Positions 1-64,000 of a DNA stretch of 64,000 nucleotides are shown here, piece by piece. This stretch comes from Eledone cirrhosa. Taxonomy: Eukaryota. Positions within the stretch are counted from its first letter, which is position 1, and each line of letters starts with the position of its first letter. The stretch is from positions 42,408,001-42,472,000 of the forward strand of contig OZ024756.1 in the NCBI GenBank assembly GCA_964016885.1. Reading direction: 5' to 3'. Made by a program: the position numbers and the translations under genes. The notes under the pieces are model-generated. The model was not told where the DNA came from. It searched no databases and worked only from the letters and a program-made list of their open reading frames with translations.

Positions 1-151
1 AACTATGAACCATATCAATATTCTAAGAAATAATATTCATTCTAAATATTCTGAAGATTCACAAAATATGTGAACATCTCATTGTTTAATAAAAAGTTAT
101 AAAAAAAAATTTGTTAATCATTTTGTTTTCATCTGTTGAGGAAGTATAAAT

Positions 152-720
152 GTGACTGGGGGGGGGAGTAATAGAGCCAGTGATGGATGTTGGGAGAGTG
201 AAATGGAATATGATGGTTAGGTCATGTGTTGTGGAAGGATGAAAGTGACTGGGGGGGGGGAGTAATAGAGCCAGTGATGGATGTTGGGAGAGTGAAATGG
301 AATATGATGGTTAGGTCATGTGTTGTGGAAGGATGAAAGTGACTGGGGGGGGGGGGGGGGGAGTAATAGAGCCAGTGATGGATGTTGGGAGAGAGAAATG
401 GAATGAGATGGTTAGGTCATGTGTTGTGGAAGGATGAAAGTGACTGGGGGGGGGGGGGGGAGTAATAGAGCCAGTGATGGATGTTGGGAGAGAGAAATGG
501 AATATGATGGTTAGGTCATGTGTTGTGGAAGGATGAAAGTGACTGGGGGGGGGGGGGGGTAATAGAGCCAGTGATGGATGTTGGGAGAGAAATGGAATGA
601 GATGGTTAGGTCATGTGTTGTGGAAGGATGAAAGTGACTGGGTGGGGGGGGGGAGTGATAGAAATGAATTTGGAAGGAAGTAGAGGAAGGAGAGCAAGAA
701 AGACCTGGCTAAAGATGGAG
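152..720 (+). repeat. Five 93-101-bp tandem units with variable poly-G, derived from an RTE LINE ORF end
   Basis: Units start at 152, 245, 339, 440, 539. The unit encodes MRWLGHVLWKDESDW and the last runs into MNLEGSRGRRARKTW. Confidence 0.8.
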
Positions 721-884
721 GGAGGAAATGAAGGCTACTAAACTTGAGGAATTTAAATGTTTTTTTGTTTCTGTTTTTCTTTTATTTTAAACCTGAAGAG
801 CCTGGATTCCTTGTTGCCAAACAGTTTTATACCTTATACACTTGTGTATAAGCCACAACTCCTGCCCAACAATATTTTACCATA

Positions 885-1104
885 AGCTCCCAGTTCACAC
901 TGTAAAGTGGTTGTGTAGGTGACATGACAAAAAGTACCCAGTTCACACTGTAGATGTGGTTGGTGTTAGGAAGGGCACCCAGCCTTAGAAATCAAGCCAA
1001 AATTATGAGCAAGACATGGCCACCTGACTTGGCTTGTCTCAATGAGACAACTCGTCTAACCCATGCTAGCATGGCAAATGGACATTAAATAGTGATGATG
1101 ATGA
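885..1104 (+). mobile_element. Retroposon 3' end with RTE-type tail and (GAT)n
   Basis: ggtgttaggaagggcacccagcc...aacccatgctagcatggcaaatggacattaaa...gatgatgat. Related tails at about 16965, 23830, 30290, 52385 and 56690. Confidence 0.75.
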
Positions 1105-1105
1105 T

Positions 1106-1365
1106 ACTTGAGTATAAGTCACACAGTTTTTGCCCAACAATATACCATATACACTTGAGTATAAGTCTCACCATTCTTGCCCCCAAAATATGCCATACAC
1201 CCTAGTGTATAAGTCTCACAATTCTTGGCCAACAATATACCATACACCCTTGTGTATAAGTCTCACCATTCTTGCCCCGAAATATACTATAGACCCTTGT
1301 GTATAAGTCTCACCATTCTTGCCCAACAATATTATACTGTATACACTTGTGTATAAGTCACACCA
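1106..1365. repeat. 46-bp minisatellite, about 6 copies (one more copy near 840)
   Basis: Unit cttgtgtataagtctcaccattcttgcccaacaatataccatacac; the start resembles Tc2/pogo-type TIRs (TATACTCGAGTATAAG). Confidence 0.8.
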
Positions 1366-1429
1366 TGAAGGAAAAACCAGCTTACAACTCCTCTGCTACA
1401 CCTGAAAATCTTCAGTGGGGGATTTGAAC

Positions 1430-1565
1430 TTCCGATCTTGCAGAGGAGCTTGACAGTACGGTGTCCAAGTACACCCGAGGTCTCGAAGGCAGCCGGTATG
1501 AAGAGGAAGAGGCTGGGCAATCCCTGATATTTGTCTGTCTTCCTTTCCTCTGTATTGTGGGCCAC
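1430..1565 (-). mobile_element. CRE-clade non-LTR retrotransposon fragment (REL endonuclease C-terminus)
   Basis: EERKTDKYQGLPSLFLFIPAAFETSGVLGHRTVKLLCKIG, matching the KxxKY...FxPxAxETxGxxG pattern. Confidence 0.7.
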
Positions 1566-4406
1566 ATCAATTTTCTGAAAATTTTAGATATTTCCACTCT
1601 ACCTTCTAATACCTTCAATGTGAACACAATACATTTTTTTTTAAAATAAAATCTTTTCATAATATAATTTTCAGAATCTTTTATTATATTATATTTTGAT
1701 ATAACATTTTTAAAATTTCATATTACAATAAGGAACATTTTTTAATGCTTGTAAATTTTAATGAAAGTTTTAAATTCAAGAAGTAAAACCAATGTTATTT
1801 GAAGCCCAAATGATGGTATTTTTGTTTTATAAAACATCTTGGTTTATTAGACTAGAAATCATACTAAGGTATAGCTATATATGGGCAGTAATACAAAATA
1901 ACGTGTAATGTAATTAATTTATTTTTTCATAAGACTAATTTTTTTTACACACATGTATGTATATATATATATACATGTATGTATGTGTGTATATATATAT
2001 ATATACATACATACATATATATATATATATACACATATATGTATATATACCCATAACAGCAAAACTACCTGGCTTTGATTATTAAAAGAAATCACATCAA
2101 AGCAGGTATTGTGTAAAATTAACAAGAATTTACCGAAATCAATAAGCCTGTGTCCCCATTGTCTTTATTCTTAAACTTCAACTTTTCCATAATAAAAATC
2201 TTGCTGACCAGCACTGCATCATAAGGAACATTTTCCATTTCCGGATATATATCATTCCAGTTATATTGATATATTGATTTTTAATTAACCAAGAGAAAGG
2301 GCTGAATGAAAACAGTTTATTAAACCCAATCATTATTATTTTTTTTTTTTTTTTAATTTGCATTTCATTTTTTTATATTGTTAAATTTCGATCAGTGTTT
2401 TTTTTTTGTTTTTTTTTCTGTAGCTTTTTAAAATCTTTTTTTTTTAAACTTTTTTTTTTCATCAGGTTTGTAGGTGTCTGTGTGTGCTGTACAGTATATA
2501 TTTATAAACAATACTCTATAAAGTTTAGTGTGTCTGTGTTGGAAATATTGTTTATGTGGTCGTTCATTTTCTAGTGTTTTCATTTAATGTATATATATAT
2601 TTATATATTTTCAATACATAAGGTTCCGTCAAATCTGGCATTGGTGTCTGTTACACCATTATATATTTGCACCATGTCACCACCATCAGCAATAATGTTT
2701 TAGAAAGTCTTTAGTGACATTATAGTTAGTAATTCTCACAGAGCAACAATATTTCATGAAAGTCTTTTAAATTCACAAAACAACAAAAAATAGAAAAATA
2801 AAAAGAGAAAAAGTTCTTTTTTTTTAAAAAATCTGTGGATAATTTGTATAAAGAGAGAAGTCGATGTTATCATAACCTCAAGAAATCATCATCATCATTA
2901 AATGTCTTCAGATATAGCAATAATTATTTTAATCCACTTTTTAATCAAGTTTCCAGCAATGATGTAGTATCAACTCTAATATTTAAATACAAGTCGATGA
3001 TGTTTTTATTTTAGTTATTTTTTCCTAAATCAAGGATTTCCATTTTTTTATTTTTTATTTTCTTTCTTAAATTCTTTTCGTTAAATATGAATAATTTTCA
3101 GTGAACTCATACCAAATATTTTTTTTTTTCCATTTGTTTTTGTTTTTTCCATTTAAACAAACAATTTCTGTTTATTTTGCATTGATTTAATATCATATTT
3201 TCTTCCATTAGAATTTTTTTTAAAGATTAAAAGTTGCAGAACAAATTTTTTTTTTTTTAAATATAATTTCTCATTCTAGATTATAATTAATGTTCTTTGT
3301 AATGTATAATTAATTTTACACCTAATTTAATTAGGACTTTCAGCTCACTCTCATTATAATTGCTTCTCTGTGTTTATCTTCTTGTTTTCTTTTTAAAAAG
3401 AAGTCCTTCAGTTGTATCAAAGAAAAGAATGCTTCTCTTGTTTGTATTTAAATTATTAAATTAATAAATGTTTCTAGTGAGAATGAGAACAAGACAGAAT
3501 TATCTTTTAGGCCATATTAGTTCTAGCAACTTCATCAATAAATTCTTCTCCAATTAGGAAAATATGGGGACACAGCCAGTTTTAGAGATATTTAGTCAGT
3601 TTTTTAAGGATAATTAATAAACGGTAACAATAACAATGAAGGCTACAAATATGCTGCCATAACCAACTAAATGGTTTACTTAAAGATCAAAGAACTAATG
3701 GGCCTCAGCAGCCCTTATTACAACATTCATCCACTAACATAACAGGTAACAATTACTAAGAAACCACACAGTCAATACAATCAGCTAAAAATCTTTTTTT
3801 TCCCTTTCGTTTATTTTTTAAAAATTAATTTTAAATTAATTTTTAATTAATTTTAAATTAATGTTGTTAATTTTCTCTCCTGTGAAAAGGAGGGAATATA
3901 ATTTTAAGGCAGTTTCAAATTTCTGCTTAGAGTATATTCCTATATTCCTGACAAGAAATGTTTTACTGTATGTGTGTATGTGTGTGTGTATAATTATGTA
4001 AATTTGTGTATGTGTGTATGCGTAAGTCTGTTTGTGTGAGTGTGTGTATTCACATGCTATGGTACTGCAAAAAGCTGCATATGAATTATATTGTAAATAT
4101 TTGAGAGTCATAAAACCATGTTTATCATTAATGTTGCATATTTAAACACTAAAATACATTTGCATAATATCCGTTAAACATTAGAGATCTGCATCTAATT
4201 TACAATTTACTGCTTAATTATACATTATAATTATTTTCTGAAATTTAATATTTTGAACTGTATTACCTTGGTTATATATCTCTTGAAGTTAATTTCAATA
4301 CCATCTTTAAAAGTATTGATAAAAATCTTAATTTTTCTAAGTTCAAATAAATTATATAATATTTGTAATTAAATAATGAAAATAAGGCAAAAGGGGAAAG
4401 GAGCTG

Positions 4407-4802
4407 CAAAACCCTACACCCCAGTTTAGGTGGTATATCTCGGCTTTGAGTGACTGATTCTACACCCCAGTTTAGGGAGTAGTAGAGTCTGCAATTCCCT
4501 ACCACAGCTGAGATATACCACCTAGACTGGGGTGTAGAATCTGTCACTCCCTACCACAGCTGAGATATGCCACCTAGACTGGGGTGTAGAGTCTGTCACT
4601 CCCTACCACAGCTGAGATATGCCACCTAGACTGGGGTGTAGAGTCTGTCACTCCCTACCACAGCTGAGATATACCAGCTAGACTGGGGTTAGAGTCTGTC
4701 ACTCCCTACCACAGCTGAGATATACCAGCTAGACTGGGTGTAGAGTCTATCACTCCCTACCACAACTGAGATATACCACCTAGACTGGGGTGTAGAGTTT
4801 TG
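4407..4802. mobile_element. MITE-like element with 39-bp terminal inverted repeats and a 52-bp x6 internal tandem array
   Basis: CAAAACCCTACACCCCAGTTTAGGTGGTATATCTCGGCT at the left, reverse complement at the right (4 mismatches). Units at 4495, 4547, 4599, 4651, 4702, 4753. Confidence 0.75.
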
Positions 4803-5388
4803 AAATTTCTGAACATATAAATAAAATAAAATACAATCAAATTAAATTAAAATTATGCCACTAATATATTTACATGTTTTTTTTTTTTAGAAATTATTTT
4901 TATAAGTTCCCAGTTTAACAATAACGGTACTTTCTTTATTGTAAACATATATATAACTGGAGATAGATTTATTTGAACTATATGTACAGATATATGCATA
5001 TGACATGTGCAGACGTATATATCTGACATGTGCACAGTGACATGCAGACATATGCATATCTTACATGTGCACAGTGATATGTGCAGAGCTTGTGATATCA
5101 CAGTTTAACACGATATAGCTGCCTCAGCTGAAAGTTAATAGTCATATTTGCACTATTAACACTTATTAAGCTTTTTTTTTTAAAATAAATCAAATGAAAA
5201 AAACTAAGAATGAATAAATAAAATCTCCAAAAGTCTTTGTGTGTGTTTGGGTATGTATATATGTATATATATAAATGTATATGCATATATATATATATGT
5301 GTATATGTTTGGGTATGTTTATATATGTACGTATATATATATTTGTTTTGCAAGGTTTTTGATATGAAATCGTGTGTCAAAACAAATA

Positions 5389-5834
5389 TTGTTATACTTG
5401 GGGAGGGTCATATTCTTGTACTAATATTGCCAGAAATAACAACAGAACACACTCACTGTTTGGTTGGTTTTCGCTTCTGTATCTTTTATATCTCCATAGT
5501 TAATTTATTTGGCAATCAATGTTTATCATTGATTGACCAGTGGTTAAAAATACAGATATAAATATATACCTATAGTCTATCAAAGTTCTTTCATTGCACA
5601 TCTGCAACATCATCAGTGGTACTATTCCCTCCTATTGTATTGTTCCCTCCTGTTGCAGATGTGCAATGAAAGAACTTTGATAGACTATATGTATATATTT
5701 ATTTTGATTGCAAAATAAATTAACTATGGAGATATAGAAGATACAGAAGCGAAAACCAACCAAACAGTGAGTGTGTTCTGTTGTTATTTCTGGCAATATT
5801 ATTACAACAATATGACCCTCCCCAAGTATAACAA
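5389..5834. repeat. Long fold-back inverted repeat; single-arm relative at about 52460-52715
   Basis: Arms ttgttatacttggggagggtcatatt...gcacatctgcaaca / tgttgcagatgtgc...ccccaagtataacaa, with a loop of about 40 nt. Confidence 0.9.
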
Positions 5835-6005
5835 ATATGTATATATATAAGGAATTTAGATTGATACTATGTTAAATGCATAGAAACCTTTGCAATTATT
5901 TTATTTGGATATCATATATATTTTTGTTGTTGTTTTGGATAATAATTTATTATAAATAGGAAATAGGTACAAGAAGGTATCTTTCTATTGGTATCTTGTA
6001 TTATT

Positions 6006-6242
6006 TTAACCCTATAGTTACCAACTCAGGCCAAACCAGCTCTGGTTCTATGAAATAAAACACCCATTTTAAAGGTTTCCGATTTAAATTAAAATCTTCC
6101 AACATAATTTTATATAAGAACCTTACATTAAGTTAATTATCTTACTAATGAAATAATTAATAATTTTAGAAAATCCCTCAAAATCCTTAATTAATTAATT
6201 AAAATAGAATGTATTTCATTAGATGTGGTCATGAAAGGTTAA
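6006..6242 (+). mobile_element. TTAA-flanked piggyBac-type MITE, family B (second copy inverted at 49799-50045; fragments near 13930, 15754, 16720)
   Basis: TTAACCCT...AAGGTTAA ends and a shared interior (ctggttctatgaaa...aaaatcttccaacataattttatataagaaccttacatta). Confidence 0.7.
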
Positions 6243-7179
6243 ATAAGAAATAGCTACAAGAAAGGAAAGATTTATTGGTATTTTCTATAAATCAGTACAA
6301 GAAAAGAGGGTTTATTGGTTTCTTGTATTACTATAATAAACACTAAAAAATAAATTTATGAGGAAGTTAAAAGTTTCATCGAATTTTTTTACTAAACATT
6401 TTGACTAAAAATTCGATGAAGCTTCTAAATTTCAAATTCTACTCAGTTTTTTTTACTGAAAAATTTGTCATTATCAATATCCAATAACGGAATATTGAAA
6501 TCAATCATGATCTATAAGTTTATCCAGTCATATATTTGTATGTGTTATATATATATGTGTGTATATATATATGATATTAAGAATTCAAACTTCCTACTAA
6601 GACTATATTTTAGAAAAAAACTTATATAAACAGATTTTTAATTTAGATAACTATTTTTGTATACATCAATGATTAATATTTTTGACTTGTTCCATATATG
6701 CGCACACACATGTATATATACATGCATACGCACATATCTCTCTATATATACATATACATATATATATATATATATATTTGTGTATGTATGTATACATATA
6801 GATATATATCCATTTGTAAAATACTTGTAATGACCATGTGGTTGTACAGAGGTTACACAAGAAAACAAATAAAAGTGAGACACAGGTAGAGAGAGAGATT
6901 GGGGGGGGGGGGTAAGGCTGATAGAGTGAGAAAGAAAGGGAGAGATAGAGTATGAAAACAGCTGAAGATATTTAAGACTTTTGACTAGCTATATTTTCTT
7001 TATATATATATTGTGTGTGTGTATGTATATATGTATCTATATGTATGTATGCATGTATATATATTTATATACATGTATGTATATAAAGCAAGATGAAGAA
7101 AAATTCAGATTATATAATATATATATATATATATATATACTAGTACAACTTACATGGCACCAATCAATCATGTCAGAAT

Positions 7180-7229
7180 TTAGTTATCTTTGGAATATAG
7201 GATGTTATCTTTCAACAATTTTTGTTTCT
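7180..7229 (-). CDS. KIAA0513: KIAA0513-like protein, last coding exon
   Basis: (E)KQKLLKDNILYSKDN*; acceptor ttgtttttcag, phase 1 matches the previous exon, TAA at 7180-7182. Confidence 0.85.
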
Positions 7230-7724
7230 CTGAAAAACAAAAGAAAAAACAAACATTAAGAATAAAAATGTAGAAAATTTGGAATTCAGGAAAATAGCTG
7301 TGAATATATATTTAGAAAATTGGGTAAAATACCCCTATCAACAGAAAATATGGTCAGCAGTGGCTACAGAGAATCAAACTCTGTGTTCTGTATTCTCTCA
7401 AATTCCAGCTGTGTTCTGTACCATTGAGCTAAACGACCCCTGATGACAGTTATTGTCTTAAATAATCGTTTCTACATTTGGTGCGAAGCCAGTTATTTGA
7501 AGGGTAGGGGAAAAGTTGATTAAATCGACCCCAGTGCATCACTGGTACTTTATTTTGTCAACCATGTAAAGATGAAAGGCAAAGCTAACCTCGACAGGAT
7601 TTGAACTCAGAACGTAAAGAACCAAAATAAAATATTGCAATGACATTTTATTTGATGCTCTGCCAACTCACACCTACCTTCTTTTATCTCAAAATTAATT
7701 AAAGAGGAATTAATTAACTCTTAC

Positions 7725-7819
7725 CTCCGCCCAGATTAGCAATTGTGGATTGTTTACGCAGGAATTCCAGACATAAATCCCGGCTTAATCCAAACGACTT
7801 CATGTTACATGTAAATGTT
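7725..7819 (-). CDS. KIAA0513: KIAA0513-like protein, 95-bp exon
   Basis: TFTCNMKSFGLSRDLCLEFLRKQSTIANLGG (cf. TFTHNMLAFGL...FLKKQAVIGNL). Acceptor tattgcag, donor GTAAGA. Confidence 0.92.
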
Positions 7820-8119
7820 CTGCAATAGAAATATAAAACATATCAACATATTATACCTGGACTAGTGTTCCAAACATTTAGATGCTTTATTTCAAGCATT
7901 AAACTAATATATTTCTTTAATGTAGTGTCTGTCCTGGATGTGACAGGGTTTGCGAGGACTGCAAAACTCAAGCTATGCCAAGCACGTTCAACGATGTTGG
8001 AAAGATTGGGTTCAAGGTTCTAGACCAAGACCACATTCATCCCTTAACAACCCACACTGGGTCAGCATGGTATGGTATGGCATACTCGCTCACCATGTTA
8101 CACACAACTCAAACATTGT

Positions 8120-8335
8120 ATAACCCTTTAACATTTACATTACTCTATATTTATTATTGTATTTTCACAGTAAAGGCTTTACCTCATATAATTATCTCAC
8201 ATAGTATCGAATCTATGAGATTTTGTTATTATTTATTTTAAGAACAACACCTTAACATAACGTATGAACAGCCAGTTACGGCCGGTTTGAACAGAAAGAG
8301 GTGAATTATGGCCGGTTTAAATGCTAAAGGGTTAA
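8120..8335 (+). mobile_element. TTAA-flanked piggyBac-type MITE, family A (copies at 15838-16051 and, inverted, 62135-62363)
   Basis: TIR TAACCCTTTAACATTTA / TAAATGCTAAAGGGTTAA; collinear 215-230-bp copies. Confidence 0.8.
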
Positions 8336-8478
8336 ATATAATTTTCATGCACCCATCATTATATGTTGTGGTGTGAAGATTTTCAAGAAGAAATTTTTTT
8401 TTTAAATTTAGAAAATGAAACAAAATAAAAATCTAAGGAAAACAGAAATATTTAGGATGGAATCTTGTAAGACTTTAC

Positions 8479-8547
8479 CCAAGTTGGCCAAATGTAACAT
8501 TCTCTTGGAACTCACTGTCGTCAACTTTCTCTTCAGATGCTTCCTCA
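8479..8547 (-). CDS. KIAA0513: KIAA0513-like protein, 69-bp exon
   Basis: (S)EEASEEKVDDSEFQENVTFGQLG, matching KIAA0513 ENITFGQLG. Phase 2/2, compatible with both neighbours; canonical AG/GT. Confidence 0.9.
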
Positions 8548-8634
8548 CTGGTTTGTAAAAAACAACAAAGTATATATCATATATACATATCATCATCATC
8601 ATTTTAACGTTATTTAGTTTTCGGTATTTTCTTT

Positions 8635-10715
8635 AGTGGTCAGTGATAACTTGACACAACTCATGTATTTATAGTGGTCAGTGATAACTTGACACAACAT
8701 GTATTTATAGTGGTCAGTGATAACTTGACATGTATTTATAGTGGTCAGTGATAACTTGACACAACTCATGTATTTATAGTGGTCAGTGATAACTTGACAA
8801 CATGTATTTATAGTGGTCAGTGATAACTTGACAACATGTATTTATAGTGGTCAGTGATAACTTGACATGTATTTATAGTGGTCAGTGATAACATGACAAC
8901 ATGTATTTATAGTGGTCAGTGATAACTTGACAACATGTATTTATAGTGGTCAGTGATAACTTGACAACTCATGTATTTATAGTGGTCAGTGATAACTTGA
9001 CAACATGTATTTATAGTGGTCAGTGATAACTTGACAACATGTATTTATAGTGGTCAGTGATAACTTGACAACATGTATTTATAGTGGTCAGTGATAACTT
9101 GACACAACTCATGTATTTATAGTGGTCAGTGATAACTTGACAACATGTATTTATAGTGGTCAGTGATAACTTGACACAACTCATGTATTTATAGTGGTCA
9201 GTCATAACTTGACACAACTCATGTATTTATAGTGGTCAGTGATAACTTGACAACATGTATTTATAGTGGTCAGTGATAACTTGACACAACTCATGTATTT
9301 ATAGTGGTCAGTGATAACTTGACAACATGTATTTATAGTGGTCAGTGATAACTTGACACAACTCATGTATTTATAGTGGTCAGTCATAACTTGACACAAC
9401 TCATGTATTTATAGTGGTCAGTGATAACTTGACAACATGTATTTATAGTGGTCAGTGATAACTTGACATGTATTTATAGTGGTCAGTGATAACTTGACAA
9501 CATGTATTTATAGTGGTCAGTGATAACTTGACAACATGTATTTATAGTGGTCAGTGATAACTTGACACAACTCATCTATTTATAGTGGTCAGTGATAACT
9601 TGACACAACTCATGTATTTATAGTGGTCAGTGATAACTTGACAACATGTATTTATAGTGGTCAGTGATAACTTGACACAACTCATGTATTTATAGTGGTC
9701 AGTGATAACTTGACACAACTCATGTATTTATAGTGGTCAGTGATAACTTGACACATGTATTTATAGTGGTCAGTGATAACTTGACACAACTCATGTATTT
9801 ATAGTGGTCAGTGATAACTTGACAACATGTATTTATAGTGGTCAGTGATAACTTGACACATGTATTTATAGTGGTCAGTGATAACTTGACATGTATTTAT
9901 AGTGGTCAGTGATAACTTGACAACATGTATTTATAGTGGTCAGTGATAACTTGACACAACTCATGTATTTATAGTGGTCAGTGATAACTTGACACATGTA
10001 TTTATAGTGGTCAGTGATAACTTGACAACATGTATTTATAGTGGTCAGTGATAACTTGACAACATGTATTTATAGTGGTCAGTGATAACTTGACAACATG
10101 TATTTATAGTGGTCAGTGATAACTTGACACAACTCATGTATTTATAGTGGTCAGTGATAACTTGACACAACTCATGTATTTATAGTGGTCAGTGATAACT
10201 TGACACAACTCATGTATTTATAGTGGTCAGTGATAACTTGACACAACTCATGTATTTATAGTGGTCACTGATAACTTGACAACATGTATTTATAGTGGTC
10301 AGTGATAACTTGACACAACTCATGTATTTATAGTGGTCAGTGATAACTTGACAACATGTATTTATAGTGGTCAGTGATAACTTGACACAACTCATGTATT
10401 TATAGTGGTCAGTGATAACTTGACACAACTCATGTATTTATAGTGGTCAGTGATAACTTGACACAACTCATGTATTTATAGTGGTCAGTGATAACTTGAC
10501 AACTCATGTATTTATAGTGGTCACTGATAACTTGACAACATGTATTTATAGTGGTCAGTGATAACTTGACAACATGTATTTATAGTGGTCACTGATAACT
10601 TGACAACATGTATTTATAGTGGTCACTGATAACTTGACAACATGTATTTATAGTGGTCAGTGATAACTTGACACAACTCATGTATTTATAGTGGTCAGTG
10701 ATAACTTGACACAAC
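8635..10715. repeat. Minisatellite of roughly 60 units, 31-38 bp each
   Basis: Near-invariant 28-bp core tatttatagtggtcagtgataacttgac followed by atg / acatg / aacatg / aactcatg / acaactcatg. Confidence 0.97.
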
Positions 10716-10940
10716 TACATATATTGACCAGTAGAAAATATGAATGAAACCATTGTTAAATGTTATTCTTCAGGATTTTTTGTCATGCGTCTGACTTTCT
10801 AGTTCTCTACAGGCCCTCATATACTTTCTGTTCGTGGCTGGCTAAAGATTTATAAAAAAATATTAGTCTCTGCTATACTTTGTTTTCTTCAGATTACAAC
10901 TTCAATTTTTTGTTGAAAAATATGAATTCTATTTTATTCT

Positions 10941-12825
10941 TTAGCTCTTTAGCATTTACATTACTCTATATATACTATTGTATTTTCACAGTAAAGGCTT
11001 TACCTCACATAATATCTCACATAACATTTACATTACTCTATATATACTATTGTATTTTCACAGTAAAGGCTTTACCTCACATAATATCTCACATAACATT
11101 TACATTACTCTATATATACTATTGTATTTTCACAGTAAAGGCTTTATCTCACATAATATCTCACATAACATTTACATTACTCTATATATACTATTGTATT
11201 TTCACAGTAAAGGCTTTACCTCACATAATATCTCACATAACATTTACATTACTCTATATATACTATTGTATTTTCACAGTAAAGGCTTTACCTCACATAA
11301 TATCTCACATAACATTTACATTACTCTATATATACTATTGTATTTTCACAGTAAAGGCTTTACCTCACATAATATCTCACATAACATTTACATTACTCTA
11401 TATATACTATTGTATTTTCACAGTAAAGGCTTTACCTCACATAATATCTCACATAACATTTACATTACTCTATATATACTATTGTATTTTCACAGTAAAG
11501 GCTTTACCTCACATAATATCTCACATAACATTTACATTACTCTATATATACTATTGTATTTTCACAGTAAAGGCTTTACCTCACATAATATCTCACATAA
11601 CATTTACATTACTCTATATATACTATTGTATTTTCACAGTAAAGGCTTTACCTCACATAATATCTCACATAACATTTACATTACTCTATATATACTATTG
11701 TATTTTCACAGTAAAGGCTTTACCTCACATAATATCTCACATAACATTTACATTACTCTATATATACTATTGTATTTTCACAGTAAAGGCTTTACCTCAC
11801 ATAATATCACACATAACATTTACATTACTCTATATATACTATTGTATTTTCACAGTAAAGGCTTTACCTCACATAATATCTCACATAACATTTACATTAC
11901 TCTATATATACTATTGTATTTTCACAGTAAAGGTTTTACCTCACATAATATCTCACATAATATTTACATTACTCTATATATACTATTGTATTTTCATAGT
12001 AAAGGCTTTACCTTACATAATATCTCACATAACATTTACATTACTCTATATATACTATTGTATTTTCACAGTAAAGGCTTTACCTCACATAATATCTCAC
12101 ATAACATTTACATTACTCTATATATACTATTGTATTTTCACAGTAAAGGTTTTACCTCACATAATATCTCACATAATATTTACATTACTCTATATATACT
12201 ATTGTATTTTCACAGTAAAGGTTTTACCTCACATAATATCTCACATAATATTTACATTACTCTATATATACTATTGTATTTTCACAGTAAAGGCTTTACC
12301 TTACATAATATCTCACATAACATTTACATTACTCTATATATACTATTGTATTTTCACAGTAAAGGCTTTACCACACATAATATCTCACATAACATTTACA
12401 TTACTCTATATATACTATTGTATTTTCACAGTAAAGGCTTTACCTTACATAATATCTCACATAGCATTTACATTACTCTATATATACTATAGTATTTTTT
12501 CACAGTAAAGGCTTTACCACACATACTATCTCACATAACATTTACATTACTCTATATATACTATTGTATTTTCACAGTAAAGGCTTTACCTCACATAATA
12601 TCTCATATAACATTTACACTACTTTATATTTACTATTGTATTTTTGTGGAAAAGGCTTTACCTCACATAATTATCTCACTTAATATCAAATCTACAGGAT
12701 TTTGATATTATTTATTTTGAGAACAATATCTTAATGTCACTATGAGTGGCTGGTTATGGCTTTGAAGAGAAACAGGTGAGAGAATTCTGCCCAGATATGG
12801 CCAGTTTAATGAAAGCAATAGTTAA
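10941..12825 (+). repeat. Family-A MITE with its 5' 72 bp amplified to 23 tandem copies plus the original
   Basis: 72-bp unit from 10953. The 24th unit (12611) continues into the normal MITE body; degenerate TIR ttagctctttagcattta at 10941. Confidence 0.93.
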
Positions 12826-12935
12826 CTTAGTGCAGACTGGCTGTCATATATTTTCTTTTCATCATTTGTGGCTGAAAATTTAGTTTCTGTGTACTAGACT
12901 TTGTTTTCTATAGATTATAACTTCAATATGTTTAC

Positions 12936-13083
12936 CTTGTGCAAACTGGTCTTCTAGCTCTCTCACATTGGACTGCATCAAAGAAAGCAGCATTCCAGAA
13001 TCTTAAGGAATGCCAGATAGGTTGTTCACGTAGGAAGGTGTAGAGAAAGCATTTCACTGCAATCTTTTTTCCAATTTGGCGAC
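12936..13083 (-). CDS. KIAA0513: KIAA0513-like (SBF2-domain) protein, internal exon
   Basis: [48 protein letters not shown], matching the KIAA0513 motif [18 protein letters not shown](H)CER as recalled. Polypyrimidine tract + cag acceptor, AG|GTAAA donor, 148 bp. Confidence 0.93.
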
Positions 13084-13339
13084 CTGATTTAAAAAAAAGA
13101 AGAAAAAAAAGAATTGAATAAAAACAGATTCATTTTAAACAGATGTAAATTTAATTGCAAGTGTTGCAGCTTTATAAGCCACATGCTGGAAGTGAGAGGA
13201 ACAGTGGCATCAGGTGAGGTGAAGGGGAAAATGATGAGAGGGCTTTTTTTCTTGTGAGGATTTGCTGTGAGTAGTCAGGTGTCTGTGATCTTCTGTGAAT
13301 CTCAGGGTTACTTCTGGTGCTTGACTCATAATCTCAGAT

Positions 13340-13625
13340 GTTGATTAGGCCAAAAATTTAAGGGTTAGGGGAAAGTCAAATAATTTATTTTATCGACCCT
13401 TAAAGGATGAAAGGCTAAGTTGACCTCGGCAGGATTTGAACTCAGAACATATACTACTATCGACCCTCAAAGGATGACAGGTAAAGTTGACTTATTGTGA
13501 TATTCATTCTGACTACTTACATTCTGAATTCAAATCTTTCAAAGATCGATTTTGCCTTTCATCCTTCTGTGGTCAATAAAATAAAGTACCAGTCACATAC
13601 TGGGGTTGATATTATCAACTTTTCT
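13340..13625. mobile_element. Adjacent oppositely oriented SINE fragments
   Basis: Minus copy (atcgacccttaaaggatgaaaggc...ggatttgaactcagaa) followed by a plus copy (ttctgaattcaaatc...ttgcctttcatcct...aataaagtaccagt). Confidence 0.75.
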
Positions 13626-14220
13626 CTCAAAACATAACTTAAAAAAGGTTCATATATAAAATTATGCTAGATGAGAGTAACTTGAAGTAGAGCTGCTACT
13701 TCTCTGAATTGAGAGCTCACAGCTCTGATACTATGTCATGTGGTTAGAATGTCTCAGGAAAGAATTGCTGGACAGATTTTACAGGGAGACTCAACTGGCA
13801 GGAGACCCAGGGGAAGTGGTTACTTCTGACTGGACCTGCTGGAAAGAATGTTTGAGGACTCTGCCCTCACGACCCTCTCAGAAATAAGTGGGCCAAGAAG
13901 AAGATTGTAATTTAAATAGAAACTTTTGAAATGTATGGTTGTGTTTCATAGAACCAGAAATGGTTTTTTTGTGAGTTGGCATCAACAGGGTTAAGTTACT
14001 TTCTGCATATTGAGCAAGAACACATCCATTATACCAGTAGCCACCTGTAGTACTTGGTATATACCACTAGCCATCTATAGTACTTGCTACATATCACTAG
14101 CCACCTGTAGTATTTGGTATATATCAGTCATCTGTAGTACTTGCTACATATCATTAGCTATATGTAGTACTTCGTATATATCACTAGCTATCTGTAGTAC
14201 TTGTTACTTACTAGTTCTGT

Positions 14221-14775
14221 AGTGTTTCGGCCCTTAACTTCTTACACTCTAAGGGATCCGGGTCACAACCAGGTCATGACTCCTGGGTGGCCTGCTGACA
14301 TTTAGCTATTCAGATATCAGAGACTTGTTATCTATTTAAACCCTATGGAGATTTAGTTGACAAGATCTAGCTGGAACTCGTCTCCATTGCCTCTGATTGC
14401 AAGCTTATATTTAAGCTCTTTCTTGAGTTTCGAAAAATAACGTTGGTTGTCATGGTAGAGGTGAGACATGAACAGTATTGCTGGTGCTGCCACCAACACA
14501 ACAGACCACGACTGACTTAAAGTTACTTCCCTTAATGTGTACAAACACGATGCCTCTTATGTGGTATGGAGGACATTTTTGTTCCTCCTTGATGACCAGA
14601 TCCAGCTGGAACTCCTTCCTGCTGCCTCAGATATTACCTTTAGGGCTTTGGTCCTCATATTTCCAGAGACAGAAATTTGTTTCATGAGATTGTCGGCAGA
14701 TTTGCCCACAAAGCCTTTCACTCCAATTTCTATGGCAAGAACTTTAACTCGGAAGTTGGCTTCCCTCATGCTGTT
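14221..14775 (-). mobile_element. HERO-like non-LTR retrotransposon 3' end (REL endonuclease C-terminus + 3' UTR)
   Basis: AIEIGVKGFVGKS...KALKVISEAAGRSSSWIWSSR matches the EVGxRGF...SEAAExxSxWxW pattern; structured 3' end finishing CCGAAACACT. Confidence 0.75.
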
Positions 14776-17424
14776 GACCTAACAGAGAGGCAATATCCAG
14801 CAATGACACTGTGGGACATGTACCTCTGTCACTGTGCTACATGTACTTCAGATCAGAGTGTATGTACCTCTGTCACTGTGCTACATGTACTTCAGATCAG
14901 GGTGTATGTACCTCTATGTCACTGTGCTACATGTACCTCTGTCACTGTGCTACATGTACTTCAGATCAGAGTGTGACATGGAGATTACTCTAGTCGTTTC
15001 ACTGCATCTCTGATGTATTTGAAGTTGTCTTGACCATACCTTGCTGAGATAGACCAGCATATCAGGGATGAGAAAGTGATGGTCATCCAGTACAACTTCA
15101 CTGTGGACCAGAAGTTGGTCACATAGTGCAACCCTCATTCTCTAATGAAAAATAACTCTATTTCAATTAGTTTTGATGAAGGGATTTTATCCTGAAATAT
15201 ATAAGGACCTATAAAGAACTACAAGGTAACATCATTGTTATCATATCTTTAACATTTACTGTCCAATTCATATTGTGTTAACCTTCAAACAAAACTCTAT
15301 TTTCTATACTTTACACAATGCTTCAAGCAAACCATAAGACCCTTTTAAAGTTATTTTGTATATCTATAGAGGAAGACTTTAGTGACAATAACGTTTACTA
15401 ATTTTTCAAATGTAAAGTTTTATTAAAATGAAACTGAACAATTTCTCAATGAATTCATCAGAGGATATTTAGGAAATATAAACTTGTTTCAGTATTTCAA
15501 GATTTTGAGAGTAACAATTTAGTAACAATTACTACTGTAAATCAAAACTAATTTTAAATGTTTCAGTTAACATATTAATTCAAGAAAACATTTAATCTGT
15601 CTGAAAACAAGAGAGATATCAAATTATTAAAGACAAACTTTATAGGGAGAGTTGTTTTTACTGGAATAATACAGTATTAAAATAAGACATTTAAGTATAA
15701 ATAATTTACGTAACACTTGATTAAAATTGACATCTGTGAACCACAGACAGTTTTTAACCCTTTTGATACCAACTGGCCTGAAATCACTCCTGGTTCTATG
15801 ATATAATACGTCTCAATTTAAAGTGTTCCTACTTCTATTAACCCTTTACCATTTACATTACTCTATATTTACTATTGTATTTTTGTGGTAAAAGCTTTAT
15901 CTCATAATATTGAATCTATGAGATTTTGTTGTTATCTATTTTGAGAACAATACTTTAACATCAGTATGAGTGGTTGGTTATAGCCAGTTTGAACAGAAAG
16001 AGGTGAGAGGATTCTGGCCAGATATGGCCGGTTTAAATGTTAATGGGTTAAGACATTCTATCATAGTTTTATGTAAGCATGTTTTATTAATCAATGTTCC
16101 AAACATTAGTGTAATAATGATTTCTAACATTGTCACAAGGCCAACCATTTGTGGGAAGGGGGGAAAGGTCAATTATATTGATCCCAGTATTTAACTGGTA
16201 CTTTATTTTATCTACTTCCAAAGGATAAAAAGCAATGTAATTTGAACTCAGAATGTAGAGAATTGTAACTAAATATTGCAAAGGATTTTGTCTAACGCTC
16301 TACAGATTTTGCAAATCCACTATTATATTAGCTTAATATTGAAAACATTAGTTATACTACAAAATTCTTCCAATTTTTTTTTTATTTTCAAAATTAACTG
16401 AAACCCATTGGGAGTGTATTTCAATAGAGATCTGTGAAGGGGTCTTCATTATATGTTGTCTGGGTTGCTGGTGGACTGTATGGAAGAAACCACATTAGAA
16501 ATTTGTTAAGGGGTGTCCACCATATACTAATGGGGACTGCTAGGTTATACATATTGCCAGGTTTAAAGATCTGTTAAACTATATTAAATCTATATGTTTT
16601 ACATATTGCCAGGTTTAAAAATCTACTGTTAAACTATATTAAATCTATATGTATTTAATGTTGGCTGTTGGAAGTTATGTTGAAAGATTTATATTTAAAT
16701 AGGAAAGATTTAATTTAAAATGTGTGGTCTTGTTTCATAGAACCAAACGTGGTTTTAAGTGTATCAATATGAAATGGGTTAAACACATAGTCATTGAGTT
16801 AAACACACATTGTGACCCAGAAGTGTTATGAAAATCTATTTCATGCTTTAGTTATTATATTTTACTACTGAAGTATTACATTATCACAACTTTCTTTATT
16901 ATTTAAATCAACTCCACATGCTTCACGATGTTGTTCACTACTTTACATATACACTATATATATATCATCATCATCATTTAACGTCCATTTACCACGCTAG
17001 CATGGGTAGGACAGGCTGTCCTTCTCTGAAAGATCAGGTTGGAGGAACAACAGAACTATTTCTATGAACATATTTTACTTTTATATAATAGAAGAGTTTC
17101 TTATAGTATATCTTAAATATGTACTCTCACTTTTTATTTACTCTTCTCCTGGTTTCCATCTTTGGACTTCAACCAATCTGTGGTACCTCAACAATATGGA
17201 ACCTTGTACTTATTTTATCAATCTCTACTTACCAAACGACTAAGTCACCATACAACATAAAACGGGATTAGCAACTTCTTTTTGTAATCCCCTACTTTTT
17301 AATTTTTTTAGCTTCACATATGGCTTACCTATACATATATTATATATTACCTTACATATAAAAGTTTGAAAAGCTCTGAGGCCCACAGAAAACACCGCAG
17401 TGCCCCCCCCCCCCTGTTATTGAC

Positions 17425-17805
17425 TACTGCCATAAAGGGATGTAACTCGATACACCATGTTATACTGCTATAAAGGGATGTAACTCGCTACACCATGTTA
17501 TACTGCTATAAAGGGACGTAACTCGATATACTATGTTATACTGCTATAAAGGGATGTAACTTGACACAGCATGTTATACTGCTATAAAGGGATGTAACTC
17601 GCTACACCATGTTATACTGCTATAAAGGGACGTAACTCGATACACCATGTTGTACTGCTACAAAGGGATGTAACTCGATACACCATGTTATACTGCCATA
17701 AAGGGATGTAACTTGACACAGCACGTTATACTGCCATAAAGGGATATAACACAATGCAGCATGTTATACTGCTATAAAGGGATGTAACTCTATACAGCAT
17801 GTTAC
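17425..17805. repeat. 38-bp minisatellite, about 10 copies
   Basis: Unit tgctataaagggatgtaactcgatacaccatgttatac. Confidence 0.92.
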
Positions 17806-19114
17806 AATGGCACGAAGGAACACACACAGACATCAATGATAAACTCTGATGTATATGAACATTAGCTTTTCACATATATTCAGTTTTTTTATTTTCTCTA
17901 ATATCAAAACAAAATTCATTTACTCTATTTTGTAATGAAACATGTTCACTTAGATAACAAGATAGAATTGGTGGTAAGGTAAAACTTCATCCAAGTACTA
18001 GTGTATTACAATGAGTATATATACATGTATATATATATATATATATATATTTATACATGTGTATGTATATATACATCTATATATATATATTTATACATGT
18101 GTATGTATATATATATATGTTTAAACATGTGTATATATATATTTATACATGTGTATGTATATATTTATACATGTGTATATATATATTTATAAATGTGTAT
18201 GTATATATATGTATATATATTTATACATGTGTATATATATATTTATACATGTATATGTATATATATATATGTATACATGTGTATATATATATTTATACAT
18301 GTGTATGTATATATATGTATATATATATATATTTATACATGTGTATGTATATGTGTATTTATATACATATTTATACATGTGTATGTATATATGTGTATTT
18401 ATATACATATTTATACATGTATATATATATATATGTGTGTATATATATATTTATATATATATATATATTTATACATATATATGTATATATATATATGTGT
18501 GTGTGTATATACTTACATATATATATGTGTATGTATATACTTATATATGTGTATATGAATATATATATGTATATATATACATATATATACACATCCACAT
18601 TTATATATATATATACACATATATACACATATATTTATATATATATATATACACATATAAATATACATATATGTGTGTGCATATATATATATATATATAT
18701 ACTCACACTTTCATTGTCTAACAACAATAACATGACAAATGGATTATACATTATACATCTTCAAGTTTTTTTGAAATGTTAATATTTAAAAAATAACAAC
18801 TGGGAGGGAAATTTTTAAATTTTTTTGAATAAAATTGAAATTGAAAAAAAAACAAAAAACCCCCGAAATTCAAAAAATTCAAAATTAGTCAAAACCAAAA
18901 AAAAAATCAAACATATAAATGATAATATTGGTCTATTAATCGGAAAACGACTAATTACATTGACAATAAAACCTTTCAGTAAAAAATATTTCAACTCCAA
19001 TGATTTTGTAGTGTTCTGAATGTGGCTCAAGTATTGATGAGAAGATTTTTTTTTTCAAAATCTTAATAATAATAATAATAATAATATATAATAATAATAA
19101 TATTAATAATAATA

Positions 19115-19327
19115 ATGGTTTCTGATTTAGGCACAAGGCCAACAATTTTGGGAGAAGGGAAAGTCGATTAAATCGACCCCAGTGCATTACTGGTACTTTA
19201 TTTTATCAACCCTGTAAGGATGAAAGGCAAAGCTAACCTCAGCGGGATTTGAACTCAGAACGTAAAGGAACGTAACTTTATGCAGCAAAGCATATTGTCC
19301 GACGCTCTACCGATACTGCCAATCCAA
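19115..19327 (-). mobile_element. tRNA-related SINE, long form (others at about 7465-7675, 16115-16325, 23175-23380, 23400-23610, 25230-25455, 25485-25645; plus-strand fragments 31195-31410)
   Basis: B-box-like GAGTTCAAATCCC, conserved body ttgcctttcatccttacagggttgataaaataaagtaccagt, 3' ttggccttgtgcctaaatcagaaacc + (ATT)n. Confidence 0.85.
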
Positions 19328-19654
19328 TAATAATAATGATAAAAATAAAAATCCATGAACGGGCCCATTGCAACAAAGATGATGTGAATTTTAATTGTTT
19401 ACTAAATTTTAACTGTTCTGTAAAAACCTACTCTACTCATTTTTAAAAAATGTAAATTTATGTAAATTTAAGCTACTTGTTTTTGTTTTTGTTGTTTTTT
19501 TTAATTTTTTTTTTTTTAATTTTAATTTTCATGTTTTAAAGTTTTGATAAAGAACCAGCAGGGATGGTCAAAAAATGAAGTAGTTATTGCTTGAGTAGTA
19601 TTAGTATTTGTAACAGTTTCGTCCTGGTAGACGTTATACCAACACTATACCAAA

Positions 19655-19760
19655 AGAGTGAGTCGTAGCCAATGGCCAAAGGTCATTTGGGTCATTCCTT
19701 CTCCTCCAACTTTCCAACATCCTTCTTAGAATTCTTGCTGTTCCCAGCAAGACTGTTTTG
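19655..19760 (-). mobile_element. R4/Dong-like non-LTR retrotransposon 3' fragment
   Basis: KTVLLGTARILRRMLE, the typical C-terminal motif of R4-clade REL elements. Confidence 0.6.
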
Positions 19761-21636
19761 TCATCAATTTTGGTATCTCAGTCATTGATGTTATTTAACC
19801 AGAAAATTTGCCCAAATGATTATTAAGCCGCTACCTGCAGCCTTCAGATATTATTATTATTAATATTGTAGTAGTAGTAGTAGTAGTATTGGTGGTGGTG
19901 GTGGTATCATTGTCTAAAGCAACTACTTGTTAAAGTAATTGTCAGTCTTAACTACATACAAAATAAATAAATTTATTAAAAACAAACTAGTATTTAATTA
20001 AAAATAAATTCTAGCATATTAAATTAATTTTAGTTGTAATAGAACTGGTAGAGGGGGGGGGGGGAAGGGTACATATAAATTGATAAAGAATGGAAAATTT
20101 GTTGGGCCAGGGAGAAGAATTTGTCTATTATTAGAAATAGGAATTTAATTAAAACCTTTTTTTGTTTGTTTAATTAATTTGTTTTATCTGAACACCGTTT
20201 AAAGTATTAATGAAGATCGACAAATGTAGGACAATGATATTGATATAGTTTCTTTTAAAAAATAGAAAAATAAAAGAAAAAAATACTTTTTGGTTAAAAT
20301 TATGCTCTCTACTGCTTGCTATGATGTATATATGTATGTTTGTTTGTATGTATGTATATTTTAGTATCACCCTAGGCTCAGTTATTTCAGCTTTAAAATC
20401 CATCATGCTCAATTTATTAAATGAAAATATAATCTCAAGTTTCTAAGGAAGAATATAACAGTAGCTATGAGGCTGAATACAGTAAATATTTAAAACAATT
20501 TCAATGATAACAACAATGATAATGTTTTGCTGATTATAATGATAAATGATAAATGTAATAGTTATTATTAAAAAATAGTTTACCAATGCATGCAGTTGGA
20601 TTACAAATAGTAAAAATGTACCAGCCTACCTTGGGACAGTAGGGTAAAAAAAACAACAAAGTTTAGGATTGATTTTGGTAAGATAGACATTTTCCTTAAA
20701 CAAGTTCATTATTGGTTTGATAGCAAACAACAAACTGAGAGGAAAATATCACCACTAAGAACATGTATCAGAACAAGTATTTCACAATGAAAAAATGTTA
20801 AATATCAAAGATTATATATTGTTAAAGAAGTTACTATTTGTTTTGAGTTATTTAACCAACCAGAAGAAAGTTCTCTCCTTGTCTGAAAAAAGTAATATCT
20901 TTTAAATTAGAAATAGGTATATATATATTTTTTTTTAGAAAAAGTTTTGTTTGAGGCAGTGAAATATTTAAAATAAACCATAATAACTAAAACTAAATGA
21001 AATGTATGTTGAAAATACAATTTTTAGATATTACTTATTCTTAAAACCAAATTATCAAGTTTAAAATACAATTTTTAGATATTACTTAATCTTAAAACCA
21101 AATTATCAAGTTTAAAATACAATTTTTAGATATTACTTATTCTTAAAACCTAATTATCTACGGTAGTGTAATTGTTTTTCTCTTTACTGTTTAGTCAAGA
21201 AGAGAAGAGCAGTATCCATGACCCCTTTTTCTGAGCCTCCAGGACCGGTGGGGGTGGGGTGAGGGGAGGAGGGTGTCCTTAAACTAGAGACCTGACTTGA
21301 AGGCTTGCAACAGTTTGGACTCTGTTAAAGACACCCAGTGTTCTGATAGTGGTATTAAACTGGGAAACAGATTAAGTCATCTTCCCAAATGAATTCTGCC
21401 CCCCTCCCCTCCCCCCCCCCCGAGGCAGGTACTAAATGTTTAATCTTTATTCTTATTTAAGTACAAAATAAATATATTTATTAAAAACAATCCACCAATC
21501 AAATAATCTACAATATCAATTTAGTTGCATTAATGTTTGTTCCGCAGAAAGATTAAATAAATTACATTTCAAAAATAAACAAACCATTGAGTAGATTGAA
21601 ATACTTAGAAAATGAAGAAATATGAGACCAAGAAAG

Positions 21637-21838
21637 TAACCACGGTCAATGGCTATAAATGATAGCTTAGAAAATCAGGTAAAGTACCCCTAGAGGTGGA
21701 AAAAATGGCTAGCAGCTGCTCAAATAGAGGTATGGAATTCATTTCTTCATAGTTGCTGGCCACTTTTTTCTGTCTATAGGGGTATTTTATCCAATTTATT
21801 GTAATTGACTATTATTTATAGTAATTGACTGTGTTTAC
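21637..21838. repeat. Imperfect fold-back (MITE-like) element
   Basis: gtaaccacggtcaatggctataaatgatag / ctattatttatagtaattgactgtgtttac, and inner taaagtacccctaga / tataggggtatttta. Partial relative near 7320. Confidence 0.7.
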
Positions 21839-22241
21839 AATTATCTTGTGTTTGAGATTTCTACAGTTTCTAAGAAAAAATGACATTTTTTTCATAATCA
21901 GAAATGTTTTATAAAAAACGTCTATATTCTGGTAATTTTATTGAAATGTAAAAAGAAAATTAAATTGAAAATTAATTAAACAAAATATAATTATATCTTT
22001 AACGAAACCTGCCTAATTAAAGATATCTTATCATTGAAATTGTATATCCACTTGAACAATATTTATATATTAGCTGTTTTTTGACTACCCAAAACATCAC
22101 TAGTTTTTTTCCCCAGTAGATTTTTGAGTTAATATCATTTTTCTCAAGTATATTTTCAATTTCGATTGAATCCATTCCATAATCTGGATCACTTTGCAAT
22201 TTCTGGATCACTTTGCTGGTGAGTGGAGTTTTAATATTCAA

Positions 22242-22375
22242 TATTATTAAGGCTAAAATATGAGAATTGTTACTCAGGAGTTTCACCTGTTTATTCCAGG
22301 GTTCTTGTTTGATGACTCTGGGATAAACAGGTGAAACTGCTGAATAACTAGACTCACTTTTTAGCCTTAGTAATA
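22242..22375. repeat. Fold-back inverted repeat with decayed hammerhead-like core
   Basis: Arms of about 60 bp; the right arm reads TTGATGA-CTCTG ggataaa CAGGT-GAAAC...AATAAA. Confidence 0.75.
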
Positions 22376-22820
22376 ATAAATACCATATAGGGTGAAAGCA
22401 GAAATTCTTTGCTTAAACTTTAATCTGTACTAATAATATATATATATTTAAAGAAATTAAATATATTTCTCATATATCAAGCTTTCAATTAATCAAATAA
22501 CCAATTAAAAAATTAAATCTAGAATATATTTGGAAATCTTCTAAACGATGGAACAAGGGAGGATAAAACGAATGAAGAAAACGAAAGTTGGTTAAAATTT
22601 TTGAGAACAAATAGTTGGTTTCTTTTCAAGAATACAATAGTCTTTGTGGTAATGTCATCGTTGGTAGGGTTGATATATTTTGTTTTTTTTATAGGAGTAA
22701 GTGAACAAGTTATATTTATTTCTCATAAAAGATGTAGGAAAAGTTTATAAGACATTTGAAAGATAACATTTGCAAAAAAAAAAAAAAAATTAAATTGTTT
22801 GTGCTAGTTTCTTCTTTTTA

Positions 22821-22854
<34 letters not shown>

Positions 22855-25719
22855 ACTTCAAGGTTCATTTCTAAGATATTATTGCTCTAGATCCATTACA
22901 CACCAGGTATGATAATTTTTTTTTTATTTTGTTTTTCAAATATTTGTTTTGTTGTTGTTTGGTTTTTGAATACCCACATCACAAACCAGAGTCTTCATTT
23001 CCCACAAAAAAAAAAAAAAAAATTTAATAAAAAAAAAAAAATATATATGGCGGTGCCCCAGTATGGCCTCAGCCTGTCGGCTGGAACACGTAGTAGAGTA
23101 ATATATAACAAAGACAAAAACACAAAACAAACAAAAAATAATCCTCAAACATTTTCACAACCACAACAAAAATAATGGTTTCTAATTTAGGCACAAGGCC
23201 AGCAATTTTGGGGGGCATGAAGGGGAAAAGTTGATTATGACAGGTACTGATTTTTATCAACCCCCAGAAGTATGAAAGGCATGGTTGACCTTGACAGTAT
23301 TTGAACTCAGAATGTAAACAGCCGGAACAAATACTGCAAAACATTTCATCTGATGCTCTACCAATTTTTGTCACTCCCCTGCTCCAGTTACAATGATAAT
23401 AATGGTTTCTAATTTAGGAATGAGGTCAGCAATGTGTAAGGAGGGGTAAGTCAATTATATCGATCCCAGTGCATTACTGGTACTTTATCCCCAGAAGGAT
23501 GAAAGGCAAAGTTGACCTCAGTGGGATTTGAACTCAGAATGTAAAGGGCCTTAATAAAATGCCACAAAGCAGTTTGTCGAATGCTTTACCAATACTGCCA
23601 ATCTGCCGATAACAACAAGAAATTGAAAAGCATTGTGGCTGTTGTTTTTCACTCTTGCTAAACCAAACAGGAAATAGGAAACTCTGCACTGATTTTCTGG
23701 GATAATAAATTAACATGGCTGCCTAATAACTGGCTAATTAAGGGTATTTGTATAAATTTTCAATGAAATTAATATATGTCTAGGAGATCAGTAACCACCG
23801 CTTCAGTACTGACTTGGTCTATGTAGACCTTGCTAGCAGGGAAAGTGGACGTTAAAACAATAATGATGATGATGAATGAAATGAATAATAAATAATTTCT
23901 CAAAGTAAAGATGGATGTGTAAAAAGTGTGATATAAAATAGAGTAAAATTAAAGCTTTGAACCATAATATTAACAGTGATAATAAATATTGGGAGTATTT
24001 TCATTTTTTTAAAAGAAATTTTATTTATTTAAGGTTTAATTTCAATTATAGACAAAATATTTAATCAGATAAAAACATATTATTAACTTGAGTAATGGGA
24101 AATATTTCGCTGGAAACTTATTAAATCATGAATGATAAATATTAGTTATTATTATAAAGTACCAGTAATGTACTGGGTAATTGCTGGCTTTGTGCCAAAA
24201 GTAGAAACAATTATTATTATTGTTATTCTTATGAATGTATTTTAAATATTGCTTCTCATTTAAATGCTTATTCTCACAAATCAGATGAAATCATATGGAA
24301 TAAAAATGATTTTGTTTAGAAAAACATAGTTGTAAGAAAAGGGTAATTTTTCAGATCGAATCTAAGTTTGAAATAATGTTAATTGAACTTATAGTAGTAA
24401 CATGTTAAGAGGGAGTGAGCAGGAAATACTTTTCATTTCAGTTATATAATTCTCAAATTAAAAATATATATAACCTTTCAGAATATATAATCTAGAATGT
24501 TAAACTACACATCTGTATAAATCATCATGCTCTCTATGAAATTTAAGACATGAATTTATTGAATCATTCAATTTGAGAAGAAAAATTTTAATCTGAAATA
24601 ACTTATAAAAACATTTATGTAGAGAAACAGTACAAATTTTAACTGAAGTTGCAAAATGTCTAATTTAATACATTGACAAATTCAAACATGTTCCTATCTC
24701 ATTTATTTCTTCATGGTCAGAAAATGTGGACAATATCACTCTAGTTTCAACCCTTATTGCAGTCTTCATCAGAGATTGTATGCACATTATTAAACGTGGT
24801 CTCTGATATAGAACCCCAATATCTTTGAAAACTTTAGTCAAACCATTCTCTGTTTTTCTGTCCACAGCGGAAATATAAAAAAAAAGACAAATGATCACAT
24901 TTGTCAGTGTAATTGACTTTCACATTACACAGGTCCAGATAAATCTTGTACTAAGTAATACACGATTTAATATTAGAAATAGTTTGTGAACAATGTTTGA
25001 ATAATAAACTATATAATTAGTAAACTATATAATTAGAAAAGAAACGATGATCAGACGTCTTGGAATTTTAAATATGTTAATTTTTTATTATAGTGGTGAT
25101 GGTGATGGTGATGATGGTAACAATCAAATAATTTCCAACATAAAATGAAGGACAGACTTCATCTAAAAGTCAAAGAGGTTTAGGTTTAGTTCAGATATTA
25201 TTTGACAGAGTATAACTTCCGAAATGAAAATAATGGTTTTTGATTTAGGCACAAGGGGCCCCAACAGGGGAAAGTCGATTGACCCCAGTGAGTTACTGGT
25301 ACTTTATTTTATCGCCCTTGTTCCCTCCCCTCCTGTAAGGATGATAGGCAAAGCTAACCTTGGCACGATTTGAACTCGGAATGTAAAGGTATGTAACTAT
25401 GCCACAAAGCACATTGTGCGATGCTCTACCGACTACTGCCAGTCCACCACCCTTGAAATGAAATCCACTAGCAAAATGAAAATAATGTTTTCTCATTTAG
25501 GCACAAGGCCAGCAATTTTGTGTGAGTGTAGGGGGGGGGAGTCGATGTAATCGACTCCAGTACATGACTGGTACTTTATTTTATCAATGACTCTAAACGT
25601 AAAGCTAACCTGTGCAGGATTTGAACTCAGAACGTAAAGAACGAAATATATTCATTAATGAAGGAAGATACAAACTAGAAAAGAACAGAGAATATAATAT
25701 AGTGTACAATGTCATGTTA

Positions 25720-26942
25720 CCTTGGTAGTGTTGTACAGGTATATCTAAGTAAACTCAATATATACTTGATAGTGTTGTACAGGTATACCTAAGTAAACTC
25801 AATATATACTTGGTAGTGTTGTACAGGTATACCTAAGTAAACTCAATATATACTTGGTAGTGTTGTACAGGTATATCTAAGTAAACTCAATATATACTTG
25901 GTAGTGTTGTACAGGTATATCTAAGTAAACTCAATATATACTTGGTAGTGTTGTACGGGTATATCTAAGTAAACTCAGTATATACATTGTTGTTGTACAG
26001 GTATACCTAAGTAAACTCAATATATACTTGGTAGTGTTGTACAGGTATATCTAAGTAAACTCAATATATACTTGGTAGTGTTGTACAGGTATATCTAAGT
26101 AAACTCAGTATATACATTGTTGTACAGGTATACCTAAGTAAACTCAATATATACTTGGTAGTGTTGTACAGGTATATCTAAGTAAACTCAGTATATACAT
26201 TGTTGTTGTACAGGTATACCTAAGTAAACTCAATATATACTTGGTAGTGTTGTACAGGTATATCTAAGTAAACTCAGTATATACATTGTTGTTGTACAGG
26301 TATACCTAAGTAAACTCAATATATACTTGGTAGTGTTGTACAGGTATATCTAAGTAAACTCAATATATACTTGGTAGTGTTGTACAGGTATATCTAAGTA
26401 AACTCAATATATACTTGGTAGTGTTGTACAGGTATATCTAAGTAAACTCAATATATACTTGGTAGTGTTGTACAGGTATACCTAAGTAAACTCAATATAT
26501 AGTTGGTAGTGTTGTACAGGTATATCTAAGTAAACTCAATATATAGTTGGTAGTGTTGTACAGGTATATCTAAGTAAACTCAGTATATACATTGTTGTTG
26601 TACAGGTATACCTAAGTAAACTCAATATATACTTGGTAGTGTTGTACAGGTATATCTAAGTAAACTCAATATATACTTGGTAGTGTTGTACAGGTATATC
26701 TAAGTAAACTCAATATATACTTGGTAGTGTTGTACAGGTATATCTAAGTAAACTCAATATATACTTGGTAGTGTTGTACAGGTATACCTAAGTAAACTCA
26801 ATATATAGTTGGTAGTGTTGTACAGGTATATCTAAGTAAACTCAATATATAGTTGGTAGTGTTGTACAGGTATATCTAAGTAAACTCAATATATAGTTGG
26901 TAGTGTTGTACAGGTATATCTAAGTAAACTCAGTATATACAT
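25720..26942. repeat. 44-bp minisatellite, about 28 copies, with shorter variants
   Basis: Unit cttggtagtgttgtacaggtatatctaagtaaactcaatatata; variant cagtatatacattgttg interspersed. Confidence 0.96.
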
Positions 26943-27597
26943 TTACAATTTATAGAACAATGTATTGTAATTGATTAGACATAGTTTCAGTGAAACTCAT
27001 CTAACAGTCAACCAGTCAACATGTGACAAATACAACTCAGTTACAGTCTTGTAGTTAACCCACCTGTCTTTAGTTGTTATTGTTATATCTATAAAACCAC
27101 ACACACACATATATATATACACATATATACACATACATACACATATATAATGTATAAAAAAATAACCAGGATTGAATTACATGAAATTATTCAATTGATT
27201 TACAAACATATCAATCAATACAACAGGAAAATACATTTCTACTGTATTGATATATATATATTTAGAGAGATTGGCGCTGTGATCGGATTATATATATCTA
27301 TAAATACATCATACATATATCTATATATGTATACATATATCTATCTATATATATATTTTTATTATTGCAATATTCTTAGAATGAAGGTGAATTATTTAGA
27401 CTAGCTAATGATCCAAAAAGACAGTGAAACTAGCTGATCAAATTTGAAATTGGTGCTTAATCCAGCAATTGAATAAAGTTATACCCATCTTTATCCTTTC
27501 AGGAGGCTTATATGCCCTGTTATTGGACTATTTTCGTATGAAATCATATGAATTAAACTGTTCTAATCTCATAGAAGCCATTTCTATATTAAATAAT

Positions 27598-27784
27598 TGT
27601 TTCTACTTTAGGCACAAGGCCAGCAATCACCCAGTGCATTACTGGTACTTTATTTTATCGACCCCGTAAGGATGAAAGGCAAAGTCAACCTCGGCGGGAT
27701 TTGAACTCAGATCATAAAGGGACGTAACTATGCTGGAAAGCATGGCGTCCGACCCTCTACCGATACTCCCAATCCACCGCCTTT
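27598..27784 (-). mobile_element. Young short-form SINE with 19-bp target-site duplication
   Basis: TSD catttctatattaaataat at 27579-27597 and 27785-27803. Confidence 0.9.
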
Positions 27785-28020
27785 CATTTCTATATTAAAT
27801 AATGATGCTTACACTCTACTAATGTATTGAGTACCTTACTTACTGTGGTTACCCCTGATTTAACTCGGCATCTACATATACATATATGTATATACACACA
27901 GAGACAAAGATGCATATTATAAGTTACTTGGTGAAAACAGTAGTAGCCACTGTTAAATAAGAAGTACTCAATACTCGATGTATATGAAGTAAAGGTGTTT
28001 CTGTGTTTCCTTTTGATATA

Positions 28021-28640
28021 AACAACAAGTAGCAGATAATCATGGATGTTTCATTAATTCTCCCCTTTAATATCACAGTCACTACAACATTTATTTCAAT
28101 CTTATTTAACCTCCTTAGGAAACATTTTCCCTTCATCACTGGGTATTTAATAAAAAATACCATCAAACTTTTGTATTCCACAACTTCAAATTCTGAGCAT
28201 AATTTTACATATTACAACTAAACTTACTTCATGGAACAAAACAAGTAAATAATAACACATTAAAGCATGGAACTGCTCAGGTTCCAACAACAACTCTCTG
28301 GAATCGAATTGCAGGGCTAAGGATGTTGTGTACCAATATTTAGTCACCAATTTAATCAAGGTTTTAATCACACACGAATTCTTTTAGAAATCCTTGTGGA
28401 AGCAAACAAACTTCATTTGGCTTCCTTCATGTATTTGGTATTTGGTTGTCGTAGGAAAATTCAATACCATATCATATTAAATTGATTATAATTTCTGGAG
28501 TTAAAGTGTATGAAGGGAATAATACTCCCTACAATTTATGTACAACAGTGAGATATGGCATCCTTTTTACTAAAACCAAATTTCTCAACTCATTCAGGAA
28601 TGTTTCTAAACCATATTCACAGAAAATGTAAGCCATATAA
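28021..28640 (+). mobile_element. Decayed Penelope-like element ORF (RT thumb/linker + GIY-YIG endonuclease)
   Basis: Frameshifted peptides in the expected order: LPFNITVTTT..LFNLLRKHFP, KNTIKLLYSTTSN, NCRAKDVVYQYLVT, TNSFRN, YNLCTTVRYGIL, FLN...IHRK. They resemble PLE motifs FNPPF..DKHFP, NTIKLSYS, CLxKNIVY, CNLCLxEK, LN..CRH. Confidence 0.65.
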
Positions 28641-28977
28641 AATTTTCCAGCCAATCATCTCCCCAAACCATTAACAATGCATTATTATGTATGTGATTCC
28701 ATTCATAAAAAGTTCCATGATCTTAATTCATCTCCTAATAGGTTTTCTCCATTATCAATGAAGGTTATAAATCCATCAACACTAATACCACATTGATTTT
28801 GCCCCACTCCTATCTGTGTTTTTGTTTATGTTACTATGTTTTGCTTTGATTTCAATTAGGTTTAATATTTTAACCAAATTCATTCCTATTCTTCCTTGTT
28901 ATATTCTCAACGGTATTAACAAACACCATGAACACCCTGTGAATGTTGATTATATCAAATAAAAACAATATACATAC

Positions 28978-29015
<38 letters not shown>

Positions 29016-31749
29016 TTTTATATTTATATATAGTTTAATAAATGAACAGCGAGGCAGTACAAATGATATTGTTTTTAGTTTCACGCTTGAGAGTGGGATA
29101 TATATTCCTGTGTGTATGAGACTATCAGCCAAATTTATTATATTTATTTGAAGGTATGTTAGGTTTTATAATACACTTTTATTAGAAAATTTCTGATAGA
29201 TTTAATGTAAATATAAACCTACAGTTTTTATGCCTCGCTGTAATAATTTCTGCCAAATTTGAAGAACTTTCTGCTCTCTTTGTACACAGAAAACCATAAG
29301 TAATTAGTTTTACATGTTTCACAACTAATTGGTCATTTATTAGTAGATTAGTACATTTAGTACATATTAGTAAATAAGTATTCTGTCAACAAAGAGAGCT
29401 ATAGTGAAATGCTAATTATATCAAACACAAACTAAGACGGGCGTTTGAGGTGTTTGGTGGAACTGGGTCAGTGACAACAAAGTTCTTGTCATTGTTGGTA
29501 GCTTGGTGAGGGTGCTTGGCTATTCCCGTACCTTAGTGACCCTATCACCAACACCAATGCTGCCAATGTGTTGGTTTGCCTAAAAAGGTCTTCCTTTTTA
29601 GTATCGTATATATCTGCATAGTCTTATTCATTACATCAATTGTATATTTTGATATAATATTATAACTGTTTTGTTTTTGACTCACTCCAAATAAGCCACT
29701 AAAATGCAAGGGGTTACTGAGAAGGGAGAAGGACAAGACAGAGGGAACATAGTCCCTAGTAAGGCAATAAAGCCACTAAAATATAAGCGGTTACTGAGAA
29801 GGGAGAAGGACAAGACAGAGAGGGTATAGTTCAAGGAGAGAGATGATGATAACAGTATGATAGGGAGTTAGCACCCATGCAAGTATTTAATGCTGTTCTC
29901 CATCGTAATTGGTGACACTCTAAACCATACGATGTTAAAGTCCAGATCTTATACTTGCGCTTCATTCAAATGAAACCTGGTTTCAGAGGGATTTTCCTTC
30001 TTTTTTTTTAAATGCTTGAAGTCTATCCTACACACCAACATGTATGTATATATTTATATGCATCTGTGTGTATATTTGTGTACACAAAGGTAAGATGAGT
30101 ATTTATATTAACAGTTTGACATCAATCAAGGACTAAGAATGATTTCAAACTGAACATGTCTAAATCATCAGATCCAACCATTTATTATTATGAGGAATAT
30201 TTGGGTAAATGTTTGTCTATTTTTTTTCTTCACACTTTATCAGTTCCCGTATGGGCAAGATAAGGTCAAGGTCAGCCGACTGGACACTGCCCACAACAGG
30301 ACAACCCGTCTAACCCATGCTAGCATGAAAGAACGGATGTGTGATGATGATGATGATGATATATATATATATAACATATCTAAAGATAGACCTTTCAAGC
30401 ACCATAAGGAATGTATCCACAACAGACACATATGAAGAGCTCCATGTAAAATGTCCCCTGAGAAAATCAAACATTCCACACCATTTATATGTATGCAGTA
30501 TTGGAGAGACTACACTTTCTGCATTGCCTGTCTCAACTAAAGGAAATGCTATCCCAGAAGCGCAACTCCAGGAGTAAAAGTGGAGGATGTAGGAAGAGTC
30601 GTCTCATTATACAGCATACAAATTAATGAAGTGGCTTGTTTCATTTTCAGTGACCATAATGTTTTTTTTTTGAGAGCTTATTTATGATTAAAAAGTTCTG
30701 CCTGCACACACACACACAATGATAGATGCCATTCTTTGTGGAATCTAACACTAAACAACTTGTACATAACCTTGAACCATTTGAACATTTGAACAAATTG
30801 CATTTTAATATATTTCATATTTGTTAGATCTATGATTCTTGAAAAAAAATGTGGCATAATTTATGTTGAGATTTGTTTTCATATTCCAAAATATGATTAT
30901 TCCTAATTTAAGGATCTCTACAAAGTCTAAAGTCTGTCTGAAGCTAAGAGGCTCATCAGACCAGTGCTTATCCTGGACAGGATGCTAGTCCACCGCAGGG
31001 TTAAAGCCCCAGCTATTGTTGCTTCTACTCATTTTCAGCTGAGTATACTGGAGCAACATAAAATGAAGTATTATGCTCAAGAACACAACACACAACCCAG
31101 CTCAGGAATCAAATCCATGAGATTAGGGTCATAACTCTAACACCTTTACTACTAGGCCGCACACTTTTAGAATATCTTATTAAATTGACAGAAACATTAA
31201 AGCGCTGGATGAAATGATCTGCATTCTATAATCTAGCTTCAAATTCCACATAGGTCAAATTTACCTTTTATCTTTCTGGAGTCCTTAAAATTACATACCA
31301 GTGATTACTGGTGGTAAAACGGTGGAAACGTTAGAACAACAGACCTGAATATCTTGTAGTATTTGTTCCAGCTATTTACGTTCAGAGTTCAAATTTTGCC
31401 ATGACCTACTTGGGTGGTAGACTTAACCTGTCACCTGGTTTAAGACCATCACCTGACTCTTGTTTGCTGTTGCAAGTATTCAGGCCTGGGTTATGGTTTG
31501 AGGGTATTTCTCTTCCCCTCTCCCCCCTCATTCCTCTTTTCCATCCCTGAGGTTCTGAAAATGATTTTAAGCACTACTCTTCTTCCCTGACTAAACAAAA
31601 ATAAAAACAATTTTTTTAAAATGAAAAAGATGAGTACCAGCATACATGTTAAAACCCATTCTTTTCTATCCAGTGGGTTTATATGCCCCATTATTAGACA
31701 TTATTATTTAGTCAGTGTTACAGTAAACCTTCTATTTCAATATATATAT

Positions 31750-32018
31750 ATAGTGAAAGAGTGAAGAATAACATGGTCACAGTACAAAAAGGGTTTTATT
31801 TACAGTATTAACAATTGTTTCATTGATTAAGTTGTCTAACAATTGCTAATCACTTTTTCAGTTGATTTGGTTAAGCATACATCATATTTAAAATTGAGTG
31901 ACACAACTTCAAGTGATTAGCAATTTTTAGACAACTTAATCAATGAAACAATTGTTAATACTGTAAATAAAACCCTTTTTTGTACTGGTGACCATGTTAT
32001 TCTTCACTTTTTCACTAT
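31750..32018. repeat. Fold-back inverted repeat (arms of about 105 bp) with decayed hammerhead
   Basis: Minus arm reads CTGAAAA-AGTGATTAG...TTAATCAAT-GAAAC-AATT-GTT...AATAAA; preceded by (TA)n. Confidence 0.88.
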
Positions 32019-32760
32019 TATTACTCCAAGATTAACCTGCATAGGAATTCCCGAGAACTCACAAACTCGCTACCTAAGGAAATCTCTTTTTGAGTCAAAC
32101 AACGCCATATGCTAAAACTACCCACAATACGGAGTATTCACAACCTCTAACTGGATTACCTATAATGATAATTTATTATCCCATATATATATATATAACT
32201 TGACCTAGACTGTTAGATTTTGATTGAGCGATTACTCTCAAAACTGATGCTTCCTTCAGCTAGCAATGTTAATATGCTGCCCGGGGTACAAGACTTTAGC
32301 CTAAATACTGTTTAAACTTGTGTCTATCTGGCTAGTATTCCAACACCATAACCATATAATGGATGTGTTTTTATTACACACATACACACACATACAAACA
32401 CAGAACCAGACTTACACACACATATAAAACTAAACCTTGATTGTTATTTAAACTAATTATATGTTTGTTGTTCTATCTAACATCAGTCTTTTATATTCCA
32501 TCAGTTTTTATTTTTATCTGGCACCAACTTTTCAAATTCTGTCAAAATTAGTCTATTATATGAGGAGGTTTTCTTTTCTTTATCAACTAAATAATGACAT
32601 TTACTCCAATATGTCACCATAGCTATTCAAGCTACTTAAACATACAACAGATATATAATTTATTAAAATCATATCAAAATCAAATAAATAAAGATCTTTT
32701 GTTATATGTGTATGAATAAAGAGTATATTAAATTGTGCATTAAGCAGCAGAAATAATAGC

Positions 32761-33191
32761 ATAAATTCATATCTGTACACAGACACTACAGGTTTTAACT
32801 GAAGCTGTGAGAAATATGTATGTAACTTACATATTTATGTCTAGTCTTTTTTTAAATGTTGAATAGCTTGGTTAAAGGTTTGGAGTTTGTTGACACCATT
32901 CTCAGAAACTATATTTCTCACAACTCATGGAAAACTACGTAACTAATGGCATTATATATACCTTTAATAAAGTACTTTTCCATGGGTTGTGAGAAATATA
33001 GATAGTTTCTGAGGATGATGTCAACAAATTCCAAAACTTGAACCAAGCTATTCATCTTTTTCAAACAAAGGAGAAATATGTAAAAAAGGTATATTTACAT
33101 ATTTAGATATATAAAATTGTGTGTTTATACACACACATCTCTTTCAGCTTCAGTTAAACCCTGCACTGTTTGTATACAAATTAGAATTTAT
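32761..33191. repeat. Old fold-back inverted repeat with decayed hammerhead
   Basis: Inner arms 32860-32938/32972-33053 plus outer arms; ATAGTTT-CTGAGGA...CCAAAAC...AAGCTAT at 33002-33051. Confidence 0.8.
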
Positions 33192-33294
33192 AAGTAAAGA
33201 AAGCCAAGAATTACGAGATTGTGCTATTGGACATGACATGATGCTAGTAAAAAATAAATAAATAAATAAATAAATAAAATGTCTCCCTTTATAT

Positions 33295-33705
33295 TACTGG
33301 TATCTTTTCATCCCATGGTGGTAAGCCTTTCACCTGAGATGCAACATGAAATGATACATTCTCTGGTAGCAATCTGGTCCATTCAGTGACAGACCCAGCA
33401 TCACTGTCTGACAAGCCAAAGATCACAAGCTGAAAGGTTTGTATATTGAACCTGTGGCAGTAGAGACATCCAACATTTTTGGTCCCTGAACCACATCCCT
33501 ACTCATTATTATCAAGGCAGAATTAGCCACCCACGGGATTGAACCCTTCCAGCATTCTTGGTCCCTGAACCACATCTCTACTCATTATTATCAAGGCAGA
33601 ATTAGCCACCCACAAGACTGAACCCTCTGCCAGTTGGAATGACTATTTCAACATGTCTCCCTTGCTATCCTCCAGGGTAACAATTTCTCCACTCTGTCCA
33701 CCAGG
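33295..33705 (+). mobile_element. CRE-clade retrotransposon REL-domain remnant with an internal duplication of about 80 bp
   Basis: GGKP.T*DAT*NDTFS, IEPVAVETSNIFGP, LFQHVSLAILQGNN. Confidence 0.7.
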
Positions 33706-34519
33706 AACACGAGGTGGCCAGCACCTGAGGTCCTGCATGCCAGAGAGCACACGCCAACACTGTCCAGGTCTGTATCATTGGGGTAGTGATACTGCACACA
33801 CCAACACTGTCCTGTCTGGGCCTCTGTCATTGGGGTAACGATGTTTGAGCATAGTTTTCGTACCACAACAGCTAATGGAGTTCCCACCACATGTCACTAA
33901 AAATAAGACGTCAAAACTGAAGCTGATATAGTAAGTTCTTGTGGGAAATGTACCAGATCTCTTTTATATCTCTACATCATATATTTAACGGTTTATATGA
34001 CCAAATATTAATGTTCACAGATAATTTTGCTAGATGGGGTCATTTCATATAACATGTTTAAACAAAATCATAGTAAAATAATTGAAAATGAATAACAGTG
34101 ATTGAAATTATCAAATTGTTAGTAAACAGAAAACAACAATGACAACAACAACAGCAACAACAACAGATAAAAAAATAATTGACAACCAATTAACAGAGGC
34201 GGAATCATTCATACAACAGGTTTTAAATGCAGGAAGTAACCAGTTATTAAATTCGGAGAGGTCATCTTTTTTTTTTTGTTAGTTGGTTTTTAGGTCTTTT
34301 TTTTTTTGTGGGGGTTGTTACGGAATTTTTGGGGAGGGTACAATAAATAATATTTCATCACGTAAAGAATATATTTCAAAAGTTTAACGAAGGTAATGAA
34401 GAAGTTTACATAACTATACACATAATTAAGGCAGAGAATTAATTAATATTTAATTGTTTTTTTTTTGTTTTTGTTTTTTTTACTAATAAGAACAACTATC
34501 AACAACACTTGAAACTATG

Positions 34520-36331
34520 TTCTCATGTATGTGTGTGTATATATGTGTATCTACACAAACAGATACACACACATATGAGTATATGTGTATATATATATAT
34601 ATTTATATACGTATATATATATATACATACATATATATATTTATACATATGCATACACACATATATCTATATATATACATCCATATATATACATATATAT
34701 ATGTACACATATATATACACATATATATATGTACACATATATATACACATATATATATCTATATACATATATATATACACATGTAGACATATATATATAT
34801 ACACATATATATATGTACACATATATATATATATACACATATATATATGTACACATATATATATATACATATATATATATATTCATATATATGCATTTAT
34901 ACATATATATATACATTCGAAAGAATGACATATTATATACGCAATATATATATATTAACACATATATAATATATATATATACATATTAATACATATATAA
35001 TATATATACATATTAATACATATATTATATATATATATAATATATATATATTAATACATATATATAATATATATATATTAATACATATATATAATATATA
35101 CATATTAATACATATATAATATATATATATACATATTAATACATATATAATATATATATATACATATTAATACATATATAATATATATATATACATATTA
35201 ATACATATATAATATATATATATACATATTAATACATATATAATATATATATATACATATTAATACATATATAATATATATATATACATATTAATACATA
35301 TATAATATATATATATACATATTAATACATATATAATATATATATATACATATTAATACATATATAATATATATATATACATATTAATACATATATAATA
35401 TATATATATACATATTAATACATATATTATATATATATATACATATTAATACATATATTATATATATATATAAATATTAATACATATATTATATATATAT
35501 ATACATATTAATACATATATTATATATATATATACATATTAATACATATATTATATATATATATATACATATTAATTCATATATTATATATATATATATT
35601 AATTCATATATAATATATATATATATATATTAATTCATATATAATATATATATATATATATTAATTCATATATAATATATATATATATATTAATTCATAT
35701 ATAATATATATATATATATTAATTCATATATAATATATATATATATATATTAATTCATATATAATATATATATATATATTAATTCATATATAATATATAT
35801 ATATATATTAATTCATATATAATATATATATATATATATTAATTCATATATAATATATATATATATATATTAATTCATATATAATATATATATATATATA
35901 TTAATTCATATATAATATATATATATATATATTAATTCATATATAATATATATATATATATATTAATTCATATATAATATATATATATATATATTAATTC
36001 ATATATAATATATATATATATATATTAATTCATATATAATATATATATATATATTAATTCATATATAATATATATATATATATTAATTCATATATAATAT
36101 ATATATATATATTAATTCATATATAATATATATATATATTAATTCATATATAATATATATATATATATTAATTCATATTAATATATATATATATATTAAT
36201 TCATATATAATATATATATATATATATATTAATTCATATATAATATATATATATATATATATATTAATTCATATATAATATATATATATATATATATATT
36301 ATAATCATATATATATATATATATATATTAA

Positions 36332-36372
<41 letters not shown>

Positions 36373-36448
36373 ATATATATATATATATATATATTATAAT
36401 ATATATATATATATATATATATTATAATATATATATATATATATATAT

Positions 36449-36540
<92 letters not shown>

Positions 36541-36752
36541 ATATATATATATATATATAATATATATATATAATATATATATATAATATATATATATATA
36601 ATATATATATAATATATATATATAATATATTATAATATATATATATATATATATAATATATATATATAATATATATATAATAATATATATAATATATATA
36701 TAATATATATATATAATATATATATATAATATATATATATAAATATATATAT

Positions 36753-36787
<35 letters not shown>

Positions 36788-36843
36788 ATATATATATAAT
36801 ATATATATAATATATATATAATATATATATAATATATATATAT

Positions 36844-36876
<33 letters not shown>

Positions 36877-36886
36877 ATATATATAT

Positions 36887-36917
<31 letters not shown>

Positions 36918-36940
36918 ATATATATATATAATATATATAT

Positions 36941-36973
<33 letters not shown>

Positions 36974-37327
36974 ATATATATATATAATATATATAATATA
37001 TATATAATATATAATATATATAATATATATATATATATATATAATATATATATATATAATATATATATAATATATAATATATATATATATAATATATATA
37101 TAATATATATAATATATATATATATATAATATATAATATATATATATATATAATATATAATATATATATAATATATATAATATATAATATATATATATAT
37201 ATATATAATATATATATATATAATATATATAATATATATAATATATATATATATATAATATATAATATATATATATATATAATATATAATATATATATAT
37301 ATAATATATAATATATATATATATATA

Positions 37328-37366
<39 letters not shown>

Positions 37367-37933
37367 ATATATATATATATAATATATAATATATATATAT
37401 ATATAATATATAGTATATAATATATATATAATATATAATATATATATATATATAATATATAGTATATAATATATATATAATATAATATATATATATATAT
37501 AATATATAATATATATATATATAATATATAGTATATAATATATATATAATATAATATATATATATATATAATATATATATATATATAATATATAATATAT
37601 AATATATAATATATATATATATAATATATATATAATATATATAATATATATATAATATATATATAATATATATATAATATATAATATATATATAATATAT
37701 ATAATATATATATATATATAATATATATATAATATATATATATAATATATATATATAATATATATATAATATATATAATATATATATAATATATATATAA
37801 TATATATAATATATATATATATATATATAATATATATATATATTATATATATATATACATATATATATTATATATATACATATATATATTATATATATCT
37901 ATATATTATATATATATATATATTATATATATC

Positions 37934-37976
<43 letters not shown>

Positions 37977-38011
37977 ATATATATTATATATATATATATA
38001 TTATATATATC

Positions 38012-38054
<43 letters not shown>

Positions 38055-38070
38055 ATATATTATATATATC

Positions 38071-38113
<43 letters not shown>

Positions 38114-38346
38114 ATATATTATATATATCTATATATTATATATATATAATATCTATATTATATATATATTATATATATATATATATTATATATATATATA
38201 TATTATATATATATAATATCTATATTATATATATATATATATCTATATTATATATATATTATATATATATATATATTATATATATATATATTATATATAT
38301 ATATATATTATATATATATATATTATATATATATATATTATATATA

Positions 38347-38393
<47 letters not shown>

Positions 38394-38497
38394 ATATATA
38401 TTATATATATATAATATCTATATATTATATATATATAATATCTGTATATTATATATATATAATATCTATATTATATATATATTATATATATATATAT

Positions 38498-38550
<53 letters not shown>

Positions 38551-38777
38551 ATATAATATATATATATATATATTATATATATATAATATCTATATTATAT
38601 ATATATTATATATATATAATATATATATTATATATATATTATATATATATAATATATATATTATATATATTTATATATATAATATCTATATTATATATAT
38701 ATATATATATTATATATATATATATTATATAAATATATAATATCTATATTATATATATATATAATATCTATATTATA

Positions 38778-38865
<88 letters not shown>

Positions 38866-40587
38866 CTATATAATATCTATATTATATATATATTATATAT
38901 ATATATAATACCTATATTATATATATATTATATATATATATATATATATAATACCTATATGATATATATATTATATATATATATATAATACCTATATTAT
39001 ATATATATATTATATATATATATATATAATATCTATATTATATATATGTTATATATATATTATATATATATATATATAATATCTATATTATATATATATA
39101 ATATCATATATTATATATATATATATATAATATCTATATTATATATATATAATATCATATATTATATATATATATATATAATATCTATATAATATCTATA
39201 TTATATATATATATATTATATATATAATATCTATATTATATATATATTATATATATATATATATTATATATATAATATCTATATTATATATATATTATAT
39301 ATATATAATATCTATATAATATCTATATTATATATATATATATTATATATATAATATCTATATTATATATATATTATATATATATATATATATTATATAT
39401 ATAATATCTATATTAAATATATATTATATATATAATATCTATATTATATATATAATATCTATATTATATATATAATATCTATATTATATATATATTATAT
39501 ATATAATATCTATATTATATATATTAGATCTATATCATATATATAATATCTATATTATATATATATTATATATATATTATATATATAATATCTATATTAT
39601 ATATATATTATATCTATATTATATATATATTATATCTATATTATATATATATTATATATATATTATATCTATATTATATATATTATATATATATTATATA
39701 TATAACATCTATATTATATATATATTATATATATAAAATCTATATTATATATATATTATATATATAATATCTATATTATATATATATTATATATATAATA
39801 TCTATATTATATATATATTATATATATAATATCTATATTATATATATATTATATATATAATATCTATATTATATATATATTATATATATAATATCTATAT
39901 TATATATATATTATATATATAATATCTATATTATATATATATTATATATATAATATCTATATTATATATATATCTATATTATATATATTATATATATAAT
40001 ATCTATATTATATATATAATATCTATATTATATATATATTATATATATATATATATATTATATATATAATATATATATAATATAATATATATATATAATA
40101 TATTTATATATTATATATATAATATATTTATATATAATATATATATATAATATATATATATAATATATTTATATAATATATATATAATATATTTATATAT
40201 TATATTTATATATTATATATATAATATATTTATATATAATATATATATAATATATATATATATAATATATATATATAATATATATATATAATATATATAT
40301 ATAATATATATATATAATATATATATATAATATATTTATATATAATATATTTATATATAATATATTTATATATAAATATATATATAATATATATATATAA
40401 TATATATATATAATATATATATATAATATATATATTTAATATATATATATAATATAATATATAATATATAATATATATATATATATATATATAATATATA
40501 TATATAATATATATATATAATATATATATATAATATATATATATAATATATATATAATATATATATATAATATATATATATATATAA

Positions 40588-40625
<38 letters not shown>

Positions 40626-40823
40626 TATATAATATATATATATAATATATATATATAATATATATATATAATATATATATAATATATTATATATAATATA
40701 TATATATAATAATATATATATATAATATATATATAATATATATATAATATATATATATATATATTAATATAATATTATATATATAATATATATATAATAT
40801 ATATATATATATAATATATATAT

Positions 40824-40854
<31 letters not shown>

Positions 40855-41059
40855 ATATATATATAATATATATAATATATATATAATATATATATAATAT
40901 ATATATATATAATATATATATATATATAATATATATAATATATATATATATATAATATATATAATATATATAATATATAATATATATAAATATATATATA
41001 TATATAATATAATATATAATATATATATATATATAATATATATTATATATAATATATAT

Positions 41060-41090
<31 letters not shown>

Positions 41091-41649
41091 ATAATATATA
41101 TATATAATATATATAATATATATATATATAATATATATAATATATATATATATAATATATATAATATATATATATATAATATATATAATATATATATATA
41201 TAATATATATAATATATATAATATATATAATATATATATATATAATATATATAATATATATATATATAATATATATAATATATATATATATAATATATAT
41301 ATGTAATATATATATATATAATATATATATAAAATATATATATATAATATATATATGTAATATATATATATATAATATATATATAAAATATATATATATA
41401 TAATATATATATAATATATATATATAATATATATATATAATATATATATATAATATATATAATATATATAATATATACATATATAATATATATATATATA
41501 TAATATATGTATATATAAATATATATATATAATATATATAATATATATAAATATATATATAATATATATAATATATAATATATATATATATAATATATAT
41601 AATATATATATAATATATATAATATATATATAATATATATATATATATA

Positions 41650-41692
<43 letters not shown>

Positions 41693-41798
41693 TAATATAT
41701 ATATAATATATATATATAATATATATATAATATATATATATATAATATATATAATATATATATAATATATATATATATAATATATATATAATATATAT

Positions 41799-41848
<50 letters not shown>

Positions 41849-42136
41849 ATATATATAATATATATATAATATATATATATATATAATATATATATATATA
41901 TAATATATATAAATATATAATATATATATATAATATATAGATATATATATATATAATATATATATATAATATAGATATTATATATATATATATATTATAT
42001 ATATATATATAAAATATATATATATATATATATAAAATATATATATATATATATATATAATATATATATAAAATATATATATATATATATATATAATATA
42101 TATATATAATATAGATATTATATATATATATATTAT

Positions 42137-42211
<75 letters not shown>

Positions 42212-42985
42212 TAATATAGATATTATATATATATATATTATATATATATATAATATATATATATAATATAGATATATATATATAGATATATTATATATAT
42301 ATATATATAATATATATATATAATATATATATATAATATATATATATAATATATATATATAGTATATAAATATAATATATATATATAATATATATATATA
42401 ATATATATATATAATATATATATATATAATATATATATATAATATATAATATATATAAATACATATATATATATAATATATATATATTATATATATAAAT
42501 ACATATATATATATAATATATATATATTATATATATAAATACATATATATATATAATATATATAAATACATATATATATATAATATATATATATAATATA
42601 TATAAATACATATATATATATATATATATAATATATATAAATACACATATATATATAATATATATATATTATATATATAAATACATATATATATAATATA
42701 TATAAATACATATATATATATAATATATATATATTATATATATAAATACATATATATATAATATATATAAATACATATATATATATAATATATATATATT
42801 ATATATATAAATACATATATATATATAATATATATAAATACATATATATATATAATATATATATATAATATATATAAATACATATATATATATAATATAT
42901 ATAAATACATATATATATATAATATATATATATAATATATATAAATACATATATATATATATATATATATAATATATATAAATAC

Positions 42986-43016
<31 letters not shown>

Positions 43017-43037
43017 ATATATAATATATATAAATAC

Positions 43038-43070
<33 letters not shown>

Positions 43071-43251
43071 ATATAATATATATATATATTATATATATAT
43101 TATATATATATATATAATATATATATATATTATATATATATATATATATTATATATATATATATTATATATATATATATATTATATATATATATATTATA
43201 TATATATATTATATATATATATATTATATATATATATATATTATATATATA

Positions 43252-43294
<43 letters not shown>

Positions 43295-43350
43295 ATATAT
43301 ATAATATATATATATTATATATATACATACATATATATATATTTACATAT
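34520..43350. repeat. (AT)n-derived compound satellite of about 8.8 kb
   Basis: Almost no G/C; successive local units (ACATATTAATAC, ATTAATTCAT, ATAATATAT, AATATCTATATT, AAATACATAT). Confidence 0.98.
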
Positions 43351-44119
43351 ATCGATTTTATGAATAAGCATAAAGCTATTTCTTTCAATATATTTCATAA
43401 AAACCATTTTGAATATGGAAATATTTTGAAGCAGTTATTTAAAAAAAAAAAACTTTTAAAAACACTCATGAAAACATATAAACAGATCATTCAACATAAA
43501 ATATCTTAAAAAGTAGCCAATTGTTCTTTTAAAAATCATTCTTCAAAATGAAATACCTTAAAAAAGTGGCCATTTGTTCGGTTTTGGTTAGGGTTGTATA
43601 AGAAAGTTAGTACAGTGTAAGTTAACAAGAGAGTGGAAACTAGATTGAAAAAAAACATTTTACACATGAACCTTAAGGCATTCAGTTTTTTTGTTTAGTC
43701 TACTAGTTTATTATTCTTTTCACTCCTTGGTTTCTAACATGCATTCTACTAAATTTCCCCAAAACTATTTTAAGCACATATTTTTGTTTTATATAAAGAA
43801 ACCAAAGTTTAATATGAAAACATTTCAGTGTTGAATTATTAAAATAACAAAAATAATAATAAAGGACCGATAAGTTTCAAAAAGCTGGTAAAATGTGATA
43901 GAAATATATAAAGGGCAAATGATGACAAAACAAAACAAAGTAATGTTTTACCCAGTATATTTCAACATGATATTTCGGGGCTATAACCCACTTTTCAAAT
44001 GTGGAACTGAAACAGTTCAAAACATTTTTCTATCACATTGTACTGGCTTTTTGAAACTGATTGGTCTGATAATACATATCTCACAATGTTTTGTATTAAC
44101 TCTACTGCATTAAAATAAT

Positions 44120-44305
44120 TGTTTCTACTTTTGGCACAAGGCCAGCAATTACCCAGTACATTACTGGTACTTTATTTTATCGACCCCGTAAGGATGAAAG
44201 GCAAAGTTAACCTTGACAGGATTTGAACTCAGACCATAAAGGGCCGTAACTCTTTGCTGCAAAGCATGGTGTCCGACCCTCTACCGATACTGCCAATCCA
44301 ACGCA
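44120..44305 (-). mobile_element. Young short-form SINE with 19-bp TSD
   Basis: TSD tctactgcattaaaataat at 44101-44119 and 44306-44324. Confidence 0.9.
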
Positions 44306-44816
44306 TCTACTGCATTAAAATAATAATTATAAAATATATTATTTAAAATCTGATGATATTACAATATTATACTGCTATATTTTGATTATTTTTCTGGTTT
44401 GGTTTTGTATACATTTCAGAAAGATTTTGGTGTAGAAGTTTAAAGAACTTCTAATGTATCTATCTACTTTCCTTTAAATATATTTAGTATGATTTCTTTT
44501 AAGGTCTTCATTCTTGACAGATTCCTAAATAAATCCCATAGCACACTCAGGTTGATATATTAGCCCCTATAATGTAGCCCCAAACACTCTTCTAATATTT
44601 TTGACTATTAACCTGTAATGGTTTCTCTGCTATATAGTCAAAAGGGGTCATCACACTAAAAGGGCTAAAAATAACAGACTTATCGGTAGAATTGAATTAT
44701 TTTATATTTTTTAGAACCAGGAATAAATGATTTCACAGCTGGATGCTGTTCTTAAGTAAGAGTGACATCTATCTTTCAATTGACTGAAGCAAAACAAAAA
44801 TATAATGATAATAATA

Positions 44817-44860
<44 letters not shown>

Positions 44861-47001
44861 TCAGTATATTGTGAGATTTATGTGTGCTAGAAAAAGAATA
44901 TTTAGTATTTTAAGAAGCAAGATCCAATGTTTCTCCCATAAACTTTACCTATTTCTTTTCATAACAGACCAAAATATCTGGGGTTTACTGAATTGTCTTC
45001 TGCTGATGCAGTAGTCAATATTTATCTGTTCCCTAAAGTTCTAGTGGTTATCCTTGACCGAGAGTAAAGAAGAGTTATGTCTAATGAATATCACTGTGGC
45101 TATAACAAGGGTTTGAACTCGGGGGTTCTGAATCCAGTAATTTAGCAGCTTACTGTTCCAGCCAGTCACTGTGCTTCATTCAGTAAATTGATATTAATCC
45201 TCACTATACATTTCCAAAATAATTTTGGTAGAAACAATTTAAATGTTGACTAACAGTTATATATATATATATATATATATATATACCATATCATATTATC
45301 AAAAGACCACACAATTTTATTATCATCATTCATCGTCCTGCCGCCTCAGTCGAAATAGACTCAGCAATAGATCTCTGTCTGCCTGTAGTTCACTACATTG
45401 CCTAGATCCAGTATAACAATACCAGAGTTTCTGGTTTATGACATCTGGACAAGACAGCTTATGAACATCTTTTGGCTTTTGACAGATGTTGGTTTCCAAA
45501 TCACAAAAGGAGACACAACTTCCTTTGAGGTGTGATGGTAATGGCCTGCAAATCTCACCCTCTTCTTTCACACAGTATCAGAAATATGAAGGAGATCATC
45601 ATATAATTCTCTAAAAACCTCCAGCTTATGTTTTGAACCCAACCAAACAAGGTTGTATACTCTCCATTGTGGTGCTTTTGTTGTTTAATAGTAATCTTTA
45701 GTAAAAGATGAAAGATGTATCCGTTTGTTTAATAGTAATTTAACACTCTTTGCTTGGAAGGCAAAGAATAAAGCAGAAATATATTCAGGGAGATATTTTC
45801 CAGATAATATATTTTGAAAAAGATATTTTCATTAGAAGTGATAAAGTTTTAATCATTGATTCTTTCTACCTTTCAATTTTTACGTGTGTTTTCCATTAAG
45901 ATTTTTTTTTTCAAATATTTTAACGAGATGTTCAACTGAAACTATATATCTAGCTAGTCCACAACAACAATATAACAAGAACAATATATATTATTTTACA
46001 CTGTAATGATTTTTAACTATTCTATTGATGTACTATTTACAAGATTTGTAAACTTGTCAAATTCACAAGTATTTCATCAAAACTTCTGCTCTGATAAATT
46101 ATCAGAAGTCATTCAATTGCAATTTTCTTAATTTATTTTATTTTTGTAATTAGTATTTTTAATTTTTCAGAATTTTCTCTAAATCTTCACAACCACATTG
46201 ACAACACCTAAACAATCACAATATGCTTTGATATCAATAAATCAATAAATCAGTTATTATACAACGCCATTCTGAAACTGTCAGGCAATTGAAAATATTT
46301 CTCCCCTGTTTTTTTTTTTTTCCGATTGCTTTTGCTCATTGCTATCCCAGCAAACCAGAACCAAATATACACACACACATATATATATGTATATATATAT
46401 ATATATATATATAATTGATATGTGTTGTATCAATCTACGTAGTAATGGTAACAGTGTGTGCGAGAGAAAAGAAGAAAGAGATAGGTAGAGAGATAGAGAA
46501 AGAGTGTCAACACAGCACAAAATGGGAAGATATCTTCCTATGTATTAGTATTGTTATAGGATATTATAACAGCATTGTTAAAAATAATTAAAGGGAAAAA
46601 TCTAATGTCTAAAGCCACAGAGTATATTAGAATATCTTTTCCTCTACAACTATTTAGGTTTTCTTTATAGAAGTGTATATACATGTATACTGTGTGTTTA
46701 TAAGTTTAAGATTTTCTTCGCACTAATCCAAATACAATATTTGAAGAACAAACATTTTATTATTTTCAAACTTAAAATATATTACAAATATTTTATATGT
46801 TTCTTTTTTTTTTTTTTTTGCTTAGATTTTTCATGAAAACTAAGAAATATACTGACTAAAATTAAACATTAAAACTGTCTTTGTGAATTGATTTTTCACT
46901 TAAAATAAATGTTTAAAGGTAAAGATACAAAAAATTTCTTACTGAAATAATTATATCAAGGAATATCTACATGTATTTTAGTTTTGTTACTATTATTATC
47001 A

Positions 47002-47045
<44 letters not shown>

Positions 47046-47121
47046 TATATATAGGAAATAACAGAAAACATGAAATATTAAGTCATTTAAATGGTAATGA
47101 TATTTACACAGAAAAAATAAT

Positions 47122-47306
47122 TGTTTCTACTTTTGGCACAAGGCCAGCAATTATCCAGTGCATTACTGGTACTTTATTTTATCGACCCCGTAAGGATGAA
47201 AGGCAAAGTTAACCGTGGCGGGATTTGAACTCAGAATGGAAAGGGCCGTAACTATGCGTCAAAGCATGGTGTCCGACCCTTTACTGATACTGCCAATCAA
47301 CCGCCA
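47122..47306 (-). mobile_element. Young short-form SINE with 16-17-bp TSD
   Basis: TSD tacacagaaaaa(a)taat at 47105-47121 and 47307-47322. Confidence 0.88.
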
Positions 47307-50300
47307 TACACAGAAAAATAATAATTGATAATATGATATGTTGTTTGTACACATTTGTTGTACGGGAGGAGCTTAATGGGAAATTTTTGTATGGAAATCA
47401 TTGAGATATTTTGAGAATAGAAATATGTTGCTTGATTCTAGAGAGAGAGAATTCTAAAATGCCCAGTAGCAAAACATTTAGGAAGTAACAACATTGGATC
47501 CATAAGAATTATTGCTAATACTTTACCGCAATAATTTTTTTGTCTCAGTTTATAATATTTCCTTATTTAATATATATAAACAAAGCGTGTTTAAAAGACA
47601 GAGCGTAATATTTATAAATTGAATTAAAAGCTTTTGCTATATTGTTTTTTGTTCTTACTACAGAAAATAGTCTAATAGTGTTGATGCTGACTTTGTTTCC
47701 ATTCAGGGGCTATGTCCTGTTATTTGACTGTTCTCTGTAGAGAAGAAAATATAGTAAAAGCTTCTCATTCAATTTTTTTAATATATAAAGTAAGAGTGGG
47801 TTTGGCATAGTAAGTAGAATGTAGTAACTAGTGGTTTTGTTAGAGTTTGTGCCGCCTGGGACAGGTTTGTTTTGAGTTCGATGCCCTACTTTCATGAAAA
47901 ACTTCTTTCTTTTTTTTCATTGCAGTAGACTCAAAGTGTCCCCACTCCCTCTAACTCTGCCACTAACAGTAAATAGAATGTTTTACCAAGAAGATAGATA
48001 TGTCAATGAATTACATATCAAAGGACATATTCTACCAGCATTAGCTTCCATTTTGTTTTTAGTTGATGGAATAAGTACTAGTAAAATACACTGATTGAAA
48101 CATTTAGAATTAATTAAACTGCATCTTTAACAAGTCATATTGTTCCTTATTCTAATAGGATCAATTTAATCATTCTTCCTATCAATGTTGACAAAATAAG
48201 TACCAGTAATATTTAGAGGGACAATTCAATCAGTTAAACCCCGCCACTGAAAATGTTTGACCTTCTGCCAATGTACTAAACTACAACCGTCGCATTCAAT
48301 TGAAGATGGTATCAGCATGCTCCATTGGGTTTTAAGTGTCTCTCTAGTTGCAATAAAGACACAAACACCATCTTGACCTAAAGGAACATCCTGAATAGGA
48401 CATCTTGAGGTAGAGTGGGTTTCACTAGCACTCACTTAATACTTCATTTATTGACTCCAAAAGACAGACAGACAAAGTTAATCCAACAAGATTTCAACTT
48501 GGTTAACCATGAGTAGAAACAAATATTGCTTTAAGTTCCATCTCTATCAATGGATTGCTTTGTCTGATAATGTAAGAAGTCATTATTTTAATTGGATTAT
48601 AAAATTCATTGTTTAATTATTAATTCAATTTACAACAGGAAAGCTTTTATTTATGAAGGTTCTTCATAAATTGTTGATCAAAAAAGAATTAGACTATTTC
48701 ATTACATCAATATATCCTGTTCTACACTTTCTGATAATTATACCCCAAACCATAATTATATTGAATAAGAAATGCAATTAGTGATGAGTTATCTTTTGAA
48801 AAATCTTTCAATTTAAAACAGTGAAAAATCTTTCAAAGTATTCTTGTTGGCAGTATGTTATAAAACTTTTTATTAAATTCCAGTTTAGAAATGTTATTAG
48901 TTTTTATTAACATTATTAATCATGAACTTATTTTTGGATCTAATTTTTCCAAAACAAATATCTAAAGAATTTGTTTGTATATTTATAATATTTGTGATTA
49001 ATGGTTTCGGTACTTAGTTGAGGTAAACAAAAAAAAATAATCAGCAGAAAAATGGCCACAAACAAACAATTTCTTATCAATTTTGGCTACAATTGTTTTT
49101 CTTTCTCTAAAAGTAGTTAATGAAATATAATCAAAAAATATTTTTAAAAAACACCCCAAAAAACAATGTAATATATCTTGTAAATGGAATATTTCATTCT
49201 CATAACAAGAATGTTTTTGGTAGTTTGTTGGTTGTGAAATAAATGACAAAGAAATAGCTTCATGATCAATTTCAATACAGAATAAAAACAACGTTTGAAA
49301 CATTTATCACTGGTTCAATATTTTCATGAACAAAATGGTTGATTTCAGTTAACGAAAGGGCGAAAGATAAAACAGAGAAATGGTTCAAAATTGACAATAT
49401 TGTAATAGTGTATATAATAGCTCTTACATATATAATTCTTTTTCATTAGTTTTAAAATGATTTTCTGATTTTAAATATTGATTGACTCACCAAACATCTC
49501 AAGCAGTTGTTTTAGATTGACACAAATGGTAAAAAACCTTGCATCAAATAATTTAAGAAGCAGGAGAGAGATTTTTAAATTAATGTCTTTTGAAATTATT
49601 GTATTGTTATTTTAGACTTGATCAATTTAATTAAAAAATAATCAGTAAATAAATTCTATTGTTGACAGAAGATATAAAGTAACAAAGAAATTACTACTTA
49701 AACAGGGAAATTTATCATTTAATTGAAATTCAATATTTAATGGAATTTATATAAACAGGATAAAAATATATTTATCTAACTAAATTTTAACATTCTGATT
49801 AACCCTTTCATGGCCATAATTCTACTGAAATACATTGTATTTCAATTAATTAATGAAGAACTTTTAGGGTTCCACTAAAATTATTAATTATTTCATAGCC
49901 AAAATAGTAATTTAATGTAAGGTTCTTATATAAAATTATGTTGGAAGATTTTGATTTAAATTGGAAACCTTTAAAATGGGTGATTTTATTTTCTAGAACC
50001 AGAACTGGTTTTGGCTAGTTTTGGGTTAATGGGTTAAAGGGTTAATGCCGTTAAAAGCCATAATTATATTATTCTAAATCTGGCCAAGTTTGAGACCAAT
50101 AATGAAATTATGATCACTAAGTACTACTAATGTTTGATAAGATATTGTTGTGTTTTGACAGAGTCATCGTATCACTATCCTCATTATGTCTGCCATGTTG
50201 GCATAGGTTGGACTCAAATTTGAAAAAAAAACAAAAAACAGAAGCAAAATGAAGATAAATTAATATAAATTAATATTTATCTGGGAAACTAGATGAAAAA

Positions 50301-51282
50301 GTCTGAATGTATGAGTAAAAAAGAGAAACCATAGGAATTAAAGTTTAATATTTTCCTTTACATCTGGAAATTTTATGTAAAAATAATCAAAAGGTTGTCT
50401 TATATGTCAGAACTTACCTCCCCTCAATGCACACCAATTATTTTATCTTCTTTTATAAATTTTTGTTAATCTTTTTTTACCATTACAGACAATCACAATT
50501 TTCTCGGGGTTTTCCTAGTTTGTTTGTTTTATTTTGGAATAATCTATTTGTAATATATTAGCCTTTCAGAATTAATTAATAACATATGATATTTCAGAAG
50601 TAGAGCTAATTTATTTTTATAAATTACTTTGCTTATCTAAACTAATTCATTCGTTGAATATATTTTAATATATTATAATTGCCTGTGAATTAAAATAAAT
50701 CCACAGCACTCGCAGAAATTAATTAACAAATAATTAAAACATTTGTTATAATTTTCAACTGATTAGGAGGAATCTGTAGTTTCTCCAAACACTAGACTAG
50801 TCCCTTCTATTTCCCTCTGAAGAAGAAATTTTATCTTGAAATATTAGGACATATAAATAAATTAAGGTAAAACATAACATCTTGTTTCGTCTAATTTCTT
50901 TGTTCTTTTGTTTCGCATTGTCGTGGCTTTCAAACTTCAAATTCTATATACTTTTAATTAATTAATCTTAACTTAGTGATACTTTGTGGTATAGGTTTAA
51001 TAAATTGACTATTTAGGTTATAATAGAATGTGTTCTTAATTTAAAAAAAATAAAAATAAAAAAGTGAGAGATCAAGTTGTTCTTTTTTTTACATTACTTA
51101 TAAAATGAAGTTGGCTATATTCATCAGTTTTGAACCAAATACCTGAATTTTTATTCTTTCTGTTTTTTTGTTTGTTTGTTTGTTTGTTTGTTTTTCCTTT
51201 TTATTACAGTTGCAACAGAATATTTAAAAAATATTTCTTAGCCAGAATTGCCCTTAGTCGCAGCAATCTTCTGGTATATCTT

Positions 51283-52097
51283 TCATTCCCGTAAAGCCAT
51301 TTCTCGTTCTAATTTCTTTATCTTAAGTTGATGGTATCTTTTCTGAGCTTCCACACGCTGAGAGTCTACACCATAGTATGCCAGTTGAGCCTCTATTCGT
51401 TTTTTCTCCATCTTATATAGATTAGTCTCAGCTTCAATTCTATGTTTATCTGCAACCAAAGTATCAAGTTCTAATTTAGTAACTTCATCCGTTGATTGTG
51501 ATTTTCTTTTTCTTCCTGCTGCAACTGTAAGCCGATTCATTAGAGGAGTTTCATCAAATAGCCGACGAGAAGGTTCTATGATGTCTGGGATATCTCTATC
51601 AGTTTGCATTCCAATTTCATGAGTCCGGAAAAAGTATTCACCAACACCAAAAGTACGCGTTCTAAGGCTTGGACCAACAGACACTTCATGTGTAATGACA
51701 GCTGGTTTCATATATTCGTAAAATCTAACAGGTGATGTCGCTGTGTTGCGTTTTTGACAAACTGACTTAGAATTCATTTCTATTTTCCTGATAGTTTGGA
51801 CTACAGGTGGTCGTTCTGGTAACTTAAAATCAGCAGCCACTGCAATGTCATGAGTTTGTAACTTGGCACTGATGGAAATATCTTTGGTTCTGACAGTTGC
51901 TGTCATAGTGGCAGCATCCTGAGTTATTGGCTTTGTAACACTTGGTGTACGTGGTACTGTTCCTACATCTCGGAATTTAGTTGGCTCAACGTATTCAGGC
52001 TTGCTTTCAATTGTTTGAGTTGAAGCATCATGTGAAATAGGGGTCACTGTTTGTGTACTATCTTCAGTCAGTGGTCCAAGGCCATATTTGACATTAT
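51283..52097 (-). CDS. Terminal coding exon of an unidentified gene: TQT-motif-rich disordered region plus C-terminal coiled coil
   Basis: About 270 open codons of non-repetitive, coding-like composition. Acceptor tttaatttattgcag at 52098-52100 (phase 1) extends the listed ORF by NVKYGLGPLTEDSTQT; TGA at 51283-51285. Confidence 0.8.
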
Positions 52098-52343
52098 CTG
52101 CAATAAATTAAATAAATAAATTAATAAATTAATTTCCACATATAAAAACAAGATAGTACTTCAAACAAATTAGTATGTTAGTAAAGTAAAGGGGAAAGGT
52201 CGCCATTGGTCCTTGAGTGATCCTTTCTGAGGCACAAGCTCAGGCAAGGTGTTTTCGTGAAAGACCTGCTAACGTCCATGCATACCCAACTCCATACACC
52301 CAATGTCGTCCACGGGAAAAACAAAGGCACCAGTAACGTATAT

Positions 52344-52383
<40 letters not shown>

Positions 52384-52717
52384 TATCATCATCATCATCA
52401 TCTTACGTCCGCTTTTCCCTGCTTGCAAGGGTAGGACGGGAACTGATTCTGGCTTGATGTAATATTGCCAGAATTAATAACAGAACACACTCACTGTTTG
52501 GTTGGTTTTCGCTTTACGCTTCTGTGTCCTTTATATCGGTTAATTTAATTTATTCGGTCCTCAATGTTGCCATTGACTGACCAACGGTCATAAATACAGA
52601 TACAATATAGACACAAACACATATATATAGTCTATCAAAGTTCTTTCGTTGCACATCTGCAACATCGTCAGTGGTGCTATTGTTTCCTCCCATTGCAGTG
52701 TATGCTTACACCATCTT

Positions 52718-52758
52718 TTATATATATATATATATATCTATATATATATCTATATCTA

Positions 52759-52831
<73 letters not shown>

Positions 52832-53112
52832 ATATATATATATATATATATCTATATCTATATATATATCTATATATATATATCTATATATATATATATA
52901 TATCTATATATATATATATATCTATATATATATCTATATATATATATATCTATCTATATATCTATATCTATCTATATATCTATATCTATATATATATCTA
53001 TATATATATATATATCTATATATATATATATATCTATATATATATATATCTATCTATATCTATATCTATATATATATATATCTATATATATATATATCTA
53101 TATATATATATA

Positions 53113-53161
<49 letters not shown>

Positions 53162-53308
53162 ATATATATATCTATATATATATATATCTATATATATCTA
53201 TATATATATCTATATATATATCTATATATATATATATCTATATATATATCTATATATATATATATATATATCTATATATATATATCTATATATCTATATA
53301 TCTATATA

Positions 53309-53353
<45 letters not shown>

Positions 53354-53510
53354 ATATATATATATCTATATATATCTATATATATATATATATCTATATA
53401 TATCTATATATATATATCTATATATATATATCTATATATATATCTATATATATCTATATATATCTATATCTATATATATATATATCTATATATATCTATA
53501 TATATATATA

Positions 53511-53569
<59 letters not shown>

Positions 53570-53722
53570 ATATCTATATATATCTATATCTATATATATA
53601 TATATATATATATACCTATATATATCTATATATATATATATATATATATATCTATATATATATATATCTATCTATCTATATATATCTATATATATATATA
53701 TATATCTATATATATATATATA

Positions 53723-53759
<37 letters not shown>

Positions 53760-53941
53760 ATATATATATATATATATATATATATCTATATATACCTATA
53801 TATATATAAAAATATATATCTATATATACCTATATATATATAAAAATATATATATCTATATATACCTATATATATATAAAAATATATATACCTATATATA
53901 CCTATACCTATATATATATATATATAAAAATATATATATAT

Positions 53942-54010
<69 letters not shown>

Positions 54011-54025
54011 TATATATATATATAA
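52718..54025. repeat. (AT)n/(ATCT) microsatellite; further AT tracts at 18015-18700, 54890-55480, 55795-56025, 56395-56690, 57305-57490, 58425-59400, 60035-61244
   Basis: Directly visible dinucleotide tracts; these produce the YI-rich ORFs. Confidence 0.98.
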
Positions 54026-54567
54026 ATCAGGAAAGAAGGTTGACATGGTTTGCTACACAAAAAATGTTTTTAATCTCATAGCTGACAATTGTTTCTCTGA
54101 ACTGGTAGGTCTAGAGATCGCTATTCGCTTGTTTTCACGTTACTCGATCGCCAATACAAAATTATAACCAATCAGTTCTTTGGAGCATGTGAGAATAAAG
54201 AGAATACACAGGCAAGAAAAGAATATACAGGCTACTATATGAAGTTGTAATGGCATTCAGTTAGAACAATAACAACAATTACAACAATGGTATTAATAAA
54301 TTATTTGAGGAGACCCTGAGATTACTTAGGTGGGGGGTATAGTGTATCTAAGATTTTGGCGTGTAAAACTAGCTGACATGAAGCAGAAGTAAAAGTTTGG
54401 CATGTACAGAGTATCGTAGTGTGTATCAATTTTAAATTTTAAAGATAAGGCAGTGTTTACAGTCTTTCTTTTCATCTTCAATAACATACATGAGTGGGAC
54501 AACACTGTCAAAGCTAAATAGTGGGCGAGTTAATACAGAGGTTAAGGAGGTAATATACACATATATT

Positions 54568-54622
<55 letters not shown>

Positions 54623-54662
54623 ATATATATATATATATACACATGCATGTGTTTGTTACCCC

Positions 54663-54713
<51 letters not shown>

Positions 54714-54895
54714 CAATATCGGAGAAAGCTTTTTAGCGATACTCCGGCCAAATTCCAACTCACTCAACAAACATTAGGAAATAAGTGATTATATTCCCAA
54801 TTATGTGTTCGGGGTGCTAACTAAAAGTATTGCGTGGAAAATTGGCTGTATTATTTCAAATGAGACATATCTAATATATCTCTCTCTCTCTATAT

Positions 54896-54966
<71 letters not shown>

Positions 54967-55168
54967 ATATATATATATATATATGAAAATATATATATAT
55001 AAAAATATATATATATATATAAAAATATATATATATATATATAAAAATATATATATATAATATATATATATATAAAAATATATATATATATAATATATAT
55101 ATATAAAAATATATATATATATAAAAATATATATATATAATATATATATATAATATATATATATATAA

Positions 55169-55223
<55 letters not shown>

Positions 55224-55399
55224 AAAATATATATATATATAAAAATATATATATATATAAAAATATATATATATATATAAAAATATATATATATATATAA
55301 AAATATATATATATATATAAAAATATATATATATATATAAAAATATATATATATATATATATATAAAAATATAAAAATATATATATATATAAAAATATA

Positions 55400-55479
<80 letters not shown>

Positions 55480-55480
55480 T

Positions 55481-55795
55481 AAGAATAAGGAGCAGGTATT
55501 GCAATAGCCTGGGATTCAAGGGCCCTCAACTCTTCAACAGGCTGCCGAGGCATCTGAGAGACTTGCATGACGTGGAGGTGGATGTCTTTAAGAAACATCT
55601 CGACACCTTGTTATCCAGGATCCCAGATGAGCCCACAGCAAGACACGAGGGAAACCTAAGGGCAGCAGCAACAAACTCCCTCCTACACCAGTGGCCAACC
55701 TATACAGGCTGGAGATAAAATGTGTAGCAACAAGGGCGGTGCCCCAGCATGGCCTCAGCCGGATAGCTGAAACAGGTAAAAGAGTAAAAGAGATA
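55481..55795 (+). mobile_element. CR1-like LINE 3' end inserted in (AT)n
   Basis: [47 protein letters not shown]...AATNSLLHQ, then tail ggcggtgccccagcatggcctcagcc (same tail at about 23049). Confidence 0.8.
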
Positions 55796-55800
55796 TAAAA

Positions 55801-55831
<31 letters not shown>

Positions 55832-55860
55832 GATATATATATATATATATATATATAAAA

Positions 55861-55965
<105 letters not shown>

Positions 55966-55966
55966 G

Positions 55967-56007
<41 letters not shown>

Positions 56008-56037
56008 TATATATATATATATATATAAAACCATATT

Positions 56038-56103
56038 TATTTCATTATATATATTTCGGGGATATCATATTAACAATATGCTATGCCTTCATCAGACAAA
56101 ATA
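56038..56103 (-). ncRNA. Mirror copy of the 56.2-kb hammerhead motif
   Basis: Exact reverse complement within the perfect 114-bp inverted repeat 56024-56137/56163-56276. Confidence 0.7.
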
Positions 56104-56196
56104 CAATATAAACAGTTTTATAGATAAATAGATTCGACATACAGTTATAACACCGACTTCATTCGAATCTATTTATCTATAAAACTGTTTATATTG

Positions 56197-56262
56197 TATT
56201 TTGTCTGATGAAGGCATAGCATATTGTTAATATGATATCCCCGAAATATATATAATGAAATA
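56197..56262 (+). ncRNA. Minimal type-I hammerhead ribozyme motif
   Basis: TATTTTGT-CTGATGA(56205-11)-A GGCATAGCATATT gtt AATATGATATCCC C-GAAA(56243-46)-TATATATA-ATGAAATA. Stem I of 8 bp (2 GU), palindromic stem III, AUA cleavage triplet. Confidence 0.72.
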
Positions 56263-56418
56263 AATATGGTTTTATAAATATAGTTTTCCATTTATTTAAT
56301 ATTGTAAATATACTCCAAATATTTGTCGAGTGCTTTTATATCAGTTATAAATATTTACTAGTTGTAACCCAACAATTTTAAATATAACTTTCCATATATA
56401 TATATATATATAAATATA

Positions 56419-56460
<42 letters not shown>

Positions 56461-56687
56461 TAAAAATATATATATATATAAATATATAAAAATATATATA
56501 TATATATATATAAAAATATATATATATATATATATAAAAATATATATATATATATATAAAAATATATATATATATATATATATAAAAATATATATATATA
56601 TTTATATATATATATATATATATATAAAAATATATATATATATAAATATAAAAATATATATATATATATAAATATAAAAATATATAT

Positions 56688-57305
56688 ATCATCATCATCA
56701 TCATCATCATCAGGTTTAGCGTCCGTGTTCCACACTTGCATGGGTTTGGACGGGGGTTTTCCCACTTGAGGCAAGAATGGTTGTCTTGCTCGCATAGGAC
56801 TGTCTGGCGGGTTTTCTACAGTTGGATGCCCTTCCTAACACCAACCACATTTACAGTGTGGGGCTGGGAGGTTTTTACCGTGTTGCCTACACGGCCACAT
56901 TTACAGCGTGGACTGTGTGTTTTTTTTGTCGTGACACCTACACGATCTCATTTGTTTCGGCCTGGATGTTGTGGGACCAACATAACTTTACATGAAAGGG
57001 GCGGTGTGGATGGGGTGGAGGTGGTGGGACGGGGGGGTGTTTTGATAGAGATGCTACTGACTGTAGTAGGTTTTTACTTTGTATTTAGGTAAGGCGGGTC
57101 TTCTCTATTACTGAGTACCGCCAAAGGTCTCGGTCCAGTGACATTGTCTTGGAGAGGTGTAAGCGTGTGAGGTCGGAATTTATCAGCTCGTCCCATGTTT
57201 TTCTGGGTCTGCCTACTCCGTGGCTACCGTCTATCTTTATTGCCCTGCACTTTGTTATACAGCTGTCGTCTTTCATGCGCATCACGTGACCGTACCAACG
57301 TAGCA
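56688..57305 (-). mobile_element. RTE-clade LINE 3' end with (GAT)n tail, inserted in (AT)n
   Basis: LRWYGHVMRMKDDSCITKCRAIKIDGSHGVGRPRKTWDELINSDL...DRDLWR, followed by 3' UTR and gatgatgat. Confidence 0.88.
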
Positions 57306-58141
57306 TATATATATATATATATAAAAATATATATATATATAAAAATATATATATATATATATAAAAATATATATATATATATATAAATATAAAAATATAT
57401 ATATAAATATAAAAATATATATATATATATAAAAATATATATATATATATATATATAAATATAAAAATATATATATATAAAAATATATATATTAGAAAGT
57501 GAGGTTTTTTTTACAAAATGAAAAATAACCGAGGTATCCTACACGAGTGAAAGTATAAAGAAAAAAAGATGAAATCGAAAATGCAACTGGAGTCTTATTT
57601 TTTTAAAAATATATATATTTATTTGGTTCCTTTACCGGTTTCGCAGTTCTTCTGCTTTTCAAAAGTAGAGTTGAGATGGAGGGTCTGTGGTTTTTCTCAC
57701 ATCTGGTTGGTCTCTGAATGTTACTTGTTTTATATGGAAAAAGTGGTTCGAAATGCCAGGTTTTTCGAGAAGTAATTTGATTGGTTGGTCAATAATTATA
57801 ATAAATTTCGCGCCAGTTCGCGTTACAATAGTTCTTCAAATAAGAGGGATTGGTTGGTCAATAATTATAATAAATTTCGCGCCAGTTCGCGTTACAATAG
57901 TTCTTCAAATAAGAGGGGGGGGGGGGGGGGGTGTCACAGGTTGTTTTTTCATATATGAGTGTTTGAATTTCTTTTTACTTGAAAAAAGGGGCTCACGAAG
58001 GCTTTTTTAAAAATATATATATATATTTGTTTATAAATATATATATATATATATATTTTTATATATATATATAAAAAATATATATATATATATATATATA
58101 CGATATTAAACAAATGGAAACTATATTTATAAAACCATATT

Positions 58142-58207
58142 TATTTCATTATACATATTTCAGGGATACCATATTAAAAATATGGCATGCCTTCTTCAGA
58201 TAAAATA
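58142..58207 (-). ncRNA. Third, diverged copy of the 56-kb hammerhead family
   Basis: TATTTTAT-CTGAAGA-AGGCATGCCATATT ttt AATATGGTATCCCT-GAAA-TATGTATA-ATGAAATA. Substitutions relative to the 56-kb copy mostly keep or improve pairing. Confidence 0.7.
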
Positions 58208-58461
58208 CAATATATAAGCAGTTTTATAAATAAATTTGACGTACCATAAATATTGAACAACATCCATTTAAGAGGTTGGTTTGGTAGTGAAATGTTTATA
58301 AATATTTAGTGTTAAGCACAGTTAGAAAGAAAGACGGAGAAAAGGAAGAAATGTATGTAAAGAAAAACAGAGAGAGATAGAGAGAGAAATGGGAGAGAGA
58401 AATAGTGAGGAGGTGAAAAATGTATATATATATATATATATATATATATGGAAAGTATATC

Positions 58462-58615
<154 letters not shown>

Positions 58616-58650
58616 ATTTATATATATATATATTTATATATATATATATT

Positions 58651-58770
<120 letters not shown>

Positions 58771-58781
58771 ATATATATATT

Positions 58782-58814
<33 letters not shown>

Positions 58815-58817
58815 ATT

Positions 58818-58870
<53 letters not shown>

Positions 58871-58894
58871 ATATTATTTATATATATATATATT

Positions 58895-59405
<511 letters not shown>

Positions 59406-59599
59406 GATAAATCTACCAAGAGTTTACGGTAGTGTCCAATCCGTGTGAAGAACTCAATGTATTCCAGATATCATGGAAAGAAGAGATGTAATGAAAAATC
59501 ACTTTCGGTGAAAGATAAAACGGTATACAGAGTCAAGATAAAATATTAAACAAATAATGAATAAACAATGAGACAGTTCCTTATATTAAACAAAAAAAG

Positions 59600-59750
59600 T
59601 TCATTATTTAACGATCGTTTCTAGGATATATATGTGTTAGAATTGGCATGCATATTCAACAGATCTATGTACAAAATTATACAAAATTATACAAACTATC
59701 AAGATTAAATATACATACCAACACATATATACGCCGTCTTCAGAAATAAT
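59600..59750 (-). ncRNA. Mirror copy of the 59.8-kb hammerhead motif
   Basis: Reverse complement of the plus-strand motif; stem I 5' strand truncated to ATTATTT. Confidence 0.72.
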
Positions 59751-59780
59751 TTCTGAAGACGGCGTATATATGTGTTGGTC

Positions 59781-59934
59781 TTCATTATTTCTGAAGACGG
59801 CGTATATATGTGTTGGTATGTATATTTAATCTTGATAGTTTGTATAATTTTGTATAATTTTGTACATAGATCTGTTGAATATGCATGCCAATTCTAACAC
59901 ATATATATCCTAGAAACGATCGTTAAATAATGAA
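59781..59934 (+). ncRNA. Type-I hammerhead ribozyme motif with extended stem II
   Basis: Stem I TTCATTATTT(59781-90)/AAATAATGAA(59925-34), perfect 10 bp. Core CTGAAGA(59791-97). Stem II of about 19 bp closing a large loop. GAAAC(59913-17), palindromic stem III AACGATCGTT, predicted cleavage after GUU (59924). Confidence 0.8.
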
Positions 59935-60033
59935 CTTTTTTTGTTTAATATAAGGAACTGTCTCATTGTTTATTCATTATTTGTTTAATATAAGGAACTG
60001 TCTCATTGTTTATTCATTATTTGTTTAATATTT

Positions 60034-60109
<76 letters not shown>

Positions 60110-60197
60110 TATATATATAATTATATATATAATTATATATATATAATTATATATATATATATATATATATATAATTATATATATATATATATATATA

Positions 60198-60239
<42 letters not shown>

Positions 60240-60253
60240 TATATATATATATA

Positions 60254-60345
<92 letters not shown>

Positions 60346-60348
60346 ATA

Positions 60349-60429
<81 letters not shown>

Positions 60430-60459
60430 ATTATATATATAATATATAATATATATATA

Positions 60460-60500
<41 letters not shown>

Positions 60501-60518
60501 ATATATATATATATATAT

Positions 60519-60656
<138 letters not shown>

Positions 60657-60683
60657 AATTATATATATATATATATATATATA

Positions 60684-60770
<87 letters not shown>

Positions 60771-60785
60771 ATATATTATATATAT

Positions 60786-60983
<198 letters not shown>

Positions 60984-60994
60984 ATATATATATT

Positions 60995-61048
<54 letters not shown>

Positions 61049-61068
61049 ATATATATATATATATATAT

Positions 61069-61111
<43 letters not shown>

Positions 61112-61121
61112 TTATATATAT

Positions 61122-61228
<107 letters not shown>

Positions 61229-61244
61229 TATATATATATATTTA

Positions 61245-61444
61245 NNNNNNNNNNNNNNNNNNNNNNNNNNNNNNNNNNNNNNNNNNNNNNNNNNNNNNNN
61301 NNNNNNNNNNNNNNNNNNNNNNNNNNNNNNNNNNNNNNNNNNNNNNNNNNNNNNNNNNNNNNNNNNNNNNNNNNNNNNNNNNNNNNNNNNNNNNNNNNNN
61401 NNNNNNNNNNNNNNNNNNNNNNNNNNNNNNNNNNNNNNNNNNNN
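61245..61444. other. Assembly gap (200 N)
   Basis: Run of N between an (AT)n tract and a tandem repeat. Confidence 1.
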
Positions 61445-61910
61445 TAGCTGTCGAGACACTGCATCCTTTAAAACCTCCATGGAACAAACTACCTGCATTA
61501 GTTGTTAGCTGTCGAGACACTGCATCCTTTAAAACCTCCATGGAACAAACTACCTGCATCAGTTGTTAGCTGTCAAGACACTGCATCCTTTAAAACCTCC
61601 ATGGAACAAACTACCTGCATCAGTTGTTAGCTGTCGAGACACTGCATCCTTTAAAACCTCCATGGAACAAACTACCTGCATCAGTTGTTAGCTGTCAAGA
61701 CACTGCATCCTTTAAAACCTCCATGCTTCCTGAGATTCGCCAACACTACACCTAATATCTCCCCCTCTATACACACGCATACATGTATTCATGACTCGTA
61801 CACTGTTTGCTTTCCTGACATTTGTACATTATTCTATGAACTATACATGCACCTTTGATGAGTTGTAGTGCACCTGAGCACTGTACACAATAATTTTATT
61901 ATTATTATTA
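61445..61910 (+). repeat. 61-bp tandem array (at least 4.5 copies) formed from a CR1-type LINE ORF2 end, followed by its 3' UTR and (ATT)n tail
   Basis: Unit encodes WNKLPASVVSCRDTASFKTSM; the last copy continues LPEIRQHYT* then ...gcacctgagcactgtacacaataattttattattattatta. Confidence 0.85.
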
Positions 61911-62387
61911 TGACCACATCACCTGAGCCAACTAATTGGGGTCCTTTGTAGTCTGCTCCCAAACTCTATTCTCCATCAGTAATTTTTCTAGGTTGTCTCC
62001 ATTGATTGGGGGGGGGGGGGGGGGGGGGCGTCTAAAAATGTTATAAGCAGGAGAAGAGGAAGATTATAAGTTCCCTCATATATAAACTCCCCTCCACATA
62101 GTATACTTATAGAGCCTAGGTCTAAATCATTTAATTAACCCTTTAGCATTAAAACCGGCCATATCTGGCCAGAATTCTCTCACCTCTTTCTATTTAAATC
62201 AGCCATAACTGGCCACTCATACTGATGTTAAGGTATTGTTCTCAAAATAAATAATATCAAAATCTCATAGATTTGATATTATGTCAGATAATTATGTGAA
62301 GTGAAGTGTTTACCGTGAAAATACAATAGTATATATAGAGTAATGTAAATGGTAAAGGGTTAATTAAATAAAAACATGCCAACTTGC

Positions 62388-62571
62388 CTTCATCTTCATC
62401 GTCTTCTTTGTTCTGATGAGAGGAATATGTATTGAGGAAGTTTGCAATGTCACCACCATTTTCAATTAGTTCCGTGTATGTACCTGTACTGATTACCTTT
62501 CCTTTGTTGATAACTATAACAAAATCAACGAAGGGTAACCAGTGTACACCATGGGTGACCAACAGACGAGT
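62388..62571 (-). CDS. ABCC1: ABCC/MRP transporter, H-loop/linker exon (ABCC1 exon 19 equivalent), GC donor
   Basis: TRLLVTHGVHWLPFVDFVIVINKGKVISTGTYTELIENGGDIANFLNTYSSHQNKEDDEDE. Acceptor cctttcag; ends at AAG|GCAAGT, giving 184 bp. Confidence 0.92.
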
Positions 62572-62609
62572 CTGAAAGGTAGAATAAAACAGGGACAGTA
62601 ATTTGATGG

Positions 62610-62745
62610 TCAATAATTATAGATAGATGTGATTTAGTGATCAATAATTTAGATAGATGTGATTTAATGATCAATACTTATAGATAGATGTGATCTGGTA
62701 ATCAATAATTATAGATAGATGTGATCTGGTGGTCAATAATTATAG
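62610..62745. repeat. 31-bp intronic tandem repeat, 4-5 copies
   Basis: tcaataattatagatagatgtgatttagtga units. Confidence 0.85.
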
Positions 62746-62957
62746 GCAGATATGTCTTCAAAGACCAGTCAGTATTTAAGCAGATCCATTGACCTACAGG
62801 TGGCCCCAGGGCCTGATATATAATCTCATGCTTTTCTGAGTACCTTTTATCATGGCACCAACGCAAGGGAAGTTGTTGCATCCTCTTGTCACAGTTGAAG
62901 AGACCTTCCAACACTTTTTGGGGGCAGGTTTTCAATGGCTGGATACCCTTGCTATCA

Positions 62958-63960
<1,003 letters not shown>

Positions 63961-64000
63961 AAAGTTACAATGCAGTTATTGATAAGAAGAGTTAAAATTA

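Follow-up and report, generated by a model that had tools for sequence, protein, structure and literature searches.

In the 64,000-nucleotide stretch of Eledone cirrhosa DNA analyzed here (the window), a perfect hairpin carries a hammerhead ribozyme in each arm, a diverged third copy lies nearby, and one C.C mismatch in stem II recurs in a further pair of ribozymes. The locus raises two questions, namely whether the hairpin is kept for its own structure or is left behind by transposition, and whether the recurrent mismatch matters to the ribozyme. As for the first, hairpin and ribozyme are known features of Penelope-like elements (PLEs), and the locus itself is ordinary: the window copies are very probably 5'-truncated 3' (pLTR) fragments of an abundant Hydra-clade PLE, with hammerheads predicted to cleave as dimers, the hairpin being the common back-to-back layout in (TA)n. 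As for the second, the value lies in a natural mutational series of seven high-copy families, with reverse transcriptases (RTs) about 50% identical, which have held on to the catalytic core, to a palindromic helix for dimer formation, and to one particular mismatch in stem II.

Anatomy of the locus

The two arms, 56024–56137 and 56163–56276, are exact reverse complements of 114 bp separated by a 25-nt spacer, with a computed fold of −174.7 kcal/mol. A structure-based scan of the 64-kb window detects five type I hammerhead cores, at 56205 (+), 56095 (−), 58199 (−), 59791 (+), and 59743 (−), compared with two matches in total across 30 block-wise dinucleotide shuffles of the window. CUGANGA, GAAA, and UH are all present, with stems I–III in type I order, and cleavage is predicted after 56254 (+), 56046 (−), and 58150 (−). 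The perfect arms with their 25-nt loop, the three hammerheads of 66 nt, and the C.C mismatch had all been recognized in an earlier sequence-only reading and are confirmed here. The extent given there, 56024–58207, does contain these features but is too narrow, as the plus arm reaches 56394 and the third copy spans about 58100–58420 on the minus strand. Each arm does hold a hammerhead, as had been stated, with the correction that the two lie on opposite strands, so that one transcript carries one ribozyme together with its antisense.

The short arm is an inverted 5'-truncated pLTR copy of 139 bp (56024–56162, minus strand), in which hammerhead copy 1 (56038–56103, minus strand, 66 nt, identical to copy 2) is predicted to be cut after 56046. 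Its 3' end lies about 30 nt short of the usual short end before (TA)n begins, the sole case of such a very short end among 145 copies. The 25-nt "loop" (56138–56162, minus strand) is an extra 5' part of this copy and matches the element's usual upstream sequence, as judged against a relative (L035). The long arm is a 5'-truncated pLTR copy with a tail (56163–56394, plus strand; 98% identical to L035 over 271 nt), and its hammerhead copy 2 (56197–56262, plus strand), with predicted cleavage after A56254, is composed of an 8-bp stem I, CUGAUGA at 56205–56211, stem II at 56212–56242, GAA, and a palindromic stem III (AUAUAUAU). The mismatch occupies stem II position 4 (56215–56239, plus strand), where C56215 stands opposite C56239. 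The tail of about 90 nt (56305–56394, plus strand) is absent from the other arm; where elements stand in tandem, it continues into the 5' UTR of the ORF that follows. A (TA)n target microsatellite lies to the left of the hairpin (55799–56023) and resumes at 56395, and (TA)n also borders the two neighboring insertions. The first of these is a solo 5'-truncated insertion of another subfamily with a short, tail-less end (about 58100–58420, minus strand; 94.5% identical to L041 over 328 nt), holding hammerhead copy 3 (58142–58207, minus strand), for which cleavage is predicted after 58150. The second is a head-to-head insertion of a sister family, F2, at 59403–60036, with two hammerheads (cores at 59743, minus, and 59791, plus) whose stem II measures 115 nt. 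None of the window copies contains an ORF; the ORFs are known from relatives.

A search of the window against Rfam returned no match at gathering threshold and no hammerhead family at E ≤ 5. Sub-threshold matches to miRNA precursors were rejected, being generic hairpin scores far under the gathering thresholds. Elsewhere in the window, exons of an ABC transporter (PF00005; ABCC-like by motif) occur at 62284–63847 (minus strand), beyond an N gap at 61245–61444, and a screen of 118 minus-strand ORFs yielded no further ABC exon. A myotubularin/SBF2 exon lies at 12935–13129 (minus strand), and a 274-aa open frame of ordinary composition, lacking a Pfam match, at 51283–52107 (minus strand).

A probable Hydra-clade Penelope-like element

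The element is abundant: in the 3.0-Gb genome, 16,074 sites exactly match a 21-letter pattern of core plus stem II, and 29,253 match a 24-mer lying downstream of the cut site, the reversed control scoring 0 in each case. Long inverted or tandem hammerhead pairs enclose, on the sense strand, an ORF that encodes an RT with a C-terminal GIY-YIG. In one complete copy (L255), cores at 2303 and 6044 flank a 745-aa ORF (2516–4750), giving a unit of 3,741 bp; ORFs of 745 aa with YRDD and IY..YVG are present in L255, L256, and L257, and many open frames of 733–771 aa occur among 150 scored matches. Many copies (noted in L031, L033, L036, L039, L040, and L045) carry a frameshift at one shared poly-C tract ahead of the endonuclease region, which other copies read through; this may be homopolymer slippage or sequencing error.

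Section 11 of PMC8557442 gives as marks of the Hydra clade RW(K/R), DKT rather than DKG, a CxCx5C linker, and CxxC with CxH. The protein carries RWR at 38, DKT at 119, CNCRDRSKC at 597 (CxCx5C), CDLC at 695 (CxxC), and CRH at 722 (CxH), so that an RWK-type motif, DKT, the linker, and CxxC and CxH around the conserved E and N are all found, and blocks shared with Hydra-1_Obim can be recognized by eye. Relatives also show the single ORF in sense orientation to the pLTR hammerheads, and insertion into (TA)n in tandem or inverted layout with a one-sided tail is likewise of the Hydra kind. The clade's tendency to lengths below 3 kb is not followed, at 3,741 bp (L255) and 7,081 bp (F2, L157). Hydra elements are further marked by the lack of a CCHH motif and of a conserved N-terminal GxKF/Y; in the protein taken by itself, a GVKF stands at 85, after RWR, and F2 does not retain it. 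Argonauta hians is the only named source among the 120 homologues listed (36–41% identity), and Pfam gave no RT or GIY-YIG match at E ≤ 0.1 on four pieces of PLE ORF. It should be noted that placement in the Hydra clade is made on motifs, the RT trees including no named Hydra reference sequence.

Head-to-head insertion as the origin of the hairpin

The hairpin is an insertion by-product. Among 145 copies, 43 head-to-head pairs were found, 42 of which have one tailed and one short arm, and the 100 copies taken by exact anchor form 26 head-to-head versus 2 tail-to-tail pairs. The same inverted layout is described in PMC8557442 and PMC3846280; PMC11167929 reports two RT start sites that bound the tail, with both strands extended, and PMC3846280 offers self-priming on an antisense template as an alternative origin. 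A plausible sequence of events is that the RT/GIY-YIG protein nicks (TA)n, that the RNA end is copied from two start sites, one short and one tailed, and that the two aborted cDNAs resulting from two primings are joined head to head, here with a junction microhomology of about 1 nt. Whichever strand is transcribed, the antisense arm would be made first, which would block folding and bury the ribozyme.

The perfect arms, the very stable fold, and the sub-threshold miRNA-precursor matches could be taken to mean that the hairpin is a selected RNA device, such as a ribozyme switch or a small-RNA precursor, or else a self-standing foldback element. This is very improbable, given that the distance between the arms varies without a break from 138 to 4,995 bp over the 43 pairs, with ORF pieces enclosed by the longer ones, that the loop is merely the 5' part of the arm that is longer on that side, and that the Rfam scores fall far below gathering thresholds; a young insertion would have perfect arms anyway. 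An assembly or library fold-back artefact is extremely improbable as an origin of the palindrome. The setting would suit one, as the hairpin is embedded in a long run of (TA)n and an N gap lies some 5 kb away, but its arm ends are unequal and element-specific, just as in 42 of the 43 pairs and in the insertions described in PMC8557442 and PMC3846280. Loose contig ends at 56163 carry the element's normal upstream sequence, and junction-bridging contigs number 0 in four contig sets, a count that is uninformative for a high-copy repeat.

As an insertion by-product, the hairpin is matched by Pen2a_Av of Adineta (PMC3846280), the Craig 2021 Fig. 2 legend, and PAc of the anole (PMC11167929), which present the same head-to-head truncated copy with a one-sided tail; the microhomology junction and the AT-rich target are also alike. 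Unlike the inverted-pLTR insertions described in these sources, the arms here are only 139 and 232 bp, so that the insertion is almost wholly hairpin, and the short arm stops about 30 nt early. In one further pair (L096:602–858, C1 at about 17.02 Mb), the head-to-head arms belong to different subfamily haplotypes with eight differences, which hints at two RNA templates per insertion.

Signs of selection on the hammerhead fold

The third copy had been described as diverged from the other two, and indeed differs from them at 8 of 66 positions, copies 1 and 2 being identical over all 66 nt. In copy 3, a stem I G-U becomes A-U, N7 changes from U to A, and stem II changes at position 1 (A.C to A-U), position 7 (A-U to G-U), and position 8 (G.A to C-G, by two changes), with one further change each in loop 2 and the palindromic stem III. 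Since its stem II haplotype recurs in other insertions (6 of 74 sampled, with 9 of 74 for that of copies 1 and 2), these differences are subfamily markers rather than local divergence, and copy 3 is, judging from its haplotype, a separate insertion of another subfamily.

A larger sample was drawn with the downstream anchor, whose first 100 matches are unbiased for core and stem II; the anchor fixes the 3' strand of stem I and allows no fair estimate of covariation there. The catalytic core is intact in 89 of the 100, and N7 occurs as all four bases. Among 91 parsed copies from 74 insertions, with shared variants defined as those in at least three insertions and the five variants found in exactly two left out, core variants outside N7 make up none of 21 shared and 6 of 18 private variants (Fisher p = 0.006). 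Stem II exchanges one pair for another at position 2 (G-C in 58, A-U in 16, G-U in 12), position 5 (A-U in 80, G-U in 5, G-C in 3), and position 6 (U-A in 71, C-G in 15). The contention that changes preserve the structure thus holds for these compensatory pairs but not for every change, because young subfamilies frequently have a mismatch at position 8 (G.A for copies 1 and 2), which is paired in just 44 of 89 copies. Covariation in the larger alignment gave a divided answer: over 51 distinct rows, two-sided stem II changes occupy 30 cells where shuffles give 10.9 and none of 500 reaches 30, counts that are inflated by kinship, whereas the number of covarying pairs, four, is not above shuffles (164 of 500). 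Taken together, the sequence data support selection on the RNA fold, as had been claimed, with active master elements rather than the window copies as its target.

Stem III is an 8-nt palindrome with a different sequence in each of F1 (the hairpin family), F2, F3, and F8. The double hammerhead has a computed fold of −10.4 kcal/mol versus +2.2 kcal/mol for two monomers, a modeled advantage that would, as expected, fit the dimeric action described for PLE hammerheads in PMC4209133 and PMC6765202. In a tandem pLTR–ORF–pLTR transcript, the two hammerheads would then pair via the palindromic stem III and cut. With an anole PLE, PMC11167929 reports that ribozyme-dead RNA was inserted normally in vitro and that RNA-seq showed no read ends at the cut site; despite such cleavage-dispensable insertion in another PLE, the mutational series argues that the ribozyme matters to active elements. 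Two copies with differing stem II, L056 and L068 (C1:500123 and 2569418), have both lost the GAAA core through one and the same short deletion, either a recurrent event or the mark of a catalytically dead subfamily.

A stem II mismatch shared by seven families

In F1, position 4 is C.C in 85 of 89 parsed copies and unpaired in 50 of 51 distinct rows; a paired state appears in no shared variant and as a single private G-C in 89 copies. As had been noticed, C.C also occupies this position in both 59.8-kb copies of the window. The idea that those ribozymes are otherwise unrelated to the hairpin family proved wrong, as the RTs of F1 and F2 are homologous, with 49% and 42% identity over two blocks. 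Conservation of C.C extends beyond what had been proposed, to seven families, those beyond F1 and F2 being found by a hammerhead scan with no mismatch requirement: C.C is present in F2 (41/41), F4 (26/29), F6 (32/35), F8 (37/39), and F9 (20/21), and F3 has C.U in 12 of 12. For these counts, contexts lacking CUGANGA were excluded (9 in F2, 1 in F3, 2 in F6, 2 in F8, 14 in F9), F4 and most F6 copies had their 5' side fixed by the search pattern, and a few copies may be counted twice through overlapping loci. Genome matches number 7,259 for F2, 11,284 for F4, 8,762 for F6, 6,443 for F8, and 1,151 for F9. Flanking pairs change between families, for example at position 3 (G-C, A-U, or U-A) and position 7 (A-U, C-G, or G-C); overall, all seven families have C as the most frequent 5' base, while pairs 2, 3, 5, 6, and 7 switch among G-C, A-U, U-A, C-G, and G-U. 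A further candidate, F11, was dropped as heterogeneous, with 37 genome matches and the core in only 12 of 25 contexts, and a single C.U copy occurs in L022. Among the families, F2 (L157:580–7661) is long for the Hydra clade, its 7.1-kb unit containing an open frame of 830 aa and, on the 3' side, about 4.3 kb of further sequence, and F8 (L414:1603–4705) has a 3.1-kb tandem unit with internal repeats and no PLE ORF, and is apparently non-autonomous.

Outside this lineage, a sense hammerhead is present at 54 of the 78 metagenome loci that carry related RTs, none with a pyrimidine mismatch at position 4, and in a stricter outgroup subset position 4 is paired in 29 of 30 distinct stems, including 15 of 15 long ones. 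The source genome has several other families of long-stem hammerheads, none assigned to a clade, that lack the mismatch. In the RT trees, which carry quick SH-aLRT support and a midpoint root, all source-genome RTs, the Argonauta proteins, and four others fall on one side of a branch with 100% support, which separates the source-genome RTs from every metagenome row. The link between hammerhead and RT is contiguous for F1, F2, F3, and F6, and one of adjacency for F4, F8, and F9. Given that F1 and F2 have homologous RTs on one side of a strong branch, they share the mismatch by descent, and because all carriers lie on one side of that branch, the mismatch had one origin, not seven. Nothing relevant to a helix II C.C mismatch in hammerheads turned up in the literature searched, beyond which figures, supplements such as the PMC4209133 alignments, and subscription papers could show one; a lineage-wide stem II mismatch has apparently not been described before.

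Possible roles of the mismatch

The comparison suggests that C.C arose once in the lineage and was probably kept by selection. That it was simply inherited and tolerated, with no selection on it, is unlikely: the single origin with all carriers beyond one branch would fit, as would the other mismatches of stem II at positions 1 and 8, but RTs have diverged to about 50% identity, every adjacent pair has changed and been re-paired, and position 4 itself has never been closed by a shared variant, only by one private G-C in 89 copies.

If kept by selection, C.C may weaken or kink stem II three pairs from the core, thereby damping cleavage until a dimer or protein-bound state is reached. In canonical hammerheads, loop 1 contacts loop 2, and in 4-bp stems loop 2 begins near stem II position 4, where a C.C or C.U might provide a specific tertiary or metal-binding contact for fast cleavage in place of the loop–loop contact. 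The constancy of the position across seven families, and of the 5' C while pairs 2, 3, 5, 6, and 7 vary, speaks for such a contact, which is nevertheless rather unlikely, as stem I ranges from about 4 to 10 bp with differing sequences and shows no conserved partner for the mismatch among the families, the outgroup Hydra-type long-stem hammerheads manage without it (15 of 15 paired), and one family has C.U. Attenuation or a kink is preferred here over a tertiary contact because stem I offers no conserved partner.

More speculatively, and at somewhat below even chances, the families may constitute a distinct hammerhead subtype of one Hydra-clade lineage, defined by an extended stem II, a C.C or C.U that is obligatory three pairs from the core, and a loopless stem III formed by an 8-nt palindrome, in which the mismatch would be functional and set the timing of the dimer cut, as a tertiary or Mg2+ contact or as a hinge recognized by the RT that the element encodes. 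If true, this would provide a natural handle on what PLE ribozymes do in transposition. The mismatch amounts to a single two-base position to test, which is feasible because intact 745-aa copies exist.

Relation to known elements

The element resembles the Hydra-clade EN+ PLEs of PMC8557442 (for example Hydra-1_Obim and Hydra-1_Amil) in its single ORF for RT with C-terminal GIY-YIG, its (TA)n targets, and its type I hammerhead, which lies close to the 3' end and has a palindromic stem III of about 4 bp. It differs in unit length, 3.7 kb (F1) and 7.1 kb (F2) versus "generally <3 kb", in a tail of about 90 nt versus 30–40, and in the extended stem II with its position-4 pyrimidine mismatch; no such internal mismatch was noticed by eye in the 26 Hydra rows of File S2, whose descriptor favors paired stems. 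With the dimeric pLTR hammerheads of PMC4209133 and PMC6765202 it has in common the type I core, the palindromic, unstable stem III, the longer helix II, families with covariation, and opposite-strand pairs 100–700 bp apart. In the consensus of PMC4209133, one base stays unpaired between positions 9 and 10.1, and G10.1-C11.1 is a conserved pair, in contrast to the closing pair here, which is A-U, A.C, G-U, C.A, or U.U, with C.C three pairs out; in copies 1 and 2, a slipped register with an unpaired A and a closing G-C may be possible.

Non-LTR retrozymes (bioRxiv 10.64898/2026.07.22.740005) are similar in that they combine a type I hammerhead with a short non-coding repeat related to PLE pLTRs. 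They are, however, head-to-tail tandem units with one hammerhead each, whereas the copies in the window derive from an autonomous element, of which they are fragments in inverted or solo arrangement. A retrozyme-like arrangement does occur in L252:5137–6264, where three identical head-to-tail hammerheads about 560 bp apart lie beside a PLE ORF of what appears by eye to be another clade.

Follow-up and report, generated by a model that had tools for sequence, protein, structure and literature searches.

Inverted hammerhead-bearing termini of a Hydra-type Penelope-like element in a (TA)n tract of Eledone cirrhosa, a probable by-product of retrotransposon insertion

The window analyzed here is a 64,000-nt stretch of the Eledone cirrhosa genome (GCA_964016885.1, contig OZ024756.1, positions 42,408,001–42,472,000, forward strand), which contains a hairpin with a hammerhead ribozyme motif on each strand. 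The locus raises the question of whether such a hairpin moves as a unit of its own or is the trace of another element, and how its two arms came to face each other. A first-pass annotation had taken it for a young, non-coding mobile hairpin that folded back by self-priming or template switching at the ribozyme helix. The hairpin is almost certainly a pair of head-to-head 5' ends (pLTRs) from an abundant Hydra-type Penelope-like retrotransposon (PLE) in a (TA)n tract, and it is probably a by-product of this autonomous element, not a mobile unit.

The insertion could be delimited at 59400–60036, between two (TA)n microsatellite tracts that represent the target (58463–59399 and 60037–61100, the latter read as far as 61100). 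The earlier extent of 59538–60036 proved too short, since the 138-nt tail of the left arm (59400–59537) had been overlooked. In the family numbering, +1 is the base right after GUU. The long arm lies on the minus strand. Its hammerhead motif (59610–59750) begins exactly at family position -141 and consists of a 7-nt stem I strand (59750–59744), the CUGAAGA core (59743–59737), a stem II of 115 nt, and GAAAC, stem III and GUU (59621–59610); the following +1..+72 (59538–59609) holds the 3' strand of stem I and a downstream hairpin competing with stem I. The tail covers +73..+209 from the predicted cleavage site, measures 138 nt against 137 nt in the reference copy, stops at the long 3' end of the family against (TA)n, and matches the 5' UTR leading to the ORF in locus L044. 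The short arm lies on the plus strand and likewise starts from -141 (motif 59784–59924), with the core at 59791–59797, stem II at 59798–59912, and GAAAC, stem III and GUU at 59913–59924. The predicted cut falls after 59924, and +1..+72 (59925–60036) stops at the short 3' end of the family against (TA)n.

Comparison of the inverted arms (59538–59750 versus 59784–59990) revealed 207/207 identical nucleotides, in agreement with the near-perfect arms described before. The 40-nt tandem duplication (period 40, 59940–60031), private to the right arm, and the stem I of 10 bp in the plus copy and 7 bp in the minus copy were likewise reproduced. Hammerheads occur on both strands because the arms are inverted; their presence on both strands was read correctly, but they are not two independent motifs. 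The head-to-head junction (59749–59783) consists of a 2-nt overlap, a sense copy of -138..-108 (59749–59779) and then 4 nt, readable as antisense-templated or native. With this 31-nt templated insert, local template switching is visible. The junction creates a direct repeat spaced 38 nt and the 63-nt central palindrome (59717–59779) that had already been noticed, in which the centre base alone is unpaired. Short tandem repeats were also observed elsewhere in the window, at 57779–57916 (period 69), 61445–61749 (period 61) and 62598–62741 (period 31).

Each arm reads CUGAAGA, 115 nt, GAAAC, a palindromic stem III and a GUU whose last base is 59924 on the plus strand and 59610 on the minus strand; the 12-mer of GAAAC, stem III and GUU gave two matches against none in 100 shuffles. 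The type-I assignment with a palindromic stem III was right, as CUGANGA, GAAA, a UH cleavage site and stems I and III are all present. The full hammerhead grammar claimed for the arms holds for the core, GAAAC, stem III and GUU, but not for stem II. At its base a C.A pair was found in 23/23 copies (the search patterns fixed the A, whereas in most sets they left the C free) in place of the G10.1-C11.1 of canonical and minimal PLE hammerheads, and its fourth pair is a C.C mismatch in 21/23. The large stem II loop of about 75 nt reported earlier is instead predicted to be structured, with a second helix of about 17 bp and a third short one; the fold of this region gave z = -5.3 on the sense strand and -2.3 on the antisense strand.

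Across 23 aligned copies of three subfamilies, 97.2% of the cells of a 20-pair model could pair, compared with 31–46% in slid controls. Changes on both sides were observed at four pairs, three in stem II and the outermost of stem I, which turns from U-A to C-G in subfamily C (4/5). In stem II, where 3/7 pairs change on both sides and 97.5% of cells are paired, these changes represent few independent events; the copies are related, and the number of covarying pairs was not above the shuffle control (121/500). Stem III is invariant in 23/23 copies, partly as imposed by the search patterns. On these alignments, the ribozyme motif once called intact-looking appears conserved, with covarying pairs, although its stem II closes in a non-canonical way. 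A search with Rfam models at E <= 1 over 57000–63000, the kind of check suggested at the outset, gave no hammerhead; the 10 miRNA hairpin matches, all below gathering scores, were rejected as generic hairpin scoring.

The genome-wide copies and the linked autonomous PLE anticipated in the first-pass annotation were both found. A DNA search, in which 40 of 606 candidates were scored, produced 44 matches, 43 of them at 100% identity, and many were minus/plus pairs 0.1–12 kb apart. The 27-mer across the cleavage site had 6,716 exact matches genome-wide (control 0), and two sister subfamilies with a GUA site accounted for 1,637 further matches of a 20-mer. Ten long loci turned out to be head-to-head palindromes of a 5'-truncated retroelement. 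In L044, this element consists of a pLTR with tail, an 813-aa ORF, a microsatellite-rich 3' UTR of 3.8 kb and a second pLTR. The arms correspond to the pLTR of this element, which has intact RT/GIY-YIG copies elsewhere in the genome, and the earlier attribution to a PLE pLTR was right. All 55 ORF matches scored were full length at 99–100%, 53 of them without stops. The tandem period is 6,788 in L044 and 6,672 in L149, giving a unit of 6.7–6.8 kb. At G000:C1:183737167-183759629 and C6:49528822-49551217, four full-length ORF copies follow one another head to tail at a period of about 6.65–6.68 kb. The parent PLE is very active, and the young age assigned to the hairpin was right. Contigs of four sequencing runs on the L044 pLTR-ORF junction contained no strand-changing joints and no end pile-ups. 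In two runs the depth of the pLTR plus tail was far above that of the ORF; contig depth does not equal copy number, and the runs possibly come from the source sample, so the difference is given no weight here. A DNA transposon with 212-bp TIRs was rejected, as the inverted arms run for kilobases and contain the PLE ORF.

The 813-aa protein carries YRDD at 346 and IVY...YIG at 692–709, placing RT and GIY-YIG in a single ORF with a C-terminal EN. It further contains RWR at 37 (a conservative RWK variant), DKT at 115, a CxCX5C linker (673–681), and CxxC (771–774) and CxH (799–801) flanking E and N. By eye, a CCHH inside GIY-YIG is absent, the sole cysteine pattern between the GIY and YIG halves being VYKC and then ICSYIG. 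Pfam and PDB sequence searches with this ORF returned nothing significant, while its Atlas neighbours (0.96–0.99) were eukaryotic clusters annotated with HTH_animal, GIY-YIG and RVT_1 on part of their members. Partial-tandem pLTRs, inverted 5'-truncated copies and a tail at one end were all observed, as in EN+ PLEs. The Hydra clade is characterized by a C-terminal EN, RWK, DKT, CxCX5C, CxxC/CxH and (TA)n targets (PMC8557442). Insertion into (TA)n is shared by the present family, and the short unit of that clade (<3 kb, a general and not a strict feature) is not. With reference proteins compared by eye, these motifs make it very probable that the element belongs to the Hydra clade, a judgement that covers the pLTR identity of the pair as well. 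Diverged Hydra-like ORFs with 38–50% identity were also encountered in L081, L095, L097, L098 and others.

The 3' ends of the arms follow a countable rule. The 95 arms compared stop mainly at two positions, +72 (43 arms) and +209 (41 arms); eight of the remainder end within a few nucleotides of these positions or at +58, and three elsewhere (+28, +330 and one near). One short and one tailed end were combined in 60/65 distinct inverted pairs, whereas no pair had two tails, one had two short ends and four were other. The sole pair with two short ends is a larger palindrome with matching flanks. The loci come mostly from one contig (C1), and some sets were picked by junction patterns; target site duplications are unreadable in (TA)n. 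The window obeys the rule: its left arm is the tailed one (to 59400) and its right arm the short one (to 60036). That one of two inverted pLTRs bears a tail was already known (PMC3846280, PMC8557442), and in vitro the tail of the Poseidon PLE PAc is the stretch between two internal RT start sites, 30–40 nt (PMC11167929).

Hammerhead motifs of other families were also present in the window. A second head-to-head pair of a different family occurs at 56029–56395 in (TA)n (cores at 56095 minus and 56205 plus); its arms are identical over about 120 nt, one being short and the other carrying a tail of >100 nt, and by this pair the short/tail asymmetry seems to hold beyond the family of the window. 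A minus-strand hammerhead at 58100–58260 (core 58199), apparently solo, is a relative of the family at 56.1 kb. A further 33 hammerhead-like motifs, belonging to at least six other sequence families, were noted across about 0.5 Mb of examined DNA, in the flanks of L002, L012, L026, L036, L050, L051, L082, L085, L089, L091, L093 and L098.

The 5' boundary of the arms is equally sharp. Genome-wide, boundaries preceded by a non-native base numbered 134 at -142, 1,730 at -141 and 340 at -140 (controls 0), while the native upstream sequence of one subfamily was kept in 1,563 matches, a figure that undercounts read-through copies. At 449 loci the sequence turns within 30 nt between two cores. Solo copies flanked by TA tracts begin at this -141 edge too (L077 inner, L080, L089, L091, L097), so that it is independent of inversion. 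The base before -141, counted by eye in the first 100 matches listed, was G in 29, T in 24 and A in 47, against G 5, T 87 and C 8 before -140 (G versus T, Fisher p = 2.6e-11). Of 18 G cases examined, nine could not be templated by the partner arm and nine were explicable by a partner-arm G; in L060 and L063 the extra base (G/C) stands on both arms. We take the -141 site to be Inr-like. An untemplated 5' G has been interpreted as a copied cap in L1 (PMC9341517), and Penelope has a start site and an internal promoter within the pLTR (PMC2377424). From this sequence pattern we infer that the element RNA starts at -141 and is capped. The arms do turn inside stem I, as first described, yet because the RNA most likely starts there and not because of the ribozyme helix.

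Arms of the same locus differ very little, with no difference in 19/29 pairs and a mean of 1.3 against 10.4 between loci (the mean includes L055, with 23 differences, in which an internal duplication misled the script). Because within-locus differences are so few, the arms of one locus share a source. Such near-identity would be expected under the self-priming proposed for PLEs (PMC3846280), by which a tailed cDNA folds back near stem I, copies itself and is then cut or joined at +72, although identical arms fit copy-back and later gene conversion equally. The short/tail asymmetry is also expected from self-priming if +72 is an endonuclease resolution site (PMC8557442), and a cttca/tgaag stem compatible with snap-back could be seen by eye in 5 of the first 50 listed junctions. 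However, where arms are unequal by >=20 nt, the short arm reaches further 5' in seven pairs and the tailed arm in five, so that in 7/12 the short arm holds sequence absent from the tailed arm that should have been its template. This count leaves out L043 (rearranged), L077–L079 (diverged 3' UTR), pairs differing by <20 nt, and L036+37, L042 and L076, which are not short-plus-tail pairs. At four loci (L083, L094, L095, L145) the short arm extends to between -135 and -147, whereas the tailed arm terminates within the tail. A longer short arm could also be mimicked by deletions at the centre of an unstable palindrome. As either arm may hold sequence absent from the other, two priming events are favoured over self-priming. 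Solo +72 copies beginning at the same 5' edge and the extra G/C on both arms of L060 and L063 also speak against self-priming, as do the loop-less palindromes found by eye at 14 of the first 50 listed junctions, which intramolecular snap-back cannot make directly and which would be expected from identical cDNA ends annealing by terminal AT or TA. Self-priming is thus improbable as the general route.

Junctions differ among loci and carry private insertions. In L063 (G000:C1:23.58 Mb) and L060 (1.12 Mb), a 13-nt unit of the RNA 5' end is tandemly repeated, which recalls a telomerase-related RT using its template repeatedly, or else templated end-joining. Rare junctions in L154 and L135 use the identity of antisense -141..-135 with +1..+7; here stem I complementarity is serving as microhomology.

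The variability of the junctions bears on whether the hairpin itself spreads. A 29-mer across the window junction occurs once in the 3.0 Gb genome. This unique junction gives no sign of spread as a unit, and the earlier idea of a mobile hairpin was left unsupported and is largely refuted. The window locus is an ordinary by-product insertion, one of hundreds. A non-autonomous ribozyme mini-element, retrozyme- or MITE-like and spreading as a hairpin of about 600 bp, or else a centre-deleted long element, would agree with the abundance of short fold-backs (449 loci; 15/32 inverted pairs among the first 100 matches listed are spaced 234–308 nt) and with the existence of PLE-derived retrozymes (bioRxiv 10.64898/2026.07.22.740005). 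This explanation is very unlikely given the varying junctions; furthermore, no tandem HHR array of short units was observed, transcription from the putative start sites would run outward, both ribozymes would be buried in a read-through RNA, and deletion of the centre at random would not leave its edge at a single base. Short single-arm transcripts may nevertheless serve as templates. An assembly or chimeric-read artefact is scarcely credible: palindromes in long TA tracts are artefact-prone, but unequal family-specific ends (+72/+209), a one-arm duplication, a complex junction and hundreds of like loci would hardly be produced in this way.

We consider it rather probable that the pair was made in one insertion, in which both nicked strands were primed on the same uncleaved, likely capped RNA. 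This reading starts from two observations: the arms match the pLTR of an element whose RT/GIY-YIG ORFs are intact, and the family has two fixed 3' ends. The element RNA would be capped and would start at -141, within the 5' strand of the hammerhead stem I. The endonuclease would nick both (TA)n strands, and each 3'-OH would prime a cDNA, one at +72 and one at +209. Both cDNAs would pass the uncut ribozyme site up to the RNA 5' end, like strong-stop DNA, and their 3' ends would be joined by 1–2-nt microhomology, often with short templated insertions (31 nt in the window). Long palindromes and ORF-bearing copies could arise by the same route on tandem (read-through) RNA. There is in vitro precedent, as the Poseidon PLE PAc cleaves and extends both strands with unprocessed RNA as template (PMC11167929).

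Dual priming on two RNAs, one for each arm and kept together through the palindromic stem III or a protein dimer, is a rival explanation. The invariance of stem III in 23/23 copies (partly imposed by the search patterns) would suit it, PAc is a predicted dimer (PMC11167929), and full-length arms on both sides would form without strand displacement. However, the shared private variants would then require both RNAs to come from a single locus, although at least 53 intact ORFs exist, and the strict one-short/one-tail rule would need an extra asymmetry. In one case, L145, the tailed arm ends at about +71, the place of the other primer on a shared RNA. Two priming events on one RNA are accordingly ranked above self-priming and above two-RNA priming, the latter being slightly the more doubtful of the two.

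The hammerhead itself appears poorly suited to act in the 5' copy. In single arms, the predicted hammerhead fold lies 3–12 kcal/mol above the monomer minimum, and in a read-through of the whole hairpin 151 kcal/mol above it. For the window subfamily, the monomer cost is 4.5 kcal/mol over -141..+12 and 11.3 kcal/mol when +72 is included, and a predicted +1..+60 hairpin competes with stem I in all three subfamilies. Read-through lowers the cost clearly in subfamilies B (3.4 to 1.7) and C (2.0 to 0.8) and slightly in A (4.5 to 4.2). Because stem I covaries upstream of -141, the 10-bp stem I is available only in read-through RNA; in RNA starting at -141, stem I consists of 7 A-U pairs. Fold-backs turning within 25 nt of the cleavage site numbered 19, against 449 at the 5' edge, and arms beginning near +1 after A/T-rich sequence numbered 28, against 1,730 at -141, so that cDNA arrest at this site can account for no more than a minor class. 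Such rare ends are in line with the uncut RNA template used in vitro (PMC11167929). In 4/19 cleavage-site fold-backs both arms start within 1 nt of the site, faintly suggesting that cut RNA may serve as template on occasion. On the folding models, the ribozyme would be weak in the 5' copy and likelier to be active as a dimer or in the 3' copy of read-through RNA.

These results can be combined in a joint reading, which we offer tentatively and rate at somewhat under an even chance. PLEs would normally insert by obligatory two-ended priming from two fixed sites on one capped, uncut RNA, with cDNAs that run off at the cap and join head to head. The start would lie deliberately inside stem I and thereby cripple the 5' ribozyme, leaving cleavage to the read-through 3' copy alone, which has a covarying 10-bp stem I and a new architecture of long, C.A-closed stem II. 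If this is true, the whole PLE cycle is recorded at single-base resolution in this genome, in thousands of fossil strong-stop products.

Compared with the Hydra clade (e.g., Hydra-1_Obim and Penelope-n_HM), the element shares the order of RT and GIY-YIG in a single ORF, the motifs, the (TA)n target, and a type-I hammerhead with a GUH site and often a non-G-C stem II closure (PMC8557442). An inverted 5'-truncated copy at the 5' end is also described there for Penelope-13_HM. It departs from the Hydra clade as given in that source by its unit of 6.7–6.8 kb (against less than about 3 kb), 115 nt between the core halves (against about 12–25 nt in the Hydra table), a tail of 137 nt (against 30–40), and its thousands of copies with dozens of intact ORFs (PMC8557442). 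Published Hydra hammerheads have short stems and a stem II closed often by U.U or G-C, and in the supplementary Hydra table the C.A closure appears only in PLE-X1_cBra (PMC8557442 supplement). Because the present variant was missed by Rfam and lies beyond the spacer limits of the core search described in PMC8557442, similar motifs may have been overlooked.

Penelope and Poseidon insertions resemble the present ones in direct and inverted pLTRs, a one-sided tail and palindromic junctions (PMC3846280, PMC2377424, PMC11167929), and in a pLTR start site with internal promoter, two RT sites bounding the tail, and uncut RNA (PMC2377424, PMC11167929). The short/tail rule counted here (60/65) and the one-base 5' convergence in stem I with an extra G distinguish the present family, and its ribozyme is located in the 5' UTR, some 360 nt upstream of the ATG, whereas that of PAc overlaps the ATG (PMC11167929). 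The data disfavour the self-priming reading as put forward in PMC3846280. Minimal PLE hammerheads are likewise of type I, located in the pLTR, equipped with a palindromic short helix III and found as opposite-strand pairs (PMC4209133); in Schistosoma mansoni, such dual hammerheads are 100–700 bp apart (Cervera and de la Pena 2014, PMC4209133). The low, dimer-dependent activity already reported for them is matched here by prediction, whereas the lack of G10.1-C11.1, a stem I of 7–10 bp against 4–5 and the very long stem II set the present motif apart (PMC4209133).

In L1 twin or dual priming, two nicks prime two cDNAs and yield inverted arms in one insertion, but the event is occasional and the fragments do not overlap (PMC2837659); here the two arms are copies of one segment begun at two fixed sites, and two-site priming looks like the normal route. 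The literature searched, which was largely open-access, yielded no report of a short/tail count, of a stem I start with an extra G or of PLE twin priming. Non-LTR retrozymes are also non-coding, PLE-derived and equipped with a type-I hammerhead, but they are arranged as head-to-tail tandems (bioRxiv 10.64898/2026.07.22.740005), whereas the window hairpin is head-to-head with a unique junction, and the first 100 matches listed contained two same-strand neighbours within <3 kb against 32 inverted pairs. The origin of inverted pLTRs and one-sided tails in PLEs has been stated to be open (PMC8557442); with countable rules and dozens of intact, near-identical ORFs, PLE end formation becomes directly testable in vitro. 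The structure is of a known kind, and what is new beside the known systems is the ribozyme architecture, the long tail and the long unit, together with, at the family level, the short/tail counts, the one-base 5' edge in stem I and the extra G.
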